Assembly: GCA_040753235.1 (NCBI GenBank)
Contig: JBFMET010000014.1
Location: 2,637 to 66,636, forward strand
Direction of reading: 5' to 3'
Length of the DNA: 64,000 bases
Origin: Pseudomonadota bacterium
GTDB lineage: Bacteria > Pseudomonadota > Gammaproteobacteria > Burkholderiales > Thiobacillaceae
Part shown: positions 1-64,000 of the stretch, in pieces
Position numbering within the stretch: position 1 is the stretch's first letter
Layout: the number at the start of each line of letters is the position of its first letter
Position numbers and translations under genes: made by a program
Notes under the pieces: generated by a model
Databases searched by the model: none
Told to the model about the DNA's origin: nothing
Seen by the model: only the letters and a program-made list of their open reading frames with translations

Positions 1-905
1 GCCATCGCTTCCAGCAGCACCAGACCCTGCGTTTCGGTTTTCGACGCGAAGACGAAGACATCGGCAGCGCAGTAGCACGCCGGCAGCTCGGTCTTGCGTT
101 CGAGGTAGCCGACGAAGCGCACGCTGTCCTGGAGGCCGCGCTTCGCAACGGCGCGTTCGAGCGCGGCGCGCGCCGGGCCTTCGCCGGCGATCACCAGCAG
201 CACCTCGGGCAGGCGCGCGCGCGCCGCTTCGGTCACGGCGAGCAGAAAGTCGAGGTTCTTCTCGAACGCCACGCGCCCGACGTAGGCCATCACCGGGCGT
301 CCGGGCGGGATGCCGTGGCGCGCGCGGAACGCCGGGCCGTCGCAATGCGCGAAGTCGGCGAGGTTGAGACCGGTCGGAATGATGTGAACCGGACGCGTCA
401 CGCCGTAGGCTTCGAGCGTGGTCTTCATCGCCGACGACGGCGCGATGACCGCGGTGACGCCGTCGCATTCCTTGCGCGAGATCCTGCGCGCCGTCGCCGC
501 CAGCCAGGCGCGCGGCAAAAAGGGCAGGTAGTGGTGGAAGTATTCCTCGAACAGCGTGTGGTAGGTCTCGACGCACGGCAGGCCGTGCTTGCGCGCCCAG
601 CGCACGCCGGCGCGGTGGGCGAGGAAGGGGGTGTGGATGTGGATGAGGTCGAAGCCGGCCGGATCGAGCCGATCCAGCGCGGCGGCAAGCGCGCGCGGAT
701 GCATCAGGCGGTCTTCCGGATCGCGCGGAATCTGCCAGCCCGGCACCCGCACGATGTCGGCTTCGGGCATCGCGCCCGGATAGTCCGGCGCCACCAGCAC
801 GCTGGCGTGCCCCGCTTCGGTCAGGCCCTGACGCAGGGTCTGGATCGACGTCGACACGCCGTTGACGCGCGGGAAGTACACGTCGGACACCATCAGGATA
901 CGCAC
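1..905 (-). CDS. Glycosyltransferase family 4 (GT-B), 3' end outside window
   Basis: Missing from the ORF track because it runs off the left edge. The reverse complement from GTG at 905 reads VRILMVSDVYFPRVNGVSTSIQT, a typical GT4 N-terminus. Confidence 0.85.
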   Translation of the reverse strand, partial: MRILMVSDVYFPRVNGVSTSIQTLRQGLTEAGHASVLVAPDYPGAMPEADIVRVPGWQIPRDPEDRLMHPRALAAALDRLDPAGFDLIHIHTPFLAHRAGVRWARKHGLPCVETYHTLFEEYFHHYLPFLPRAWLAATARRISRKECDGVTAVIAPSSAMKTTLEAYGVTRPVHIIPTGLNLADFAHCDGPAFRARHGIPPGRPVMAYVGRVAFEKNLDFLLAVTEAARARLPEVLLVIAGEGPARAALERAVAKRGLQDSVRFVGYLERKTELPACYCAADVFVFASKTETQGLVLLEAM

Positions 906-976
906 GGCAGACTCTCTCACGGGGAAAGTCTGCGTTGTATGGCAAGCAGGTTACACGGCGATGACAGTGCGGTGCA

Positions 977-1603
977 TCAGGACCGGTTGCGAACCGCGCC
1001 GTAGACAAGCAGGACGCACACCAGCAGGGCGAGGCCGGTTGCCACGCGCTGCCCGTGCGTGGCCGCGACGCGGCGGGCCTGCCAATCGAGATCCAGCACC
1101 GCAGCGCGCTGGCTGGCGCTCTGGCCGAGAAAGTCCGCCTGCTGGATGGCCTGGACCGACAGCACGTTGAGTTTGAACAAGGCCTCGCGCGCCGCGTCCC
1201 AATCTTCCTCGCCGGCAACCAGGGCGTTCTCCAGATCGACGCGGAAACGGTCCATTCCCTTGAAGCGCGCCGCCAGCGCATCGACGGCCGCCCGGTCGCC
1301 CGCCTGCATCGCCGCCAGGCGGGACAGCTCGGACGCGATTGCCGCCTGCTGCGCGGCGGCCTTTTTCTGGTAGACGGGCAATTTCAGGACGGTCGAATAG
1401 AACTCGTTCATCGTCAGTTCGTAGCCGGCGGCCTGCGCCTTGAGCGACTGCGCGATGCGATACGTCTGGAACGTGGCCGTACGCGCGGCTTCCGCCGAGT
1501 GCCCGGCCCGCGCGAGCTGTTCGCCGGCCCAGTACGACGAACCCGCCCCGATCAGCGCGAGCAGGGCCCCCAGAATGAACAACGTGCATGCGCCAGGTTT
1601 CAT
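977..1603 (-). CDS. Hypothetical membrane protein (TM - helical periplasmic domain - TM)
   Basis: 208-aa ORF with hydrophobic segments at both ends and an amphipathic helical middle; host-like codon usage. Confidence 0.65.
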   Translation of the reverse strand: MKPGACTLFILGALLALIGAGSSYWAGEQLARAGHSAEAARTATFQTYRIAQSLKAQAAGYELTMNEFYSTVLKLPVYQKKAAAQQAAIASELSRLAAMQAGDRAAVDALAARFKGMDRFRVDLENALVAGEEDWDAAREALFKLNVLSVQAIQQADFLGQSASQRAAVLDLDWQARRVAATHGQRVATGLALLVCVLLVYGAVRNRS

Positions 1604-1669
1604 GTCCTGCCTCAGGTAGTGGATGACACCTGGTTGGTCGAGGCAGCGTGAATTTACTTACACGGCAGG

Positions 1670-2269
1670 TCAGAGATCGATGCCCGGCTGCGCCTTCACC
1701 CCGGCACGAAAGGCATGCTTCTCGTCGGCGATGACCGATACGGTGTCGGCCAGCTCGATCAGGGCGTCGGGCGCGGCGCGCCCGGTGACGACCACGTGCT
1801 GCAGCGGTGGCCGGTGCGCGAGCGCGTCGAGCACGGTGTCGGCGTCGAGGTAGCCATAGCTCAGGAGATAGGTCAGCTCGTCGAGCACGACCAGATTGAA
1901 CGAAGGATCGGCCAGCATGCGCGCGGCGATCGCCCAGCCGCGCTGGGCGGTGGCGATGTCCTGTTCGCGGTTCTGCGTGTCCCAGGTGAAGCCGTCGCCG
2001 GTGACGTGCCATTCGGCAAATTTGCCGAGGAAGGCTTCCTCGCCGGTGTCGGTGCGGCTCTTGATGAACTGCACCACGCCGACCTTCATGCCGTGGCCGA
2101 GCGCGCGCGCGACCATGCCGAAGGCCGACGTGCTCTTGCCCTTGCCGTTGCCGGTGATGACGAGCAGGAGGCCGCGCTCGTCGGTGGCCGCGGCGATGGC
2201 GGCGTCGATGTACGCCTTCTTGCGTGCCATGCGCGCGGCGTGGCGGGCGTTGATGTCGGATTCAACCAT
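1670..2269 (-). CDS. cobO: Cob(I)yrinic acid a,c-diamide adenosyltransferase
   Basis: Motifs ITGNGKGKSTSAFGM, QFIK, LDELTY and TGR; lies downstream of btuB. Confidence 0.95.
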   Translation of the reverse strand: MVESDINARHAARMARKKAYIDAAIAAATDERGLLLVITGNGKGKSTSAFGMVARALGHGMKVGVVQFIKSRTDTGEEAFLGKFAEWHVTGDGFTWDTQNREQDIATAQRGWAIAARMLADPSFNLVVLDELTYLLSYGYLDADTVLDALAHRPPLQHVVVTGRAAPDALIELADTVSVIADEKHAFRAGVKAQPGIDL

Positions 2270-2303
2270 GCTTTCTCATCCTCGAACTGCGTACCCGACG
2301 ATC

Positions 2304-4118
2304 TTAGTCGGGCAGGTATTGCAGCGCCAGCAGGCCGTTCACACCCGGCGTGTTGTAACCGCGCACGAGCTGATACTCGGCATTGAGCACGTTGTTGACG
2401 CGCAGCAGCACGCGCCAGCTCGGTTTCATCTGGTATTGCACCCGCGCGTCGAGGCGCGCGTAGCCGGGCAGGTCCTGCGTGTTGGCGGCATTGGTGTAGC
2501 GGCCGGATGACGCCACCAGGGTCGCGCCGAGTTCCCAGCGTCCCAGGGTCTTCGCCACGTCGAGCGAAGCGTGCCGGCGTGCGCGGTAGGTCAGCAGATT
2601 GCCGGTCGCGTCGTTCAGCGTCCGCTGCCAGTCGACGCTCGCCTGCACGCGCATGCCTGCAATCTGCGTGCCGCCGTCGAGCGTGAGGCCTTCGAGGGTC
2701 GCGCGGTCGACGTTCTCCATGGTGGGGAAGACGTAGACGATCAGATCCTCGACGCGGTTGCGATAAGCGGTGAGCCCGAGCCAGTCGCCGCGATCCCGGT
2801 AGCGCAGCGAGACTTCGGCATTGCGCCCGCGCTCGGGTCGCAGGTTCGGATTGCCCTGGAAGAACGCGGTGACCGGCCAGTACATGTCGTTGAAAGTCGG
2901 CGCCTTGAACGAGGTGCCGACGCTCGCGCTCGCCCGCCACGCCGCCGCAAACTGGTAGGCATAACCGAGCATGCCGGTGGTGTGGCCGCCAAAATCGCTG
3001 TAGTCGTCGTGGCGCAGCGAGGCCTGCAGCGTGTGCGGCCCCCACTGGACGAGATAGCCGAGCTGGCCGGCGTCGACCGTGCGGCGGGTGCGCGTGAAGA
3101 GCGTGCTCGCGTCGACGTCCTGCCGGTTGCGCTCAAGACTGGCCGTCAAGGTGCCGGCAGCCAGGGTGAAATCATTCTGCCACAAGGCCTGGATCTGGTC
3201 GGTGTCGAAACGCCCGGTGGATGCGCCGAGGCTGAAGTTCTGCGTGTGGTTCTGGCCCAGGCCCAGACGCAGCTGGCTCGTCCAGGCTTCGCCGAGCTGG
3301 CCGCGCCACCACGCCGCCAGATGGTTGACCGCGTTGCGCGCGTAATCGTCCGCCGTGCCGGCGTCGTACTCGACACGGTCGCGATTCGCCAGCGCCGCAA
3401 CGCCGATCTGATGACGCGCGCCCAATGCGTGCTCGATGTGCAGCTGCGCGCTGCGCTTCTCGTGGCCGTCGTGATCCGCGTGGTAACCAAAGGTGCCGGG
3501 GCGGGCCGCGGAAAACCCGCCGTCGCTGCGGCTGAGCCCCGCGCCGACGCTGAAGCGGGTGGCGCCCGCCTCGCCGCCGTAGCGGATGCGACCTTGCGCC
3601 CGCCCGTGGCTGCCGACGCCGAGCGCGCCCGACACCGCCGGCGCGCCGCGGCCCTGGCGCGTGAAGATCTGCACCACGCCGGTGACCGCGTCGGCGCCGT
3701 AGAGGCTCGACGCCGGTCCGCGCAGGATTTCGATGCGCTCGATCTGGTCCAGGGAAAGAGTTTCGAGCGGCGTAGTGCCGGTCGTCGCCGACCCCACGCG
3801 CAGGCCGTCGACCAGCACCAGGGTGTGGCCGCTGTTGCCGCCGCGGATGCGCAGCGAGGCATTGGCGCCGGGGCCGCCTTCCTGGGTCATCTCGATGCCG
3901 GGCTGGGCCTGCAGCAGTTCGAGCAGGGAGGTCTGGCCCGCACGCACGATCTGCTCCGCGGTGATGACGGTGACGTCGCCGACGAGGGTGTCGAGCGGTG
4001 CGGCCACGCGCGTCGGCGTGACGACGATGGTTTCGCCGACGAATGCCGGCAGGCTGTCCGCATGCGCGGAGGAAGCGGCGAGTGCGCCCAGGGCGAGCGC
4101 GAGTGTAGTTTGACGCAT
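2304..4118 (-). CDS. btuB: TonB-dependent vitamin B12 receptor
   Basis: Signal peptide from MRQTT (ATG 4118), plug motifs (LVLVDG, IERIEILRGPASSLYGADAVTGVVQIFT), beta-barrel C-terminus; preceded by a cobalamin riboswitch. Confidence 0.9.
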   Translation of the reverse strand: MRQTTLALALGALAASSAHADSLPAFVGETIVVTPTRVAAPLDTLVGDVTVITAEQIVRAGQTSLLELLQAQPGIEMTQEGGPGANASLRIRGGNSGHTLVLVDGLRVGSATTGTTPLETLSLDQIERIEILRGPASSLYGADAVTGVVQIFTRQGRGAPAVSGALGVGSHGRAQGRIRYGGEAGATRFSVGAGLSRSDGGFSAARPGTFGYHADHDGHEKRSAQLHIEHALGARHQIGVAALANRDRVEYDAGTADDYARNAVNHLAAWWRGQLGEAWTSQLRLGLGQNHTQNFSLGASTGRFDTDQIQALWQNDFTLAAGTLTASLERNRQDVDASTLFTRTRRTVDAGQLGYLVQWGPHTLQASLRHDDYSDFGGHTTGMLGYAYQFAAAWRASASVGTSFKAPTFNDMYWPVTAFFQGNPNLRPERGRNAEVSLRYRDRGDWLGLTAYRNRVEDLIVYVFPTMENVDRATLEGLTLDGGTQIAGMRVQASVDWQRTLNDATGNLLTYRARRHASLDVAKTLGRWELGATLVASSGRYTNAANTQDLPGYARLDARVQYQMKPSWRVLLRVNNVLNAEYQLVRGYNTPGVNGLLALQYLPD

Positions 4119-4188
4119 GATGGTTTCCGGTTTGGGCGCCTGGTTCCCCGCAGGCGCGTTGCACGATCCGCTGCCGCACGCGGCAGGG

Positions 4189-4402
4189 CTCAGGCCGGTA
4201 TCCGGGCTCACGCCTGAAGTGCATCGCCTTCCCGGGCTATCCGATTTTCCGATGTGGAAAATCAGCGTTTAGCCGCCCAGTGGCGTGTGTGATGCACCGT
4301 TTAGCGCTGACCGTTGCGGGGGCAGCACAGGCTTTGCGAAAACTCGCGCACCTGTTTCCCGTTTATCCTCGGCGGCGGAACGCCGCGTCGGCACCTGAAG
4401 CT
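4189..4402 (-). ncRNA. Cobalamin (AdoCbl) riboswitch
   Basis: Minus strand carries AGGTGC...CGGGAAACAGGTG...GCCTGTGCTGCCCCCGCAACGGT...GCCACTG...GGGAAGGC...GAGCCCGGATACCGGCC, the B12-box consensus, in the btuB leader. Confidence 0.93.
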
Positions 4403-4427
4403 GCGCATTATACGCGCGCGCGGCCGA

Positions 4428-4456
4428 TTGACCACCTGCGCGACCGCCCCTATAGT
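4428..4456 (+). promoter_or_regulatory. Sigma70 promoter for the zapB-like/zapA operon
   Basis: TTGACC(4428-33)-N17-TATAGT(4451-56). Confidence 0.7.
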
Positions 4457-4462
4457 CGCGCC

Positions 4463-4660
4463 ATGCACGCCGAACTCGACGCCCTCGAAGCCCGCATCCG
4501 CCAGGTGGCCGAGCTGTGCCACGCGCTGCGGAAGGAGAACATCGCCCTGCGCCAGCAGTTGCTGGCAGCGCAGCAGGAGTCGAAACAGCTCACGGCCAAG
4601 CTCGACGCCGCCAAGGCCCGTGTGCAGGGCCTGCTCGACACGCTGCCGGAGGACGCCTGA
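4463..4660 (+). CDS. Small coiled-coil cell division protein (ZapB-like)
   Basis: 65-aa heptad-rich ORF MHAELDALEARIRQV..., overlapping zapA by TGATG; this is the conserved position upstream of zapA. Confidence 0.75.
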   Translation: MHAELDALEARIRQVAELCHALRKENIALRQQLLAAQQESKQLTAKLDAAKARVQGLLDTLPEDA

Positions 4661-4959
4661 TGGCCGGCCCGCGCTCGATCGAAATCCACATCCTCGGCCG
4701 CGCCTACAAGGTCGCGTGCTCGCGCGAGGAAGAGCCGGCGCTGCTCGCCGCGGCCGACTACCTCGACGAAAAAATGCGCGCGATCCGCGAGACCAGCAAG
4801 GTCATCGGCGCCGAGCGCATCGCCATCATGGCGGGGCTCAACCTCGCGCACGACCTGCTCACCCAGGGCGGCGGCGAGCAGGTCGAGGTGCACGGCCGGC
4901 TCAAGCAGTGCAACGCCCTGCTCGACGCCGTGCTGGAAGACCAGGACACGCTCTTCTGA
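4660..4959 (+). CDS. zapA: Cell division protein ZapA
   Basis: IHILGRAYKVAC...AADYLDEKM...ERIAIMAGLNLAHDLL; conserved zapA-ssrS-fau synteny. Confidence 0.9.
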   Translation: MAGPRSIEIHILGRAYKVACSREEEPALLAAADYLDEKMRAIRETSKVIGAERIAIMAGLNLAHDLLTQGGGEQVEVHGRLKQCNALLDAVLEDQDTLF

Positions 4960-4999
4960 TTCCATTCCGGATCGACCGGGAAAGGAATACACTTAAGGC

Positions 5000-5181
5000 G
5001 CTCCCTGCGGTGTTCGAGGCTGGCTGCGATTTCTCTGAACCAATGCATACGTGCAAGGCTGCCGTCTATTCCGGTGCGGGTGTGCGCGTGACACGTCTCA
5101 TGTGCCCAAAGCGCCTTTGATGGCGGCCATCTTGAACCCCGGTTCAAGAGTCCGCGGTCAGTCACGGCACAGGCGGGGAGC
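5000..5181 (+). ncRNA. ssrS: 6S RNA
   Basis: About 182 nt with complementary ends (GCTCCCTG...GGGGAGC), TGAACC and CGGTTCAAG motifs, between zapA and the cyclo-ligase; upstream TTCCGG-N17-TACACT promoter. Confidence 0.9.
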
Positions 5182-5258
5182 CCTTTTTTTCCGATCCGCA
5201 TTGAAAGCGACGCCTTGTCGTCTACGCGTCTCGCTTTCCATGCGAGCCGGCCCGCCCA

Positions 5259-5849
5259 ATGGATAAATACGCCCTCCGTCGCCAGCTCAAGGCCGCCCGC
5301 CGCGCGAAGACGCCGGCCGAGCGCCGTCACGCCGCACGCGCCGCGCTGCGTATTGCCCTGCATCAGGGTCTGTTCCTGCGCGCCCGGCGGATCGGTTTCT
5401 ACCTGCCGCAGGGCGGCGAGTTCGACGTCCATCCCCTGCTCGACCAGGCGCTGTGCATGCAGCGCGACTGCTACCTGCCGATGCTGCCCAAGCGGGGGCG
5501 GGTGATGCGCTTCGGACGCGTGACGCGCGGCATGCAGACGGCGAAGAACCGCTACGGCATCCCCGAACCGCTCGATGCGAAGCCGCTGCGCGCGCGCCAG
5601 CTCGATCTGCTGCTGATGCCGCTGGTGGGGTTCGACCGGGACGGCCACCGGCTGGGGATGGGCGGCGGCTTCTACGACGCCACGCTCGCCTTCATGCGCC
5701 ACCGACGCCACTGGCGCAAGCCGCGGCTGGTGGGCGTCGCCTACGCATGCCAGCGGGTCGACACGCTGCCGCGCGAACCCTGGGACATGCCGCTCGACGC
5801 GGTGCTCACCGAGCGCCGGCTGCACCGCTACGACGCAAGCTGCCGCTGA
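5259..5849 (+). CDS. ygfA: 5-formyltetrahydrofolate cyclo-ligase
   Basis: NRYGIPEP, LDLLLMPLVGFD and RLGMGGGFYD motifs. Confidence 0.93.
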   Translation: MDKYALRRQLKAARRAKTPAERRHAARAALRIALHQGLFLRARRIGFYLPQGGEFDVHPLLDQALCMQRDCYLPMLPKRGRVMRFGRVTRGMQTAKNRYGIPEPLDAKPLRARQLDLLLMPLVGFDRDGHRLGMGGGFYDATLAFMRHRRHWRKPRLVGVAYACQRVDTLPREPWDMPLDAVLTERRLHRYDASCR

Positions 5850-5856
5850 AGCGGTC

Positions 5857-7371
5857 TCAGCCCTTCTGCACTTCGCGGTCGAGTTCGCCGCTCTTCAGCT
5901 TCGCCTGATACTCGTCCAGCATCACCCGCACCTTGCCGCTCAGCAAGTACAGGCCGATGAGGTTGGGGAAGGCCATCGCCAGCACCAGGAGGTCGGTGAA
6001 GTCGACCATGTTCGCCGCGCTCGCCACCGAGGCGATGACGATGAACACCAGGAACATCACGCGATAGATCATCGACGTGCGCTCGCCGAACAGGTAGGCC
6101 CAGCAGCGTTCGCCATAGTAGGACCAGGAAATCATGGTGCTGTAGGCGAACAGCACCACCGACACGGTGAGGATGATGGGGAACCAGTCGGACACGGTGG
6201 CGAAGGCCACCGAAGTCAGCGCCGCGCCCTTGCTGGCCTCGCGGATCGCCAGGGTGGCCGGGTCGTTGTAGACGCCGGTGATGATGATGACCAGCGCGGT
6301 CATGGTGCAGATGACGATGGTGTCGATGAAAGGTTCGTAAAGCGCGACCATGCCCTGGCGGATCGGGTATTTCACCGACGCGGTCGAATGCACGATCGCC
6401 GCCGAACCCAGGCCCGCCTCGCTGGAGAAGGCGGCGCGCTTGAAGCCCTGCACCAGCACGCCGACCATGCCGCCGGCGACCGCGATCGGCGCGAAGGCTT
6501 CGGTGACGATCTTCGCCAACGCCTGCGGCACGTGTTCGAGGTTGCCGAGCACGATCCACAGACAGGCGGAAAGATAGATCAGGATCATGGTCGGCACCAC
6601 CGCCTCGGCGGTATGCGCGATGCGGCGCAGGCCGCCGATGATGACGACGCCCACCGCCACGCCCATGATGAGGCCGTAGGCAATCGGCACGTCGTGGAAG
6701 AAGGGCAGCTGCTCCTGCACCGCGCCGAGCGACTGGCTCACCTGGAAGGCGCTGCCGGCGCCGAAGGAACCCAGCACGGCGAAGATCGCGAACATGCCGG
6801 CGAGGGCCTTGCCGGTGCGCGGCCAGTTGAATTCGGCAAAACCTTTCGACAGATATTCCATCGGGCCGCCCATGATGCGCCCGTCCGGGCGCACTTCGCG
6901 GTAGCGCTGCGCGAGCGTCGCCTCGGTGAACTTGGTCGTCATGCCGAGGAAGCCGGCGACGATCATCCAGAAGGTCGCACCCGGTCCGCCGATCGAGATC
7001 GCGATCGCCACGCCGGCGATGTTGCCGAGGCCGACGGTTGCCGACAGCGCCGTGGTCAGCGCCTGGAACGGGCTCACCTCGCCCTTGTCGTCGACGGTGT
7101 GGTACTTGCCGATGAGCACCCGGAAGCCATGGCGCATCATGCGCAGGTTGACGAAACTGAAGCGCAGCGTGAGGAAGACCGCGGCGACGATCAGCCAGGC
7201 GACGATGAAGGGCATTTCCGCTTCGCCGGGAAAAACGTCGAAGAAGATGACGCTGGCGAGATAACCGTTGAGCGTGCCGAAGAACGCGTCGAGCCGGCCC
7301 GGCTCGGCAGCCCAGGCCAGTTGCGGAAACAGCCCGACGGCTGCGACGAGGATATAGGGGTGTATGGCCAC
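5857..7371 (-). CDS. Alanine/glycine:cation symporter family amino acid carrier
   Basis: SPFQALTTALSATVGLGNIAGVA, GGPGATFWM, FSSEAGLGS and FAYSTMISW motifs; GTG start at 7371 with GGAGG upstream. Confidence 0.9.
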   Translation of the reverse strand: MAIHPYILVAAVGLFPQLAWAAEPGRLDAFFGTLNGYLASVIFFDVFPGEAEMPFIVAWLIVAAVFLTLRFSFVNLRMMRHGFRVLIGKYHTVDDKGEVSPFQALTTALSATVGLGNIAGVAIAISIGGPGATFWMIVAGFLGMTTKFTEATLAQRYREVRPDGRIMGGPMEYLSKGFAEFNWPRTGKALAGMFAIFAVLGSFGAGSAFQVSQSLGAVQEQLPFFHDVPIAYGLIMGVAVGVVIIGGLRRIAHTAEAVVPTMILIYLSACLWIVLGNLEHVPQALAKIVTEAFAPIAVAGGMVGVLVQGFKRAAFSSEAGLGSAAIVHSTASVKYPIRQGMVALYEPFIDTIVICTMTALVIIITGVYNDPATLAIREASKGAALTSVAFATVSDWFPIILTVSVVLFAYSTMISWSYYGERCWAYLFGERTSMIYRVMFLVFIVIASVASAANMVDFTDLLVLAMAFPNLIGLYLLSGKVRVMLDEYQAKLKSGELDREVQKG

Positions 7372-7455
7372 GCTTGCCTCCCATCTTGTTGTCGTTGCCC
7401 GCAACGATAACAAATTTGCCGCCACCGCGGCCCGCAGCGTGAAGATTGCAGGCAC

Positions 7456-7483
7456 AAAAAAGCCGACGCGAGCGTCGGCTTTT
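7456..7483. terminator. Rho-independent terminator (bidirectional)
   Basis: AAAAAAGCCGACGC-loop-GCGTCGGCTTTT downstream of the cytochrome c gene. Confidence 0.75.
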
Positions 7484-7504
7484 CGATCCTTAAAACAGCT
7501 CAGG

Positions 7505-7819
7505 TCACTTCAGGCTCAGCACCCAGGTAATGATCTTTGCCGCGTCTTCCGGCTTGACCTGCGGGCTCGGCGGCATGGGGATCGGACCCCACACGCCCTT
7601 GCCGCCGGTTTTCACTTTTTCGACCAGCACGGCGTGGGCGTTCTTGTCGCCGGCGTACTTGGCGGCGACTTCCTTGAACGCGGGGCCGACAATCTTCTTG
7701 TCGACACCGTGGCAGGACATGCAGGCGCTCTTCTGGGCCAGTTGCTGGTCGGCAGACGCGGCGCCGGACATCAGCAGCAGGGCGGCGGGCACGGCGGCCA
7801 TCACGAGTTTCTTCATCAT
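7505..7819 (-). CDS. Class I c-type cytochrome (c551/c552-like)
   Basis: Signal peptide, CMSCH heme motif, VGPAFKEVA, distal Met in PIPMPP. Confidence 0.92.
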   Translation of the reverse strand: MMKKLVMAAVPAALLLMSGAASADQQLAQKSACMSCHGVDKKIVGPAFKEVAAKYAGDKNAHAVLVEKVKTGGKGVWGPIPMPPSPQVKPEDAAKIITWVLSLK

Positions 7820-7961
7820 CAGGGTATCTCCAAAAAAATCGGGGTTGCGGGGGGGTAATCTCGGAAGATTCGTGAGTGCAATATTAAGGCAAAACCCCCG
7901 TCCCGCAAGGCGAAAAGCTGGTTATTTGCTACCAACTTTGCTAACACCTTCGTTGCCGCCT

Positions 7962-8759
7962 TCACTCGCGTTCTACCAGTTCGCGATAGGCGTGCCAGCT
8001 GGCGTGGCCGAGCCAGGGGAAAATGAGCGCCATGGCGATGAAATCGGTCGCCATGCCGACCGCGACGAGGACGGCGATCAGCGCGGCCCACAGCAGCAAA
8101 ACCGGGAAATTGAGCCGCGTCGTCATGAAACTGGTGACCAGCGCAGTGGCGAAGTCGACCTTGCGGTGCAGCAGCATCGGCAGCGACACCACCGACAGGC
8201 TGAACACCATCAGCGCCAGCACGCCGCCGAAGGCGAGGTAGGCGAGCACGAAATCGGTGTGCTGCTGCACGGCGGAGAGCGTCAACAGATCGCCGAGGCT
8301 GCCGATGCCCGAGCCGCCGAGGAAGAGACCGACCAGGATCGCCGAAATGCGCTCCCACGAGATCAGCACGAACACCAGCGCGAGCGCATACAGGCCAAGC
8401 GACGCCGGGTTGGCGCGCCACGACAGCAGGGGCACGAAGAGGTGCGGCAGCTTGTGGTGATGTTCGAGCCGGTGGCTCACGCAGTAGAACACCGAGGCGA
8501 GCACGGGGGCGACGAAAAGGAAACCGGAAATCAGCGCCATCGCAAGATGCGGCTTGCCCGCCGCAGCGTGCACCAGCCCGTAGCCCAGCGCGGCAAAGAG
8601 GACACCGTAGAAAAGGCTCAGCGGCCACGCCCGGGCCATGTCGCGCGCGCCGTCGCGTAGCCAGCGGAAGGGCTGGTCGAAGCTCGCCCGGCGGATGCCG
8701 GGCAGGTTCATGCGCGCGGCCTGGGGATGGAAAACGGCAGGTTCGGTGTGCGTGCTCAT
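7962..8759 (-). CDS. DUF2189-family integral membrane protein
   Basis: PFRWLRDGARD N-terminus, multiple TM segments, VLASVFYCVS and SLPMLL patterns; ATG 8759 preceded by GGGAG. Confidence 0.75.
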   Translation of the reverse strand: MSTHTEPAVFHPQAARMNLPGIRRASFDQPFRWLRDGARDMARAWPLSLFYGVLFAALGYGLVHAAAGKPHLAMALISGFLFVAPVLASVFYCVSHRLEHHHKLPHLFVPLLSWRANPASLGLYALALVFVLISWERISAILVGLFLGGSGIGSLGDLLTLSAVQQHTDFVLAYLAFGGVLALMVFSLSVVSLPMLLHRKVDFATALVTSFMTTRLNFPVLLLWAALIAVLVAVGMATDFIAMALIFPWLGHASWHAYRELVERE

Positions 8760-8847
8760 GGTGACTCCCTTCACGTAACGAACGGACACCTCCTTTTGAT
8801 AGCAGCGACGGGGACGGGTTCCTAATAGCAAATTCTGATGCGGGCAT

Positions 8848-10863
<2,016 letters not shown>

Positions 10864-10937
10864 GGCGGCGTCTTAATAGTTGATTAAATCGCTCAACAAT
10901 TGTACGCTCACTCGAACCGTATTTGCAGGAGCGCCTC

Positions 10938-11516
10938 ATGTCCCAGGAATTGTTCGCAGCCGCCCAGTCGGGCGATGCCGCCAAAGTGAAATCGCTGCTC
11001 GAGGGCGGCGTCGCCCACAGCGTCACCGACGAAGCGGGCGAGACCGCCTTGATGCACGCCGCGCATCACGGCCACGTCGCCGCGGTCGAAGTGCTGATCG
11101 CCGCCGGCGTCGACGTCAACGCCCAATCGCCGCAGGGCTGGACCGCGCTCGCCAAGGCGGCCTACAACGGCGAGACCGAGCGCGGCTATGTCGAGGTGAT
11201 CGAAGTCCTGCACGAGGCCGGCGCCGCACTCGACGCGCGCATCTTCTTCGGCATCACGCCGCTGATGCTGGCGGCCGGCGGCGGCGACGCCCCGGTGGTG
11301 GAATGGCTGATCAACGCCGGCGCCGACGTGCTCGCCGCCAACGAGGGCGGCCGCACCGCGCGCCTGATGGCGAACGACAAGTTCTACGTCGACGTGATCA
11401 ACCTGCTGACCGAAGCCGAGCGCCAGCTCGGCGTGCAGGAAGACGGCTCATGCTCGTCGACCAGGAGCGTGGTGAAGCCGCAGGTCGTCAACCTGCTGAA
11501 GCCGACCACGCACTAA
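10938..11516 (+). CDS. Ankyrin repeat protein
   Basis: Repeated G-x-T-A/P-L-x-x-AA motifs (GETALMHAA, GWTALAKAA, GITPLMLAA); likely start MSQELF. Confidence 0.88.
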   Translation: MSQELFAAAQSGDAAKVKSLLEGGVAHSVTDEAGETALMHAAHHGHVAAVEVLIAAGVDVNAQSPQGWTALAKAAYNGETERGYVEVIEVLHEAGAALDARIFFGITPLMLAAGGGDAPVVEWLINAGADVLAANEGGRTARLMANDKFYVDVINLLTEAERQLGVQEDGSCSSTRSVVKPQVVNLLKPTTH

Positions 11517-11527
11517 CGTTTCGCACC

Positions 11528-11593
11528 CGTCATTCCGGCGAAAGCCGGAATCCAGCGAAGCCAGACTGGCCCCCGGCGTACGCCGGGGTGACG
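11528..11593. repeat. CGTC-tagged REP-like palindrome dimer
   Basis: CGTCATTCCGGCGAAAGCCGGAATCCAG...CTGGCCCCCGGCGTACGCCGGGGTGACG between convergent genes. Confidence 0.8.
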
Positions 11594-11599
11594 ATCGAA

Positions 11600-12205
11600 T
11601 CAGTGCTCCAGCCAGGCGATCAGGCCCTGCCATTGCGCCACGTCGCGCTCGGCGATGTGCGGCGGCAGGTCGAACAGGCTTTTGCCTTCGAACGCGGCAT
11701 TGACGTAGTGCTGGGTGTTGCGCAGGTAGGTCAGCACCGGCAGGTCCTGCTGCGCCATGAACTGGTCGAGCGTGACGCCGGCCCGCGTGCGCGGATCGAC
11801 GCGCATGCCGACCACGCCGACGAAGGCGTGGCCCTTGCGCACCGCCTTTTCGGCGTGCAGCGCGGCAAGAAAATCCTGGGTCGCACGGATGTCGAACAGC
11901 GAGGGTGCGATCGGCACCGCGACCTTGTGCGCGAGCTTCAGGGCGCGCTCGAGATTTTTGCCGTGCAGGCCGGCCGGCGAATCGATCACCAGCCAGTCGG
12001 CCTCGCCCTTCTGGCCTTCGTGCAGCAGCGCGATCTCGGGCAGCGACGCGTCGCGCATGGCGAGCCACTGGGTCGCCGACTTCTGCCGGTCCAGGTCCAG
12101 TATCGCCACCCGCTCGCCCATCGACGCCAGATAGCCCGCAAGATTGATCGACAGCGTCGTCTTGCCGCTGCCGCCCTTGGGGTTGGCTACGAGAATCGCG
12201 CGCAT
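11600..12205 (-). CDS. Orphan ParA/MinD-family ATPase
   Basis: Deviant Walker A NPKGGSGKTT, DLDRQ and IDSPAG motifs; no ParB partner nearby. Confidence 0.88.
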   Translation of the reverse strand: MRAILVANPKGGSGKTTLSINLAGYLASMGERVAILDLDRQKSATQWLAMRDASLPEIALLHEGQKGEADWLVIDSPAGLHGKNLERALKLAHKVAVPIAPSLFDIRATQDFLAALHAEKAVRKGHAFVGVVGMRVDPRTRAGVTLDQFMAQQDLPVLTYLRNTQHYVNAAFEGKSLFDLPPHIAERDVAQWQGLIAWLEH

Positions 12206-12330
12206 GTTGTCTCCTTTGAAAACCGGTTCATCCGCGAAGGGCGCGAAGCGGCGCGAAGGAAAACCGAAGCATCAATCTGGTTTTCATGAAGCTTGCCTCG
12301 CGTTACTTCGCGTCCTTCGCGGATAAAAAA

Positions 12331-15159
12331 TCACAACACCTCGACGCTGTACGTCACCGCCAGCGTGTGGGTTGCGCCCGGCGCGACGGTGACGACGTTG
12401 TCCATCGCATTGGCCGATTCGACGCACACCATCTCGCGCCAGCCGGCGCCCGACTTGCCGCGGCCCATGTCGCCCATCTTCTCGGCCTTTTCGGTCCACG
12501 GCGTCCACACGATGGTGGACTGCGAGCCGGTCTTGGCGATGCGGATGCGGCGCTTGAGGCCGGGGTCGACGACCACGCAATCCGCGCCGGTGTTGACGTA
12601 GACGCGGTCGACCTCGCCCGCGAAGCCGATGTCGCCCTTCTGCTTCTTGCGCGCGAAGTTGTCGACCTTGTCGTGGAAGGCGCAGCCTTCGAGGCCTTCG
12701 ACCTTGACCGCGCCGATGTCGCTGATGTGGAGATAGGTGTGCAGCGCCTCGCCGATCTTCACCGGCGTGTCGCCGGTGTTGGTGGTGGCGAGTTTCACTT
12801 CGAGCCGGTCGCCGACGATGACGGTGAGCGTCAGGCGGGTGGCGTGCGGCCACTGCGCGCGCGTCTGCTCGTTCTCGACGAGTTGCAGGGCGATTTCGGT
12901 GCGCACGTCGCTGCGGCGGCGCGTGCCGACGACTTCCCACGGCACGGTGCGGGCAAAGCCGTGCGCCGGGAAACCCGGCTCGCTGTCGTGCGCGCCGAAC
13001 CACGGCCAGCACACCGGCACGCCGCCGCGGATGGATTTGCCGGCGGCGAACTTGGCCGCGTCCGACACCCACACCACCGGCGCCTGCTGCGACTTCGGCC
13101 GGTAGCTGACGACGTGCGCGCCCTGCAGGCAGATGGTCGCGCGGCCGCCGTGGTTGTCGATGTCGACGTAGGTCAGCCCGCCGACGCCGGTGCGGAAGGT
13201 GAGCTGGCCGGGGATGACGAAGCGCGCGAGCGGATCGGCGTGCACCTGCGCCGCGGTCGGGTGCTCGACCTGCGACACGTCGCGCACGGCGCCAAAAGCA
13301 GCGGAAGTCGTCATCGCGGCATAGGCACGCAGCGCAGCCGACACCGGGCGCGTGCGGTTGACCGGCTTCCAGGCCTGCGCGCCTTTCGCGTCCATCGCGG
13401 CGCGGCGGCGCGCGAGTTCGGCCTCGCTGACGTCAAGGTGGATGCGGCGCTTGGCGATGTCGATCTCGATCAGGTCGCCGTCCTCGACCAGGCCGATGGT
13501 GCCGCCCTCGGCCGCTTCCGGCGAGGCGTGGCCGATGGACAGCCCCGAGGTGCCGCCGGAGAAGCGGCCGTCGGTGAGCAGCGCACAATGCTTGCCCAGG
13601 CCCTTCGACTTCAGGTACGAGGTCGGGTAGAGCATTTCCTGCATGCCGGGACCGCCGCGCGGGCCTTCGTAGCGGATCACCACGACGTCGCCCGGCTGGA
13701 TGCGGTCGCCGAGGATGGCTTCGACCGCGGCGTCCTGCGATTCATAGACGCGCGCGGGGCCGCGGAACACGCGAAGGGTCGAGGTCGGCACGCTGGTCGT
13801 GTAGCGCAGCTGCTCGACTTCGAACATGCTCTCGTCCACGCCCGCGGTCTTGACGATGCAGCCGTCCTCGGCGAGGTTGCCGTAGAGCACGGCCAGTCCG
13901 CCGTCCTTCGAGTAGGCGTGATCGTAGTCGCGGATGCAGCCGCCCACGCGGTCGTCGTCGAGTTTCGGGAAGCGACGGTCCTGCGAGAACGCGACCTGGG
14001 TCGGCACGCCGCCGGGCGCGGCGCGGTAGTAGTCCTTGATGTCGCGGTCCTGCGTGCGACGGATGTCGTAGACGTCGATCTGCTCGCCGAGCGTCTTCAT
14101 CAGCACCGTCGGCACGTCGCGGTGGACGAGGCCGGTGCGCTCGAGTTCGCCGAGGATGGCCATCACGCCGCCGGCGCGGTGCACGTCTTCCATGTGGTAG
14201 GTCTGGATCGACGGCGCCACTTTGCTCAAGTGGGGCACGCGGCGGCTCATGCGGTCGATGTCGGCCATGGTGAAGTCGACGCCGGCTTCGTGCGCCGCGG
14301 CCAGGAGATGCAGCACGGTGTTGGTCGAGCCGCCCATGGCGATGTCGAGCGCGATGGCGTTCTCGAAGGCGTCGAAGCTGGCGATCGCGCGCGGCAGCAC
14401 GCGGGTGTCGTTCTGCTCGTAGTAGCGACGGGTGTTCTTAACGATCAGCCGCGCGGCGGCGAGGAAGAGATTGCGGCGGTCGGCGTGGGTCGCGAGCAGC
14501 GAGCCGTTGCCGGGCAGCGAGAGACCCAGCGCCTCGGTGAGGCAGTTCATCGAATTGGCGGTGAACATGCCCGAGCACGAGCCGCAGGTCGGGCAGGCCG
14601 AACGTTCGAGTTGCTGCACCTTTTCGTCCGACACCTTGTCGTCGGCCGCCGACACCATGGCGTCGACGAGATCGAGCTTGATCGTCTGCTTGTCCCACAC
14701 CACCTTGCCGGCTTCCATCGGCCCGCCGGACACGAACACGGTCGGGATGTTGAGGCGCAGCGCGGCGTTGAGCATGCCGGGGGTGATCTTGTCGCAGTTG
14801 GAAATGCACACCAGCGCGTCGGCGCAGTGCGCGTTGACCATGTACTCGACCGAGTCGGCGATGAGATCGCGCGAAGGCAGCGAGTACAGCATGCCGCCGT
14901 GGCCCATGGCGATGCCGTCGTCGACGGCGATGGTGTTGAATTCCTTGGCCACGCCGCCGGCGGCCTCGATCTCGCGCGCGACCAGCTGGCCCATGTCCTT
15001 GAGGTGCACGTGGCCGGGCACGAACTGGGTGAACGAGTTGGCAACGGCGATGATGGGCTTGTCGAAATCGCCGTCCTTCATGCCGGTGGCGCGCCACAGG
15101 GCGCGGGCGCCGGCCATGTTGCGGCCGTGGGTGGTGGTGCGGGAACGGTAGACGGGCAT
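12331..15159 (-). CDS. ilvD: Dihydroxy-acid dehydratase fused to a C-terminal D-hexose-6-phosphate mutarotase (aldose 1-epimerase family) domain
   Basis: Starts [26 protein letters not shown] (ATG 15159) with CDKITPG and [13 protein letters not shown]. After ...[11 protein letters not shown] it continues without a stop into [22 protein letters not shown] and VCVE motifs; 942 aa. Confidence 0.92.
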
Positions 15160-15251
15160 GGCTCGATCCAGAAAGGCAAACGAAACCGTGATTGTATCGC
15201 CAGCCGCCGGCCCTGCACGGGAGTCGCGATATCCCTGACGGGATGGTGGAA

Positions 15252-16088
15252 TCAGGCCGGTCCGCCGCGCCGCGCCCGGCGCAGGTCGAGCAGCACGCCG
15301 AGCCGCATCTGCAGGTCGGGGGTGTGGTAGGGCTTCACCAGGTAATCGTCGGCGCCGTCGCGGTAGCACTGGTCGATGGTTTCCTGGCTGCCGTCGGCCG
15401 ACAACATCAGCACCGGCAGGCCCTGACAGCCCGGCTTCGCGCGTATCGTGCGCAGAACCTCGAAGCCGTCGATCTCGGGCATCTGGATGTCGAGCAGCAC
15501 CGCGTCGAGGCGGCCGCGCCCCAGCAGGTCCAGCGCCTGCTGCCCGCCGGACGCGCTCACTGCCTGGTAGCCCATCTGGGCGAGCCGGCGCTCGAGCAGC
15601 TTGAGGTTGAGCGGTTCGTCGTCGACGATGAGGATGCGCGAGCCGGCGATGTCGCCGAGCTGCACCGTCGGCTCGACCGGGGCGCCGCGCACTTCGAGGC
15701 AGCGGTGCACGCGCTGGGTCAGCTCCAGCGGGTTGACCGGCTTGATGAGGTAGTCGGCCGCGCCCAGCCCCAGGCATTCGACCACCGACTCGCGGCTGCT
15801 GGTCGCGGTGATCATGACGACCGGGGTGTTTTGCAGCGCCGCGCTCGACTTGATCGCCTTCAGCACGGCCAGCCCGTCCATCTCGGGCATGTTGAGGTCG
15901 AGCAGCACCAGGTCGAAGCGCTCCAGCTCCATCAGCTGCAGCGCATGGCGGCCGTGCACGGCCAGCGTGACCAGGTAGCCCACCTGCTCCAGCCGCCGGC
16001 CCAGCAGCAGGCGGAGTTCATGCTTGTCGTCGACGAGGAGGACGGAATAGGGTCGTGTCGCGACGGCTTCCTTGAGTTCGAGCGGCAT
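15252..16088 (-). CDS. Response regulator with two tandem receiver domains and no output domain
   Basis: Two REC motif sets (LLVDD...[11 protein letters not shown]...KP; LIVDD...[11 protein letters not shown]...KP). Confidence 0.88.
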
Positions 16089-16093
16089 GCCGT

Positions 16094-19069
<2,976 letters not shown>

Positions 19070-19915
19070 CTAGTCCCCCTTCACCACGGTCGAGCGGTAG
19101 AAGCGTCGGTAGTTGTCGTACTCGGCGTCGTCCGCGCGCACGAAGCTCCAGAGTTCGCGGCTGCCGAGCCCGTCGGCGCTCGCCTGCAGGGCGCGGCGTC
19201 CGTCCGGGTCCTGGTCCATGCCGATGAAGGCGGCGCGCACCGCCTCGACCAGCCTGGGCGACAGCGACGGGTGCGCCATGACGGGAATGTCGAGATAGGG
19301 CTCGGACACCCAGATCACGCGGTAGCGGAAATCCTCGCGCTGCGCGTAGCGCGACAAGAGCTTGCGGTTGACCGCCGCCGCCGCCACTTCGCCGAACTGC
19401 AGCTGCGACATGGCGCCTTCCTGGTTGCCGGCGAACACCTCGTTCACCTGCACGCCCGACTTCAGCAAATGGTCCATCGGCAGCCAGTAGCCGACGAAGG
19501 CTTCCTTCGACGGGAAGGCCACCCTGGCGCCGGCGAGGTCGGCCACGCTGCGGATCGGGCTGTCGTCGCGCACCACGATGGCGCCGTGGATCGGTTCGCC
19601 CCGCATGCGCAGCACCACCTTGTAGCCGATGCGGTCGCGCTCGGGCGTGAACATGTGGTTGGTGTAGGCGAAGGCGTGCTCGCCGCGCACCGTCATCGCC
19701 GTCGTCTCCGGCGCGGTCTTGCCCATCTTCAGCGCCAGCGGCGCGCCCACCTTCCTGCCGACGTAGCTGAGAATGGGGTTCCACGACTGCGCCGTCAGCG
19801 GCACGCTGCGCTGGTTGATGACGCCAAAGGCCAGTGGCGCCTCCGCCTGGGCATGCGCGCTGCCCGCCAGCGTCCACCCGAACGCCATCGCCAGAATGAA
19901 ATGATGCCAACGCAC
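19070..19915 (-). CDS. PhnD/SsuA-family (phosphate/phosphonate-type) periplasmic binding protein
   Basis: 3' part of track ORF 19070..20557; GTG at 19915 with GGAG upstream, signal peptide (SAHA/Q), SVADLAGARVAFP motif; abuts the kinase start. Confidence 0.8.
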   Translation of the reverse strand: MRWHHFILAMAFGWTLAGSAHAQAEAPLAFGVINQRSVPLTAQSWNPILSYVGRKVGAPLALKMGKTAPETTAMTVRGEHAFAYTNHMFTPERDRIGYKVVLRMRGEPIHGAIVVRDDSPIRSVADLAGARVAFPSKEAFVGYWLPMDHLLKSGVQVNEVFAGNQEGAMSQLQFGEVAAAAVNRKLLSRYAQREDFRYRVIWVSEPYLDIPVMAHPSLSPRLVEAVRAAFIGMDQDPDGRRALQASADGLGSRELWSFVRADDAEYDNYRRFYRSTVVKGD

Positions 19916-20041
19916 GACAGCGACTCCGCTTCTTGTTATCCAGAGTGACTTATCGGGGTGACCACGCAAAACTTGAGCCAGCAGCAGGGGAATCCCGCCG
20001 CGCCCGATACAATGGCGTGTCGCCCGCCCCCCCGCACTGCC

Positions 20042-20824
20042 ATGCTGACCCACCCGCAATTCGATCCCGTCGCCCTGCAACTCGGCCCCGTCGCCGTCCA
20101 CTGGTACGGCCTCATGTACCTGCTGGCCTTCGCCCAGGTCATCCTCCTCGGCCGCTGGTGCATCGCCCACCGGCCGTGGACGCAGTGGACCCCGAAAATG
20201 CTCGACGACGTGCTGTTCTACGGCGTGCTCGGCGTCATCCTGGGCGGGCGACTCGGCTATGTGCTGTTCTACAAGCCCGCCGAGTATCTGGCCAACCCGC
20301 TCGACATCCTCAAGGTATGGGAAGGCGGCATGAGCTTCCACGGCGGCTTCCTCGGCGTGGTGGTCGCGATGATCGTGTTCGCGCACCGGCACCAGTTGCG
20401 CTGGCTCGCCGTCACCGACTTCATCGCGCCGCTGGTGCCGCTGGGCCTCGCGGCCGGGCGGCTCGGCAACTTCATCAACGGCGAGTTGTGGGGACGCGCC
20501 ACCGATCTGCCCTGGGGCATGGTCTTCCCGCAGGCCGGCGACGGCATTGCGCGCCATCCCTCGCAGCTCTACCAGTTCGCCGGCGAAGGTCTGCTGCTGT
20601 TCGTCATCCTGTGGCTCTACGCCAGCAAACCGCGCCCGGTCGGCGCCGTCTCCGGCGTCTTCCTCACCGGCTACGGGGCGTTCCGCTTCCTCGCCGAATT
20701 CGCGCGCGAGCCGGACAGCTTCCTGGGTCTGCTGGGCCTCGGCCTGTCGATGGGCCAGTGGCTCAGCCTGCCGATGATCGTCGCCGGCGTGCTCATGCTG
20801 CGCTGGGCGCGGCGGCAGGCGTGA
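20042..20824 (+). CDS. lgt: Prolipoprotein diacylglyceryl transferase
   Basis: [45 protein letters not shown]. Confidence 0.96.
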
Positions 20825-20870
20825 TCGAACGCCACCGCAGCCATGCCTGATGTTTCACGCCTCTGGCGCC

Positions 20871-21269
20871 ATGTTTGAGCTTGCGCGCCTGTGCCGCCAA
20901 ATCGACTGGACGCGCCTGTGGCGCGTCGGCGGCTGGCTCGGCGTCGCGCTCACCCTCGCCTTCTCGCTCGGCCCGCCCACCGTCGGCGAGGACGACAGCC
21001 AGCTCGACAAGCTCGCCCACCTCGCCGGCTATGCGCTGCTCATGTTCTGGTGGGCGCAGCTCGTGGTGACCCGGCGCTGGCGTCTCGCGCTGGCGGTCAT
21101 GGCGTTCGGCGGCGCCATCGAGTTGCTGCAAGGCCTCACCCCCGAGCGCCAGCCCGACCCTGTGGACGCGCTCGCCAACGCCGCCGGCGTGCTCGCGGGC
21201 TGGGGCATCGCCCGCCTGCTGCCCAATCTCCCCGCCCGCATCGCCGCGCTTCCCGCTTTCAGGCGGTAA
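20871..21269 (+). CDS. VanZ-family membrane protein
   Basis: DKLAHLAGYALL, IELLQG and DALANAAG motifs; start could be 20850 or 20871. Confidence 0.8.
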   Translation: MFELARLCRQIDWTRLWRVGGWLGVALTLAFSLGPPTVGEDDSQLDKLAHLAGYALLMFWWAQLVVTRRWRLALAVMAFGGAIELLQGLTPERQPDPVDALANAAGVLAGWGIARLLPNLPARIAALPAFRR

Positions 21270-21290
21270 GGCTATAATCCGCGCCACGTT

Positions 21291-21366
<76 letters not shown>

Positions 21367-21508
21367 TCACATCCAGGCCAGATAAGCTCAATGTCTTTGG
21401 ACAACCACCAATGAGCACGAGCCGCAAACCTTTCGATTGCTGCTGCGACTTTGCTGGCTGTCGGCTCTACCGGTCATCGCCGCACGAGTCCGCGCGCGGG
21501 ATCACGCC

Positions 21509-23446
21509 GTGACCGCTGCCGAACTGCTCGAAAGCCTCAATCTCCTCGACGAGCACGAGCGCATCGAGGCCAAGCGCGCCTCTGACGCCGGAAAATCCTT
21601 GCTGGAAACGATTTGCGCCTTTGCCAACGAGCCCGGTCTCGGCGGCGGCTGGATCGCATTGGGCGTCGTCCGCGAAGAGATGGCGCTATTCCCATCCTAC
21701 GAAGTCGAAGGCATCGAGCAGCCGGACAAGCTCTCGGCGGATATCGCCAGCCAGTGCCGCGACATGTTCAACGTACCCCTGCGGGTGGACATTTCGACAG
21801 AAAACGTCCAGGGCAGGAACGTCGTGGTCGTCTTCGTCCCCGAAGCGCAACCGCAGGACAAGCCCCTCTTCTTCAAGGGCCAGGGCCTGCCCAGGGGCGC
21901 GTTCCGCCGCATCGGCAGCACCGACCAGCGTTGCACCGACGACGACCTGGCGGTGTTTTACCAGGGGCGCCAGCAGGAGAGCTTCGATGCCGGCATCGTC
22001 GCCGACGCCTCGCTGGAGGACTTCTCTCCCGAGGCCATTGCCGACTATCGCCAGTCCCGCGCCGAAGCCAACCCCGATGCCGAGGAGTTGCGCTGGCCCG
22101 ACGACGAGTTGCTGCAATCCTTGGGCGCCCTTCGCCGTGATGCCGGGAATCAATGGAAGCCCACCGTCGCCGGCCTGATCCTGTTCGGCAAGCCCGCGGC
22201 ATTGCGCCGCTGCTTCCCCATGACCCGCGTCGATTACATCCGCGTGCCCGGCCGCGAATGGGTGCCCGACCCCGACCGCCGTTTCGATACCGTCGAACTG
22301 CGCGATTCATTGTTCCGCCTGATCCGCCGCGCCCAGGCCGCTGTCCTCGACGACCTGCCCAAGAGCTTCGGCCTCGACGAAGGCGCGCTGCAACGGCAGG
22401 ACAAGCCGGTGATCCCCTTGCGCGTCATCCGCGAAGCGCTGGTCAACGCCCTGATGCACCGCAGCTATCGCAGCCATAGCCCGGTGCAGATCATCCGCTA
22501 CGCCAACCGGCTGGAAATCCGCAATCCTGGTTTCTCCCTCAAGTCGCCGGAGCACCTCGGCGAGCCAGGCTCCCAGCCGCGCAACCCCAAGATCGCTGCC
22601 GTGCTGCACGAAACCCGTTTCGCCGAAACCAAGGGCAGCGGCATCCGCGTCATGCGGGAAAGCATGGAACAGGCCGGCCTCACCCCGCCGCTGTTCGAAT
22701 CCGACCGGGGTGCCGATCAGTTCGTCGCCCGCTATTTCTTCCATCACTTCCTCGGCGAGGGCGACATCGCCTGGCTCGCGCAATTCCGCGACTTGCACCT
22801 CACCGACGAAGAGGCCAAGGCGCTGATCGTGGTCAGGGAAGCCGGCGCCATCGACAACGCCACCTACCGGGAATTGAACAAGGTCGATGCCCTCGCCGCC
22901 AGTGGCGCCTTACGGCGGTTGCGGGATGCCGGCCTGCTGGCGCAGAAGGGCCGGGGTTCGGCCACCTACTATGTGCCGACCGAGCGCCTCGCCACGGATG
23001 AAACGGGCTTATCTAGCAAGTCACAGGAGCGCTTATCTAGTAACCCCCCCGCCTTATCTACCAACCCCCCCGCCTTATCTACCAACCCGGACGGCTTATC
23101 TACCAACCCCGAAGGCTTATATGCCGAGCACTCCGAGGAAGAGGAAAACAGGCGCAAGGCCCTGCTGGACGAGTTGCCGGGCGCGCTGGCCGCAAAAATA
23201 GGCGCCATCGGCCAACGTAATCCCCCCGGCGAGGTGTGCGATGTGATTGTGGAAATCTGCCGCCAGCGTGCCTGGCAGGCCGATGAGCTGGCAGCCCTGG
23301 TAAGGCGGCACCCCCGCTATGTGCGCAACAACTACCTGCGTCCCCTGATGCGGGATGGGCGGCTGGTCATGACCAACCCGAACGAGCCGAACGACCCCCA
23401 GCAGGCATACCGGGCGGTACCGGACGCAATAAAACCCGAACACTAA
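21509..23446 (+). CDS. Schlafen/AlbA_2 domain + RecG-C-terminal (HATPase-like) + HTH protein
   Basis: EHERIEAK and ETICAFANEPGLGGGWIALGV (AlbA_2); IREALVNALMHRSY, IRNPG, RNPKIAAVL and ETKGSGI (RecG C-terminal type); C-terminal HTH-like region. GTG start at 21509. Confidence 0.85.
   Translation: MTAAELLESLNLLDEHERIEAKRASDAGKSLLETICAFANEPGLGGGWIALGVVREEMALFPSYEVEGIEQPDKLSADIASQCRDMFNVPLRVDISTENVQGRNVVVVFVPEAQPQDKPLFFKGQGLPRGAFRRIGSTDQRCTDDDLAVFYQGRQQESFDAGIVADASLEDFSPEAIADYRQSRAEANPDAEELRWPDDELLQSLGALRRDAGNQWKPTVAGLILFGKPAALRRCFPMTRVDYIRVPGREWVPDPDRRFDTVELRDSLFRLIRRAQAAVLDDLPKSFGLDEGALQRQDKPVIPLRVIREALVNALMHRSYRSHSPVQIIRYANRLEIRNPGFSLKSPEHLGEPGSQPRNPKIAAVLHETRFAETKGSGIRVMRESMEQAGLTPPLFESDRGADQFVARYFFHHFLGEGDIAWLAQFRDLHLTDEEAKALIVVREAGAIDNATYRELNKVDALAASGALRRLRDAGLLAQKGRGSATYYVPTERLATDETGLSSKSQERLSSNPPALSTNPPALSTNPDGLSTNPEGLYAEHSEEEENRRKALLDELPGALAAKIGAIGQRNPPGEVCDVIVEICRQRAWQADELAALVRRHPRYVRNNYLRPLMRDGRLVMTNPNEPNDPQQAYRAVPDAIKPEH
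23009..23122 (+). repeat. Intragenic 21-nt tandem repeat (LSTNPxx peptide)
   Basis: TTATCTA units at 23009, 23033, 23054, 23075 and 23096, plus partial TTATAT at 23117. Confidence 0.9.
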
Positions 23447-23452
23447 ACATCC

Positions 23453-25867
23453 ATGCCCTCGAAGCCGATCCGCGAGCAGACGCTGCGCGCCTTGCGGGAT
23501 CGCAGTCATCCCTACCACACGGCGCTGCGTGAGGCCGGCCCGATCACGGTGATGGATCTGGACGAAGCCAAGAGCGTGACGCGCGCCACGCTGGACACCT
23601 CGACCACGGTCATCGTCGCCACCCGGCAGGCGTTTCAGGTGGAAGAGGAAGAGTGCCGCAAGGTATACCAGTCGAGCGGCGCACTGATGCATCACTTCGA
23701 CAATCTCGCGCCGGCCCAGCGCGACGCGTTGCTGAAGGACGGCGCGGGCGCGGAGCAGACGACGCCGTATTCGCTTGCCAACGTGCTGCGGCTGCGCCGA
23801 CCTTTCGTGGTGGTCGACGAGGCGCACAACAGCCGCACCGAACTGGCCTTCGACATGCTGGCGCGCTTTCGCCCCAGCGGAGTGATGGAGCTGACCGCCA
23901 CGCCCGATCTCGAACGCACGCCGTCCAACGTGTTGCACAGCGTGTCGGCCGCCGAGCTGAAGGCGGAAGAAATGATCAAGCTGCCGGTGGTGCTGGAAAC
24001 CGAACCCAACTGGCAGCAGTGCCTGGCGGATGCCATTGGCCGCCGCGATGCCCTGCACAAGCTGGCCGACGAGGAACGCCGCGCGGGCGCGCCCTATCTG
24101 CGGCCGCTGGTGCTGATCCAGTCGGAGCCGCGCCGGGCCGGGGTGGAGACGCTGGACTACGAGCGCGTGCGCAACGAACTCATCACCAACCATCGCATCC
24201 CGGCCGAGGAAATCGTGGTCGCCACCGGCGAGGAAAAGGGGCTGGAGCAGATCGAGACGGACTACAAAGGCGGCATTGCCGACCCGGCCTGCCCGGTGAA
24301 ATTCGTCATCACGCAGAAGGCGCTGGCCGAAGGCTGGGATTGCCCCTTTGCATACATTCTGGTGAGCATGGCCTCGCTGCACTCGGCCACGGCGGTGGAG
24401 CAGTTGCTCGGACGGGTGTTGCGGCAGCCGGGCGCCAGCCACCGGCAGGCACGTGCACTCAATCAGTCGTATGCCTTTGTGGTGTCGCGCAATTTCGCCG
24501 AAACCGCGAGCGCGTTGCGTGACCGCCTGGTGGCCGGCGCTGGCTTCGAGCGGCGCGAGGTAAGCGAGTTCGTAACCGCAGCCAAATCCGAGCAGGCCCG
24601 GTTCGATCTCGAAGGGCATACGGGCCGCGTGGTCGTGCGGCCGGTGGCGATCACCCTGTCTGAAAAGCCGGACCTCAAGAGCATACCCAAACCTGTCCGC
24701 GACAAGGTGAGCTGGGACGGCAAGCTCAATACGCTGACCATCAGCGCGCCGCTGACCGAAGACGAGACGGAAGCGCTCAAAGCCGCGGTGGCGTCTGAAA
24801 CCGCCGTCGCTGCGATTGCGGAGGCGGCCGAAGTCAGCCGCACCACGGCCATCGAGTTTTTCCAGACGCCCGCCGAACTGGGCGAACGATTCCGCGTGCC
24901 GCAGCTTGCGCTGCGCGTGCAGGGCGAACTGCAATTGTTCGACGACCCGGAGGTGCTGGAGTACCCGTGGGAGCTGTCGCCTTACGACGCCACCCCGACC
25001 GGCGACGACTTGAGCCTGCTGGGCGCAGGGCTGAAAGTATCGGAAGGCGGCGAGATCGATGTCGACGACGACAGCGGCAAGGTCGTATCGCGCTTCCTGC
25101 CCGAATTGCAGCGTGACCTGGGTCTGGTCTATCAGCCCGAGCATTGGGATGAAGTGCGCCTGGCTGCGTGGTTATGCCGGAACCTGCCAGAGCCCTCGCT
25201 TACCCACGCCAGCAAGCAGGCATTCGTGGCCGCCTGGCTAAGCGAGTTGCTGCGACGGGATGGCTTCACGCTGGCCCGCGTGAACCTGCAGAAGTTTTTG
25301 ATCCGCAATCTGATCGAGGCGCGTATCCGTGACTTGCGCAAGCTGGCAGTGGGCAAGGCTTTCCAGCAGGCCTTGTTTGGCGACGACGTGGCGTCGCGCG
25401 TTGCGGTGAGCGATCATTACGCTTTCGAATTCCACGCCCAGGCCTACGCGCCGAGCCGCGACTATGATGGCCGTTTCGGTCATTTCGATTTCCGCAAGCA
25501 TTTCTACGGTCGCATCGGCGACTTCGACAGCAAGGAGGAATTCGAATGCGCCTGCTGGCTGGACATGCAGGCGCAACAGGGGCGCATTCAGTTCTGGGTG
25601 CGCAACCTCGTGCGGCGCGAAGGCAGTTCATTCTTCCTGCAGAAGGCCGACGGGCGCTTCTACCCGGACTTTCTGTGCCAGCTTCCTGGCCCGGGAGAAA
25701 GTCCCGGGCCGATCCTTGCCGTCGAATACAAGGGCGCCGATCGTTGGACCGCGGCCGAGGATGACCGCCTGATCGGGGGCCTGTGGGCAAATCTATCCAA
25801 CGGGCGCTGCCGGTTCGTGATGGTCAAGGACAAGCGCTGGGACTGGATCGAGGCGTGTCTGGCATGA
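23453..25867 (+). pseudogene. Type III restriction enzyme Res subunit, N-terminally truncated
   Basis: DEAH (VVVDEAHN), LTATP, ALAEGWDCP and QLLGRVLR helicase motifs, plus C-terminal FYPDF...VEYK nuclease motif. Walker A (GxGKT) is absent and the ORF begins at motif Ia (PSKPIREQT). Confidence 0.75.
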
Positions 25868-25948
25868 CAGGTATTCACTTCATGAGCATTTCGGGGGCGC
25901 TTTAGAGGACGCACCACCCGTCTCCATTCAGTGCGGCGCGGCGCGGTG

Positions 25949-25982
25949 CGGTCACATGGCTGTCATGGCGCGTTGGTAGTTT
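25949..25982 (+). promoter_or_regulatory. Pho box and -10 element
   Basis: CGGTCAC-ATGG-CTGTCAT (11-bp period), 10 nt, then TAGTTT. Confidence 0.65.
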
Positions 25983-26018
25983 TCGGGGCTACACCCACTT
26001 CCTGACCGAGGCCCCGCC

Positions 26019-27548
26019 ATGAAGAAGACCCTGCTCGCCAGCGCCCTGTCCGCCCTGCTCGTCGTGCTGCCCGCCGCGGGTTGGGCGGAGTCGAGCCTGT
26101 CCGCCACCTTGCTCGCCACCTACAGCACCGGTCTGGCCGATGTCGAGGAAGAGATCTCTTCGGGCGAGACCGTTGCCCTGCGCGGCGACCGCCTGTACGT
26201 GACCAACGCCAGCGACGTTTCGCTGGATATCGTCGACGTGTCCAACCCGGCGGCGCCGCAACGGATCAAGCGCGTGGACCTGAAGGCCTACGGCGCCACG
26301 GTCAACAGCGTGGACGTGTCGTCCAGAAACCTGATCGCAGTGGCGGTCGACGCACCGAAGAAAACGAACCCGGGCACCGTGGTCTTCCTGACGCCGGGCG
26401 GCCAGGTGATCCGCACCGCGCAGGTCGGCGCCGGGCCGGACATGCTGGTGTTCACACCCAGGGGCGACCGCCTGCTGGTGGCGAACGAGGGCGAACCCGA
26501 CTGCTATGGCGCCGGCTGCACCGACCCCGTCGGCTCGGTCAGCGTGATCGACGTCCTCCCCATGAAGCCGAAGCTGACCGTGCACACCGTCGGCTTCGAC
26601 AATGTCATCCTCCCCGCCGGCGTGCGCGTCTTCGGGCCCGGCGCCACGCCCGCGCAGGATCTGGAGCCGGAGTACATCGCGGTGAGCGACGACGGCAAGA
26701 CCGCGTGGGTCACGCTGCAGGAGAACAACGCCATCGCCAGACTCGACCTCGACACCCTGTCGGTGAGCGCGATCTTTCCGCTGGGCTACAAGGATCACGG
26801 CCTCACCGGCAACGGCCTCGACGCCAGCGACCGCGACAGCGCGATCAACATCCGCCCCTGGAGCAAGGTGCTGGGCATGTACCAGCCGGACGCCGTCGCG
26901 CAGTTCCGGGCGGGCGGCCAGACCTGGCTGATCAGCGCCAACGAGGGCGACGCGCGCGATTACGATGGCTACGCCGAGGAAGTCCGCGCGCGCGACGCCG
27001 GCACGACCGTGGCGGACGCCGCCAGCAACAGCCGCCTGGGGCGGCTGACCGTCTCCAACACGCCGCCCGGCGGCGACCTCGACAATCTCTATGTCTTCGG
27101 CGCCCGCTCGTTCTCGATCTGGCATGCCGACAGCGGCAGCCTGGCCTGGGATTCCGGCGACCAGCTCGAACAGGTGACCGCCGAGCGGCTGCCCGCCCAT
27201 TTCAACAGCAACAACGACGAGAACAACTTCGACAACCGTTCCGACAACAAGGGACCGGAACCGGAAGGCGTCGCCGTGGGGCAGGTGGGCGGCAAGACCT
27301 ACGCCTTCGTCGGCCTGGAGCGCATTGGCGGGGTGATGGTGTACGACGTCACCGACCCCCAGGCCCCGGTGTTCCAGGATTATCTGGTCACGCGCGACTT
27401 CACGAAGCCGGTAAGCGAAAGCGACAGCGGCCCGGAAGTCCTGCGTTTCGTCGACGCCCGCACCAGCCCGACGGGCACCCCCATGCTGGTGGTCGCCAAC
27501 GAGACCAGCGGCACGGTCAACCTCTGGCAGCTGCAGCCCAGGCCCTGA
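26019..27548 (+). CDS. Secreted choice-of-anchor I family beta-propeller protein (atypical alkaline phosphatase-associated)
   Basis: Signal peptide; ANEGEP, DLEPEYIAVS, VTLQENNAIA, GMYQPD, ANEGDARDY, DNRSDNKGPEPEG and GLERIGG motifs. Confidence 0.82.
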   Translation: MKKTLLASALSALLVVLPAAGWAESSLSATLLATYSTGLADVEEEISSGETVALRGDRLYVTNASDVSLDIVDVSNPAAPQRIKRVDLKAYGATVNSVDVSSRNLIAVAVDAPKKTNPGTVVFLTPGGQVIRTAQVGAGPDMLVFTPRGDRLLVANEGEPDCYGAGCTDPVGSVSVIDVLPMKPKLTVHTVGFDNVILPAGVRVFGPGATPAQDLEPEYIAVSDDGKTAWVTLQENNAIARLDLDTLSVSAIFPLGYKDHGLTGNGLDASDRDSAINIRPWSKVLGMYQPDAVAQFRAGGQTWLISANEGDARDYDGYAEEVRARDAGTTVADAASNSRLGRLTVSNTPPGGDLDNLYVFGARSFSIWHADSGSLAWDSGDQLEQVTAERLPAHFNSNNDENNFDNRSDNKGPEPEGVAVGQVGGKTYAFVGLERIGGVMVYDVTDPQAPVFQDYLVTRDFTKPVSESDSGPEVLRFVDARTSPTGTPMLVVANETSGTVNLWQLQPRP

Positions 27549-27571
27549 ATCCCTCCTCCGGCAAGTCCTCG

Positions 27572-27597
27572 GGCCCGCGCAACGCGGGCCTTTTTTT
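27572..27597 (+). terminator. Rho-independent terminator
   Basis: GGCCCGCG-CAA-CGCGGGCC-TTTTTTT. Confidence 0.85.
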
Positions 27598-27606
27598 CGA
27601 TTGGCC

Positions 27607-28455
27607 TCAGGCGAGTTCCACCCATACCGGCTGGTGGTCGGACGCCTCGGTCGCGGCGTCGATGCCGTGCGATTTCAGGCGGCCCGCCAGCCCCTCAGTC
27701 AGAAATACGAAGTCGAAGCACTCGGGCCGGTCGACGAAGTCGACGGGGTGGATGCCGCAGGTCGGCGCATGCGGCACGCCGGGGTGCAGCACCTCCCAGG
27801 TGTCGCGGAAGCCCGGCACGCCGTCACCGAACGGCGCGAGCAGGCGTGCGCGCTCGGGCGCCCAGGCGGGGAAGTTGAGGTCGCCGCAGAGAAGGGCCTC
27901 GGCGGGGCGGGCGAACACTTCGAACGCGCCGCCGACTTCCTCGGGCAGCGGCGCGCGGCGCGCCATCGCGCAGGCTTCGACATGCAGGCGGCGGATGGCG
28001 TCGATCTGGATTTCACGCTGGCGTTGCGAGTAGTACTCCAGATGCGTCGTCATCACGCGCAGCGGGCCGACACCGGATTCGACCACGGCCTCGACCAGCA
28101 CGCGCTGCATGCTCGGCGTACCGGCTTCGGCCGGCCACGGCAGCAGGTGGCGCCACACCTGCCCGACCGGCAGACGGGAAAAAATGGCGTTGCCGAACTG
28201 CTTCCTGCCGCCCCGGCCGTCGGGCACGTCGGTGGCGGCACCGAAGATCGGCGTGGTGCCGGGCAGCCGGGCGGCGAGTCCGGCGACCTCGTCCTCGCCG
28301 CGGCTGCCGGGCAGGCCGGGGAAATTGACCGCGACCTCCTGCAGGCAGATCACGTCGAAGTCGCCCAGCGCGCGGATCGCGTCGGCGATACGCGCAAGGT
28401 CGACGCGGCCGTCCATGCCGCGCCCCCACTGGATGTTCCAGGTCAGAAGCTTCAT
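27607..28455 (-). CDS. Endonuclease/exonuclease/phosphatase family protein
   Basis: LLTWNIQ, ICLQEV, THLE, LCGDLN and SDHQPV catalytic motifs; ATG 28455. Confidence 0.9.
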
Positions 28456-28678
28456 TCGGTTTTCCTTTCCCCCTTTCATCAGCATAGGCAAGGAATTTTC
28501 CGCGGCGACAGTGCTCGCACGGAAGCCGGCATCCACGCTAAACCCTTGCCGCGGCGGGGCTTTGGCAAGGGGCGCATTGCCCCGGCAGGCGGACAGGATT
28601 AAAATGCCGCACTTTTCGCTTGAATTTTCTGCGGCTTGTCCCGATGGACAGGCCGCTGCTATCTGGGCTCACGGAAAC

Positions 28679-34613
<5,935 letters not shown>

Positions 34614-34688
34614 GCCTGCCGGCGGCGGCCCAGCCGTCGCCGCGGCCGGTCGCGGTATGCTTGGGCTTTGCCGCCGCTCCGCATCCGC

Positions 34689-36122
34689 ATGACCGCTGGC
34701 CGCTACGACCCCCGTTCGTTCACCCTGCTCGTCGTCGTCGCGATGGGCGTGCTCATCGTGCCGCTCGCCAGCGGCCTCATCAACGCCGTGCACGTGCTGC
34801 AGGGCGTGGCCGACACCCAGCGCCAGTTCGCTGCGACCAGCCTCGCCGTCACGCGCGACGTGCGCCAGGTCGCCGAGGCGGTCGGCCAGTTGCAGCGCGC
34901 CGCCGGGCAATACCATCTGCTGCAGGACGCCGAATTCGGCCCCACCCTGCGCCGCCGTCACGACGAACTGCAGGCGCTGCTCGCGCGCCTCGACGCGCCG
35001 CTGGCCGGCACCCCGGCGCACGCCACGCTGGCCGCCGTGCGCGCGCGCGTGCACACGCTCTACCGCGCCCTCCGGCCCGGCGCCTTCCTTGAGAGCGACC
35101 GCTTCCATGCCCAGGCGCCCGCCTTCGACGCGCTGCACGCCGCCGCACGCACCCTGCTGGTCGAAGCCGACACCGCGGTGCAGCGCGACCAGCAGGCACT
35201 GGAGGCACGGCTGCAGAGCACGCGCCAGCGCCTGATCGGGCTCGCGCTCGCGCTGATTCCGCTGACGCTGCTCCTCGCCGGCGTGTTCTCCTGGCTGATC
35301 AACCGGCCGATCCGGCAGATGAAGGCCGCGATCCAGCAGCTCGGCCGCGCCGATCTCTCCCCGCTGCCGACGATCAGCGGGCCGCACGACCTGGTCGAGC
35401 TGGGGCGCGAGCTCGACTGGCTGCGCCAGCGCCTGCAGGCGCTGGAAGAGCAGAAGCTGCGCTTCCTGCGCCACGTGTCGCACGAGCTGAAGACGCCGCT
35501 GGCGTCGCTGCGCGAAGGCGTCGCGCTGCTCGACGACGAACTCGCCGGCAGCCTCAACGCGCGCCAGCGCAGCATCGTCGCCATCATGGACGCCGGCAGC
35601 CGCGACCTGCAGAAGCGCATCGAGGACCTGATCCGCTACGGCGGCATGATGCGCGACGGCGCGCAGCTGCCTGCCACGCCGCAGCCGCTCGACGCCGCGC
35701 TCGACGCCGTGCTCGCGCGACACAAGCTCGCGCTGACGGCACGCCGCATCCGCGTCGAAACGCAACTCGACGCCGCCAGCGTGATGACCGAGCGCAGCCA
35801 GCTGGAAACCGTGCTCGACAACCTGCTGTCGAATGCGGTCAAATTCAGTCCCGAGGGCGGGCGCATCCTGGTGAAGAGCGAAGCCGCCAAGGACGCGGTC
35901 GCGGTATCGGTGTGCGACGAAGGCCCCGGCATTCCGGCCGACGAGCAGCCGCGCGTGTTCGAACCCTTCTTCCAGGGTGCGCGCCAGCCGGCGAGCACGG
36001 TGAAGGGCAGCGGGCTGGGGCTGTCGATCGTGCGCGAGACGCTGCGCGCGGCCGGCGGAACCGCCGAGATCGTCGACTGTCCGCCCTGGTCGACCTGTAT
36101 TCGCTTAACCTGGCCCGTTTAA
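34689..36122 (+). CDS. Sensor histidine kinase, GlrK/QseE-like
   Basis: Two TM segments, HAMP, FLRHVSHELKTPLASLREG, NAVKFSP, DEGPGIP, GSGLGL; operon with a lipoprotein and a sigma54 activator. Confidence 0.85.
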   Translation: MTAGRYDPRSFTLLVVVAMGVLIVPLASGLINAVHVLQGVADTQRQFAATSLAVTRDVRQVAEAVGQLQRAAGQYHLLQDAEFGPTLRRRHDELQALLARLDAPLAGTPAHATLAAVRARVHTLYRALRPGAFLESDRFHAQAPAFDALHAAARTLLVEADTAVQRDQQALEARLQSTRQRLIGLALALIPLTLLLAGVFSWLINRPIRQMKAAIQQLGRADLSPLPTISGPHDLVELGRELDWLRQRLQALEEQKLRFLRHVSHELKTPLASLREGVALLDDELAGSLNARQRSIVAIMDAGSRDLQKRIEDLIRYGGMMRDGAQLPATPQPLDAALDAVLARHKLALTARRIRVETQLDAASVMTERSQLETVLDNLLSNAVKFSPEGGRILVKSEAAKDAVAVSVCDEGPGIPADEQPRVFEPFFQGARQPASTVKGSGLGLSIVRETLRAAGGTAEIVDCPPWSTCIRLTWPV

Positions 36123-36150
36123 CCCGGCCCACGCACACGACGCCATCGAC

Positions 36151-36608
36151 ATGACTGTCAAACCGCTTCTACTTGCCGTGCTGTTGCTGACGCTCGGCGC
36201 CTGCGCCCAGTTCGCCGACTCGCCGGCGCTGCGCGCGCTGCAGCCCGAAACCGGCGCCCACGCCATGCTGGGCGAACTGTCGCGCGTCGCGTCGCTCTCG
36301 GCCGAACAGCGGCGCCGCGAACTCGCGGGGCTCGAAGGCGCCCGTCTCGACGACGCGCGGCGCTTCCAGCTCGCCGCGCTGCTCGAGCGCGACGACAGCC
36401 CCGATGCGCCCGAACGCGGCCTGCGCGCGCTCAATGCACTCGACCCGTCCGACGCCCGCGCGCAGGCGCTGGTCGAACTGATGAAGCGTTCGCTGCGCGC
36501 GCGCATCGAGCTGCGTCAGCAGAGCGCGCGCGCGCAGGAACTGCAGGACAAGCTCGACCAGATCAAGACCCTGGAAAAATCCCTGCAACAGCGCACCCCC
36601 GCCAAGCC

Positions 36609-36612
<4 letters not shown>
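36151..36612 (+). CDS. Lipoprotein, QseG/YfhG-like
   Basis: Lipobox LTLGA/C, helical, ends ...LQDKLDQIKTLEKSL; lies between the kinase and the regulator. Confidence 0.7.
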
Positions 36613-37961
<1,349 letters not shown>

Positions 37962-37999
37962 GCCGCCGGTTGTGCTCGTTTCCGCCCGGGATGCGCCGT

Positions 38000-38180
38000 T
38001 GTCGCCGATCGCCGACTCGCGCTTCTCATAAAATCAAACACTTGGCAATTTGACCCTCATCCTGTCGCTCTATGGCGACGGATTTCGGCCTTTTGCGTCG
38101 CATCGCGCCGACGCCCTCCCGGCACGACGCTCTAATACACTGTTATCAAAGCATTAATCCAGACTGGCACGGTCGTCGCT
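38000..38180 (+). promoter_or_regulatory. Sigma54 promoter with three GTC-N10-GAC enhancer boxes and two IHF sites
   Basis: Boxes at 38000-17, 38063-80 and 38096-113; WATCAANNNNTTR at 38032-44 and 38144-56; TGGCACGGTCGTCGCT (-24/-12) at 38165-80. Confidence 0.75.
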
Positions 38181-38233
38181 GTATCCGGCTTGAGTGCTAC
38201 GGCATTCATTCCGACTCACACAAGGAGATAGCG

Positions 38234-38713
38234 ATGAAGAACCTCAAGCATTCCATTCTGACCCTCGCGCTCGCCGGCGCCCTCGGCACCGCGGGCGCCG
38301 CCCTCGCCAACCCGGTGATGCCCAATTTCAAGGCCGCCGACAGCAACGGCGACGGCGCGGTCAGCCTGCAGGAATTCATGGCCGTCGGCGGCTACGAGCA
38401 GGCCTTTCACGAGGGCGACACCAACGGCGACAAGCAGCTCACCAGCGACGAATACGCCAAGGCCGTCGCCAACAACGACCGCCTCAAGGCCGGCAAGTAC
38501 GTCGACGACGCCTGGATCACCGCCAAGGTGAAGGCCTTGCTGGTGAAAGACGAGGGCGTGAAGGGCCTCGAGGTGAAAGTGGAAACCTACAAGGGCAACG
38601 TCCAGCTCTCGGGCTGGGTCAGCCACCCGACCCAGATCGCGCAGGCCGAGCGCATCGCGCGCGGCGTCGACGGCGTGAAGGGCGTGCGGAACGACCTGCA
38701 GGTCAAGCGCTGA
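38234..38713 (+). CDS. Periplasmic EF-hand + BON domain protein
   Basis: AAGGAG RBS, signal peptide, DSNGDGAVSLQE and DTNGDKQLTSDE EF-hand loops, DDAWITAKVKALL...GNVQLSG BON domain. Confidence 0.85.
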   Translation: MKNLKHSILTLALAGALGTAGAALANPVMPNFKAADSNGDGAVSLQEFMAVGGYEQAFHEGDTNGDKQLTSDEYAKAVANNDRLKAGKYVDDAWITAKVKALLVKDEGVKGLEVKVETYKGNVQLSGWVSHPTQIAQAERIARGVDGVKGVRNDLQVKR

Positions 38714-38771
38714 CCCTGCTCCGGCCACGGCGCGGTCGTGGCCGGCCTGTCCCGACATCGAGGAGCGAACA

Positions 38772-39119
38772 ATGAACCTGCGACACCCGCATCAAGACGA
38801 GCACATGACCCACTACGAATGGAGCGGCGCCCTCACGGCGATTCCGCTGAACTTTCCCGCCGGCACCCGCCGCGACCACCCCTGGCACGCCTCGACCGCG
38901 ATCCTCGCGCTGCTGGCCAGCCTGCTCATCCTCAACGGCTGCGACCGCCAGGGCCCGGCCGAAGAGGCCGGCGCGCAGATCGACGAGGCCGTGCAGGACA
39001 TGAAGGACGCCGTCGACCCGCCGGGACCGGCCCAGGAGGCGGGCCGCGCGATCGACGACGCGCGCGAGGATCTCGGCGAAAAAGTCGAGCAGATCGGCGA
39101 GGACATGCAGAAGCCGTGA
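38772..39119 (+). CDS. Small putative lipoprotein with acidic repeats
   Basis: GAGGAG RBS, LILNG/C lipobox-like site, duplicated GPA(E/Q)EAG..ID(E/D)A. Confidence 0.6.
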   Translation: MNLRHPHQDEHMTHYEWSGALTAIPLNFPAGTRRDHPWHASTAILALLASLLILNGCDRQGPAEEAGAQIDEAVQDMKDAVDPPGPAQEAGRAIDDAREDLGEKVEQIGEDMQKP

Positions 39120-39139
39120 GCCGGCGCGCCGCCAGCAAA

Positions 39140-39167
39140 AAGGCCGGGCGCTCGCGCGCCCGGCCTT
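39140..39167. terminator. Hairpin terminator between convergent genes
   Basis: AAGGCCGGGCGC-TCGC-GCGCCCGGCCTT. Confidence 0.7.
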
Positions 39168-39187
39168 GTATGGGAACCGCCCTGCGA

Positions 39188-40357
39188 TCAGAAGCGGTAG
39201 CTGACCATCAGCTGCCAGTTGAGCTGGCTGTGCTCGATGGTGATGCCTTGGTTACCCATGGGCGGCAACGCGCCGGTACCGGTTACCGCCGTCTCAGGCA
39301 CGTAGCTCACGGCGAAATTGAGTTCCGACTGCTTGCTGAACGCGTAACCGAAGCCCACCGTGTAATGATGCTCGACGATCGCCGGCCACAGAAAATTGAC
39401 GTTCGCATCAGGAATCGGGTTCTTGCCGTAGTTGTAGCCGACGCGGCCGGTGAGGGCGTCGCTGAACGCGTACGCCATGCCCAGCGACACCACGGTCTGG
39501 TCGTCCCAGTCCTGCTGGAAGGGTACGACCAGACCGCCGGGGCCGCGGATCGTCACGGTGTTCATGGAGTCGCCCCACAGCAGCTGCTTGACGTCGGCCG
39601 CGAACAGCAGACGCGCGTTCGCCTGCCAGGCGAGACCGAGACCGACGACCGCGGGCATGTCGAAGCCCTCGACGGTGTAGCCGTCGCCCTTGAGCTTGGG
39701 CAGGTTGCCGGCGGTCTGGTAGACGCCGCCGACGGTCAGCGCGTCGTCGAGCCTGTAGGTGAAGCCGAGCTTGGCGGCGAGGCTGTAGCCCTTGGCCGCG
39801 CCGGTGAAGTCGCTGCCGTCCTTGAAGTTGATTTCCTTGCTCAAGGGCGTGTTGTTGATGTCGGCCACCAGGTCCATGCCCGCCCACACGACGTCGACGC
39901 TGCCGCCCACGGTAAAGCGCTCGTTGACGTTCCAGGCCAGCGGGAAGATCAGCCGGCCCACCCCCACCTGCGCCATGTCGCCGCTGGCGTACTCGGTACC
40001 CATGCCGCCCTGGCCGTAGATGCCGACGCCATAGGTGAAGTCGCCCGCCTTGCGAACGAAACCGAAGGCCGGCATGTAGAAGGCGTCGGCGCTGGAGTCG
40101 CCCAGGCCGCTTGCCGACACGTCCGGGCCGACATGGCCCAGCATGAGGTCGATGCGGCTGCCCGGCGCCATCAGGCCCAGCGTGGCCGGGTTGTTCGCCA
40201 TGGCGGCGGTGCCGTTGTCGTAAGCCAGCGATGCGCCGCCCATGCCGGCAGCGATGGGGCCGTAGCCTTCCATCAGCATGCCATTGGTGGCATGGGCGAA
40301 ACCGGGCATGGCGAGGCCCAGGGCGGCCAGCGCGGCCGCGTATGCGTTCTGTCGCAT
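39188..40357 (-). CDS. OmpP1/FadL/TodX outer membrane transporter
   Basis: Signal peptide, GMGGASLA...NNPA, QGGMGTEY, RVGYNYGKNPI, C-terminal SYRF; ATG 40357. Confidence 0.85.
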   Translation of the reverse strand: MRQNAYAAALAALGLAMPGFAHATNGMLMEGYGPIAAGMGGASLAYDNGTAAMANNPATLGLMAPGSRIDLMLGHVGPDVSASGLGDSSADAFYMPAFGFVRKAGDFTYGVGIYGQGGMGTEYASGDMAQVGVGRLIFPLAWNVNERFTVGGSVDVVWAGMDLVADINNTPLSKEINFKDGSDFTGAAKGYSLAAKLGFTYRLDDALTVGGVYQTAGNLPKLKGDGYTVEGFDMPAVVGLGLAWQANARLLFAADVKQLLWGDSMNTVTIRGPGGLVVPFQQDWDDQTVVSLGMAYAFSDALTGRVGYNYGKNPIPDANVNFLWPAIVEHHYTVGFGYAFSKQSELNFAVSYVPETAVTGTGALPPMGNQGITIEHSQLNWQLMVSYRF

Positions 40358-40564
40358 CGGGGAATCCTTAGGGATGATATTTAGAAAATTACCGCTTACT
40401 AATAGCCAACGGCAGCGGGGCGCCATCCTTGAGGCCTGCGCGCAAAAAAAATCCGCGCCTGCCGGTAACACTTGGTAACACTGCGACCATTTAACATTTA
40501 CATTAGGGCGCCAGGCTGTTCACATGGCCGGCCCACCCGGCCAACACACAGGAGGAAAACACAC

Positions 40565-40840
40565 ATGACGACACGCTGGATCCATCCCGCCCTCGGCGCA
40601 CTGGCGTTCGCCGGCATCGCTGGCAGCGCGCACGCCGCCTGGGGGCACAGCGACTACGCCCATGTTCAGGCCTACCGGCATCTGGAGACTTTAGCGGCGC
40701 CCGGCCCGGCCAATCCAGGTGTTTTATTGAACGATCCCGTCACGATCCGTGCTTTCGATGAAGATTTCGCCGAAATTAGCAAACACCCGACGCGCAAGAC
40801 CAGGCGTTCCGGCCGCGCCGCGGATCCGGCCCGCAGCTGA
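40565..40840 (+). CDS. Small secreted hypothetical protein
   Basis: AGGAGG RBS, signal peptide ending SAHA/A; 91 aa. Confidence 0.5.
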   Translation: MTTRWIHPALGALAFAGIAGSAHAAWGHSDYAHVQAYRHLETLAAPGPANPGVLLNDPVTIRAFDEDFAEISKHPTRKTRRSGRAADPARS

Positions 40841-40904
40841 ACCCGGCCTGAACGACACGCCACTCCCCGCCATCCAATCACCACAACAACACCCGGAGAA
40901 CGCC

Positions 40905-41453
40905 ATGAAACTCGCCCTCGCCCTCTCGCTCGCCGCCCTGGCCGGCGCCGGCCCGGTTCTCGCCGACCCGCCCGCCCATGCGCCGGCGCACGGCTACTAC
41001 AAGGACAAGCACAATAAAAAGCACCACAAGGGCAGGAGCGGCGTCGTCTACGGCCACGACTACGGCATCGCGTCCGGTCGCTGCAACCGCGACGAAATCG
41101 GCACGGTGATCGGCGGCGTGACCGGCGCGGTGATCGGCGGCCAGGTCGCCGGCCGCGACGACCGCGTGGTCGGCATGGTCGTCGGCGGCGTCATCGGCGC
41201 GGTGCTCGGCCACGCCATCGGCGACGCCATGGACGAGCGCGACCGCGCCTGCATGGGCCACGCGCTGGAACTCGGCCGCACCGGGGTGCCGGTGGTGTGG
41301 ACCAGCGGCGGCCACCGCTACCATTTCACGCCGCGCGGCGACGCGCGCGACGGCTGCCGCTACGCCACCGTGAGGGTCGACGGCCGCCGGCCGAAGGACG
41401 TGCTGGCCTGCCCGTCCGGCCGCCGCGGGGAGTGGCATTTCCGCGGCGTCTGA
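40905..41453 (+). CDS. Glycine-zipper 2TM surface antigen-like protein
   Basis: Signal peptide, PPAHAPAHGY, glycine zipper GTVIGGVTGAVIGG...GAVLGHAIG, C-terminal W...CR...AC domain. Confidence 0.78.
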   Translation: MKLALALSLAALAGAGPVLADPPAHAPAHGYYKDKHNKKHHKGRSGVVYGHDYGIASGRCNRDEIGTVIGGVTGAVIGGQVAGRDDRVVGMVVGGVIGAVLGHAIGDAMDERDRACMGHALELGRTGVPVVWTSGGHRYHFTPRGDARDGCRYATVRVDGRRPKDVLACPSGRRGEWHFRGV

Positions 41454-41546
41454 TTCCGCTGCCTGATCCATCCGTGCCACGGGGCCGCCGCGCCAAGCCT
41501 GCTAAACTAGCGGCTTTGCGCACCGGCCCTTGTTTTGGCTGCCCCC

Positions 41547-42614
41547 ATGTCCGCTCTCAAGAACGATACCTTCCTGCGCGCGCTGCTGCGCCAGCCCACC
41601 GACTACACGCCGCTGTGGCTGATGCGCCAGGCCGGCCGCTACCTGCCCGAGTACAACGCCACCCGCGCGCGCGCCGGCGACTTCCTCACCCTGTGCAAGA
41701 CGCCGGACCTCGCCACCGAGGTGACGCTGCAGCCGCTGGCACGCTATCCGCTCGACGCCGCGATCCTGTTTTCCGACATCCTCACCGTGCCCGACGCAAT
41801 GGGCCTGGGCCTGTATTTCTCCGCCGGCGAGGGCCCGCGTTTCGAGCGCCCGCTGCGCGACGAATGGGAGATCCGCGATCTCTCGGCGCCCGATCCCAGC
41901 GACAAGCTCGGCTACGTGATGGATGCCGTCAGAAGCATCCGCCGCGCGCTCGACGGCGCGGTGCCGCTGATCGGCTTTTCCGGCAGCCCCTACACGCTCG
42001 CGTGCTACATGATCGAAGGCGGCAGCTCGGACGATTACCGCCACATCAAGACCCTGCTGTACCGCCGGCCGGATCTGCTGCACCGCATCCTCGAAGTGAA
42101 CACCCGCGCGGTGACCGACTACCTCAACGCGCAGATCGAGGCCGGCGCGCAGGCGGTGATGATTTTCGATTCCTGGGGCGGCAGCCTCACGCCCCATGCG
42201 TACCGGGAGTTCTCGCTCGCCTATATGGAGCAGATCGTCGCCGGCCTCATCAAGGAACGCGAAGGCCGCCGCGTGCCGAGCATCGTCTTCACCAAGGGCG
42301 GCGGCAACTGGCTCGACGCCATCGCGGCCTGCGGCGCCGACGCCGTCGGCCTCGACTGGACGGTCGACATCGGCGACGTACGTCGCCGGATCGGCGATCG
42401 GGTCGCGTTGCAGGGCAACCTCGACCCCTGCGCGCTGCACGGCACGCCGGAGAGCATCCGCGCCGAGGTGCACCGCATCGTCCACAGCTACGGCAACCAC
42501 CCCGGCCACGTGTTCAACCTCGGCCACGGCATTTCGCAGTTCACCGACCCCGACAACGTCGCGGTGCTGGTCGAGGCGGTGCACAGCATGAGCCGCGCCG
42601 TGCGCCTCGGCTGA
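41547..42614 (+). CDS. hemE: Uroporphyrinogen decarboxylase
   Basis: [37 protein letters not shown]. Confidence 0.97.
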
Positions 42615-42677
42615 GGCGAACCTTTTCCGTTTTTCCCTGACTATCAGCAGTCGTCATTTCATTTGCGAGGCATTTCC

Positions 42678-43511
42678 ATGAAAACCTTCCTGATCAGCCT
42701 GTTCGCCGTCGTGCTGTCCTTCGGCTTCGTCGCCCCCGAGGCCGAAGCCAAGCGCATGGGCGGCGGCAAGTCCTTCGGCATGCAGCGCAGCGCGCCCGCC
42801 AAGCAGGACGCCGCCCCCGCGCCGCAGCGCCAGCAGCAGGCCGGCGCGCCGGCGCAGGCCGCGCCGCAAAAGCGCAGTTGGATGGGGCCGATCGCGGGTC
42901 TCGCCGCCGGCCTCGGCCTCGCCGCGCTGTTCTCCCACCTCGGCCTGGGCGAGGAAATGGCCAACTTCCTGATGCTGGCGCTGCTGGCCTTCGCCGCATT
43001 CATGCTGTTCCGCTTCTTCATGCGCCGCAACGCGCCGCAGCCGGCGATGCAGTACGCCGGCATGCCGAACGCCGGGCAGCGCGCCGCCTTCGATCCGCTG
43101 CCGGGTGCGCCCGCCGCCGCCAGCCGCGTCGCGCAGGCCTTCCCGCCCGGCTTCGACGCCGCCGGCTTCGCGCGCGAGGCCAAGGTCAACTTCATCCGCC
43201 TGCAGGCCGCGTTCGACGCCGGCAACCTCGACGATCTGCGCAGCTTTACCTCGCCCGAAGTCTTCGGCGAACTGTCGATGCAGATCGCCGAGCGCGGCGC
43301 CGGCACCCAGAGCACCGACGTCGTGCACGTCGACGCCGAAGTGCTGGAAGCGCTCGACGAGGCCGACCGCCATGTCGTCAGCGTGCGCTTCACCGGGCTC
43401 GTTCGCGAGGCCGACGGCGAGGCCGCCCACCCCTTCGACGAGGTCTGGCACCTCGTCAAACCGGCTTCCGGCCCCGGCGGCTGGACCATCGCCGGCATCC
43501 AGCAGGCCTAA
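42678..43511 (+). CDS. Tim44-like domain protein
   Basis: AEAKRMGGGKSFG, GPIAGLAAGLGLAAL, FIRLQAAFD, FDEVWHL. Confidence 0.88.
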   Translation: MKTFLISLFAVVLSFGFVAPEAEAKRMGGGKSFGMQRSAPAKQDAAPAPQRQQQAGAPAQAAPQKRSWMGPIAGLAAGLGLAALFSHLGLGEEMANFLMLALLAFAAFMLFRFFMRRNAPQPAMQYAGMPNAGQRAAFDPLPGAPAAASRVAQAFPPGFDAAGFAREAKVNFIRLQAAFDAGNLDDLRSFTSPEVFGELSMQIAERGAGTQSTDVVHVDAEVLEALDEADRHVVSVRFTGLVREADGEAAHPFDEVWHLVKPASGPGGWTIAGIQQA

Positions 43512-43530
43512 ACGCCTGATTCGACAAGGC

Positions 43531-43555
43531 TTTGCGCCCCAATCCGGGGCGCAAA
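43531..43555. terminator. Stem-loop after the Tim44 gene
   Basis: TTTGCGCCCC-AATCC-GGGGCGCAAA. Confidence 0.55.
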
Positions 43556-43586
43556 ACGCCGTCGCGCCGGGCATAGAAGCATTGAC

Positions 43587-43807
43587 TTATGCACAGTTTC
43601 GGCGCAGGGGGGCTTTTTTTGCGTCAAGCGCTTGACAGCACGCGTATGTTTATAAGTCTTTGATCAAAAAGAGACTTGTGCTTTGCCTGCTTTTTGGTCG
43701 CCCGCCCGTGACGACGCTGCGACGGGCTTTGTGGACTTTTCCAGCCCGTTCGCCCACAAAATTATCCACAGAATCTGTGGGCAAACCCGAATTCACCATT
43801 TACCACA
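43587..43807. promoter_or_regulatory. DnaA-box cluster with AT-rich segment
   Basis: TTATGCACA 43587, TTATCCACA 43762, TGTGGGCAA 43776, TTTACCACA 43799. Confidence 0.6.
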
Positions 43808-43919
43808 GCCACTTGGGGGCCATTCCGAGAAACCCGGTCAGAAGAGTCGGCTAAGCACCGGTCACGCCGCCGCCGGGGTTTGGGCATAATCCCGGTCATC
43901 CCCGTTCATGCCCCATTCC

Positions 43920-46088
43920 ATGCCCGTCCGCCTCCAGGTCGCCCTCGACGCGCCGCTCGACCGGCTGTTCGACTATCGCCTGGCCGACGGTCCCGTGCCT
44001 CCCGGCACGCTGGTCGAAGTGCCCTTCGGCCGCACCCGCCAGGTCGGCGTCGCGCTGGGCGAAGCCGACGACGACGCGGTCCACCCCGACAAGCTGCGCG
44101 ACGTGCTGCGCGTGCTCGACGACCGCCCGGCGCTGCCCGCCGAACTGCTGCGTCTGGCGCAGTTCTGCGCCGACTACTACCAGCATCCGCTCGGCGCGGT
44201 GCTGCTCGCCGCGCTGCCGCCGCGACTGCGGAACGCAGCGCCCTTCGCCGCCGACACGCCCTGGCTCGCCGTCACCGCCGCCGGCCGCGAGACCGAACTG
44301 CCGGCGCGCGCGAAGGCGCAGCGCGCGCTGCTCGACGCCTTGCGCGCGGCACCGCAGGCACGCGAGACGCTGCGCGCGCAGAAGCAGACGCGCCACGCCG
44401 CCGCGCTCGTCGCCGCCGGCTGGGCCCAGTGGACGCGCGAACCGCCCGCCGTCGCCACGCCGCCGACTGCGCCGGCGCCCGCCGCCACCCCCGAACAGCA
44501 GGCCGCGCTCGACGCGCTGCTGCCCGCGCTCGGCAGCTTCGGCGTGCATCTCGTCCACGGCGTCACCGGCAGCGGCAAGACCGAGGTCTACCTGCGCCTG
44601 ATCGATGCGGTGCTCGGCCAGGGCCGGCAGGTCTTGGTGCTGGTGCCGGAAATCGCCCTCACGCCGCAGCTCGAACAGCATTTCCGCGCGCGCTTTCCGG
44701 GCCGGCGCATCCTCGCCCTGCACAGCGGGCTCGCCGACAAGGAACGCGCGGAAAACTGGCTCGCGGCGCCGGACGGCGACGTGCTGCTCGGCACCCGGCT
44801 CGCGGTGTTCGCGCCGCTGCCAAGGCTGGGGCTGATCGTCGTCGACGAGGAACACGACGGCTCGTTCAAGCAGCAGGACGGGCTGCGCTATTCGGCGCGC
44901 GACGTCGCCATCGCGCGCGCCAAGCAGCGCGGCGTGCCGGTGCTGCTCGGCTCGGCGACGCCGTCGCTGGAAAGCTATGCGCAGGCATTGCACGGCCGCT
45001 ACCGCCTGATCGAGCTGAATCAGCGCGCGGTCAGCAGCGCACGCCTGCCGGACATCGAGCTCATCGACCTCAAGCACATACCGCTCGACAACGGCCTCAC
45101 CCGCCCGGCGCTCACCGCCCTGAACGAAACCCTGGCGCGCGGCGAGCAGAGCCTGGTCTTCCTCAATCGCCGCGGCTATGCGCCGGCGCTGTACTGCCCG
45201 AGCTGCGCCTGGGTGGCGCCGTGTCCGAGCTGTTCGGCGCGGCTGGTGTTCCACCGCGCCACGCCTCACTCAACCCGGTCCCACCGCCTGAAATGCCACC
45301 ACTGCGGGTACGAGGCGCGCATCCCGCACGAATGCCCGAACTGCGGCGAACCCGATCTCAAGCCGCTCGGCCAGGGCACGCAGCGGCTGGAGGAAACGCT
45401 CGCCGGCTTCCTGCCCGCCGCACGCATCCGCCGCATCGACCGCGACACCATGCGCCCGCGCGCCTGGGCCGAACTCGGCGACGCGGTGCGCGCGCGCGAG
45501 GTCGACATCCTCGTCGGCACCCAGATGCTGGCAAAAGGCCACGACTTCCCCGACATGACGCTGGCCTTGATCCTCGACACCGACGGCGCGCTCTACAGCC
45601 CCGACTTCCGCGCGACCGAACGCCTGTTCGCGCAGCTGATGCAGGTGGCGGGGCGCGCCGGACGCGCCGACAAGCCGGGACGCGTGCTGATCCAGACGGC
45701 GTTTCCCGACCATCCGCTGTTCCGCTACCTGCAGCGCCACGACTACGCCGGCTACGCGCGCGAACTGCTCGCCGAGCGCCGCCAGCTCGACCTGCCGCCG
45801 TTCACGCGCCAGGTGCTGCTGCGCGCCGAGGCGACGACCATGGATGCCGCGCTCGCCTTCCTGCAGCGCGCCGCCGCGCTGGCGCCCGCGACGCCGGGCG
45901 TGACCGCGTTCAACCCCCTGCCCGCGCCGATGGCGCGCGTCGCCAACCTCGAACGCGCGCAGCTTTTGCTCCAGTCGCCCTCGCGCCAGGCGCTGCACGC
46001 CTGCGTGCGCGCCTGGCGCCCGCTGCTGGAAACCATCAAACCGCGCATCGCGCGCTGGTCGCTCGACGTCGATCCGCTGGTGTTCTGA
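43920..46088 (+). CDS. priA: Primosomal protein N'
   Basis: HGVTGSGKTEVY, VDEEHD, GSATPSLE, LNRRGYA, four CxxC, GTQMLAKGHDFP, QVAGRAGR. Confidence 0.97.
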   Translation: MPVRLQVALDAPLDRLFDYRLADGPVPPGTLVEVPFGRTRQVGVALGEADDDAVHPDKLRDVLRVLDDRPALPAELLRLAQFCADYYQHPLGAVLLAALPPRLRNAAPFAADTPWLAVTAAGRETELPARAKAQRALLDALRAAPQARETLRAQKQTRHAAALVAAGWAQWTREPPAVATPPTAPAPAATPEQQAALDALLPALGSFGVHLVHGVTGSGKTEVYLRLIDAVLGQGRQVLVLVPEIALTPQLEQHFRARFPGRRILALHSGLADKERAENWLAAPDGDVLLGTRLAVFAPLPRLGLIVVDEEHDGSFKQQDGLRYSARDVAIARAKQRGVPVLLGSATPSLESYAQALHGRYRLIELNQRAVSSARLPDIELIDLKHIPLDNGLTRPALTALNETLARGEQSLVFLNRRGYAPALYCPSCAWVAPCPSCSARLVFHRATPHSTRSHRLKCHHCGYEARIPHECPNCGEPDLKPLGQGTQRLEETLAGFLPAARIRRIDRDTMRPRAWAELGDAVRAREVDILVGTQMLAKGHDFPDMTLALILDTDGALYSPDFRATERLFAQLMQVAGRAGRADKPGRVLIQTAFPDHPLFRYLQRHDYAGYARELLAERRQLDLPPFTRQVLLRAEATTMDAALAFLQRAAALAPATPGVTAFNPLPAPMARVANLERAQLLLQSPSRQALHACVRAWRPLLETIKPRIARWSLDVDPLVF

Positions 46089-46186
46089 GGCCGGCGCGCG
46101 TTTGGCCGCCCCGCGCGCGGCGCATATAATCGCGGACTACCCGTTCGACACGTGAAGACCTGCGTCTTCCGGCCCGTTTTGCCCAC

Positions 46187-47860
46187 ATGTCCAGCCTGCA
46201 CCCGCTCAAAGAACAACTCGGTCTCCTGATCGCCGCCGCGCTTGAAACGGTGGCGCCGGATGCGCCCGTCAGCCTCGAAATCGAGCGCCCGAAAAACGCG
46301 TCGCACGGCGACTTTTCCAGCAACGCCGCGATGCAGCTCGCGCGCCCGCTGAAGCAGAACCCGCGCGAGCTGGCGCAGAAGCTCCTCCTCGAACTGCCGA
46401 AATCGCCGCTCGTGGCCAAGGCCGAGATCGCCGGTGCCGGCTTCATCAATTTCCATCTGGCCCCGGCCGCGTGGCACGGCATCGTGCGGCGCGTGCGCAG
46501 CGAGGGCGCGGCGTTCGGCCGCGGCGACGCCGGCCAGGGGCATCGCGTGCTGGTCGAGTTCGTCTCGGCCAACCCCACCGGCCCGCTGCACGTCGGCCAC
46601 GGCCGCCAGGCCGCGCTCGGCGACGCGATCTGCAACCTCTACGCGGCGCAGGGCTGGGACGTTCATCGCGAGTTCTACTACAACGACGCCGGGGTGCAGA
46701 TCGCGACGCTCGCCAACAGCGTGCAGGCGCGCGCCAAGGGTCTGAAACCGGGCGACGCCGACTGGCCGGAAGCCGCGTACAACGGCGACTACATCGCCGA
46801 CATCGCCGCCGACTTCCTGGCGAAGAAGACGGTGAAAGCGGACGACCGCGAAACCACCGCGTCGGGCGACGTGAACGATCTGGATTCGATCCGCCAGTTC
46901 GCCGTCGCCTACCTGCGCCACGAGCAGGACCTCGACCTGACGGCCTTCGCGGTGCGCTTCGACCACTACTACCTGGAATCGAGCCTCTACACCAACGGCC
47001 GCGTCGAAGCGACGGTGCAGAAGCTGGTCGCCGCCGGCAAGACCTACGAGCAGGACGGCGCGCTGTGGCTGCGCACCACCGACTACGGCGACGACAAGGA
47101 CCGCGTGATGCGGAAATCCGACGGCACCTACACCTATTTCGTGCCCGACGTCGCCTACCACCTCGCCAAGTGGGAGCGCGGCTATGAGCGCGCGATCAAC
47201 ATCCAGGGCACCGACCATCACGGCACCATCGCGCGGGTGCGTGCCGGCATCCAGGCGGTCGGCCTCGGCATCGCACAGGGCTACCCCGACTACCTGCTGC
47301 ACACCATGGTGCGCGTGATGCGCGGCGGCGAAGAGGTGAAGATCTCCAAGCGCGCCGGCAGCTACGTCACGCTGCGCGACCTCATCGAGTGGACCAGCAA
47401 GGACGCGGTGCGCTTCTTCCTGCTCTCGCGCAAGCCGGACACCGAATACATCTTCGACGTCGACCTCGCGCTGGCGAAGAACAACGACAACCCGGTGTAC
47501 TACGTGCAGTACGCGCACGCACGCATCTGCCGCGTGTTCGAGGAATGGGGCGGCACAACGGATGCGCTCGATGCCGCCGACCTCGCGCCGCTCACCGCGC
47601 CGCACGAACTCGCGCTGATGCAGCGCATCGCCGAGTACCCGGAAGTCGTTGCCGCCGCCGCGAAGGAGCTGGCGCCGCATCTCGTCGTGCACTACCTGCA
47701 GGGACTCGCCGGCGACTTCCACGCCTGGTACAACGCCGAAAAATTCCTCGTCGACGATGAAGCGCCCCGGCTCGCCCGCCTCGCGCTCGCCGACGCCACC
47801 CGCATCGCGATCGTCAGCGGGCTGGGCTTGCTCGGCGTGTCGGCGCCGGAGAAAATGTAG
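46187..47860 (+). CDS. argS: Arginine--tRNA ligase
   Basis: [38 protein letters not shown]. Confidence 0.97.
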
Positions 47861-47862
47861 CC

Positions 47863-48399
47863 ATGGCCCAATCCGCTTCCCGCAATTCCGGCCGCTCGGG
47901 CGGCAGCTCCGTCATGGCCGGCGTGCTGATCGGCCTTGCCATCGCCGCCGCACTCGCCGTCGGCCTCGCGCTGTGGGTCACCGGCAACAACCCCTTCAAG
48001 GCCGCCGACCCGGCGCCCGCACCGGCGACCGCGCCGACCGCGGCGGTCGCGTCCGAACCCGAGCCCGCGCCGAGCTTCGACTTCTACAAGGTGCTGCCGG
48101 GCGACGCACCCGCCGAACTGCCGGCCGCGCCCGCCGCGCCGGCATTGCGCTACTACCTGCAGGCCGGCGCGTTCCAGAACCCGGCGGACGCCGACAACCT
48201 GAAGGCGCAACTCGCGCTGCTCGGCATCGAGGCGGTGATCCAGACGAGCGAGGTGGCGGACAAGGGCATTTTCCACCGCGTGCGCATCGGTCCCCTCGAT
48301 GCCATGAGCGAGGTCGAGCGCACCCGCGGTCTGCTGACCCAGAACAATATCCCGGCCACGCTGGTCAAAGAAGTTCCCTCAACACAGGAGACGCCTTGA
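47863..48399 (+). CDS. SPOR domain cell division protein (FtsN-like)
   Basis: N-terminal TM, FDFYKVLP, YYLQAGAF...HRVRIGP; argS-SPOR-dsbA synteny. Confidence 0.85.
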   Translation: MAQSASRNSGRSGGSSVMAGVLIGLAIAAALAVGLALWVTGNNPFKAADPAPAPATAPTAAVASEPEPAPSFDFYKVLPGDAPAELPAAPAAPALRYYLQAGAFQNPADADNLKAQLALLGIEAVIQTSEVADKGIFHRVRIGPLDAMSEVERTRGLLTQNNIPATLVKEVPSTQETP

Positions 48400-49046
48400 T
48401 GTTCACCCGCGCACTGGCCCTGATGGCCGCCGCCATGCTGTCCTTTTCCGCCTTCGCCGCCGGCCCCGAAGCCTTCGAAGGCCACGACTACGCCCGGGTG
48501 AAGGCCCAGCCGGTCGCGACCGGCAACAAGATCGAGGTGCTGGAATTCTTCTGGTACCGCTGCCCGCACTGCTTCCAGCTCGAGCCCGCGCTCAACACCT
48601 GGCTGAAAACGCTGCCCAAGGACGCCCAGGTGCGTCGCGTGCCGGCGGTATTCCGCCCCGACTGGATGCCCGGTGCCAAGCTCTACTACACGCTGGAGCA
48701 GATGAACCTGCTGGGCCGCCTGCACGACAAGGTGTTCGACGCCTACCACGTCGGGAACATCAACCTCAACGACCCCAAAATCCTCGGCGACTGGATTGCC
48801 AAGCAGGGCGTCGACCGCAAGCAGTTCGAAAGCCTCTACAACTCGTTCTCGATCCAGTCGAAAGCGACGCAGGGCGCGCAGCTGGCGACCGCCTACGGCA
48901 TCAACGGCGTGCCCTCCTTCATCATCGACGGCAAGTACAACACCTCGGTGTCGATGGCCGGCAGCCAGGCCCGCCTGTTCGAGGTGCTCGACCAACTCAT
49001 CGTCAAGGCGCGTGCCGAACGCGCCGCCAAGAAGCCGGCGAAGTAA
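48399..49046 (+). CDS. dsbA: Thiol:disulfide interchange protein DsbA
   Basis: Signal peptide, EFFWYRCPHC, GINGVPSF. Confidence 0.92.
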   Translation: MFTRALALMAAAMLSFSAFAAGPEAFEGHDYARVKAQPVATGNKIEVLEFFWYRCPHCFQLEPALNTWLKTLPKDAQVRRVPAVFRPDWMPGAKLYYTLEQMNLLGRLHDKVFDAYHVGNINLNDPKILGDWIAKQGVDRKQFESLYNSFSIQSKATQGAQLATAYGINGVPSFIIDGKYNTSVSMAGSQARLFEVLDQLIVKARAERAAKKPAK

Positions 49047-49051
49047 GCCTG

Positions 49052-49816
49052 TTGCCGACCGCCCCGCTCAAGGTCTTTATTACCGGCGCGAGTTCCGGTC
49101 TCGGCGCCGCGCTCGCCCGCCACTACGGCGCGCAGGGCGCGCGGCTCGGCCTCGCCGGCCGCCGCCGCGACGCGCTCGAAGCCAGCGCGGCCGGGCTCGA
49201 CGCCCGCTGCTACGTCGCCGACGTGCGCGATGCGGCCGCCATGCAGGCGGCGGCGGCAAGCTTTCTCGACGAAGTCGGCGCGCCCGACATCGTGATCGCC
49301 GCGGCCGGCATCAGCGTCGGCACGCTGACCGACGCGGCCGACGACCTGCCGGTGTTCCGTGCCGTGATGGACGCCAACGTGCTGGGGCTGGTGCACACCT
49401 TCCACCCCTTTGTCGGCGCCATGCAGGCGGGCGGCGTGCTGTGCGGCATCTCCAGCGTCGCCGGCGTGCGCGGGCTGGCCGGCGGCGGCGCCTACTCGGC
49501 GTCGAAGGCCGCGGCCACGGTCTATCTGGAATCGCTGCGGCTGGAACTGCAGCCGCGCGGTCTCGCCGTCGTCACGGTCGCGCCGGGTTACATCGACACG
49601 CCCATGACCCGCGTCAACCCCTACGCCATGCCGTTCAAGCTGTCCGCCGAAACGGCCGCTATCAAGACCGCACGCTGCATCGAACGCCGCCGCGCCTACG
49701 CGGTCATTCCCTGGCAGATGGGCTGGGTCGCCCGCCTGCTGAAATGGCTGCCGATTCCGGTTTATGATGCGTTGTTCCGGAACGCACCGCGCAAGCCACG
49801 CGGCCTGCCGACCTAG
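49052..49816 (+). CDS. Short-chain dehydrogenase/reductase
   Basis: ITGASSGLG, YSASK, PGYIDT. Confidence 0.9.
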   Translation: MPTAPLKVFITGASSGLGAALARHYGAQGARLGLAGRRRDALEASAAGLDARCYVADVRDAAAMQAAAASFLDEVGAPDIVIAAAGISVGTLTDAADDLPVFRAVMDANVLGLVHTFHPFVGAMQAGGVLCGISSVAGVRGLAGGGAYSASKAAATVYLESLRLELQPRGLAVVTVAPGYIDTPMTRVNPYAMPFKLSAETAAIKTARCIERRRAYAVIPWQMGWVARLLKWLPIPVYDALFRNAPRKPRGLPT

Positions 49817-49848
49817 AATTACATAATCAAATTTGCTGTGGAGCAGAC

Positions 49849-50481
49849 ATGGCCAACCCCCTGAACATTATCCTCATCGACGACCACCCCCTGCTGCGCA
49901 TGGGCGTGGCCGGCTACATCGAGCAGGAAGCCGACCTCAAGCTCGTCGCGCAAATGGCCAACGCCGCCGAGCTGCGCACCTGGCTCGCCGCCGGCAACAA
50001 GGCCGACGCCGCCCTGCTCGACCGCTCGCTGCCCGACGCCGACGGCCTCGACCTCGTCTCCGACCTGCGCGACCTCGGCATCAAGGTCATCATGCTCACC
50101 ATCGCCGATTCCGACGAGGAAATCTCCGAAGCCATCTCCTCCGGCGTCGACGGCTACGTCGTCAAGTCCAGCGACCCCGAGCAGGTGCTCGCCGCCATCC
50201 GCAGCGTGTGCGACGGCCAGAGCAGCTTCCCGCTCAACATCATGCAGAAAATGGCGCGCGGCGAACTCAACAACAGGGCCTTGTCCGCACTGACCGCGCG
50301 CGAGATGGAAATCGTCAACCACGTGAAGGAAGGCCTCTCCAACAAGGCCATCGCCTACCAGATGACGCTGTCGGAAAACACCGTGCGCAACCACCTGCGC
50401 AACATCATGGAAAAGCTGGGCCTGCGCAACCGCGTACAGGTCGCGACGCTGGCGCTGAAGGAAGACCAGAAGCGGCATTGA
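49849..50481 (+). CDS. NarL/LuxR-family response regulator (no adjacent kinase)
   Basis: LIDDHPLLR, LLDRSLPD, LTAREMEIV...GLSNKAIA...SENTVRNH. Confidence 0.9.
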   Translation: MANPLNIILIDDHPLLRMGVAGYIEQEADLKLVAQMANAAELRTWLAAGNKADAALLDRSLPDADGLDLVSDLRDLGIKVIMLTIADSDEEISEAISSGVDGYVVKSSDPEQVLAAIRSVCDGQSSFPLNIMQKMARGELNNRALSALTAREMEIVNHVKEGLSNKAIAYQMTLSENTVRNHLRNIMEKLGLRNRVQVATLALKEDQKRH

Positions 50482-50499
50482 GTTCGGCTTACTCCACAG

Positions 50500-50530
50500 A
50501 AAAAAGCGCGGTCGAAGCCGCGCTTTTTTT
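50500..50530. terminator. Bidirectional rho-independent terminator
   Basis: AAAAAAGCGCGG-TCGAAG-CCGCGCTTTTTT. Confidence 0.85.
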
Positions 50531-50611
50531 ACGGGACAAGGCAGGCGCATAATCCGCATGCGCCTGTCTCTTTATTTAAAAACGTCCGGGCCCACGGGGC
50601 CTTGATTAGCT

Positions 50612-51204
50612 GTTGGCCGGCACAGGAGTAATCCCGCGGTGCAGGAAATTTTCGAAGCAATTGACCAGTACGCAAGCGCCTATGCAAGGCTTGAACGGAT
50701 TCAGCGCTCTCGCCCTCTTGAGATTCCTATCGGGGATCAAAAGACTGGCGTCATTGCCGAGTTTTTCGCGCGAATCTACGCAAGACATCGGTTCCCCGAA
50801 GCCGTATTGGAATTTGGTTCCGCGAGTGAGCACGCTTGGGATATCAAAGTTCTTCGCCCTGGCCAACCTGAACTCAAAGTGCAGGTCAAAGCTGTTTCCG
50901 CACACTCACAAACGAGCCGTGTATCTCCCATTCATCCTGGGTGGCATCAGCTCTGGCTCATGCGCCTAGATGAACATCTTCGACCACATGCGCTCTGGGT
51001 GATTGAAGCGAAGACCGCACCCTGGTCAAACACTGTGCTGAAAAACCGCACCATGCCCAAGCTCGGAAAACCTCAATCCGGCTCTGCTGAATTGAGAGCG
51101 GGTACAAATGAAACCACCCCGTTCCTCGCCACGCTGCTGACAGCCAACCCATCATTCCACCAGACCCGCGTGAAAAGCCGCGCAGGGCTCTGAATTCAGA
51201 CGTT
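50612..51204 (+). mobile_element. Solitary integron-type gene cassette
   Basis: Starts GTTGGCC (50612), contains one promoterless AT-richer ORF, ends in an attC-like site whose R'' (GCCAAC) is complementary to the cassette's own GTTGGC start. Confidence 0.72.
50639..51193 (+). CDS. Hypothetical protein, probable PD-(D/E)xK nuclease fold
   Basis: GGAG RBS; GDQKTGVIAEF helix, then WDIKV...KVQVK; foreign codon usage; C-terminus reads through the attC (ANPSFHQTRVKSRAGL). Confidence 0.6.
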   Translation: MQEIFEAIDQYASAYARLERIQRSRPLEIPIGDQKTGVIAEFFARIYARHRFPEAVLEFGSASEHAWDIKVLRPGQPELKVQVKAVSAHSQTSRVSPIHPGWHQLWLMRLDEHLRPHALWVIEAKTAPWSNTVLKNRTMPKLGKPQSGSAELRAGTNETTPFLATLLTANPSFHQTRVKSRAGL

Positions 51205-51208
51205 GCAT
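51142..51208 (+). other. attC-like recombination site (imperfect)
   Basis: AGCCAAC-CCATC-ATTCCACC...GCGTGAAAAGCCGCGC...TGAATT-CAGAC-GTT; this is the layout of short (about 60-70 bp) attC sites, with a degenerate L' box. Confidence 0.72.
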
Positions 51209-51215
51209 GGTGCCA

Positions 51216-53045
<1,830 letters not shown>

Positions 53046-53046
53046 A

Positions 53047-54423
53047 TCAGCTTTCCTTTTTCTGTTTGACCGGCCGCTTCCAGCCGGGGACGGTGACCTG
53101 CTTCGCGCGCGAAAGGGTGAGTTCGCCCGCCGGCGCGTCGCGGGTGAGCGTGGTGCCGGCGCCGAGCGTGGCGCCTTTTCCGACGGTGACCGGCGCGACG
53201 AGCTGGGTGTCGGAGCCGACGAAGACTTCGTCCTCGATCACGGTGCGGTGCTTGTTGGCGCCGTCGTAATTGCAGGTGATGGTGCCGGCGCCGATGTTGA
53301 CCTTCCTGCCCATGGTCGTGTCGCCGACGTAAGAGAGGTGGTTGATCTTGGAGCCGTCGTCGATCTGGCTGTTCTTGATCTCGACGAAGTTGCCGACGTG
53401 AACGTCGCGGGCGAGCTTCGTCCCCGGGCGGATGCGCGAGAACGGGCCGAGGCGATTGACCTCGCCGATCTCGGCGTCGTCGATCAGGGTGAAGGCGTCG
53501 ATCTTGGTGCCCGCGGCGACCTTGACGTTGCGCAGCACGCAGTTGGCGCCCACTTGCACGCCGTCGCCCAGCTCCACGCGGCCTTCGAAGACACAGTTGA
53601 CGTCGATGACGACGTCGCGGCCGCAGGCGAGCGTGCCGCGCACGTCGAGCCGCGCCGGGTCCATGAGCGTCACGCCGGCGGCTAGCAGGCCGCGCGCGAC
53701 TTCGCGCTGGTGGATGCGCTCGAGCTCGGCGAGCTGCGCCTTGCTGTTCACCCCGAGCACTTCCCATTCGTGCGCGGGCTGATGCGCCTCGACCTCGACG
53801 CCGTCGCGCACGGCCATGGCGATGATGTCGGTGAGGTAGTACTCACCCTGCGCGTTGTCGTTCTTCAGTTCGGCGATCCATTTCTTAAGATGCCGGGTCG
53901 CGACGGCAAGGATGCCGGTGTTGACCTCGCTGATCGCGCGTTCGGCGGGGTTTGCGTCCTTGTGTTCGACGATGCGCACCACCTGGCCGTGATCCCGCAC
54001 GATGCGGCCGTAGCCGTCCGGGTGGGCGAGGTTGACGGTCAGCAGGCCCAGCTTGTGGCTGCGCGCGGCGTTGACCAGCGGCTGCAGGGTCGCGACGCGG
54101 GTCAGCGGCACGTCGCCATACAGCACCAGCGTGACCGACTCGTCGCCCAGCCGCGGCAGCGCCTGCTGCACCGCGTGGCCGGTGCCGTGCTGTTCGGCCT
54201 GCAACACGAACGTCAGCTTGTCGTCAGCCAGCGCCTGCGGCACCGCCTCGCCGCCGAAGCCATAGACCACGCAGGTCTTCACCGCGCCGAGCGCGTGCGC
54301 GGTGTCGATGACGTGGCTGACCAGCGGTTTGCCGGCGAGGGGGTGCAGCACCTTGGGCAGGTCGGAGCGCATCCGCGTGCCCTTGCCCGCGGCGAGGATG
54401 ACGATGTCGAGTTTGGCTGTCAT
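53047..54423 (-). CDS. glmU: Bifunctional UDP-GlcNAc pyrophosphorylase / GlcN-1-P acetyltransferase
   Basis: [20 protein letters not shown], hexapeptide repeats, NYDG; ATG 54423. Confidence 0.97.
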
Positions 54424-54501
54424 GCGTGGGGGGTCTGGAGGTTGTCGGAGGCCAGGCAATTCGCGCTGCAAGTATAAGGCCAGCGCCCTGACAGCCGCAT
54501 G

Positions 54502-54527
54502 AAAAAAGGCAACCCGGAGGTTGCCTT
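54502..54527 (-). terminator. atp operon terminator
   Basis: Minus strand AAGGCAACC-TCC-GGGTTGCC-TTTTTT. Confidence 0.8.
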
Positions 54528-54553
54528 GTTTCACTGCGTGCGCCGTGCACCGA

Positions 54554-54976
54554 TCAGGTCAGCTTGCGCAGCTTCTTGATCGCGGCCAGTTGCGCCACCG
54601 CCTGCGCCAGCTCGGCCTGCGCCTGCGCGTAGTCGATGCTGGCGGCCCGGTCCTTCATCGCCTCCTCGGCGGCGCGCATGGCTTCGAGCGCCTTGGCCTC
54701 GTCGAGGTCGGCGCCGCGGATCGCGGTGTCGGACAGGATGGTGACGACGTGCGGCTGCACTTCGAGAATGCCGCCGGAAACGTACACCAGCTCTTCTTCC
54801 GCCTGGTCCGGCACCTTGATGCGCACCGAGCCGGGCTTGAGCGTGGTGATGAGCGGGGTATGGCGCGGATAGATGCCGAGCTCGCCGCGCTGGCCAGGGG
54901 CGATCACCACTTCGGCGGTGCCGGAGTAGAGCGATTTTTCTGCGCTGACGATGTCGACGTGTAGGGTCATGGCCAT
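54554..54976 (-). CDS. atpC: ATP synthase epsilon subunit
   Basis: [21 protein letters not shown]; operon position. Confidence 0.97.
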
Positions 54977-54990
54977 TTTGTAACCTCGGT

Positions 54991-55083
54991 TTTAGGGGCT
55001 AGGGACTAGGATTTAGGGGCTAGGGAAAGGCGCGCGTAGCGCTCATCACCCCTAATCCCTAGCTCCTAGCTCCTAGCTCCTCA
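54991..55083. repeat. Inverted arrays of tandem heptamers in the atpD-atpC spacer
   Basis: Five NNTAGGR units (54991-55025) and five inverted units (55049-55083). Confidence 0.85.
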
Positions 55084-55087
55084 AGCT

Positions 55088-56476
<1,389 letters not shown>

Positions 56477-56493
56477 CTAAAAGTTTGAATGCT

Positions 56494-57366
56494 TTAAACC
56501 GCTGCGGCGCCGGCGACAATTTCCGACAGCTCCTTGGTGATCGCAGCCTGGCGGGTCTTGTTGTAGACGAGCTTGAGTTCGCCGATCACGTTCTTGGCGT
56601 TGTCGGACGCGGCCTTCATCGCGACCATGCGCGCCGACTGCTCGCACGCGATGTTCTCGGCCACGGCCTGGTACACCAGCGACTCGATGTAGCGCATCAG
56701 CATGGCGTCGACCACCGGCTTGGCATCGGGTTCGTAGATGTAGTCCCAGTGCGTCTTCAGGCTCGCCTCTTCCTCGCTCTCCAGCTGCGACAGGGGCAGC
56801 AGCTTGGTCAGCGTCGGCTCCTGCTTCATGGTGTTGATGAAGCGGTTGTAGACGATGTAGAGCCCGTCGATGCGACCTTCCAGGTACGCGTCCAGCATGA
56901 TCTTCACCGGACCGATCAGCTTGTCCATGTGCGGCGCGTCGCCGATCGCGGTCAGCTGCGACACCACGTTGGCACCGAGGCGCTGCATGAAACCCAGGCC
57001 CTTGTTGCCGATCGCGGTGACGTCGATGCCGACGCCGGCGGCTTCCCACTGCTTCATCTGGTTCACCACCATGCGGAAGGCATTGGTGTTGAGACCGCCG
57101 CACAGGCCCTTGTCGGAGGTGACGACGATGAGGCCGACGCGCTTGACGGTGTCGCGCGGGATCACGAAGGGGTGCTTGTATTCCGTGTGCGCATACGCCA
57201 TGTGGGTCGCCACATTGGCGATCTTCTCGGCATACGGGCGCGCGGCCTTCATGCGTTCCTGCGCCTTGCGCATCTTGGACGCCGCAACCATTTCCATGGC
57301 CTTGGTGATCTTGCGCGTGTTTTCCACGCTCTTGATCTTGGTCCGAATCTCTTTTCCGGCTGCCAT
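56494..57366 (-). CDS. atpG: ATP synthase gamma subunit
   Basis: [33 protein letters not shown]. Confidence 0.99.
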
Positions 57367-57409
57367 GCCTGCTCCTAATTAAAAACTGGCGCTCCTACAG
57401 CGCGGTCTA

Positions 57410-58951
57410 TCAATAGACGCCGGTTTTCTTGAACTCGTCGCAGGCGGCGGTGATCGCCTTCTCGCTGGCCTCGTCCATGTTGCCCGAGGCTTCGACGGCT
57501 TCCATCGCGGCACCGGCCTTCGACTTGACGAAGGTGGTCAGCGCGCTTTCGAAGGCGAGGATCTTGTTCACTTCGACGTCGTCCATGTAGCCCTTGTTGA
57601 CCGCGAACAGGGTCAGCGCCATGTCGGAAACCGACATCGGCGAGTACTGCGCCTGCTTCATCAGCTCGGTCACGCGGCGGCCGCGTTCGAGCTGCTTGCG
57701 GGTGGCTTCGTCGAGGTCGGACGCGAACTGGGCGAAGGCCGCGAGTTCGCGGTACTGCGCCAGCGCCAGACGCACGCCGCCGCCGAGCTTCTTGATGACC
57801 TTGGTCTGCGCGGCGCCGCCGACGCGGGACACCGACAGGCCGGCGTTGATCGCGGGACGGATGCCGGCGTTGAAGAGGTCGGTCTCGAGGAAGATCTGGC
57901 CGTCGGTAATCGAGATCACGTTGGTCGGCACGAAGGCGGACACGTCGCCGGCCTGGGTTTCGATGATCGGCAGCGCGGTCAGCGAGCCGGTCTTGCCCTT
58001 GACGGCGCCCTTGGTCAGCTTCTCGACGTAGTCGGCGTTGACGCGCGCGGCGCGCTCGAGCAGACGCGAGTGCAGGTAGAACACGTCGCCCGGGTAGGCT
58101 TCGCGGCCCGGCGGACGGCGCAGCAGCAGCGAGACCTGACGGTAGGCCCAGGCCTGCTTGGTCAGATCGTCGTACACGATCAGCGCGTCTTCGCCGATGT
58201 CGCGGAAGAACTCGCCCATGGTGCAGCCGGCGTACGGTGCGATGTACTGCATCGCGGCGGCGTCGGACGCGGTCGCGGCGACGACGATGGTGTGCTCCAT
58301 GGCGCCGTGCTCTTCGAGCTTGCGCACCACGTTGGCGACCGACGAAGCCTTCTGGCCGACGGCGACGTAGATGCACTTCACGCCGGTGCCCTTCTGGTTG
58401 ATGATGGCGTCGATCGCGACGGCGGTCTTGCCGGTCTGGCGGTCTCCGATGATCAACTCGCGCTGGCCGCGGCCGACGGGGACCATGGCGTCGATCGACT
58501 TGAGGCCGGTCTGCACCGGCTGGTCGACCGATTTACGTTCGATCACGCCGGGGGCGATGCGCTCGATCGGCATGGTGGTGTCGGCGGCGATCGGGCCCTT
58601 GCCGTCGATCGGCTGACCCAGCGAGTTCACCACGCGGCCGAGCAGGCCGCGGCCGACCGGCACTTCGAGGATGCGGCCGGTGCACTTGGCGAGGTCGCCT
58701 TCCTTGATGTGCTCGTAGTCGCCCAGCACCACGGCGCCGACCGAGTCGCGCTCGAGGTTGAGCGCCACGCCGAAGGTGTTGCCCGGCATCTCGATCATTT
58801 CACCCGACATCACGTCGGACAGGCCGTGGATGCGGACGATGCCGTCGGTGACGGACACGATCGTGCCCTGGGTGCGCAGTTCGCTCGACGCACCGAGGTT
58901 CTCGATCTTGGCTTTAATCAGTTCGCTGATTTCGCTTGGATTCAATTGCAT
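57410..58951 (-). CDS. atpA: ATP synthase alpha subunit
   Basis: [29 protein letters not shown]. Confidence 0.99.
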
Positions 58952-59009
58952 GTCTGTTCTCCGAACCGTGAGGTTCCGATAAATATGAGTTGGATGAGCC
59001 TAAGCCGCG

Positions 59010-59546
59010 TTAACCCTGCAAGGCGAAGGCCATCTTCTGCAGACGCCCTTTCACCGAGCCGTCCATCACCTGGTCGCCGATGGCAATCACCGCGCCGCCG
59101 ATCAGTTCGGGGTCGACGGCGGTATGCACGTTCACCGCGCGGTTGAACTTGGCCTTGAGACCGGCGACCAGATCGTCGATCTGCGCCTGATTCAGGGGCT
59201 GGGCGCTGGTGATCGTGGCTTCGAGCGTGCCTTCGGCGTGGGCCTTGAGCGCCTCGTACTGCGCGTGAATCTCGGGCAGCACGGCGAGGCGGTCGTTCTC
59301 GGCCAGCACCTTGACGAAGTTGGCGCCGCGCTCGCCGAGGCCGCTGCCCGCAACGTCGGCGATCAGCGCGGCGACGCGCTCGGCCGACACGGCGGGATCG
59401 GCGATCAGCGCCGCCACCCGGGCGTCGGACACGATCGTCGCCAGCGTGGCGATGCGCGAGGACCAGCCCGCCAGGTCGTTTTCGCCTTGCGCGAGGCGGA
59501 AGGCCGCTTCGGCGTAGGGACGTGCCAGGGTAGACAGTTCGCTCAT
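59010..59546 (-). CDS. atpH: ATP synthase delta subunit
   Basis: ARPYAEA...DPELIGG...DGSVKGRL. Confidence 0.97.
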
Positions 59547-59548
59547 GA

Positions 59549-60019
59549 TTACAGCTCGGCTTTCAGCTGGGCGAGGAGGTCAGCGTGGGTTTGCGCGTTG
59601 ACTTCGCGGCGCAGGATCTTCTCCGCACCGGCGACGGCCAGCGACGCCACCTGCTCGCGCAGGCTTTCGCGCGCACGGTTGGCTTCCTGCTCGATGTTGG
59701 CCTGCGCGGCTGCCAGCTGGCGCTCGCCTTCCTGCTTGGCGGCGTCCTTGGCTTCTTCGATGATCTGCGCGGCACGCTTCTCGGCCTGGGCGATCACTTC
59801 GGCAGCCTGGGCCTTGGCGTCACGCAGGTTGTCGGCAGCCTTCTTGGCGGCCAGCTCCAGCTCGTGCTTGCCGCGGTCGCCCGCGGCGAGGCCGTCGGCA
59901 ATCTGCTTCTTGCGCGTTTCGAGCGCGTTCATGATCGGCGGCCACACGAACTTCATGCAGAACCACACGAAGAAGATGAACGTGATGGACTGGCCGATCA
60001 AAGTTGCGTTGAAATTCAT
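59549..60019 (-). CDS. atpF: ATP synthase b subunit
   Basis: [10 protein letters not shown]...FVWPP followed by a coiled coil. Confidence 0.97.
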
Positions 60020-60070
60020 ATCCGCACCTTTAAATGACGGGGTTAATAAGGTTCCGAATCAACCCGCGAA

Positions 60071-60319
<249 letters not shown>

Positions 60320-60386
60320 CTAATTAAAAGTCAAAGTTGAAAACAGAAACAGTGAAACCAAAACACGAAATCAGTGATGCCCGCTT

Positions 60387-61752
<1,366 letters not shown>

Positions 61753-61761
61753 TAGCCCGCG

Positions 61762-61791
61762 ATGATACTTGAATTAGCCGTGTCTATGCAA
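61762..61791 (-). promoter_or_regulatory. Candidate sigma70 promoter of the atp operon
   Basis: Minus strand TTGCAT-N18-TATCAT. Confidence 0.45.
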
Positions 61792-61850
61792 ACATCAAGA
61801 CACTTGATGATGAATTTCAGAACATAGTGAAATAGTACCGGCCCCGCCCC

Positions 61851-62705
61851 TTACAGCCGGATCCCGAGGCGCGCGAGCAGGCCGTCGAGCTCGTCGGCGC
61901 TGCCGAAGGCCAGGGTGAGCTTGCCGCCGCCTTTTTTCGTCGTCTGCACGTGGGCGGTCATGCCGAGCGCATCCGACAGCGCCTCCTCCAGGCGCAGGAG
62001 ATCGCGCGACGCCGGCGCCTTGGCGGGTTTCGCGGCCGGCACCTCCTTCAGGCGCGCGACGCGGCGCTCGACCTCGCGCACCGACAGGCCGCGGGTCTCG
62101 GTCTCGTGCGCAAGTTCGCGCTGCTGCGCCGCATTCAGCGGCAGGAGCGCACGCGCGTGGCCCATCTCGATGAGGCCGGCGACGAGCATGTCCTGCACCG
62201 GACGCGACAGATTGAGCAAACGCAAGAGGTTCGACACCGCCGCGCGCGACTTGCCGACCGCCTGCGCCACCGCGTCGTGGGTCATGCCGAATTCGTGGAT
62301 CAGGCGCTGCAGGCCGTGCGCCTCGTCGATGGCGTTGAGGTCCTCGCGCTGGATGTTCTCGATCAGCGCCATCGCCGCGACCGCGTCGTCGGCGACTTCG
62401 CGCACCAGCACCGGCACTTCGGTGAGCCCCGCAAGCTGCGCCGCGCGCCAGCGGCGCTCGCCGGCGATGATCTCGTAGCCGCCGGTGACCTCGCGCGCGA
62501 GGATGGGCTGCATCAGCCCCTGCGCGCGGATCGAGTCGGCGAGCTCCTGCAGCGATTCGCTGTCCATCTGGGTGCGCGGCTGGTATTTGCCGGGCGCCAG
62601 GTGCGCCACTTTCATCATGCGCAGGTCGCCCTGCGGCGGCGCGGCGCTGTCCTCGCCGCCCAAGAGCGCGTCGAGTCCGCGCCCCAGTCCCTTAGGCCTC
62701 GCCAT
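61851..62705 (-). CDS. parB: Chromosome partitioning protein ParB
   Basis: GLGRGLDALL, QPR, IIAGERRWRAA, LIENIQREDLN, GKSRAAVSN. Confidence 0.96.
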   Translation of the reverse strand: MARPKGLGRGLDALLGGEDSAAPPQGDLRMMKVAHLAPGKYQPRTQMDSESLQELADSIRAQGLMQPILAREVTGGYEIIAGERRWRAAQLAGLTEVPVLVREVADDAVAAMALIENIQREDLNAIDEAHGLQRLIHEFGMTHDAVAQAVGKSRAAVSNLLRLLNLSRPVQDMLVAGLIEMGHARALLPLNAAQQRELAHETETRGLSVREVERRVARLKEVPAAKPAKAPASRDLLRLEEALSDALGMTAHVQTTKKGGGKLTLAFGSADELDGLLARLGIRL

Positions 62706-63489
62706 GTGTCGTCTCCTTTGCTGTGAGGCCGGCGCGCCGCAGCGTCTCTTCGGCCAGTTCCATATAGGCTTTGGTGCCCTTGCATTGCGGGTCGTAGGCG
62801 AGCACCGGCAGGCCGTGGCTCGGCGCTTCGGCGAGCCGCACGTTGCGCGGGATCACGGTGTCGTACACCTTGTCGCCGAAATGCTGCTTGATCTGCTCCG
62901 ACACCTGCTGCGCCAGCGTGCTGCGCGGATCGAACATCACGCGCAGCAGACCCTCGATGCGGATGTCGGGGTTGAGCCGCTGCTTGACCTTCTTGATGGT
63001 GGCGACCAGATCAGTGAGGCCCTCGAGCGCGTAGTACTCGCACTGCATCGGGATCAGCACCGCCTCGGCGGCGGCGAAGGCGTTCACCGTCAGCAGGTTG
63101 AGCGTCGGCGGGCAGTCGAGCAGGACGAAATCGTAGGCGCCCGCCTCCTTCGCCAGCGCCTCCTTCAGGCGCAGGTCGCGATGTTCCAGGTTGACGAGGT
63201 CGATCTCGGCACCCGCGAGTTCGCGGTTGGCGGGAATGACGTCGAAATGCCCGGGCTGCGAGCGCATCGTGGCGTCGCGCAGCGTCACCTGTTCGAGCAG
63301 GATCTGGTACACGGTCGGCAGCGCGCTGCGCTTCTCGATGCCGGCGCCCATGGTCGCGTTGCCCTGCGGATCGAGGTCGACCAGCAGCACGCGCTGACCA
63401 AGGGCGGCGAGACTGGCCGCCAGATTCACCGCCGTCGTGGTCTTGCCCACGCCGCCCTTTTGGTTCGCTATTGCCAGAATTCGGCTCAT
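62692..63489 (-). CDS. parA: Chromosome partitioning ATPase ParA/Soj
   Basis: [45 protein letters not shown]. Confidence 0.96.
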
Positions 63490-64000
63490 ACAACAGGCTC
63501 CAGAACGATCAGATGTCGGGTGGCGTCCAGCCCCGGCACGGCAAGCGCGTGGTCAGCGCTCACTTTCACGCCAGCGGGCAGCACGGCGATCTCCTCATGC
63601 GGGTACAGACCCTTCATCGCCAACCAGCGCCCGCCCGGATTCAGCAGGTGGCGGGTCAGCGTGACGAATTCCCTGAGGTCGGAAAATGCCCGCGAAGTGA
63701 TCGCGTCGAAGCCGGTTTCCGGCTGGTAGTCCTCGACCCGGCTCGTGACCACAGCCAGGTTGGCGAGCCCCAGCTCGGCCTTCGCCTGCAGCAGAAAGGC
63801 GGTCTTCTTGGCGATGCTGTCGATCAGCGTCACTTGAAATTCAGGCCGGGCGATCGCCAACGGAATCCCGGGCAGGCCGCCGCCGCTACCGACGTCCAGC
63901 ACGTTAATCGGTTTGGGCACGCACTGCGCAACATTCGCTCCCTCCCCCTCGAGGGGGGAGGGTTGGGGAGAGGGTGAAAGCGCCACCACTGGCCTATCAA
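63486..64000 (-). CDS. rsmG: 16S rRNA (guanine-N7) methyltransferase, 5' end outside window
   Basis: [30 protein letters not shown]; upstream of parA. Confidence 0.93.
63938..63976. repeat. REP-like palindrome inside rsmG
   Basis: CTCCCTCCCCCTCGAGGGGGGAGGGTTGGGGAGAGGGTG, translated in frame as [12 protein letters not shown]. Confidence 0.75.

Follow-up and report, generated by a model that had tools for sequence, protein, structure and literature searches.

The window, by which we mean the whole 64-kb stretch of DNA analyzed, comes from a Thiobacillus-like bacterium and contains a GlrK–QseG–GlrR-like sensor operon, an intergenic region with the hallmarks of a sigma-54 promoter, and two small genes for predicted exported proteins. 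The first gene of the operon (34668..36122, plus strand) encodes a GlrK/QseE-like sensor histidine kinase with Pfam HAMP, HisKA, and HATPase_c domains, which shares 33.6% identity with E. coli GlrK across residues 15–483 (E 2.8e-67) and gives a full-length alignment with Xenorhabdus GlrK. Directly upstream of the kinase gene lie gltB and gltD. The second gene (36151..36612, plus strand) encodes a lipoprotein with the lipobox LGAC and occupies the position of qseG in E. coli, between kinase and regulator. This protein has no Pfam or NCBIfam match, and BLASTP against E. coli gave no significant hit. Profile comparison with hhalign aligned the betaproteobacterial family to which it belongs with enterobacterial QseG over about 100 C-terminal columns (probability 78.9%, E 1.6e-5), and both families share the C-terminal motif KL(D/E)xLxxIE(K/R)xL. 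Judged from this profile match, the lipoprotein may be a remote QseG relative.

The third gene (36609..37961, plus strand), whose start overlaps the stop of the lipoprotein gene by 4 nt, encodes a response regulator with a REC domain (Asp54), an AAA+ domain containing the GAFTGA motif (at 37242), and an HTH_8 domain. Aligned end to end, the regulator and E. coli GlrR share 54.5% identity. In the NCBIfam search GlrR was the best family, with 583.8 bits against 436 for NtrC, a score that lies below the GlrR equivalog cutoff of 763. The recognition helix GRNRTE[FV]Y[KR]LL is common to this regulator and enterobacterial GlrR and is absent from NtrC. The initial annotation had named the regulator GlrR, and family, identity, and recognition helix all bear this out: by these measures, the gene upstream of the promoter is a GlrR (QseF) orthologue. 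The locus thus has the gene order known from QseE/QseG/QseF (kinase, lipoprotein, response regulator), including the overlap between the lipoprotein gene and glrR. The gene for sigma-54, rpoN, is absent from the 64-kb window.

Three GlrR-type boxes, two IHF-like sites, and a −24/−12 element had been proposed for the region downstream of glrR, and all of them were found at the positions claimed. Box 1 (TGTC-N10-GACT, TGTCGCCGATCGCCGACT, 38000..38017) begins 39 bp past the glrR stop and starts at about −191 relative to the predicted transcription start. Box 2 (TGTC-N10-GACG, TGTCGCTCTATGGCGACG, 38063..38080) starts at about −128, and box 3 (CGTC-N10-GACG, CGTCGCATCGCGCCGACG, 38096..38113) at about −95, which gives start-to-start spacings of 63 bp (box 1 to 2) and 33 bp (box 2 to 3). 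The right half-sites of boxes 1 and 2, GACT and GACG, differ from GACA. To score the boxes, we used an independent position weight matrix (PWM) derived from 86 boxes outside Thiobacillus. Box 2 obtained the best score of the entire 64-kb window (22.6 bits), and boxes 1 (14.8 bits) and 3 (11.2 bits, minus strand) were also among the top sites. Another match, at 14637 (16.6 bits), lies within a 1014-aa ORF without a sigma-54 element and was taken as chance.

IHF-like site 1 (AATCAAACACTTG, 38032..38044, plus strand) is located between boxes 1 and 2 at −159, and IHF-like site 2 (TATCAAAGCATTA, 38144..38156, plus strand) at about −47. Both are exact matches to the consensus WATCAANNNNTTR, and they are the only two in the 64-kb window, where 0.20 would be expected. 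The sigma-54 element TGGCACGGTCGTCGCT (TGGCAC-N5-TCGCT, 38165..38180, plus strand, at −26) has its GG at 38166–67 and its GC at 38178–79. It is the single zero-mismatch match to TGGCAC-N5-TNGCT in the window; its −12 part, TCGCT, departs from the TTGCW consensus. No sigma-70-like promoter was detected between 37900 and 39300. With the C of the GC set at −12, transcription is predicted to start at about 38191, at a putative 5′ stem-loop, UGAGUGC-UACG-GCAUUCA (38191..38208, plus strand). A ribosome-binding site, AGGAGA (38223..38228, plus strand), lies 5 nt upstream of the ATG. The initial annotation had estimated a leader of about 40 nt; with the ATG at 38234, rather than at 38235, and a start near 38191, the predicted leader is about 43 nt long. 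A further in-frame ATG, at 38072, would carry the ORF back across the promoter; it was rejected as the start, because that region shows indels and its conservation is confined to the motifs. The whole intergenic region is spanned by Logan contigs X26 and X27, which are uninformative on transcript ends.

The first target gene (38234..38713, plus strand) encodes a periplasmic protein of 159 aa with a signal peptide, an EF-hand pair (Pfam EF-hand_1, 35 bits), and a single BON domain (Pfam BON, 76 bits). Its EF-hand loops, DSNGDGAVSLQE and DTNGDKQLTSDE, are canonical 12-residue loops, and the ligands D36, N38, D40, E47, D62, D66, and E73 do not vary among 28 homologues. The defining features of EF-hands, paired helix–loop–helix units and D/N/D...E ligands, are present in the sequence, the Pfam match, and the AF2 model (mean pLDDT 74; 86–91 in the EF-hand region), and calcium binding is predicted. 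The BON domain, present in one copy according to Pfam (residues 91–158), matches E. coli OsmY (8RJX) in Foldseek with 41% identity (E 2.7e-6), with one domain covered. The protein does not have the tandem BON architecture of the OsmY type, and its NCBIfam OsmY score of 83 is below the cutoff of 174.

The second target gene (38772..39119, plus strand), preceded by a GAGGAG ribosome-binding site, encodes a small membrane-anchored or lipoprotein-like protein of 115 aa with a LILNGC motif and an acidic C-terminal part; it has no Pfam or NCBIfam family. The initial annotation described the targets as a calcium-binding BON protein and a lipoprotein. The first description agrees with the signal peptide, the two EF-hand loops, and the BON domain, but the lipoprotein call is tentative, because the conserved N-terminal stretch ahead of LNGC is unusually long. 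In 14 of 15 Thiobacillus loci the 115-aa gene is found in synteny, no T-rich terminator was found between the two target genes, and the gene is probably co-transcribed with the EF-hand-BON gene. Downstream, a GC-rich hairpin, GGCCGGGCGC-TCGC-GCGCCCGGCC (39142..39165, read from the sequence), lies between this operon and a convergent fadL-like gene. With a T-run on the minus strand, it would form a classical terminator for fadL, and on the plus strand only the hairpin and TTGT are present; the hairpin is likely also the end of the target transcript.

Loci of relatives were gathered both by target-protein search and by a search with an alignment of the DNA-binding domain. The synteny of histidine kinase, lipoprotein, response regulator, promoter, and EF-hand-BON gene is kept in 15 loci. 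In an alignment of 13 Thiobacillus loci, 40 non-coding columns upstream of the start are invariant, 32 of which fall in box 1, IHF site 1, box 2, or the −24/−12 element. Invariant are TGTC and the AC columns in box 1, GTC...G..GAC in box 2, A.CAA....T in IHF site 1 (across Thiobacillus), and TGGCACG.T..TCGCT in the sigma-54 element. The AGGAGA ribosome-binding site (Thiobacillus alignment A1) and the stem-loop arms GAGTGC/GCATTC are likewise invariant, with a variable loop between the arms. These comparisons qualify two of the earlier claims. Of the proposed three-box operator, boxes 1 and 2 are conserved in the 13 loci, but box 3 is degenerate or absent in loci L081 and L082 and in the T. denitrificans group and is not kept outside the closest relatives; on this alignment, the conserved boxes number two, and the third, a weak one, is specific to the clade of the window. 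Of the two IHF matches, unique in the window as they are, site 1 is conserved but site 2 is exact in the window only, with relatives retaining an A/T-rich tract at that position.

The same module is widespread. Boxes and a sigma-54 promoter were found just past glrR in 65 of 98 GlrR-type loci, which belong to many genera and have varied neighbouring genes, and the two-box promoters have a box spacing of 63–68 bp in 41 of 43 cases. The associated targets include MdoG/OpgG, OpgH-like GT2, BON, EF-hand, DUF1328, and glycine-zipper proteins, EF-hand-BON proteins in Methylophilaceae, and possible sRNAs. The whole cassette, with its operator sequence, 63-bp box spacing, arrangement of IHF sites, and sigma-54 element, is thus conserved far beyond the enterics, and in those other lineages it would drive envelope and periplasmic proteins in place of GlmY. 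In the literature searched, QseE/QseF (GlrK/GlrR) is treated as a system of Enterobacteriaceae, with glmY, glmZ, and rpoE P2 as the reported direct QseF targets and a natural signal that is still poorly defined (PMC6075780, PMC3045617). Ralstonia PehR was considered as a described betaproteobacterial GlrR and set aside; the respective paper merely aligns PehR as another NtrC-family protein, without target-site information.

The nearest known counterparts are the promoters of the sRNA genes glmY and glmZ in E. coli, Yersinia, and Salmonella, which are activated by GlrR (QseF) with IHF (Göpel 2011, PMC3045617; Reichenbach 2009, as cited in PMC3045617). At the experimentally characterized E. coli glmY promoter, the 63-bp pair ABS2 and ABS3 is essential and IHF is required (PMC3045617). 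The layouts are closely similar: boxes at −230/−197/−134, IHF sites at −177 and −58, and the sigma-54 element at −27 in E. coli, compared with boxes at −191/−128/−95, IHF sites at −159 and −47, and the sigma-54 element at −26 in the window, so that box 1 corresponds to ABS2 (−197) and box 2 to ABS3 (−134). Both promoters, and that of Xenorhabdus as well, have a 63-bp box pair that encloses an IHF consensus. The window promoter further shares with E. coli glmY the extended inverted repeat TGTC[GT]C-N6-G[CA]GACA, a third box at a 33-bp offset, which in E. coli separates ABS1 from ABS2, and a proximal IHF-like site. The regulator and the kinase are orthologous between the two systems, and the lipoproteins may be remotely related. 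The promoters also differ in several respects. The third box of the window is promoter-proximal and not conserved, whereas that of E. coli is distal; the module is placed behind glrR and not, as in E. coli, ahead of glrK; no overlapping sigma-70 promoter was detected, in contrast to glmY; the −12 part reads TCGCT; and the product would be an mRNA for periplasmic proteins, unlike the sRNAs GlmY and GlmZ. An envelope target that codes for protein has a precedent in this system, since the E. coli rpoE P2 promoter is reported as another QseF-dependent sigma-54 promoter (cited in PMC6075780); that case resembles the window in having a protein-coding envelope target under QseF and sigma-54, and differs in target gene and organism. 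The earlier inference of a conserved operator code with IHF and sigma-54, wired to an envelope protein gene in place of GlmY, is supported by all the computational tests applied, among them the match to glmY in sequence and geometry and the recurrence of the module in the survey.

Taken together, the region downstream of glrR very likely constitutes a sigma-54 promoter that depends on GlrR (QseF), is assisted by IHF, and is homologous to the glmY promoter in operator sequence and geometry. From the sequence elements, their conservation, the orthology of the regulator, and the shared geometry, we infer binding, dependence on sigma-54 and GlrR, the start site, and the role of the targets. According to this model, the GlrK-like kinase, probably aided by the QseG-like lipoprotein, would phosphorylate GlrR at Asp54. 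GlrR~P would bind the two conserved TGTCGC-N6-GCGACA repeats at 38000 and 38063, with their spacing of 63 bp, and possibly also the weak site at 38096. IHF may bend the DNA at 38032–38044 and at the A/T-rich tract around 38144–38156, and the GAFTGA-containing AAA+ domain of GlrR would remodel E-sigma54 on TGGCAC-N5-TCGCT (38165–38180). The transcript, predicted to begin near 38191 with a leader of about 43 nt that contains the conserved stem-loop and a strong ribosome-binding site, would encode the secreted OsmY-like protein with its EF-hand pair and BON domain, and probably also the 115-aa membrane protein or lipoprotein.

A different enhancer-binding protein, such as NtrC, might act at a genuine sigma-54 promoter, in which case the boxes would be incidental. 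This reading draws on the gltBD genes directly upstream of the kinase gene and on motif counts: the short box pattern occurs 10 times in the window versus 7.9 expected and is not above chance, and YGTC-N10-GAC occurs 17 times versus 26.6 expected. The significance of the boxes, however, comes from their clustering, the longer common core (GTCGC-N5-GSCGAC), and their conservation, and not from motif counts. No upstream element is more conserved than the boxes, which accompany glrR in the 65 loci of the survey and fit the extended enterobacterial GlrR site. In addition, inspection of the region by eye showed no NtrC-type sites (TGCACC-N5-GGTGCA), and the recognition helix of the regulator is GlrR-type, not NtrC-type. 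We consider control by NtrC or another enhancer-binding protein very unlikely.

It is equally improbable that the main product of the promoter is an RNA, either leader-derived or a dual-function sRNA in the role of GlmY, with the coding region being secondary. Two observations speak for such an RNA. The 5′ end of the leader has an invariant stem-loop, whose folding energy (−11.4 kcal/mol, z −1.0) is not significant by itself and whose invariant arms permit no covariation test. In at least one other lineage (locus L008), a structured RNA without an ORF and a terminator come after a promoter of the same type; the survey also flags candidate GlrR-dependent sRNAs outside Enterobacterales. Against this, the predicted leader is short and leads straight into a strong ribosome-binding site with no terminator, and the encoded protein is under clear purifying selection, which includes the EF-hand ligands. 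The initial annotation had excluded a GlmY-sized sRNA from the leader, and the Rfam search agrees: GlmY and GlmZ gave no match in the 64-kb window at the gathering score and none in 37500–39400 even at E≤10, while the identical search does recover GlmY in Xenorhabdus and Arsenophonus loci. No other credible Rfam match was found near the promoter, and the betaproteobacterial loci likewise gave no GlmY, GlmZ, or other credible match.

Alternatively, the boxes could primarily control the glrK-qseG-glrR operon itself, for instance by blocking read-through or serving as an autoregulatory sink, instead of activating the downstream gene. Consistent with such a function, the boxes start close behind the glrR stop, box 1 overlaps the glrR end in many relatives (offsets −12 to −34), and no clear terminator is present on the 3′ side of glrR in the window. 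The distance from the boxes to the sigma-54 element is nevertheless fixed, with box 2 to −24 measuring 102–103 bp in Thiobacillus and 111–113 bp in 24 of 43 non-Thiobacillus promoters, mostly from Comamonadaceae, and the layout is the activating layout of glmY. Moreover, in T. denitrificans, in which an extra gene is inserted after glrR, the boxes travel with the promoter and not with glrR. This makes a primary action on the sensor operon highly improbable. A chance origin of the motif cluster in a GC-rich intergenic region without regulatory function agrees with individual motif counts, which do not exceed those of shuffled sequence (nor does the one-mismatch sigma-54 pattern exceed chance in the window), but is effectively refuted by the comparative data, namely the phylogenetic footprints, the scores from the independent PWM, the uniqueness of the IHF and sigma-54 matches, and the recurrence in dozens of genera.

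The E. coli proteins OsmY, DolP, and BonA are periplasmic BON proteins, and the window target likewise has a BON fold and is predicted to be secreted via a signal peptide. It differs from OsmY in having one BON domain instead of two and an N-terminal EF-hand pair, and from DolP in not being a lipoprotein. Whereas osmY is RpoS-dependent, the window target is predicted to be under sigma-54/GlrR control. Periplasmic or secreted EF-hand proteins are known from other bacteria, such as EfhP of P. aeruginosa (PMC9132961) and CaBP of Caulobacter (PMC13171946). Like these, the window protein is small, Sec-exported, and equipped with canonical 12-residue EF loops, to which it adds the BON fusion; the likeness is one of features. 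We propose a physiological role in periplasmic osmotic or ionic homeostasis, or in envelope homeostasis. An envelope role had already been suggested initially, and the MdoG/OpgG, OpgH-like, BON, EF-hand, DUF1328, and glycine-zipper targets elsewhere lend it further weight.

Considered alone, the window promoter is a solid and unsurprising extension of a known mechanism. The set of targets across lineages suggests a hypothesis for the signal of the system, namely periplasmic osmolarity or divalent cations. Since the cassette adjoins glrR and drives envelope genes, the gene beside glrR may serve as a simple indicator of the regulon, lineage by lineage. A broader view, which we regard as possible but rather doubtful, is that GlrK-QseG-GlrR is an ancient proteobacterial system for periplasmic osmotic and cation homeostasis, whose ancestral linked outputs were envelope proteins (opgGH, OsmY-like BON, EF-hand, and DUF1328/YtjA-like proteins), and that the wiring to GlmY arose later through the same enhancer cassette. 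If so, lineage-specific sRNAs such as the L008 candidate would be independent captures of the cassette, EF-hand-BON proteins may be calcium-switched periplasmic chaperones or lipid-binding factors, and the targets would point to the periplasmic ionic or osmotic state as the signal of QseE/QseF.

Expression data came from one RNA-seq run of T. denitrificans (X45), in which read depth is about 100 on glrR and 1–5 on the orthologous target, with too few reads to place a 5′ end; runs X42–X44 lacked the locus, and no RNA run matched the window itself. These depths fit a promoter that needs its activator and stays silent as long as the signal is absent. In the same data, the second gene has more reads than the first, so that it may have a promoter of its own.

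The GC-rich window stems from a Thiobacillus-like betaproteobacterium; the closest public locus is a Thiobacillus metagenome-assembled genome (MAG), with 97% identity for the regulator and 89% for the target protein. Behind gltB and gltD lie genes for a HAMP/HisKA/HATPase kinase (34668–36122), a small lipoprotein (36151–36612) and a sigma-54 response regulator, glrR (36609–37961). A 272-bp intergenic region separates glrR from the 159-aa EF-hand-BON target gene (38234–38713), which is followed by a 115-aa gene (38772–39119), a GC-rich hairpin that is the probable end of the transcription unit (39142–39165), and a convergent FadL-family outer-membrane gene. The order kinase, lipoprotein, regulator, EF-hand-BON, small gene, (fadL), glycine-zipper gene, hemE is kept in 15 Thiobacillus loci. 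A glycine-zipper lipoprotein gene (Rick_17kDa_Anti/Gly-zipper_Omp; 40905–41453) lies two genes 3′ of the operon; in another lineage (locus L145), a gene for a glycine-zipper lipoprotein itself stands behind the GlrR-type promoter. Rfam matches at gathering score in the window are a cobalamin riboswitch (4176–4412, minus strand, 86 bits), 6S RNA (4999–5183, plus strand, 68.6 bits) and a tRNA (21291–21363, plus strand).

The best NCBIfam match of the regulator is GlrR (583.8 bits, short of the enterobacterial equivalog cutoff, 763), ahead of NtrC (436), AtoC (397) and ZraR (392). Over their full lengths, the regulator and the kinase are 54.5% and 33.6% identical to E. coli K-12 GlrR and E. coli GlrK, respectively. 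The regulator carries the receiver aspartate (D54), the GAFTGA motif and a helix–turn–helix, whose recognition helix, GRNRTE(V)YRLL, resembles that of enterobacterial GlrR (GRNRTEFYKLL) rather than that of NtrC-type paralogues (GWGRNTLTRKL). Like E. coli qseG, the lipoprotein gene overlaps glrR. BLASTP found no similarity between the lipoprotein and QseG; a profile–profile comparison of 11 beta- and gammaproteobacterial lipoproteins with three enterobacterial QseG proteins gave a probability of 78.9% (E 1.6e-5), a match that rests on a common C-terminal motif, KL(D/E)xLxxIE(K/R)xL. The three genes therefore form a GlrK/QseG/GlrR module, in which the putative QseG link of the lipoprotein is the weakest part of the assignment.

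All promoter elements described in the initial annotation were recovered downstream of glrR: three putative GlrR boxes (box 1, 38000–38017; box 2, 38063–38080; box 3, 38096–38113) with start-to-start distances of 63 and 33 bp, two IHF consensus matches (IHF-1, 38032–38044; IHF-2, 38144–38156), and a sigma-54 −24/−12 element, TGGCACGGTCGTCGCT (38165–38180). The short box patterns by themselves do not exceed chance, with 10 TGTC-N10-GAC observed in the window against 7.9 expected and 17 YGTC-N10-GAC against 26.6. The IHF consensus has two matches in 64 kb against 0.2 expected, both in the promoter region, the sigma-54 element is the sole zero-mismatch match in the window, and a longer core, GTCGC-N5-GSCGAC, is common to all three boxes.

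The comparative evidence is decisive for the promoter being more than chance. In an alignment of 13 Thiobacillus upstream regions (mean column identity 59%), the half-sites of boxes 1 and 2, A.CAA....T of IHF-1, the entire TGGCACG.T..TCGCT, the leader stem and the ribosome-binding site are invariant, and 32 of the 40 invariant columns 5′ of the start fall in box 1, IHF-1, box 2 and the sigma-54 element. Box 3 is not conserved among these relatives, nor is the exact IHF-2 match, where they have an A/T-rich tract. A position weight matrix built from 86 boxes of non-Thiobacillus genomes only, and run over both strands, gave box 2 the top score of the whole window (22.6 bits), with 14.8 bits for box 1 and 11.2 bits for box 3. 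The only other site above 14 bits, and the second-best distinct match, is TGTCGTCGGCCGCCGACA at 14637–14654 (16.6 bits); it lies within a 1014-aa ORF, away from any sigma-54 element, and is probably due to chance.

Scanning the region 5′ of E. coli K-12 glmY with the same patterns, with positions relative to the annotated glmY 5′ end and the predicted start in the window, revealed a similar layout: boxes at −230, −197 and −134 (window −191, −128 and −95), IHF matches at −177, inside the 63-bp pair, and −58 (window −159, likewise inside the pair, and −47), and the sigma-54 element at −27 (window −26). The 63-bp pair recurs in Xenorhabdus (boxes −245/−213/−150, IHF −193) and Arsenophonus (boxes −216/−153). 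Published work on glmY places three GlrR-bound TGTCN10GACA sites over 100 bp upstream; ABS1 is dispensable, unlike the essential ABS2 and ABS3. ABS3 is flanked by two IHF-like sites, and IHF is required (PMC3045617). Given the matching spacing and distance, boxes 1 and 2, which are conserved in Thiobacillus, correspond to the two essential E. coli sites. Both lineages have a poorly conserved third site 33 bp from the pair, on opposite sides.

The output differs. Since the −12 GC has its C at 38179, transcription is expected to start at about 38191, giving a leader of about 43 nt before the ATG at 38234. This agrees with the earlier estimate of about 40 nt and leaves no room for a GlmY-sized sRNA. 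The proposed absence of GlmY also held: Rfam found neither GlmY nor GlmZ in the window at gathering score, or in 37500–39400 even at E ≤ 10, and it does detect GlmY 5′ of glrK in both Xenorhabdus and Arsenophonus. The predicted mRNA 5′ end carries a stem-loop (38191–38208) whose arms, GAGTGC and GCATTC, are invariant in 13 Thiobacillus loci; the loop of 4–5 nt varies, and the folding energy falls short of significance (z −1.0). The stem-loop may serve as a 5′ stabilizer or as a regulatory hairpin.

The best-supported reading, which we hold with considerable confidence, is a classical enhancer-dependent promoter of the GlrR/IHF/sigma-54 type. GlrK, together with the QseG-like lipoprotein, would respond to a signal by phosphorylating GlrR, which would bind boxes 1 and 2; IHF would bend the DNA, and the AAA+ domain of GlrR would open the E-sigma54 complex at 38165–38180, so that transcription from about 38191 would depend on both GlrR and sigma-54.

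In the 159-aa target, a signal peptide (…GAALA/NP) precedes two canonical EF loops, DSNGDGAVSLQE and DTNGDKQLTSDE, whose ligand positions are invariant in 28 homologues, and a single BON domain (Pfam 76 bits). Its AlphaFold2 model (mean pLDDT 74, 86–91 over the EF-hand pair; pTM 0.47, low as expected with two domains) places helix-loop-helix pairs ahead of an alpha-beta-beta-alpha-beta BON fold. Among solved structures, those of E. coli OsmY (41% identity across 75 columns, E 2.7e-6), DolP and BonA come closest; in public annotation, members of the family appear as "BON domain-containing" or "hyperosmotically inducible" protein. The second gene is preceded by a good ribosome-binding site, and no T-rich terminator separates it from the first. 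Its conserved product consists of a ~45-aa N-terminal region (…YEW.G…HPWHAS), atypical for a lipoprotein signal peptide, a hydrophobic segment running to LILNGC, and an acidic tail. The second protein matches no Pfam or NCBIfam family, so its description as a lipoprotein is plausible but tentative.

In T. denitrificans DSM 12475 (L090:2867–3240), as in loci L098–L101, L103 and L104, the stretch from glrR to the EF-hand-BON promoter contains a second cassette, which comprises a box (CGTC/TGTC-N10-GACA/G) 2 nt past the glrR stop, TGGCAC-N5-TCTGC ~94 nt past it, a gene for a 55-aa DUF1328 (YtjA-like) membrane protein, and a GGGAGCCTGGCTCCC + T-run terminator. This insert is absent from the window and its nearest relatives (L081–L083, L085). 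None of the RNA runs contained the window sequence. In one stranded T. denitrificans RNA-seq run, coverage was ~100-fold over glrR and tapered off across the DUF1328 gene as far as the terminator, with 1–5 reads per position over the EF-hand-BON orthologue. This near-silence is weakly consistent with a tightly activator-dependent promoter without its signal, and no start could be located from the run. Reads were somewhat more numerous over the small second gene than over the EF-hand-BON gene, which makes an internal promoter possible.

Searching with the GlrR-type DNA-binding domain added 80 loci, most of them from Betaproteobacteria and some from Gammaproteobacteria. At least one box and a sigma-54 element directly 3′ of the glrR stop were present in 65 of the 98 loci examined, and the box consensus across GlrR-type loci is TGTCGC-N6-GCGACA. 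Among 43 two-box non-Thiobacillus promoters, box spacing is 63–68 bp in 41, and the −24 element most commonly lies 111–113 bp from box 2; the Thiobacillus values are 63 bp and 102–103 bp. The cassette lies 5′ of glrK in Kushneria, as in enterics, and is divergent from the kinase gene in locus L010.

The targets differ by lineage and are all envelope or periplasmic proteins: EF-hand-BON or EF-hand proteins in Thiobacillus, EF-hand-BON in a Methylophilaceae MAG (L120), EF-hand proteins in Sulfuriferula and Wenzhouxiangella, BON proteins in Herbaspirillum and Methyloversatilis, MdoG/OpgG in Polaromonas, Hydrogenophaga and relatives (Pfam 645 bits in L116), a conserved 67-aa peptide with an OpgH-like GT2 behind it in Variovorax, a glycine-zipper lipoprotein in L145 and, from the second promoter of T. 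denitrificans, T. thioparus and others, the DUF1328 protein. The E. coli OPG, OsmY and YtjA families are tied to osmotic adaptation, and osmY adjoins ytjA in E. coli. Judged by these targets, osmotic/ionic homeostasis of the periplasm or homeostasis of the envelope seems somewhat favoured as the role.

A protein-coding envelope target of E. coli QseF, rpoE P2, is already described (PMC6075780); with mechanism and such a target known, the window promoter extends an existing type. Published accounts (PMC6075780, PMC3045617) present the GlrK/GlrR (QseE/QseF) system as conserved in Enterobacteriaceae. Within the searchable literature we found no description of the whole cassette geometry conserved beyond Enterobacterales, of its usual place directly 3′ of glrR, or of OPG, BON, EF-hand and DUF1328 genes as its outputs outside that order.

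Several loci vary this arrangement. In Comamonadaceae and relatives (L111, L113, L116, L122, L126, L134, L136, L139, L146, L149, L150, L161, L163, L167), the promoter TGGCACAGGGTTTGCC lies ~145–210 bp 3′ of the glrR stop with an ATG 0–1 nt past the predicted start, which implies leaderless mRNAs from a sigma-54 promoter; these encode MdoG/OpgG or, in Variovorax, the 67-aa peptide (MTALTSPSFALRPQRDGLRQKQFSLSRPR…FKRFPAIGDTP) 5′ of the OpgH-like glycosyltransferase. A Burkholderiales MAG (JANMNT010000125.1; L008:5367–5690) has two GlrR boxes and TGGCACGCCAATTGCA behind glrR, followed by ~130 nt without an ORF (very stable fold, −62.4 kcal/mol, z −5.5; no Rfam match at E ≤ 1) with a terminator, GGGGTGGTC-GAAA-GATCACCCC + T7. 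This stretch is a candidate for a GlrR-dependent sRNA beyond Enterobacterales, and at the equivalent position L107 carries a shorter hairpin + T8 with a non-significant fold. Finally, in Kushneria sp. (L009:1175–1760), three boxes spaced 33 and 67 bp, as at E. coli glmY, stand 5′ of glrK together with TGGCACGTCTTTGGCT. The ~330-nt stretch that follows has no Rfam match at gathering score and is closed by a strong terminator (GAGAGCCGGCCCTGCCGGCTC + T9); it could contain either an sRNA at the GlmY position or the gene for a small protein in Halomonadaceae.
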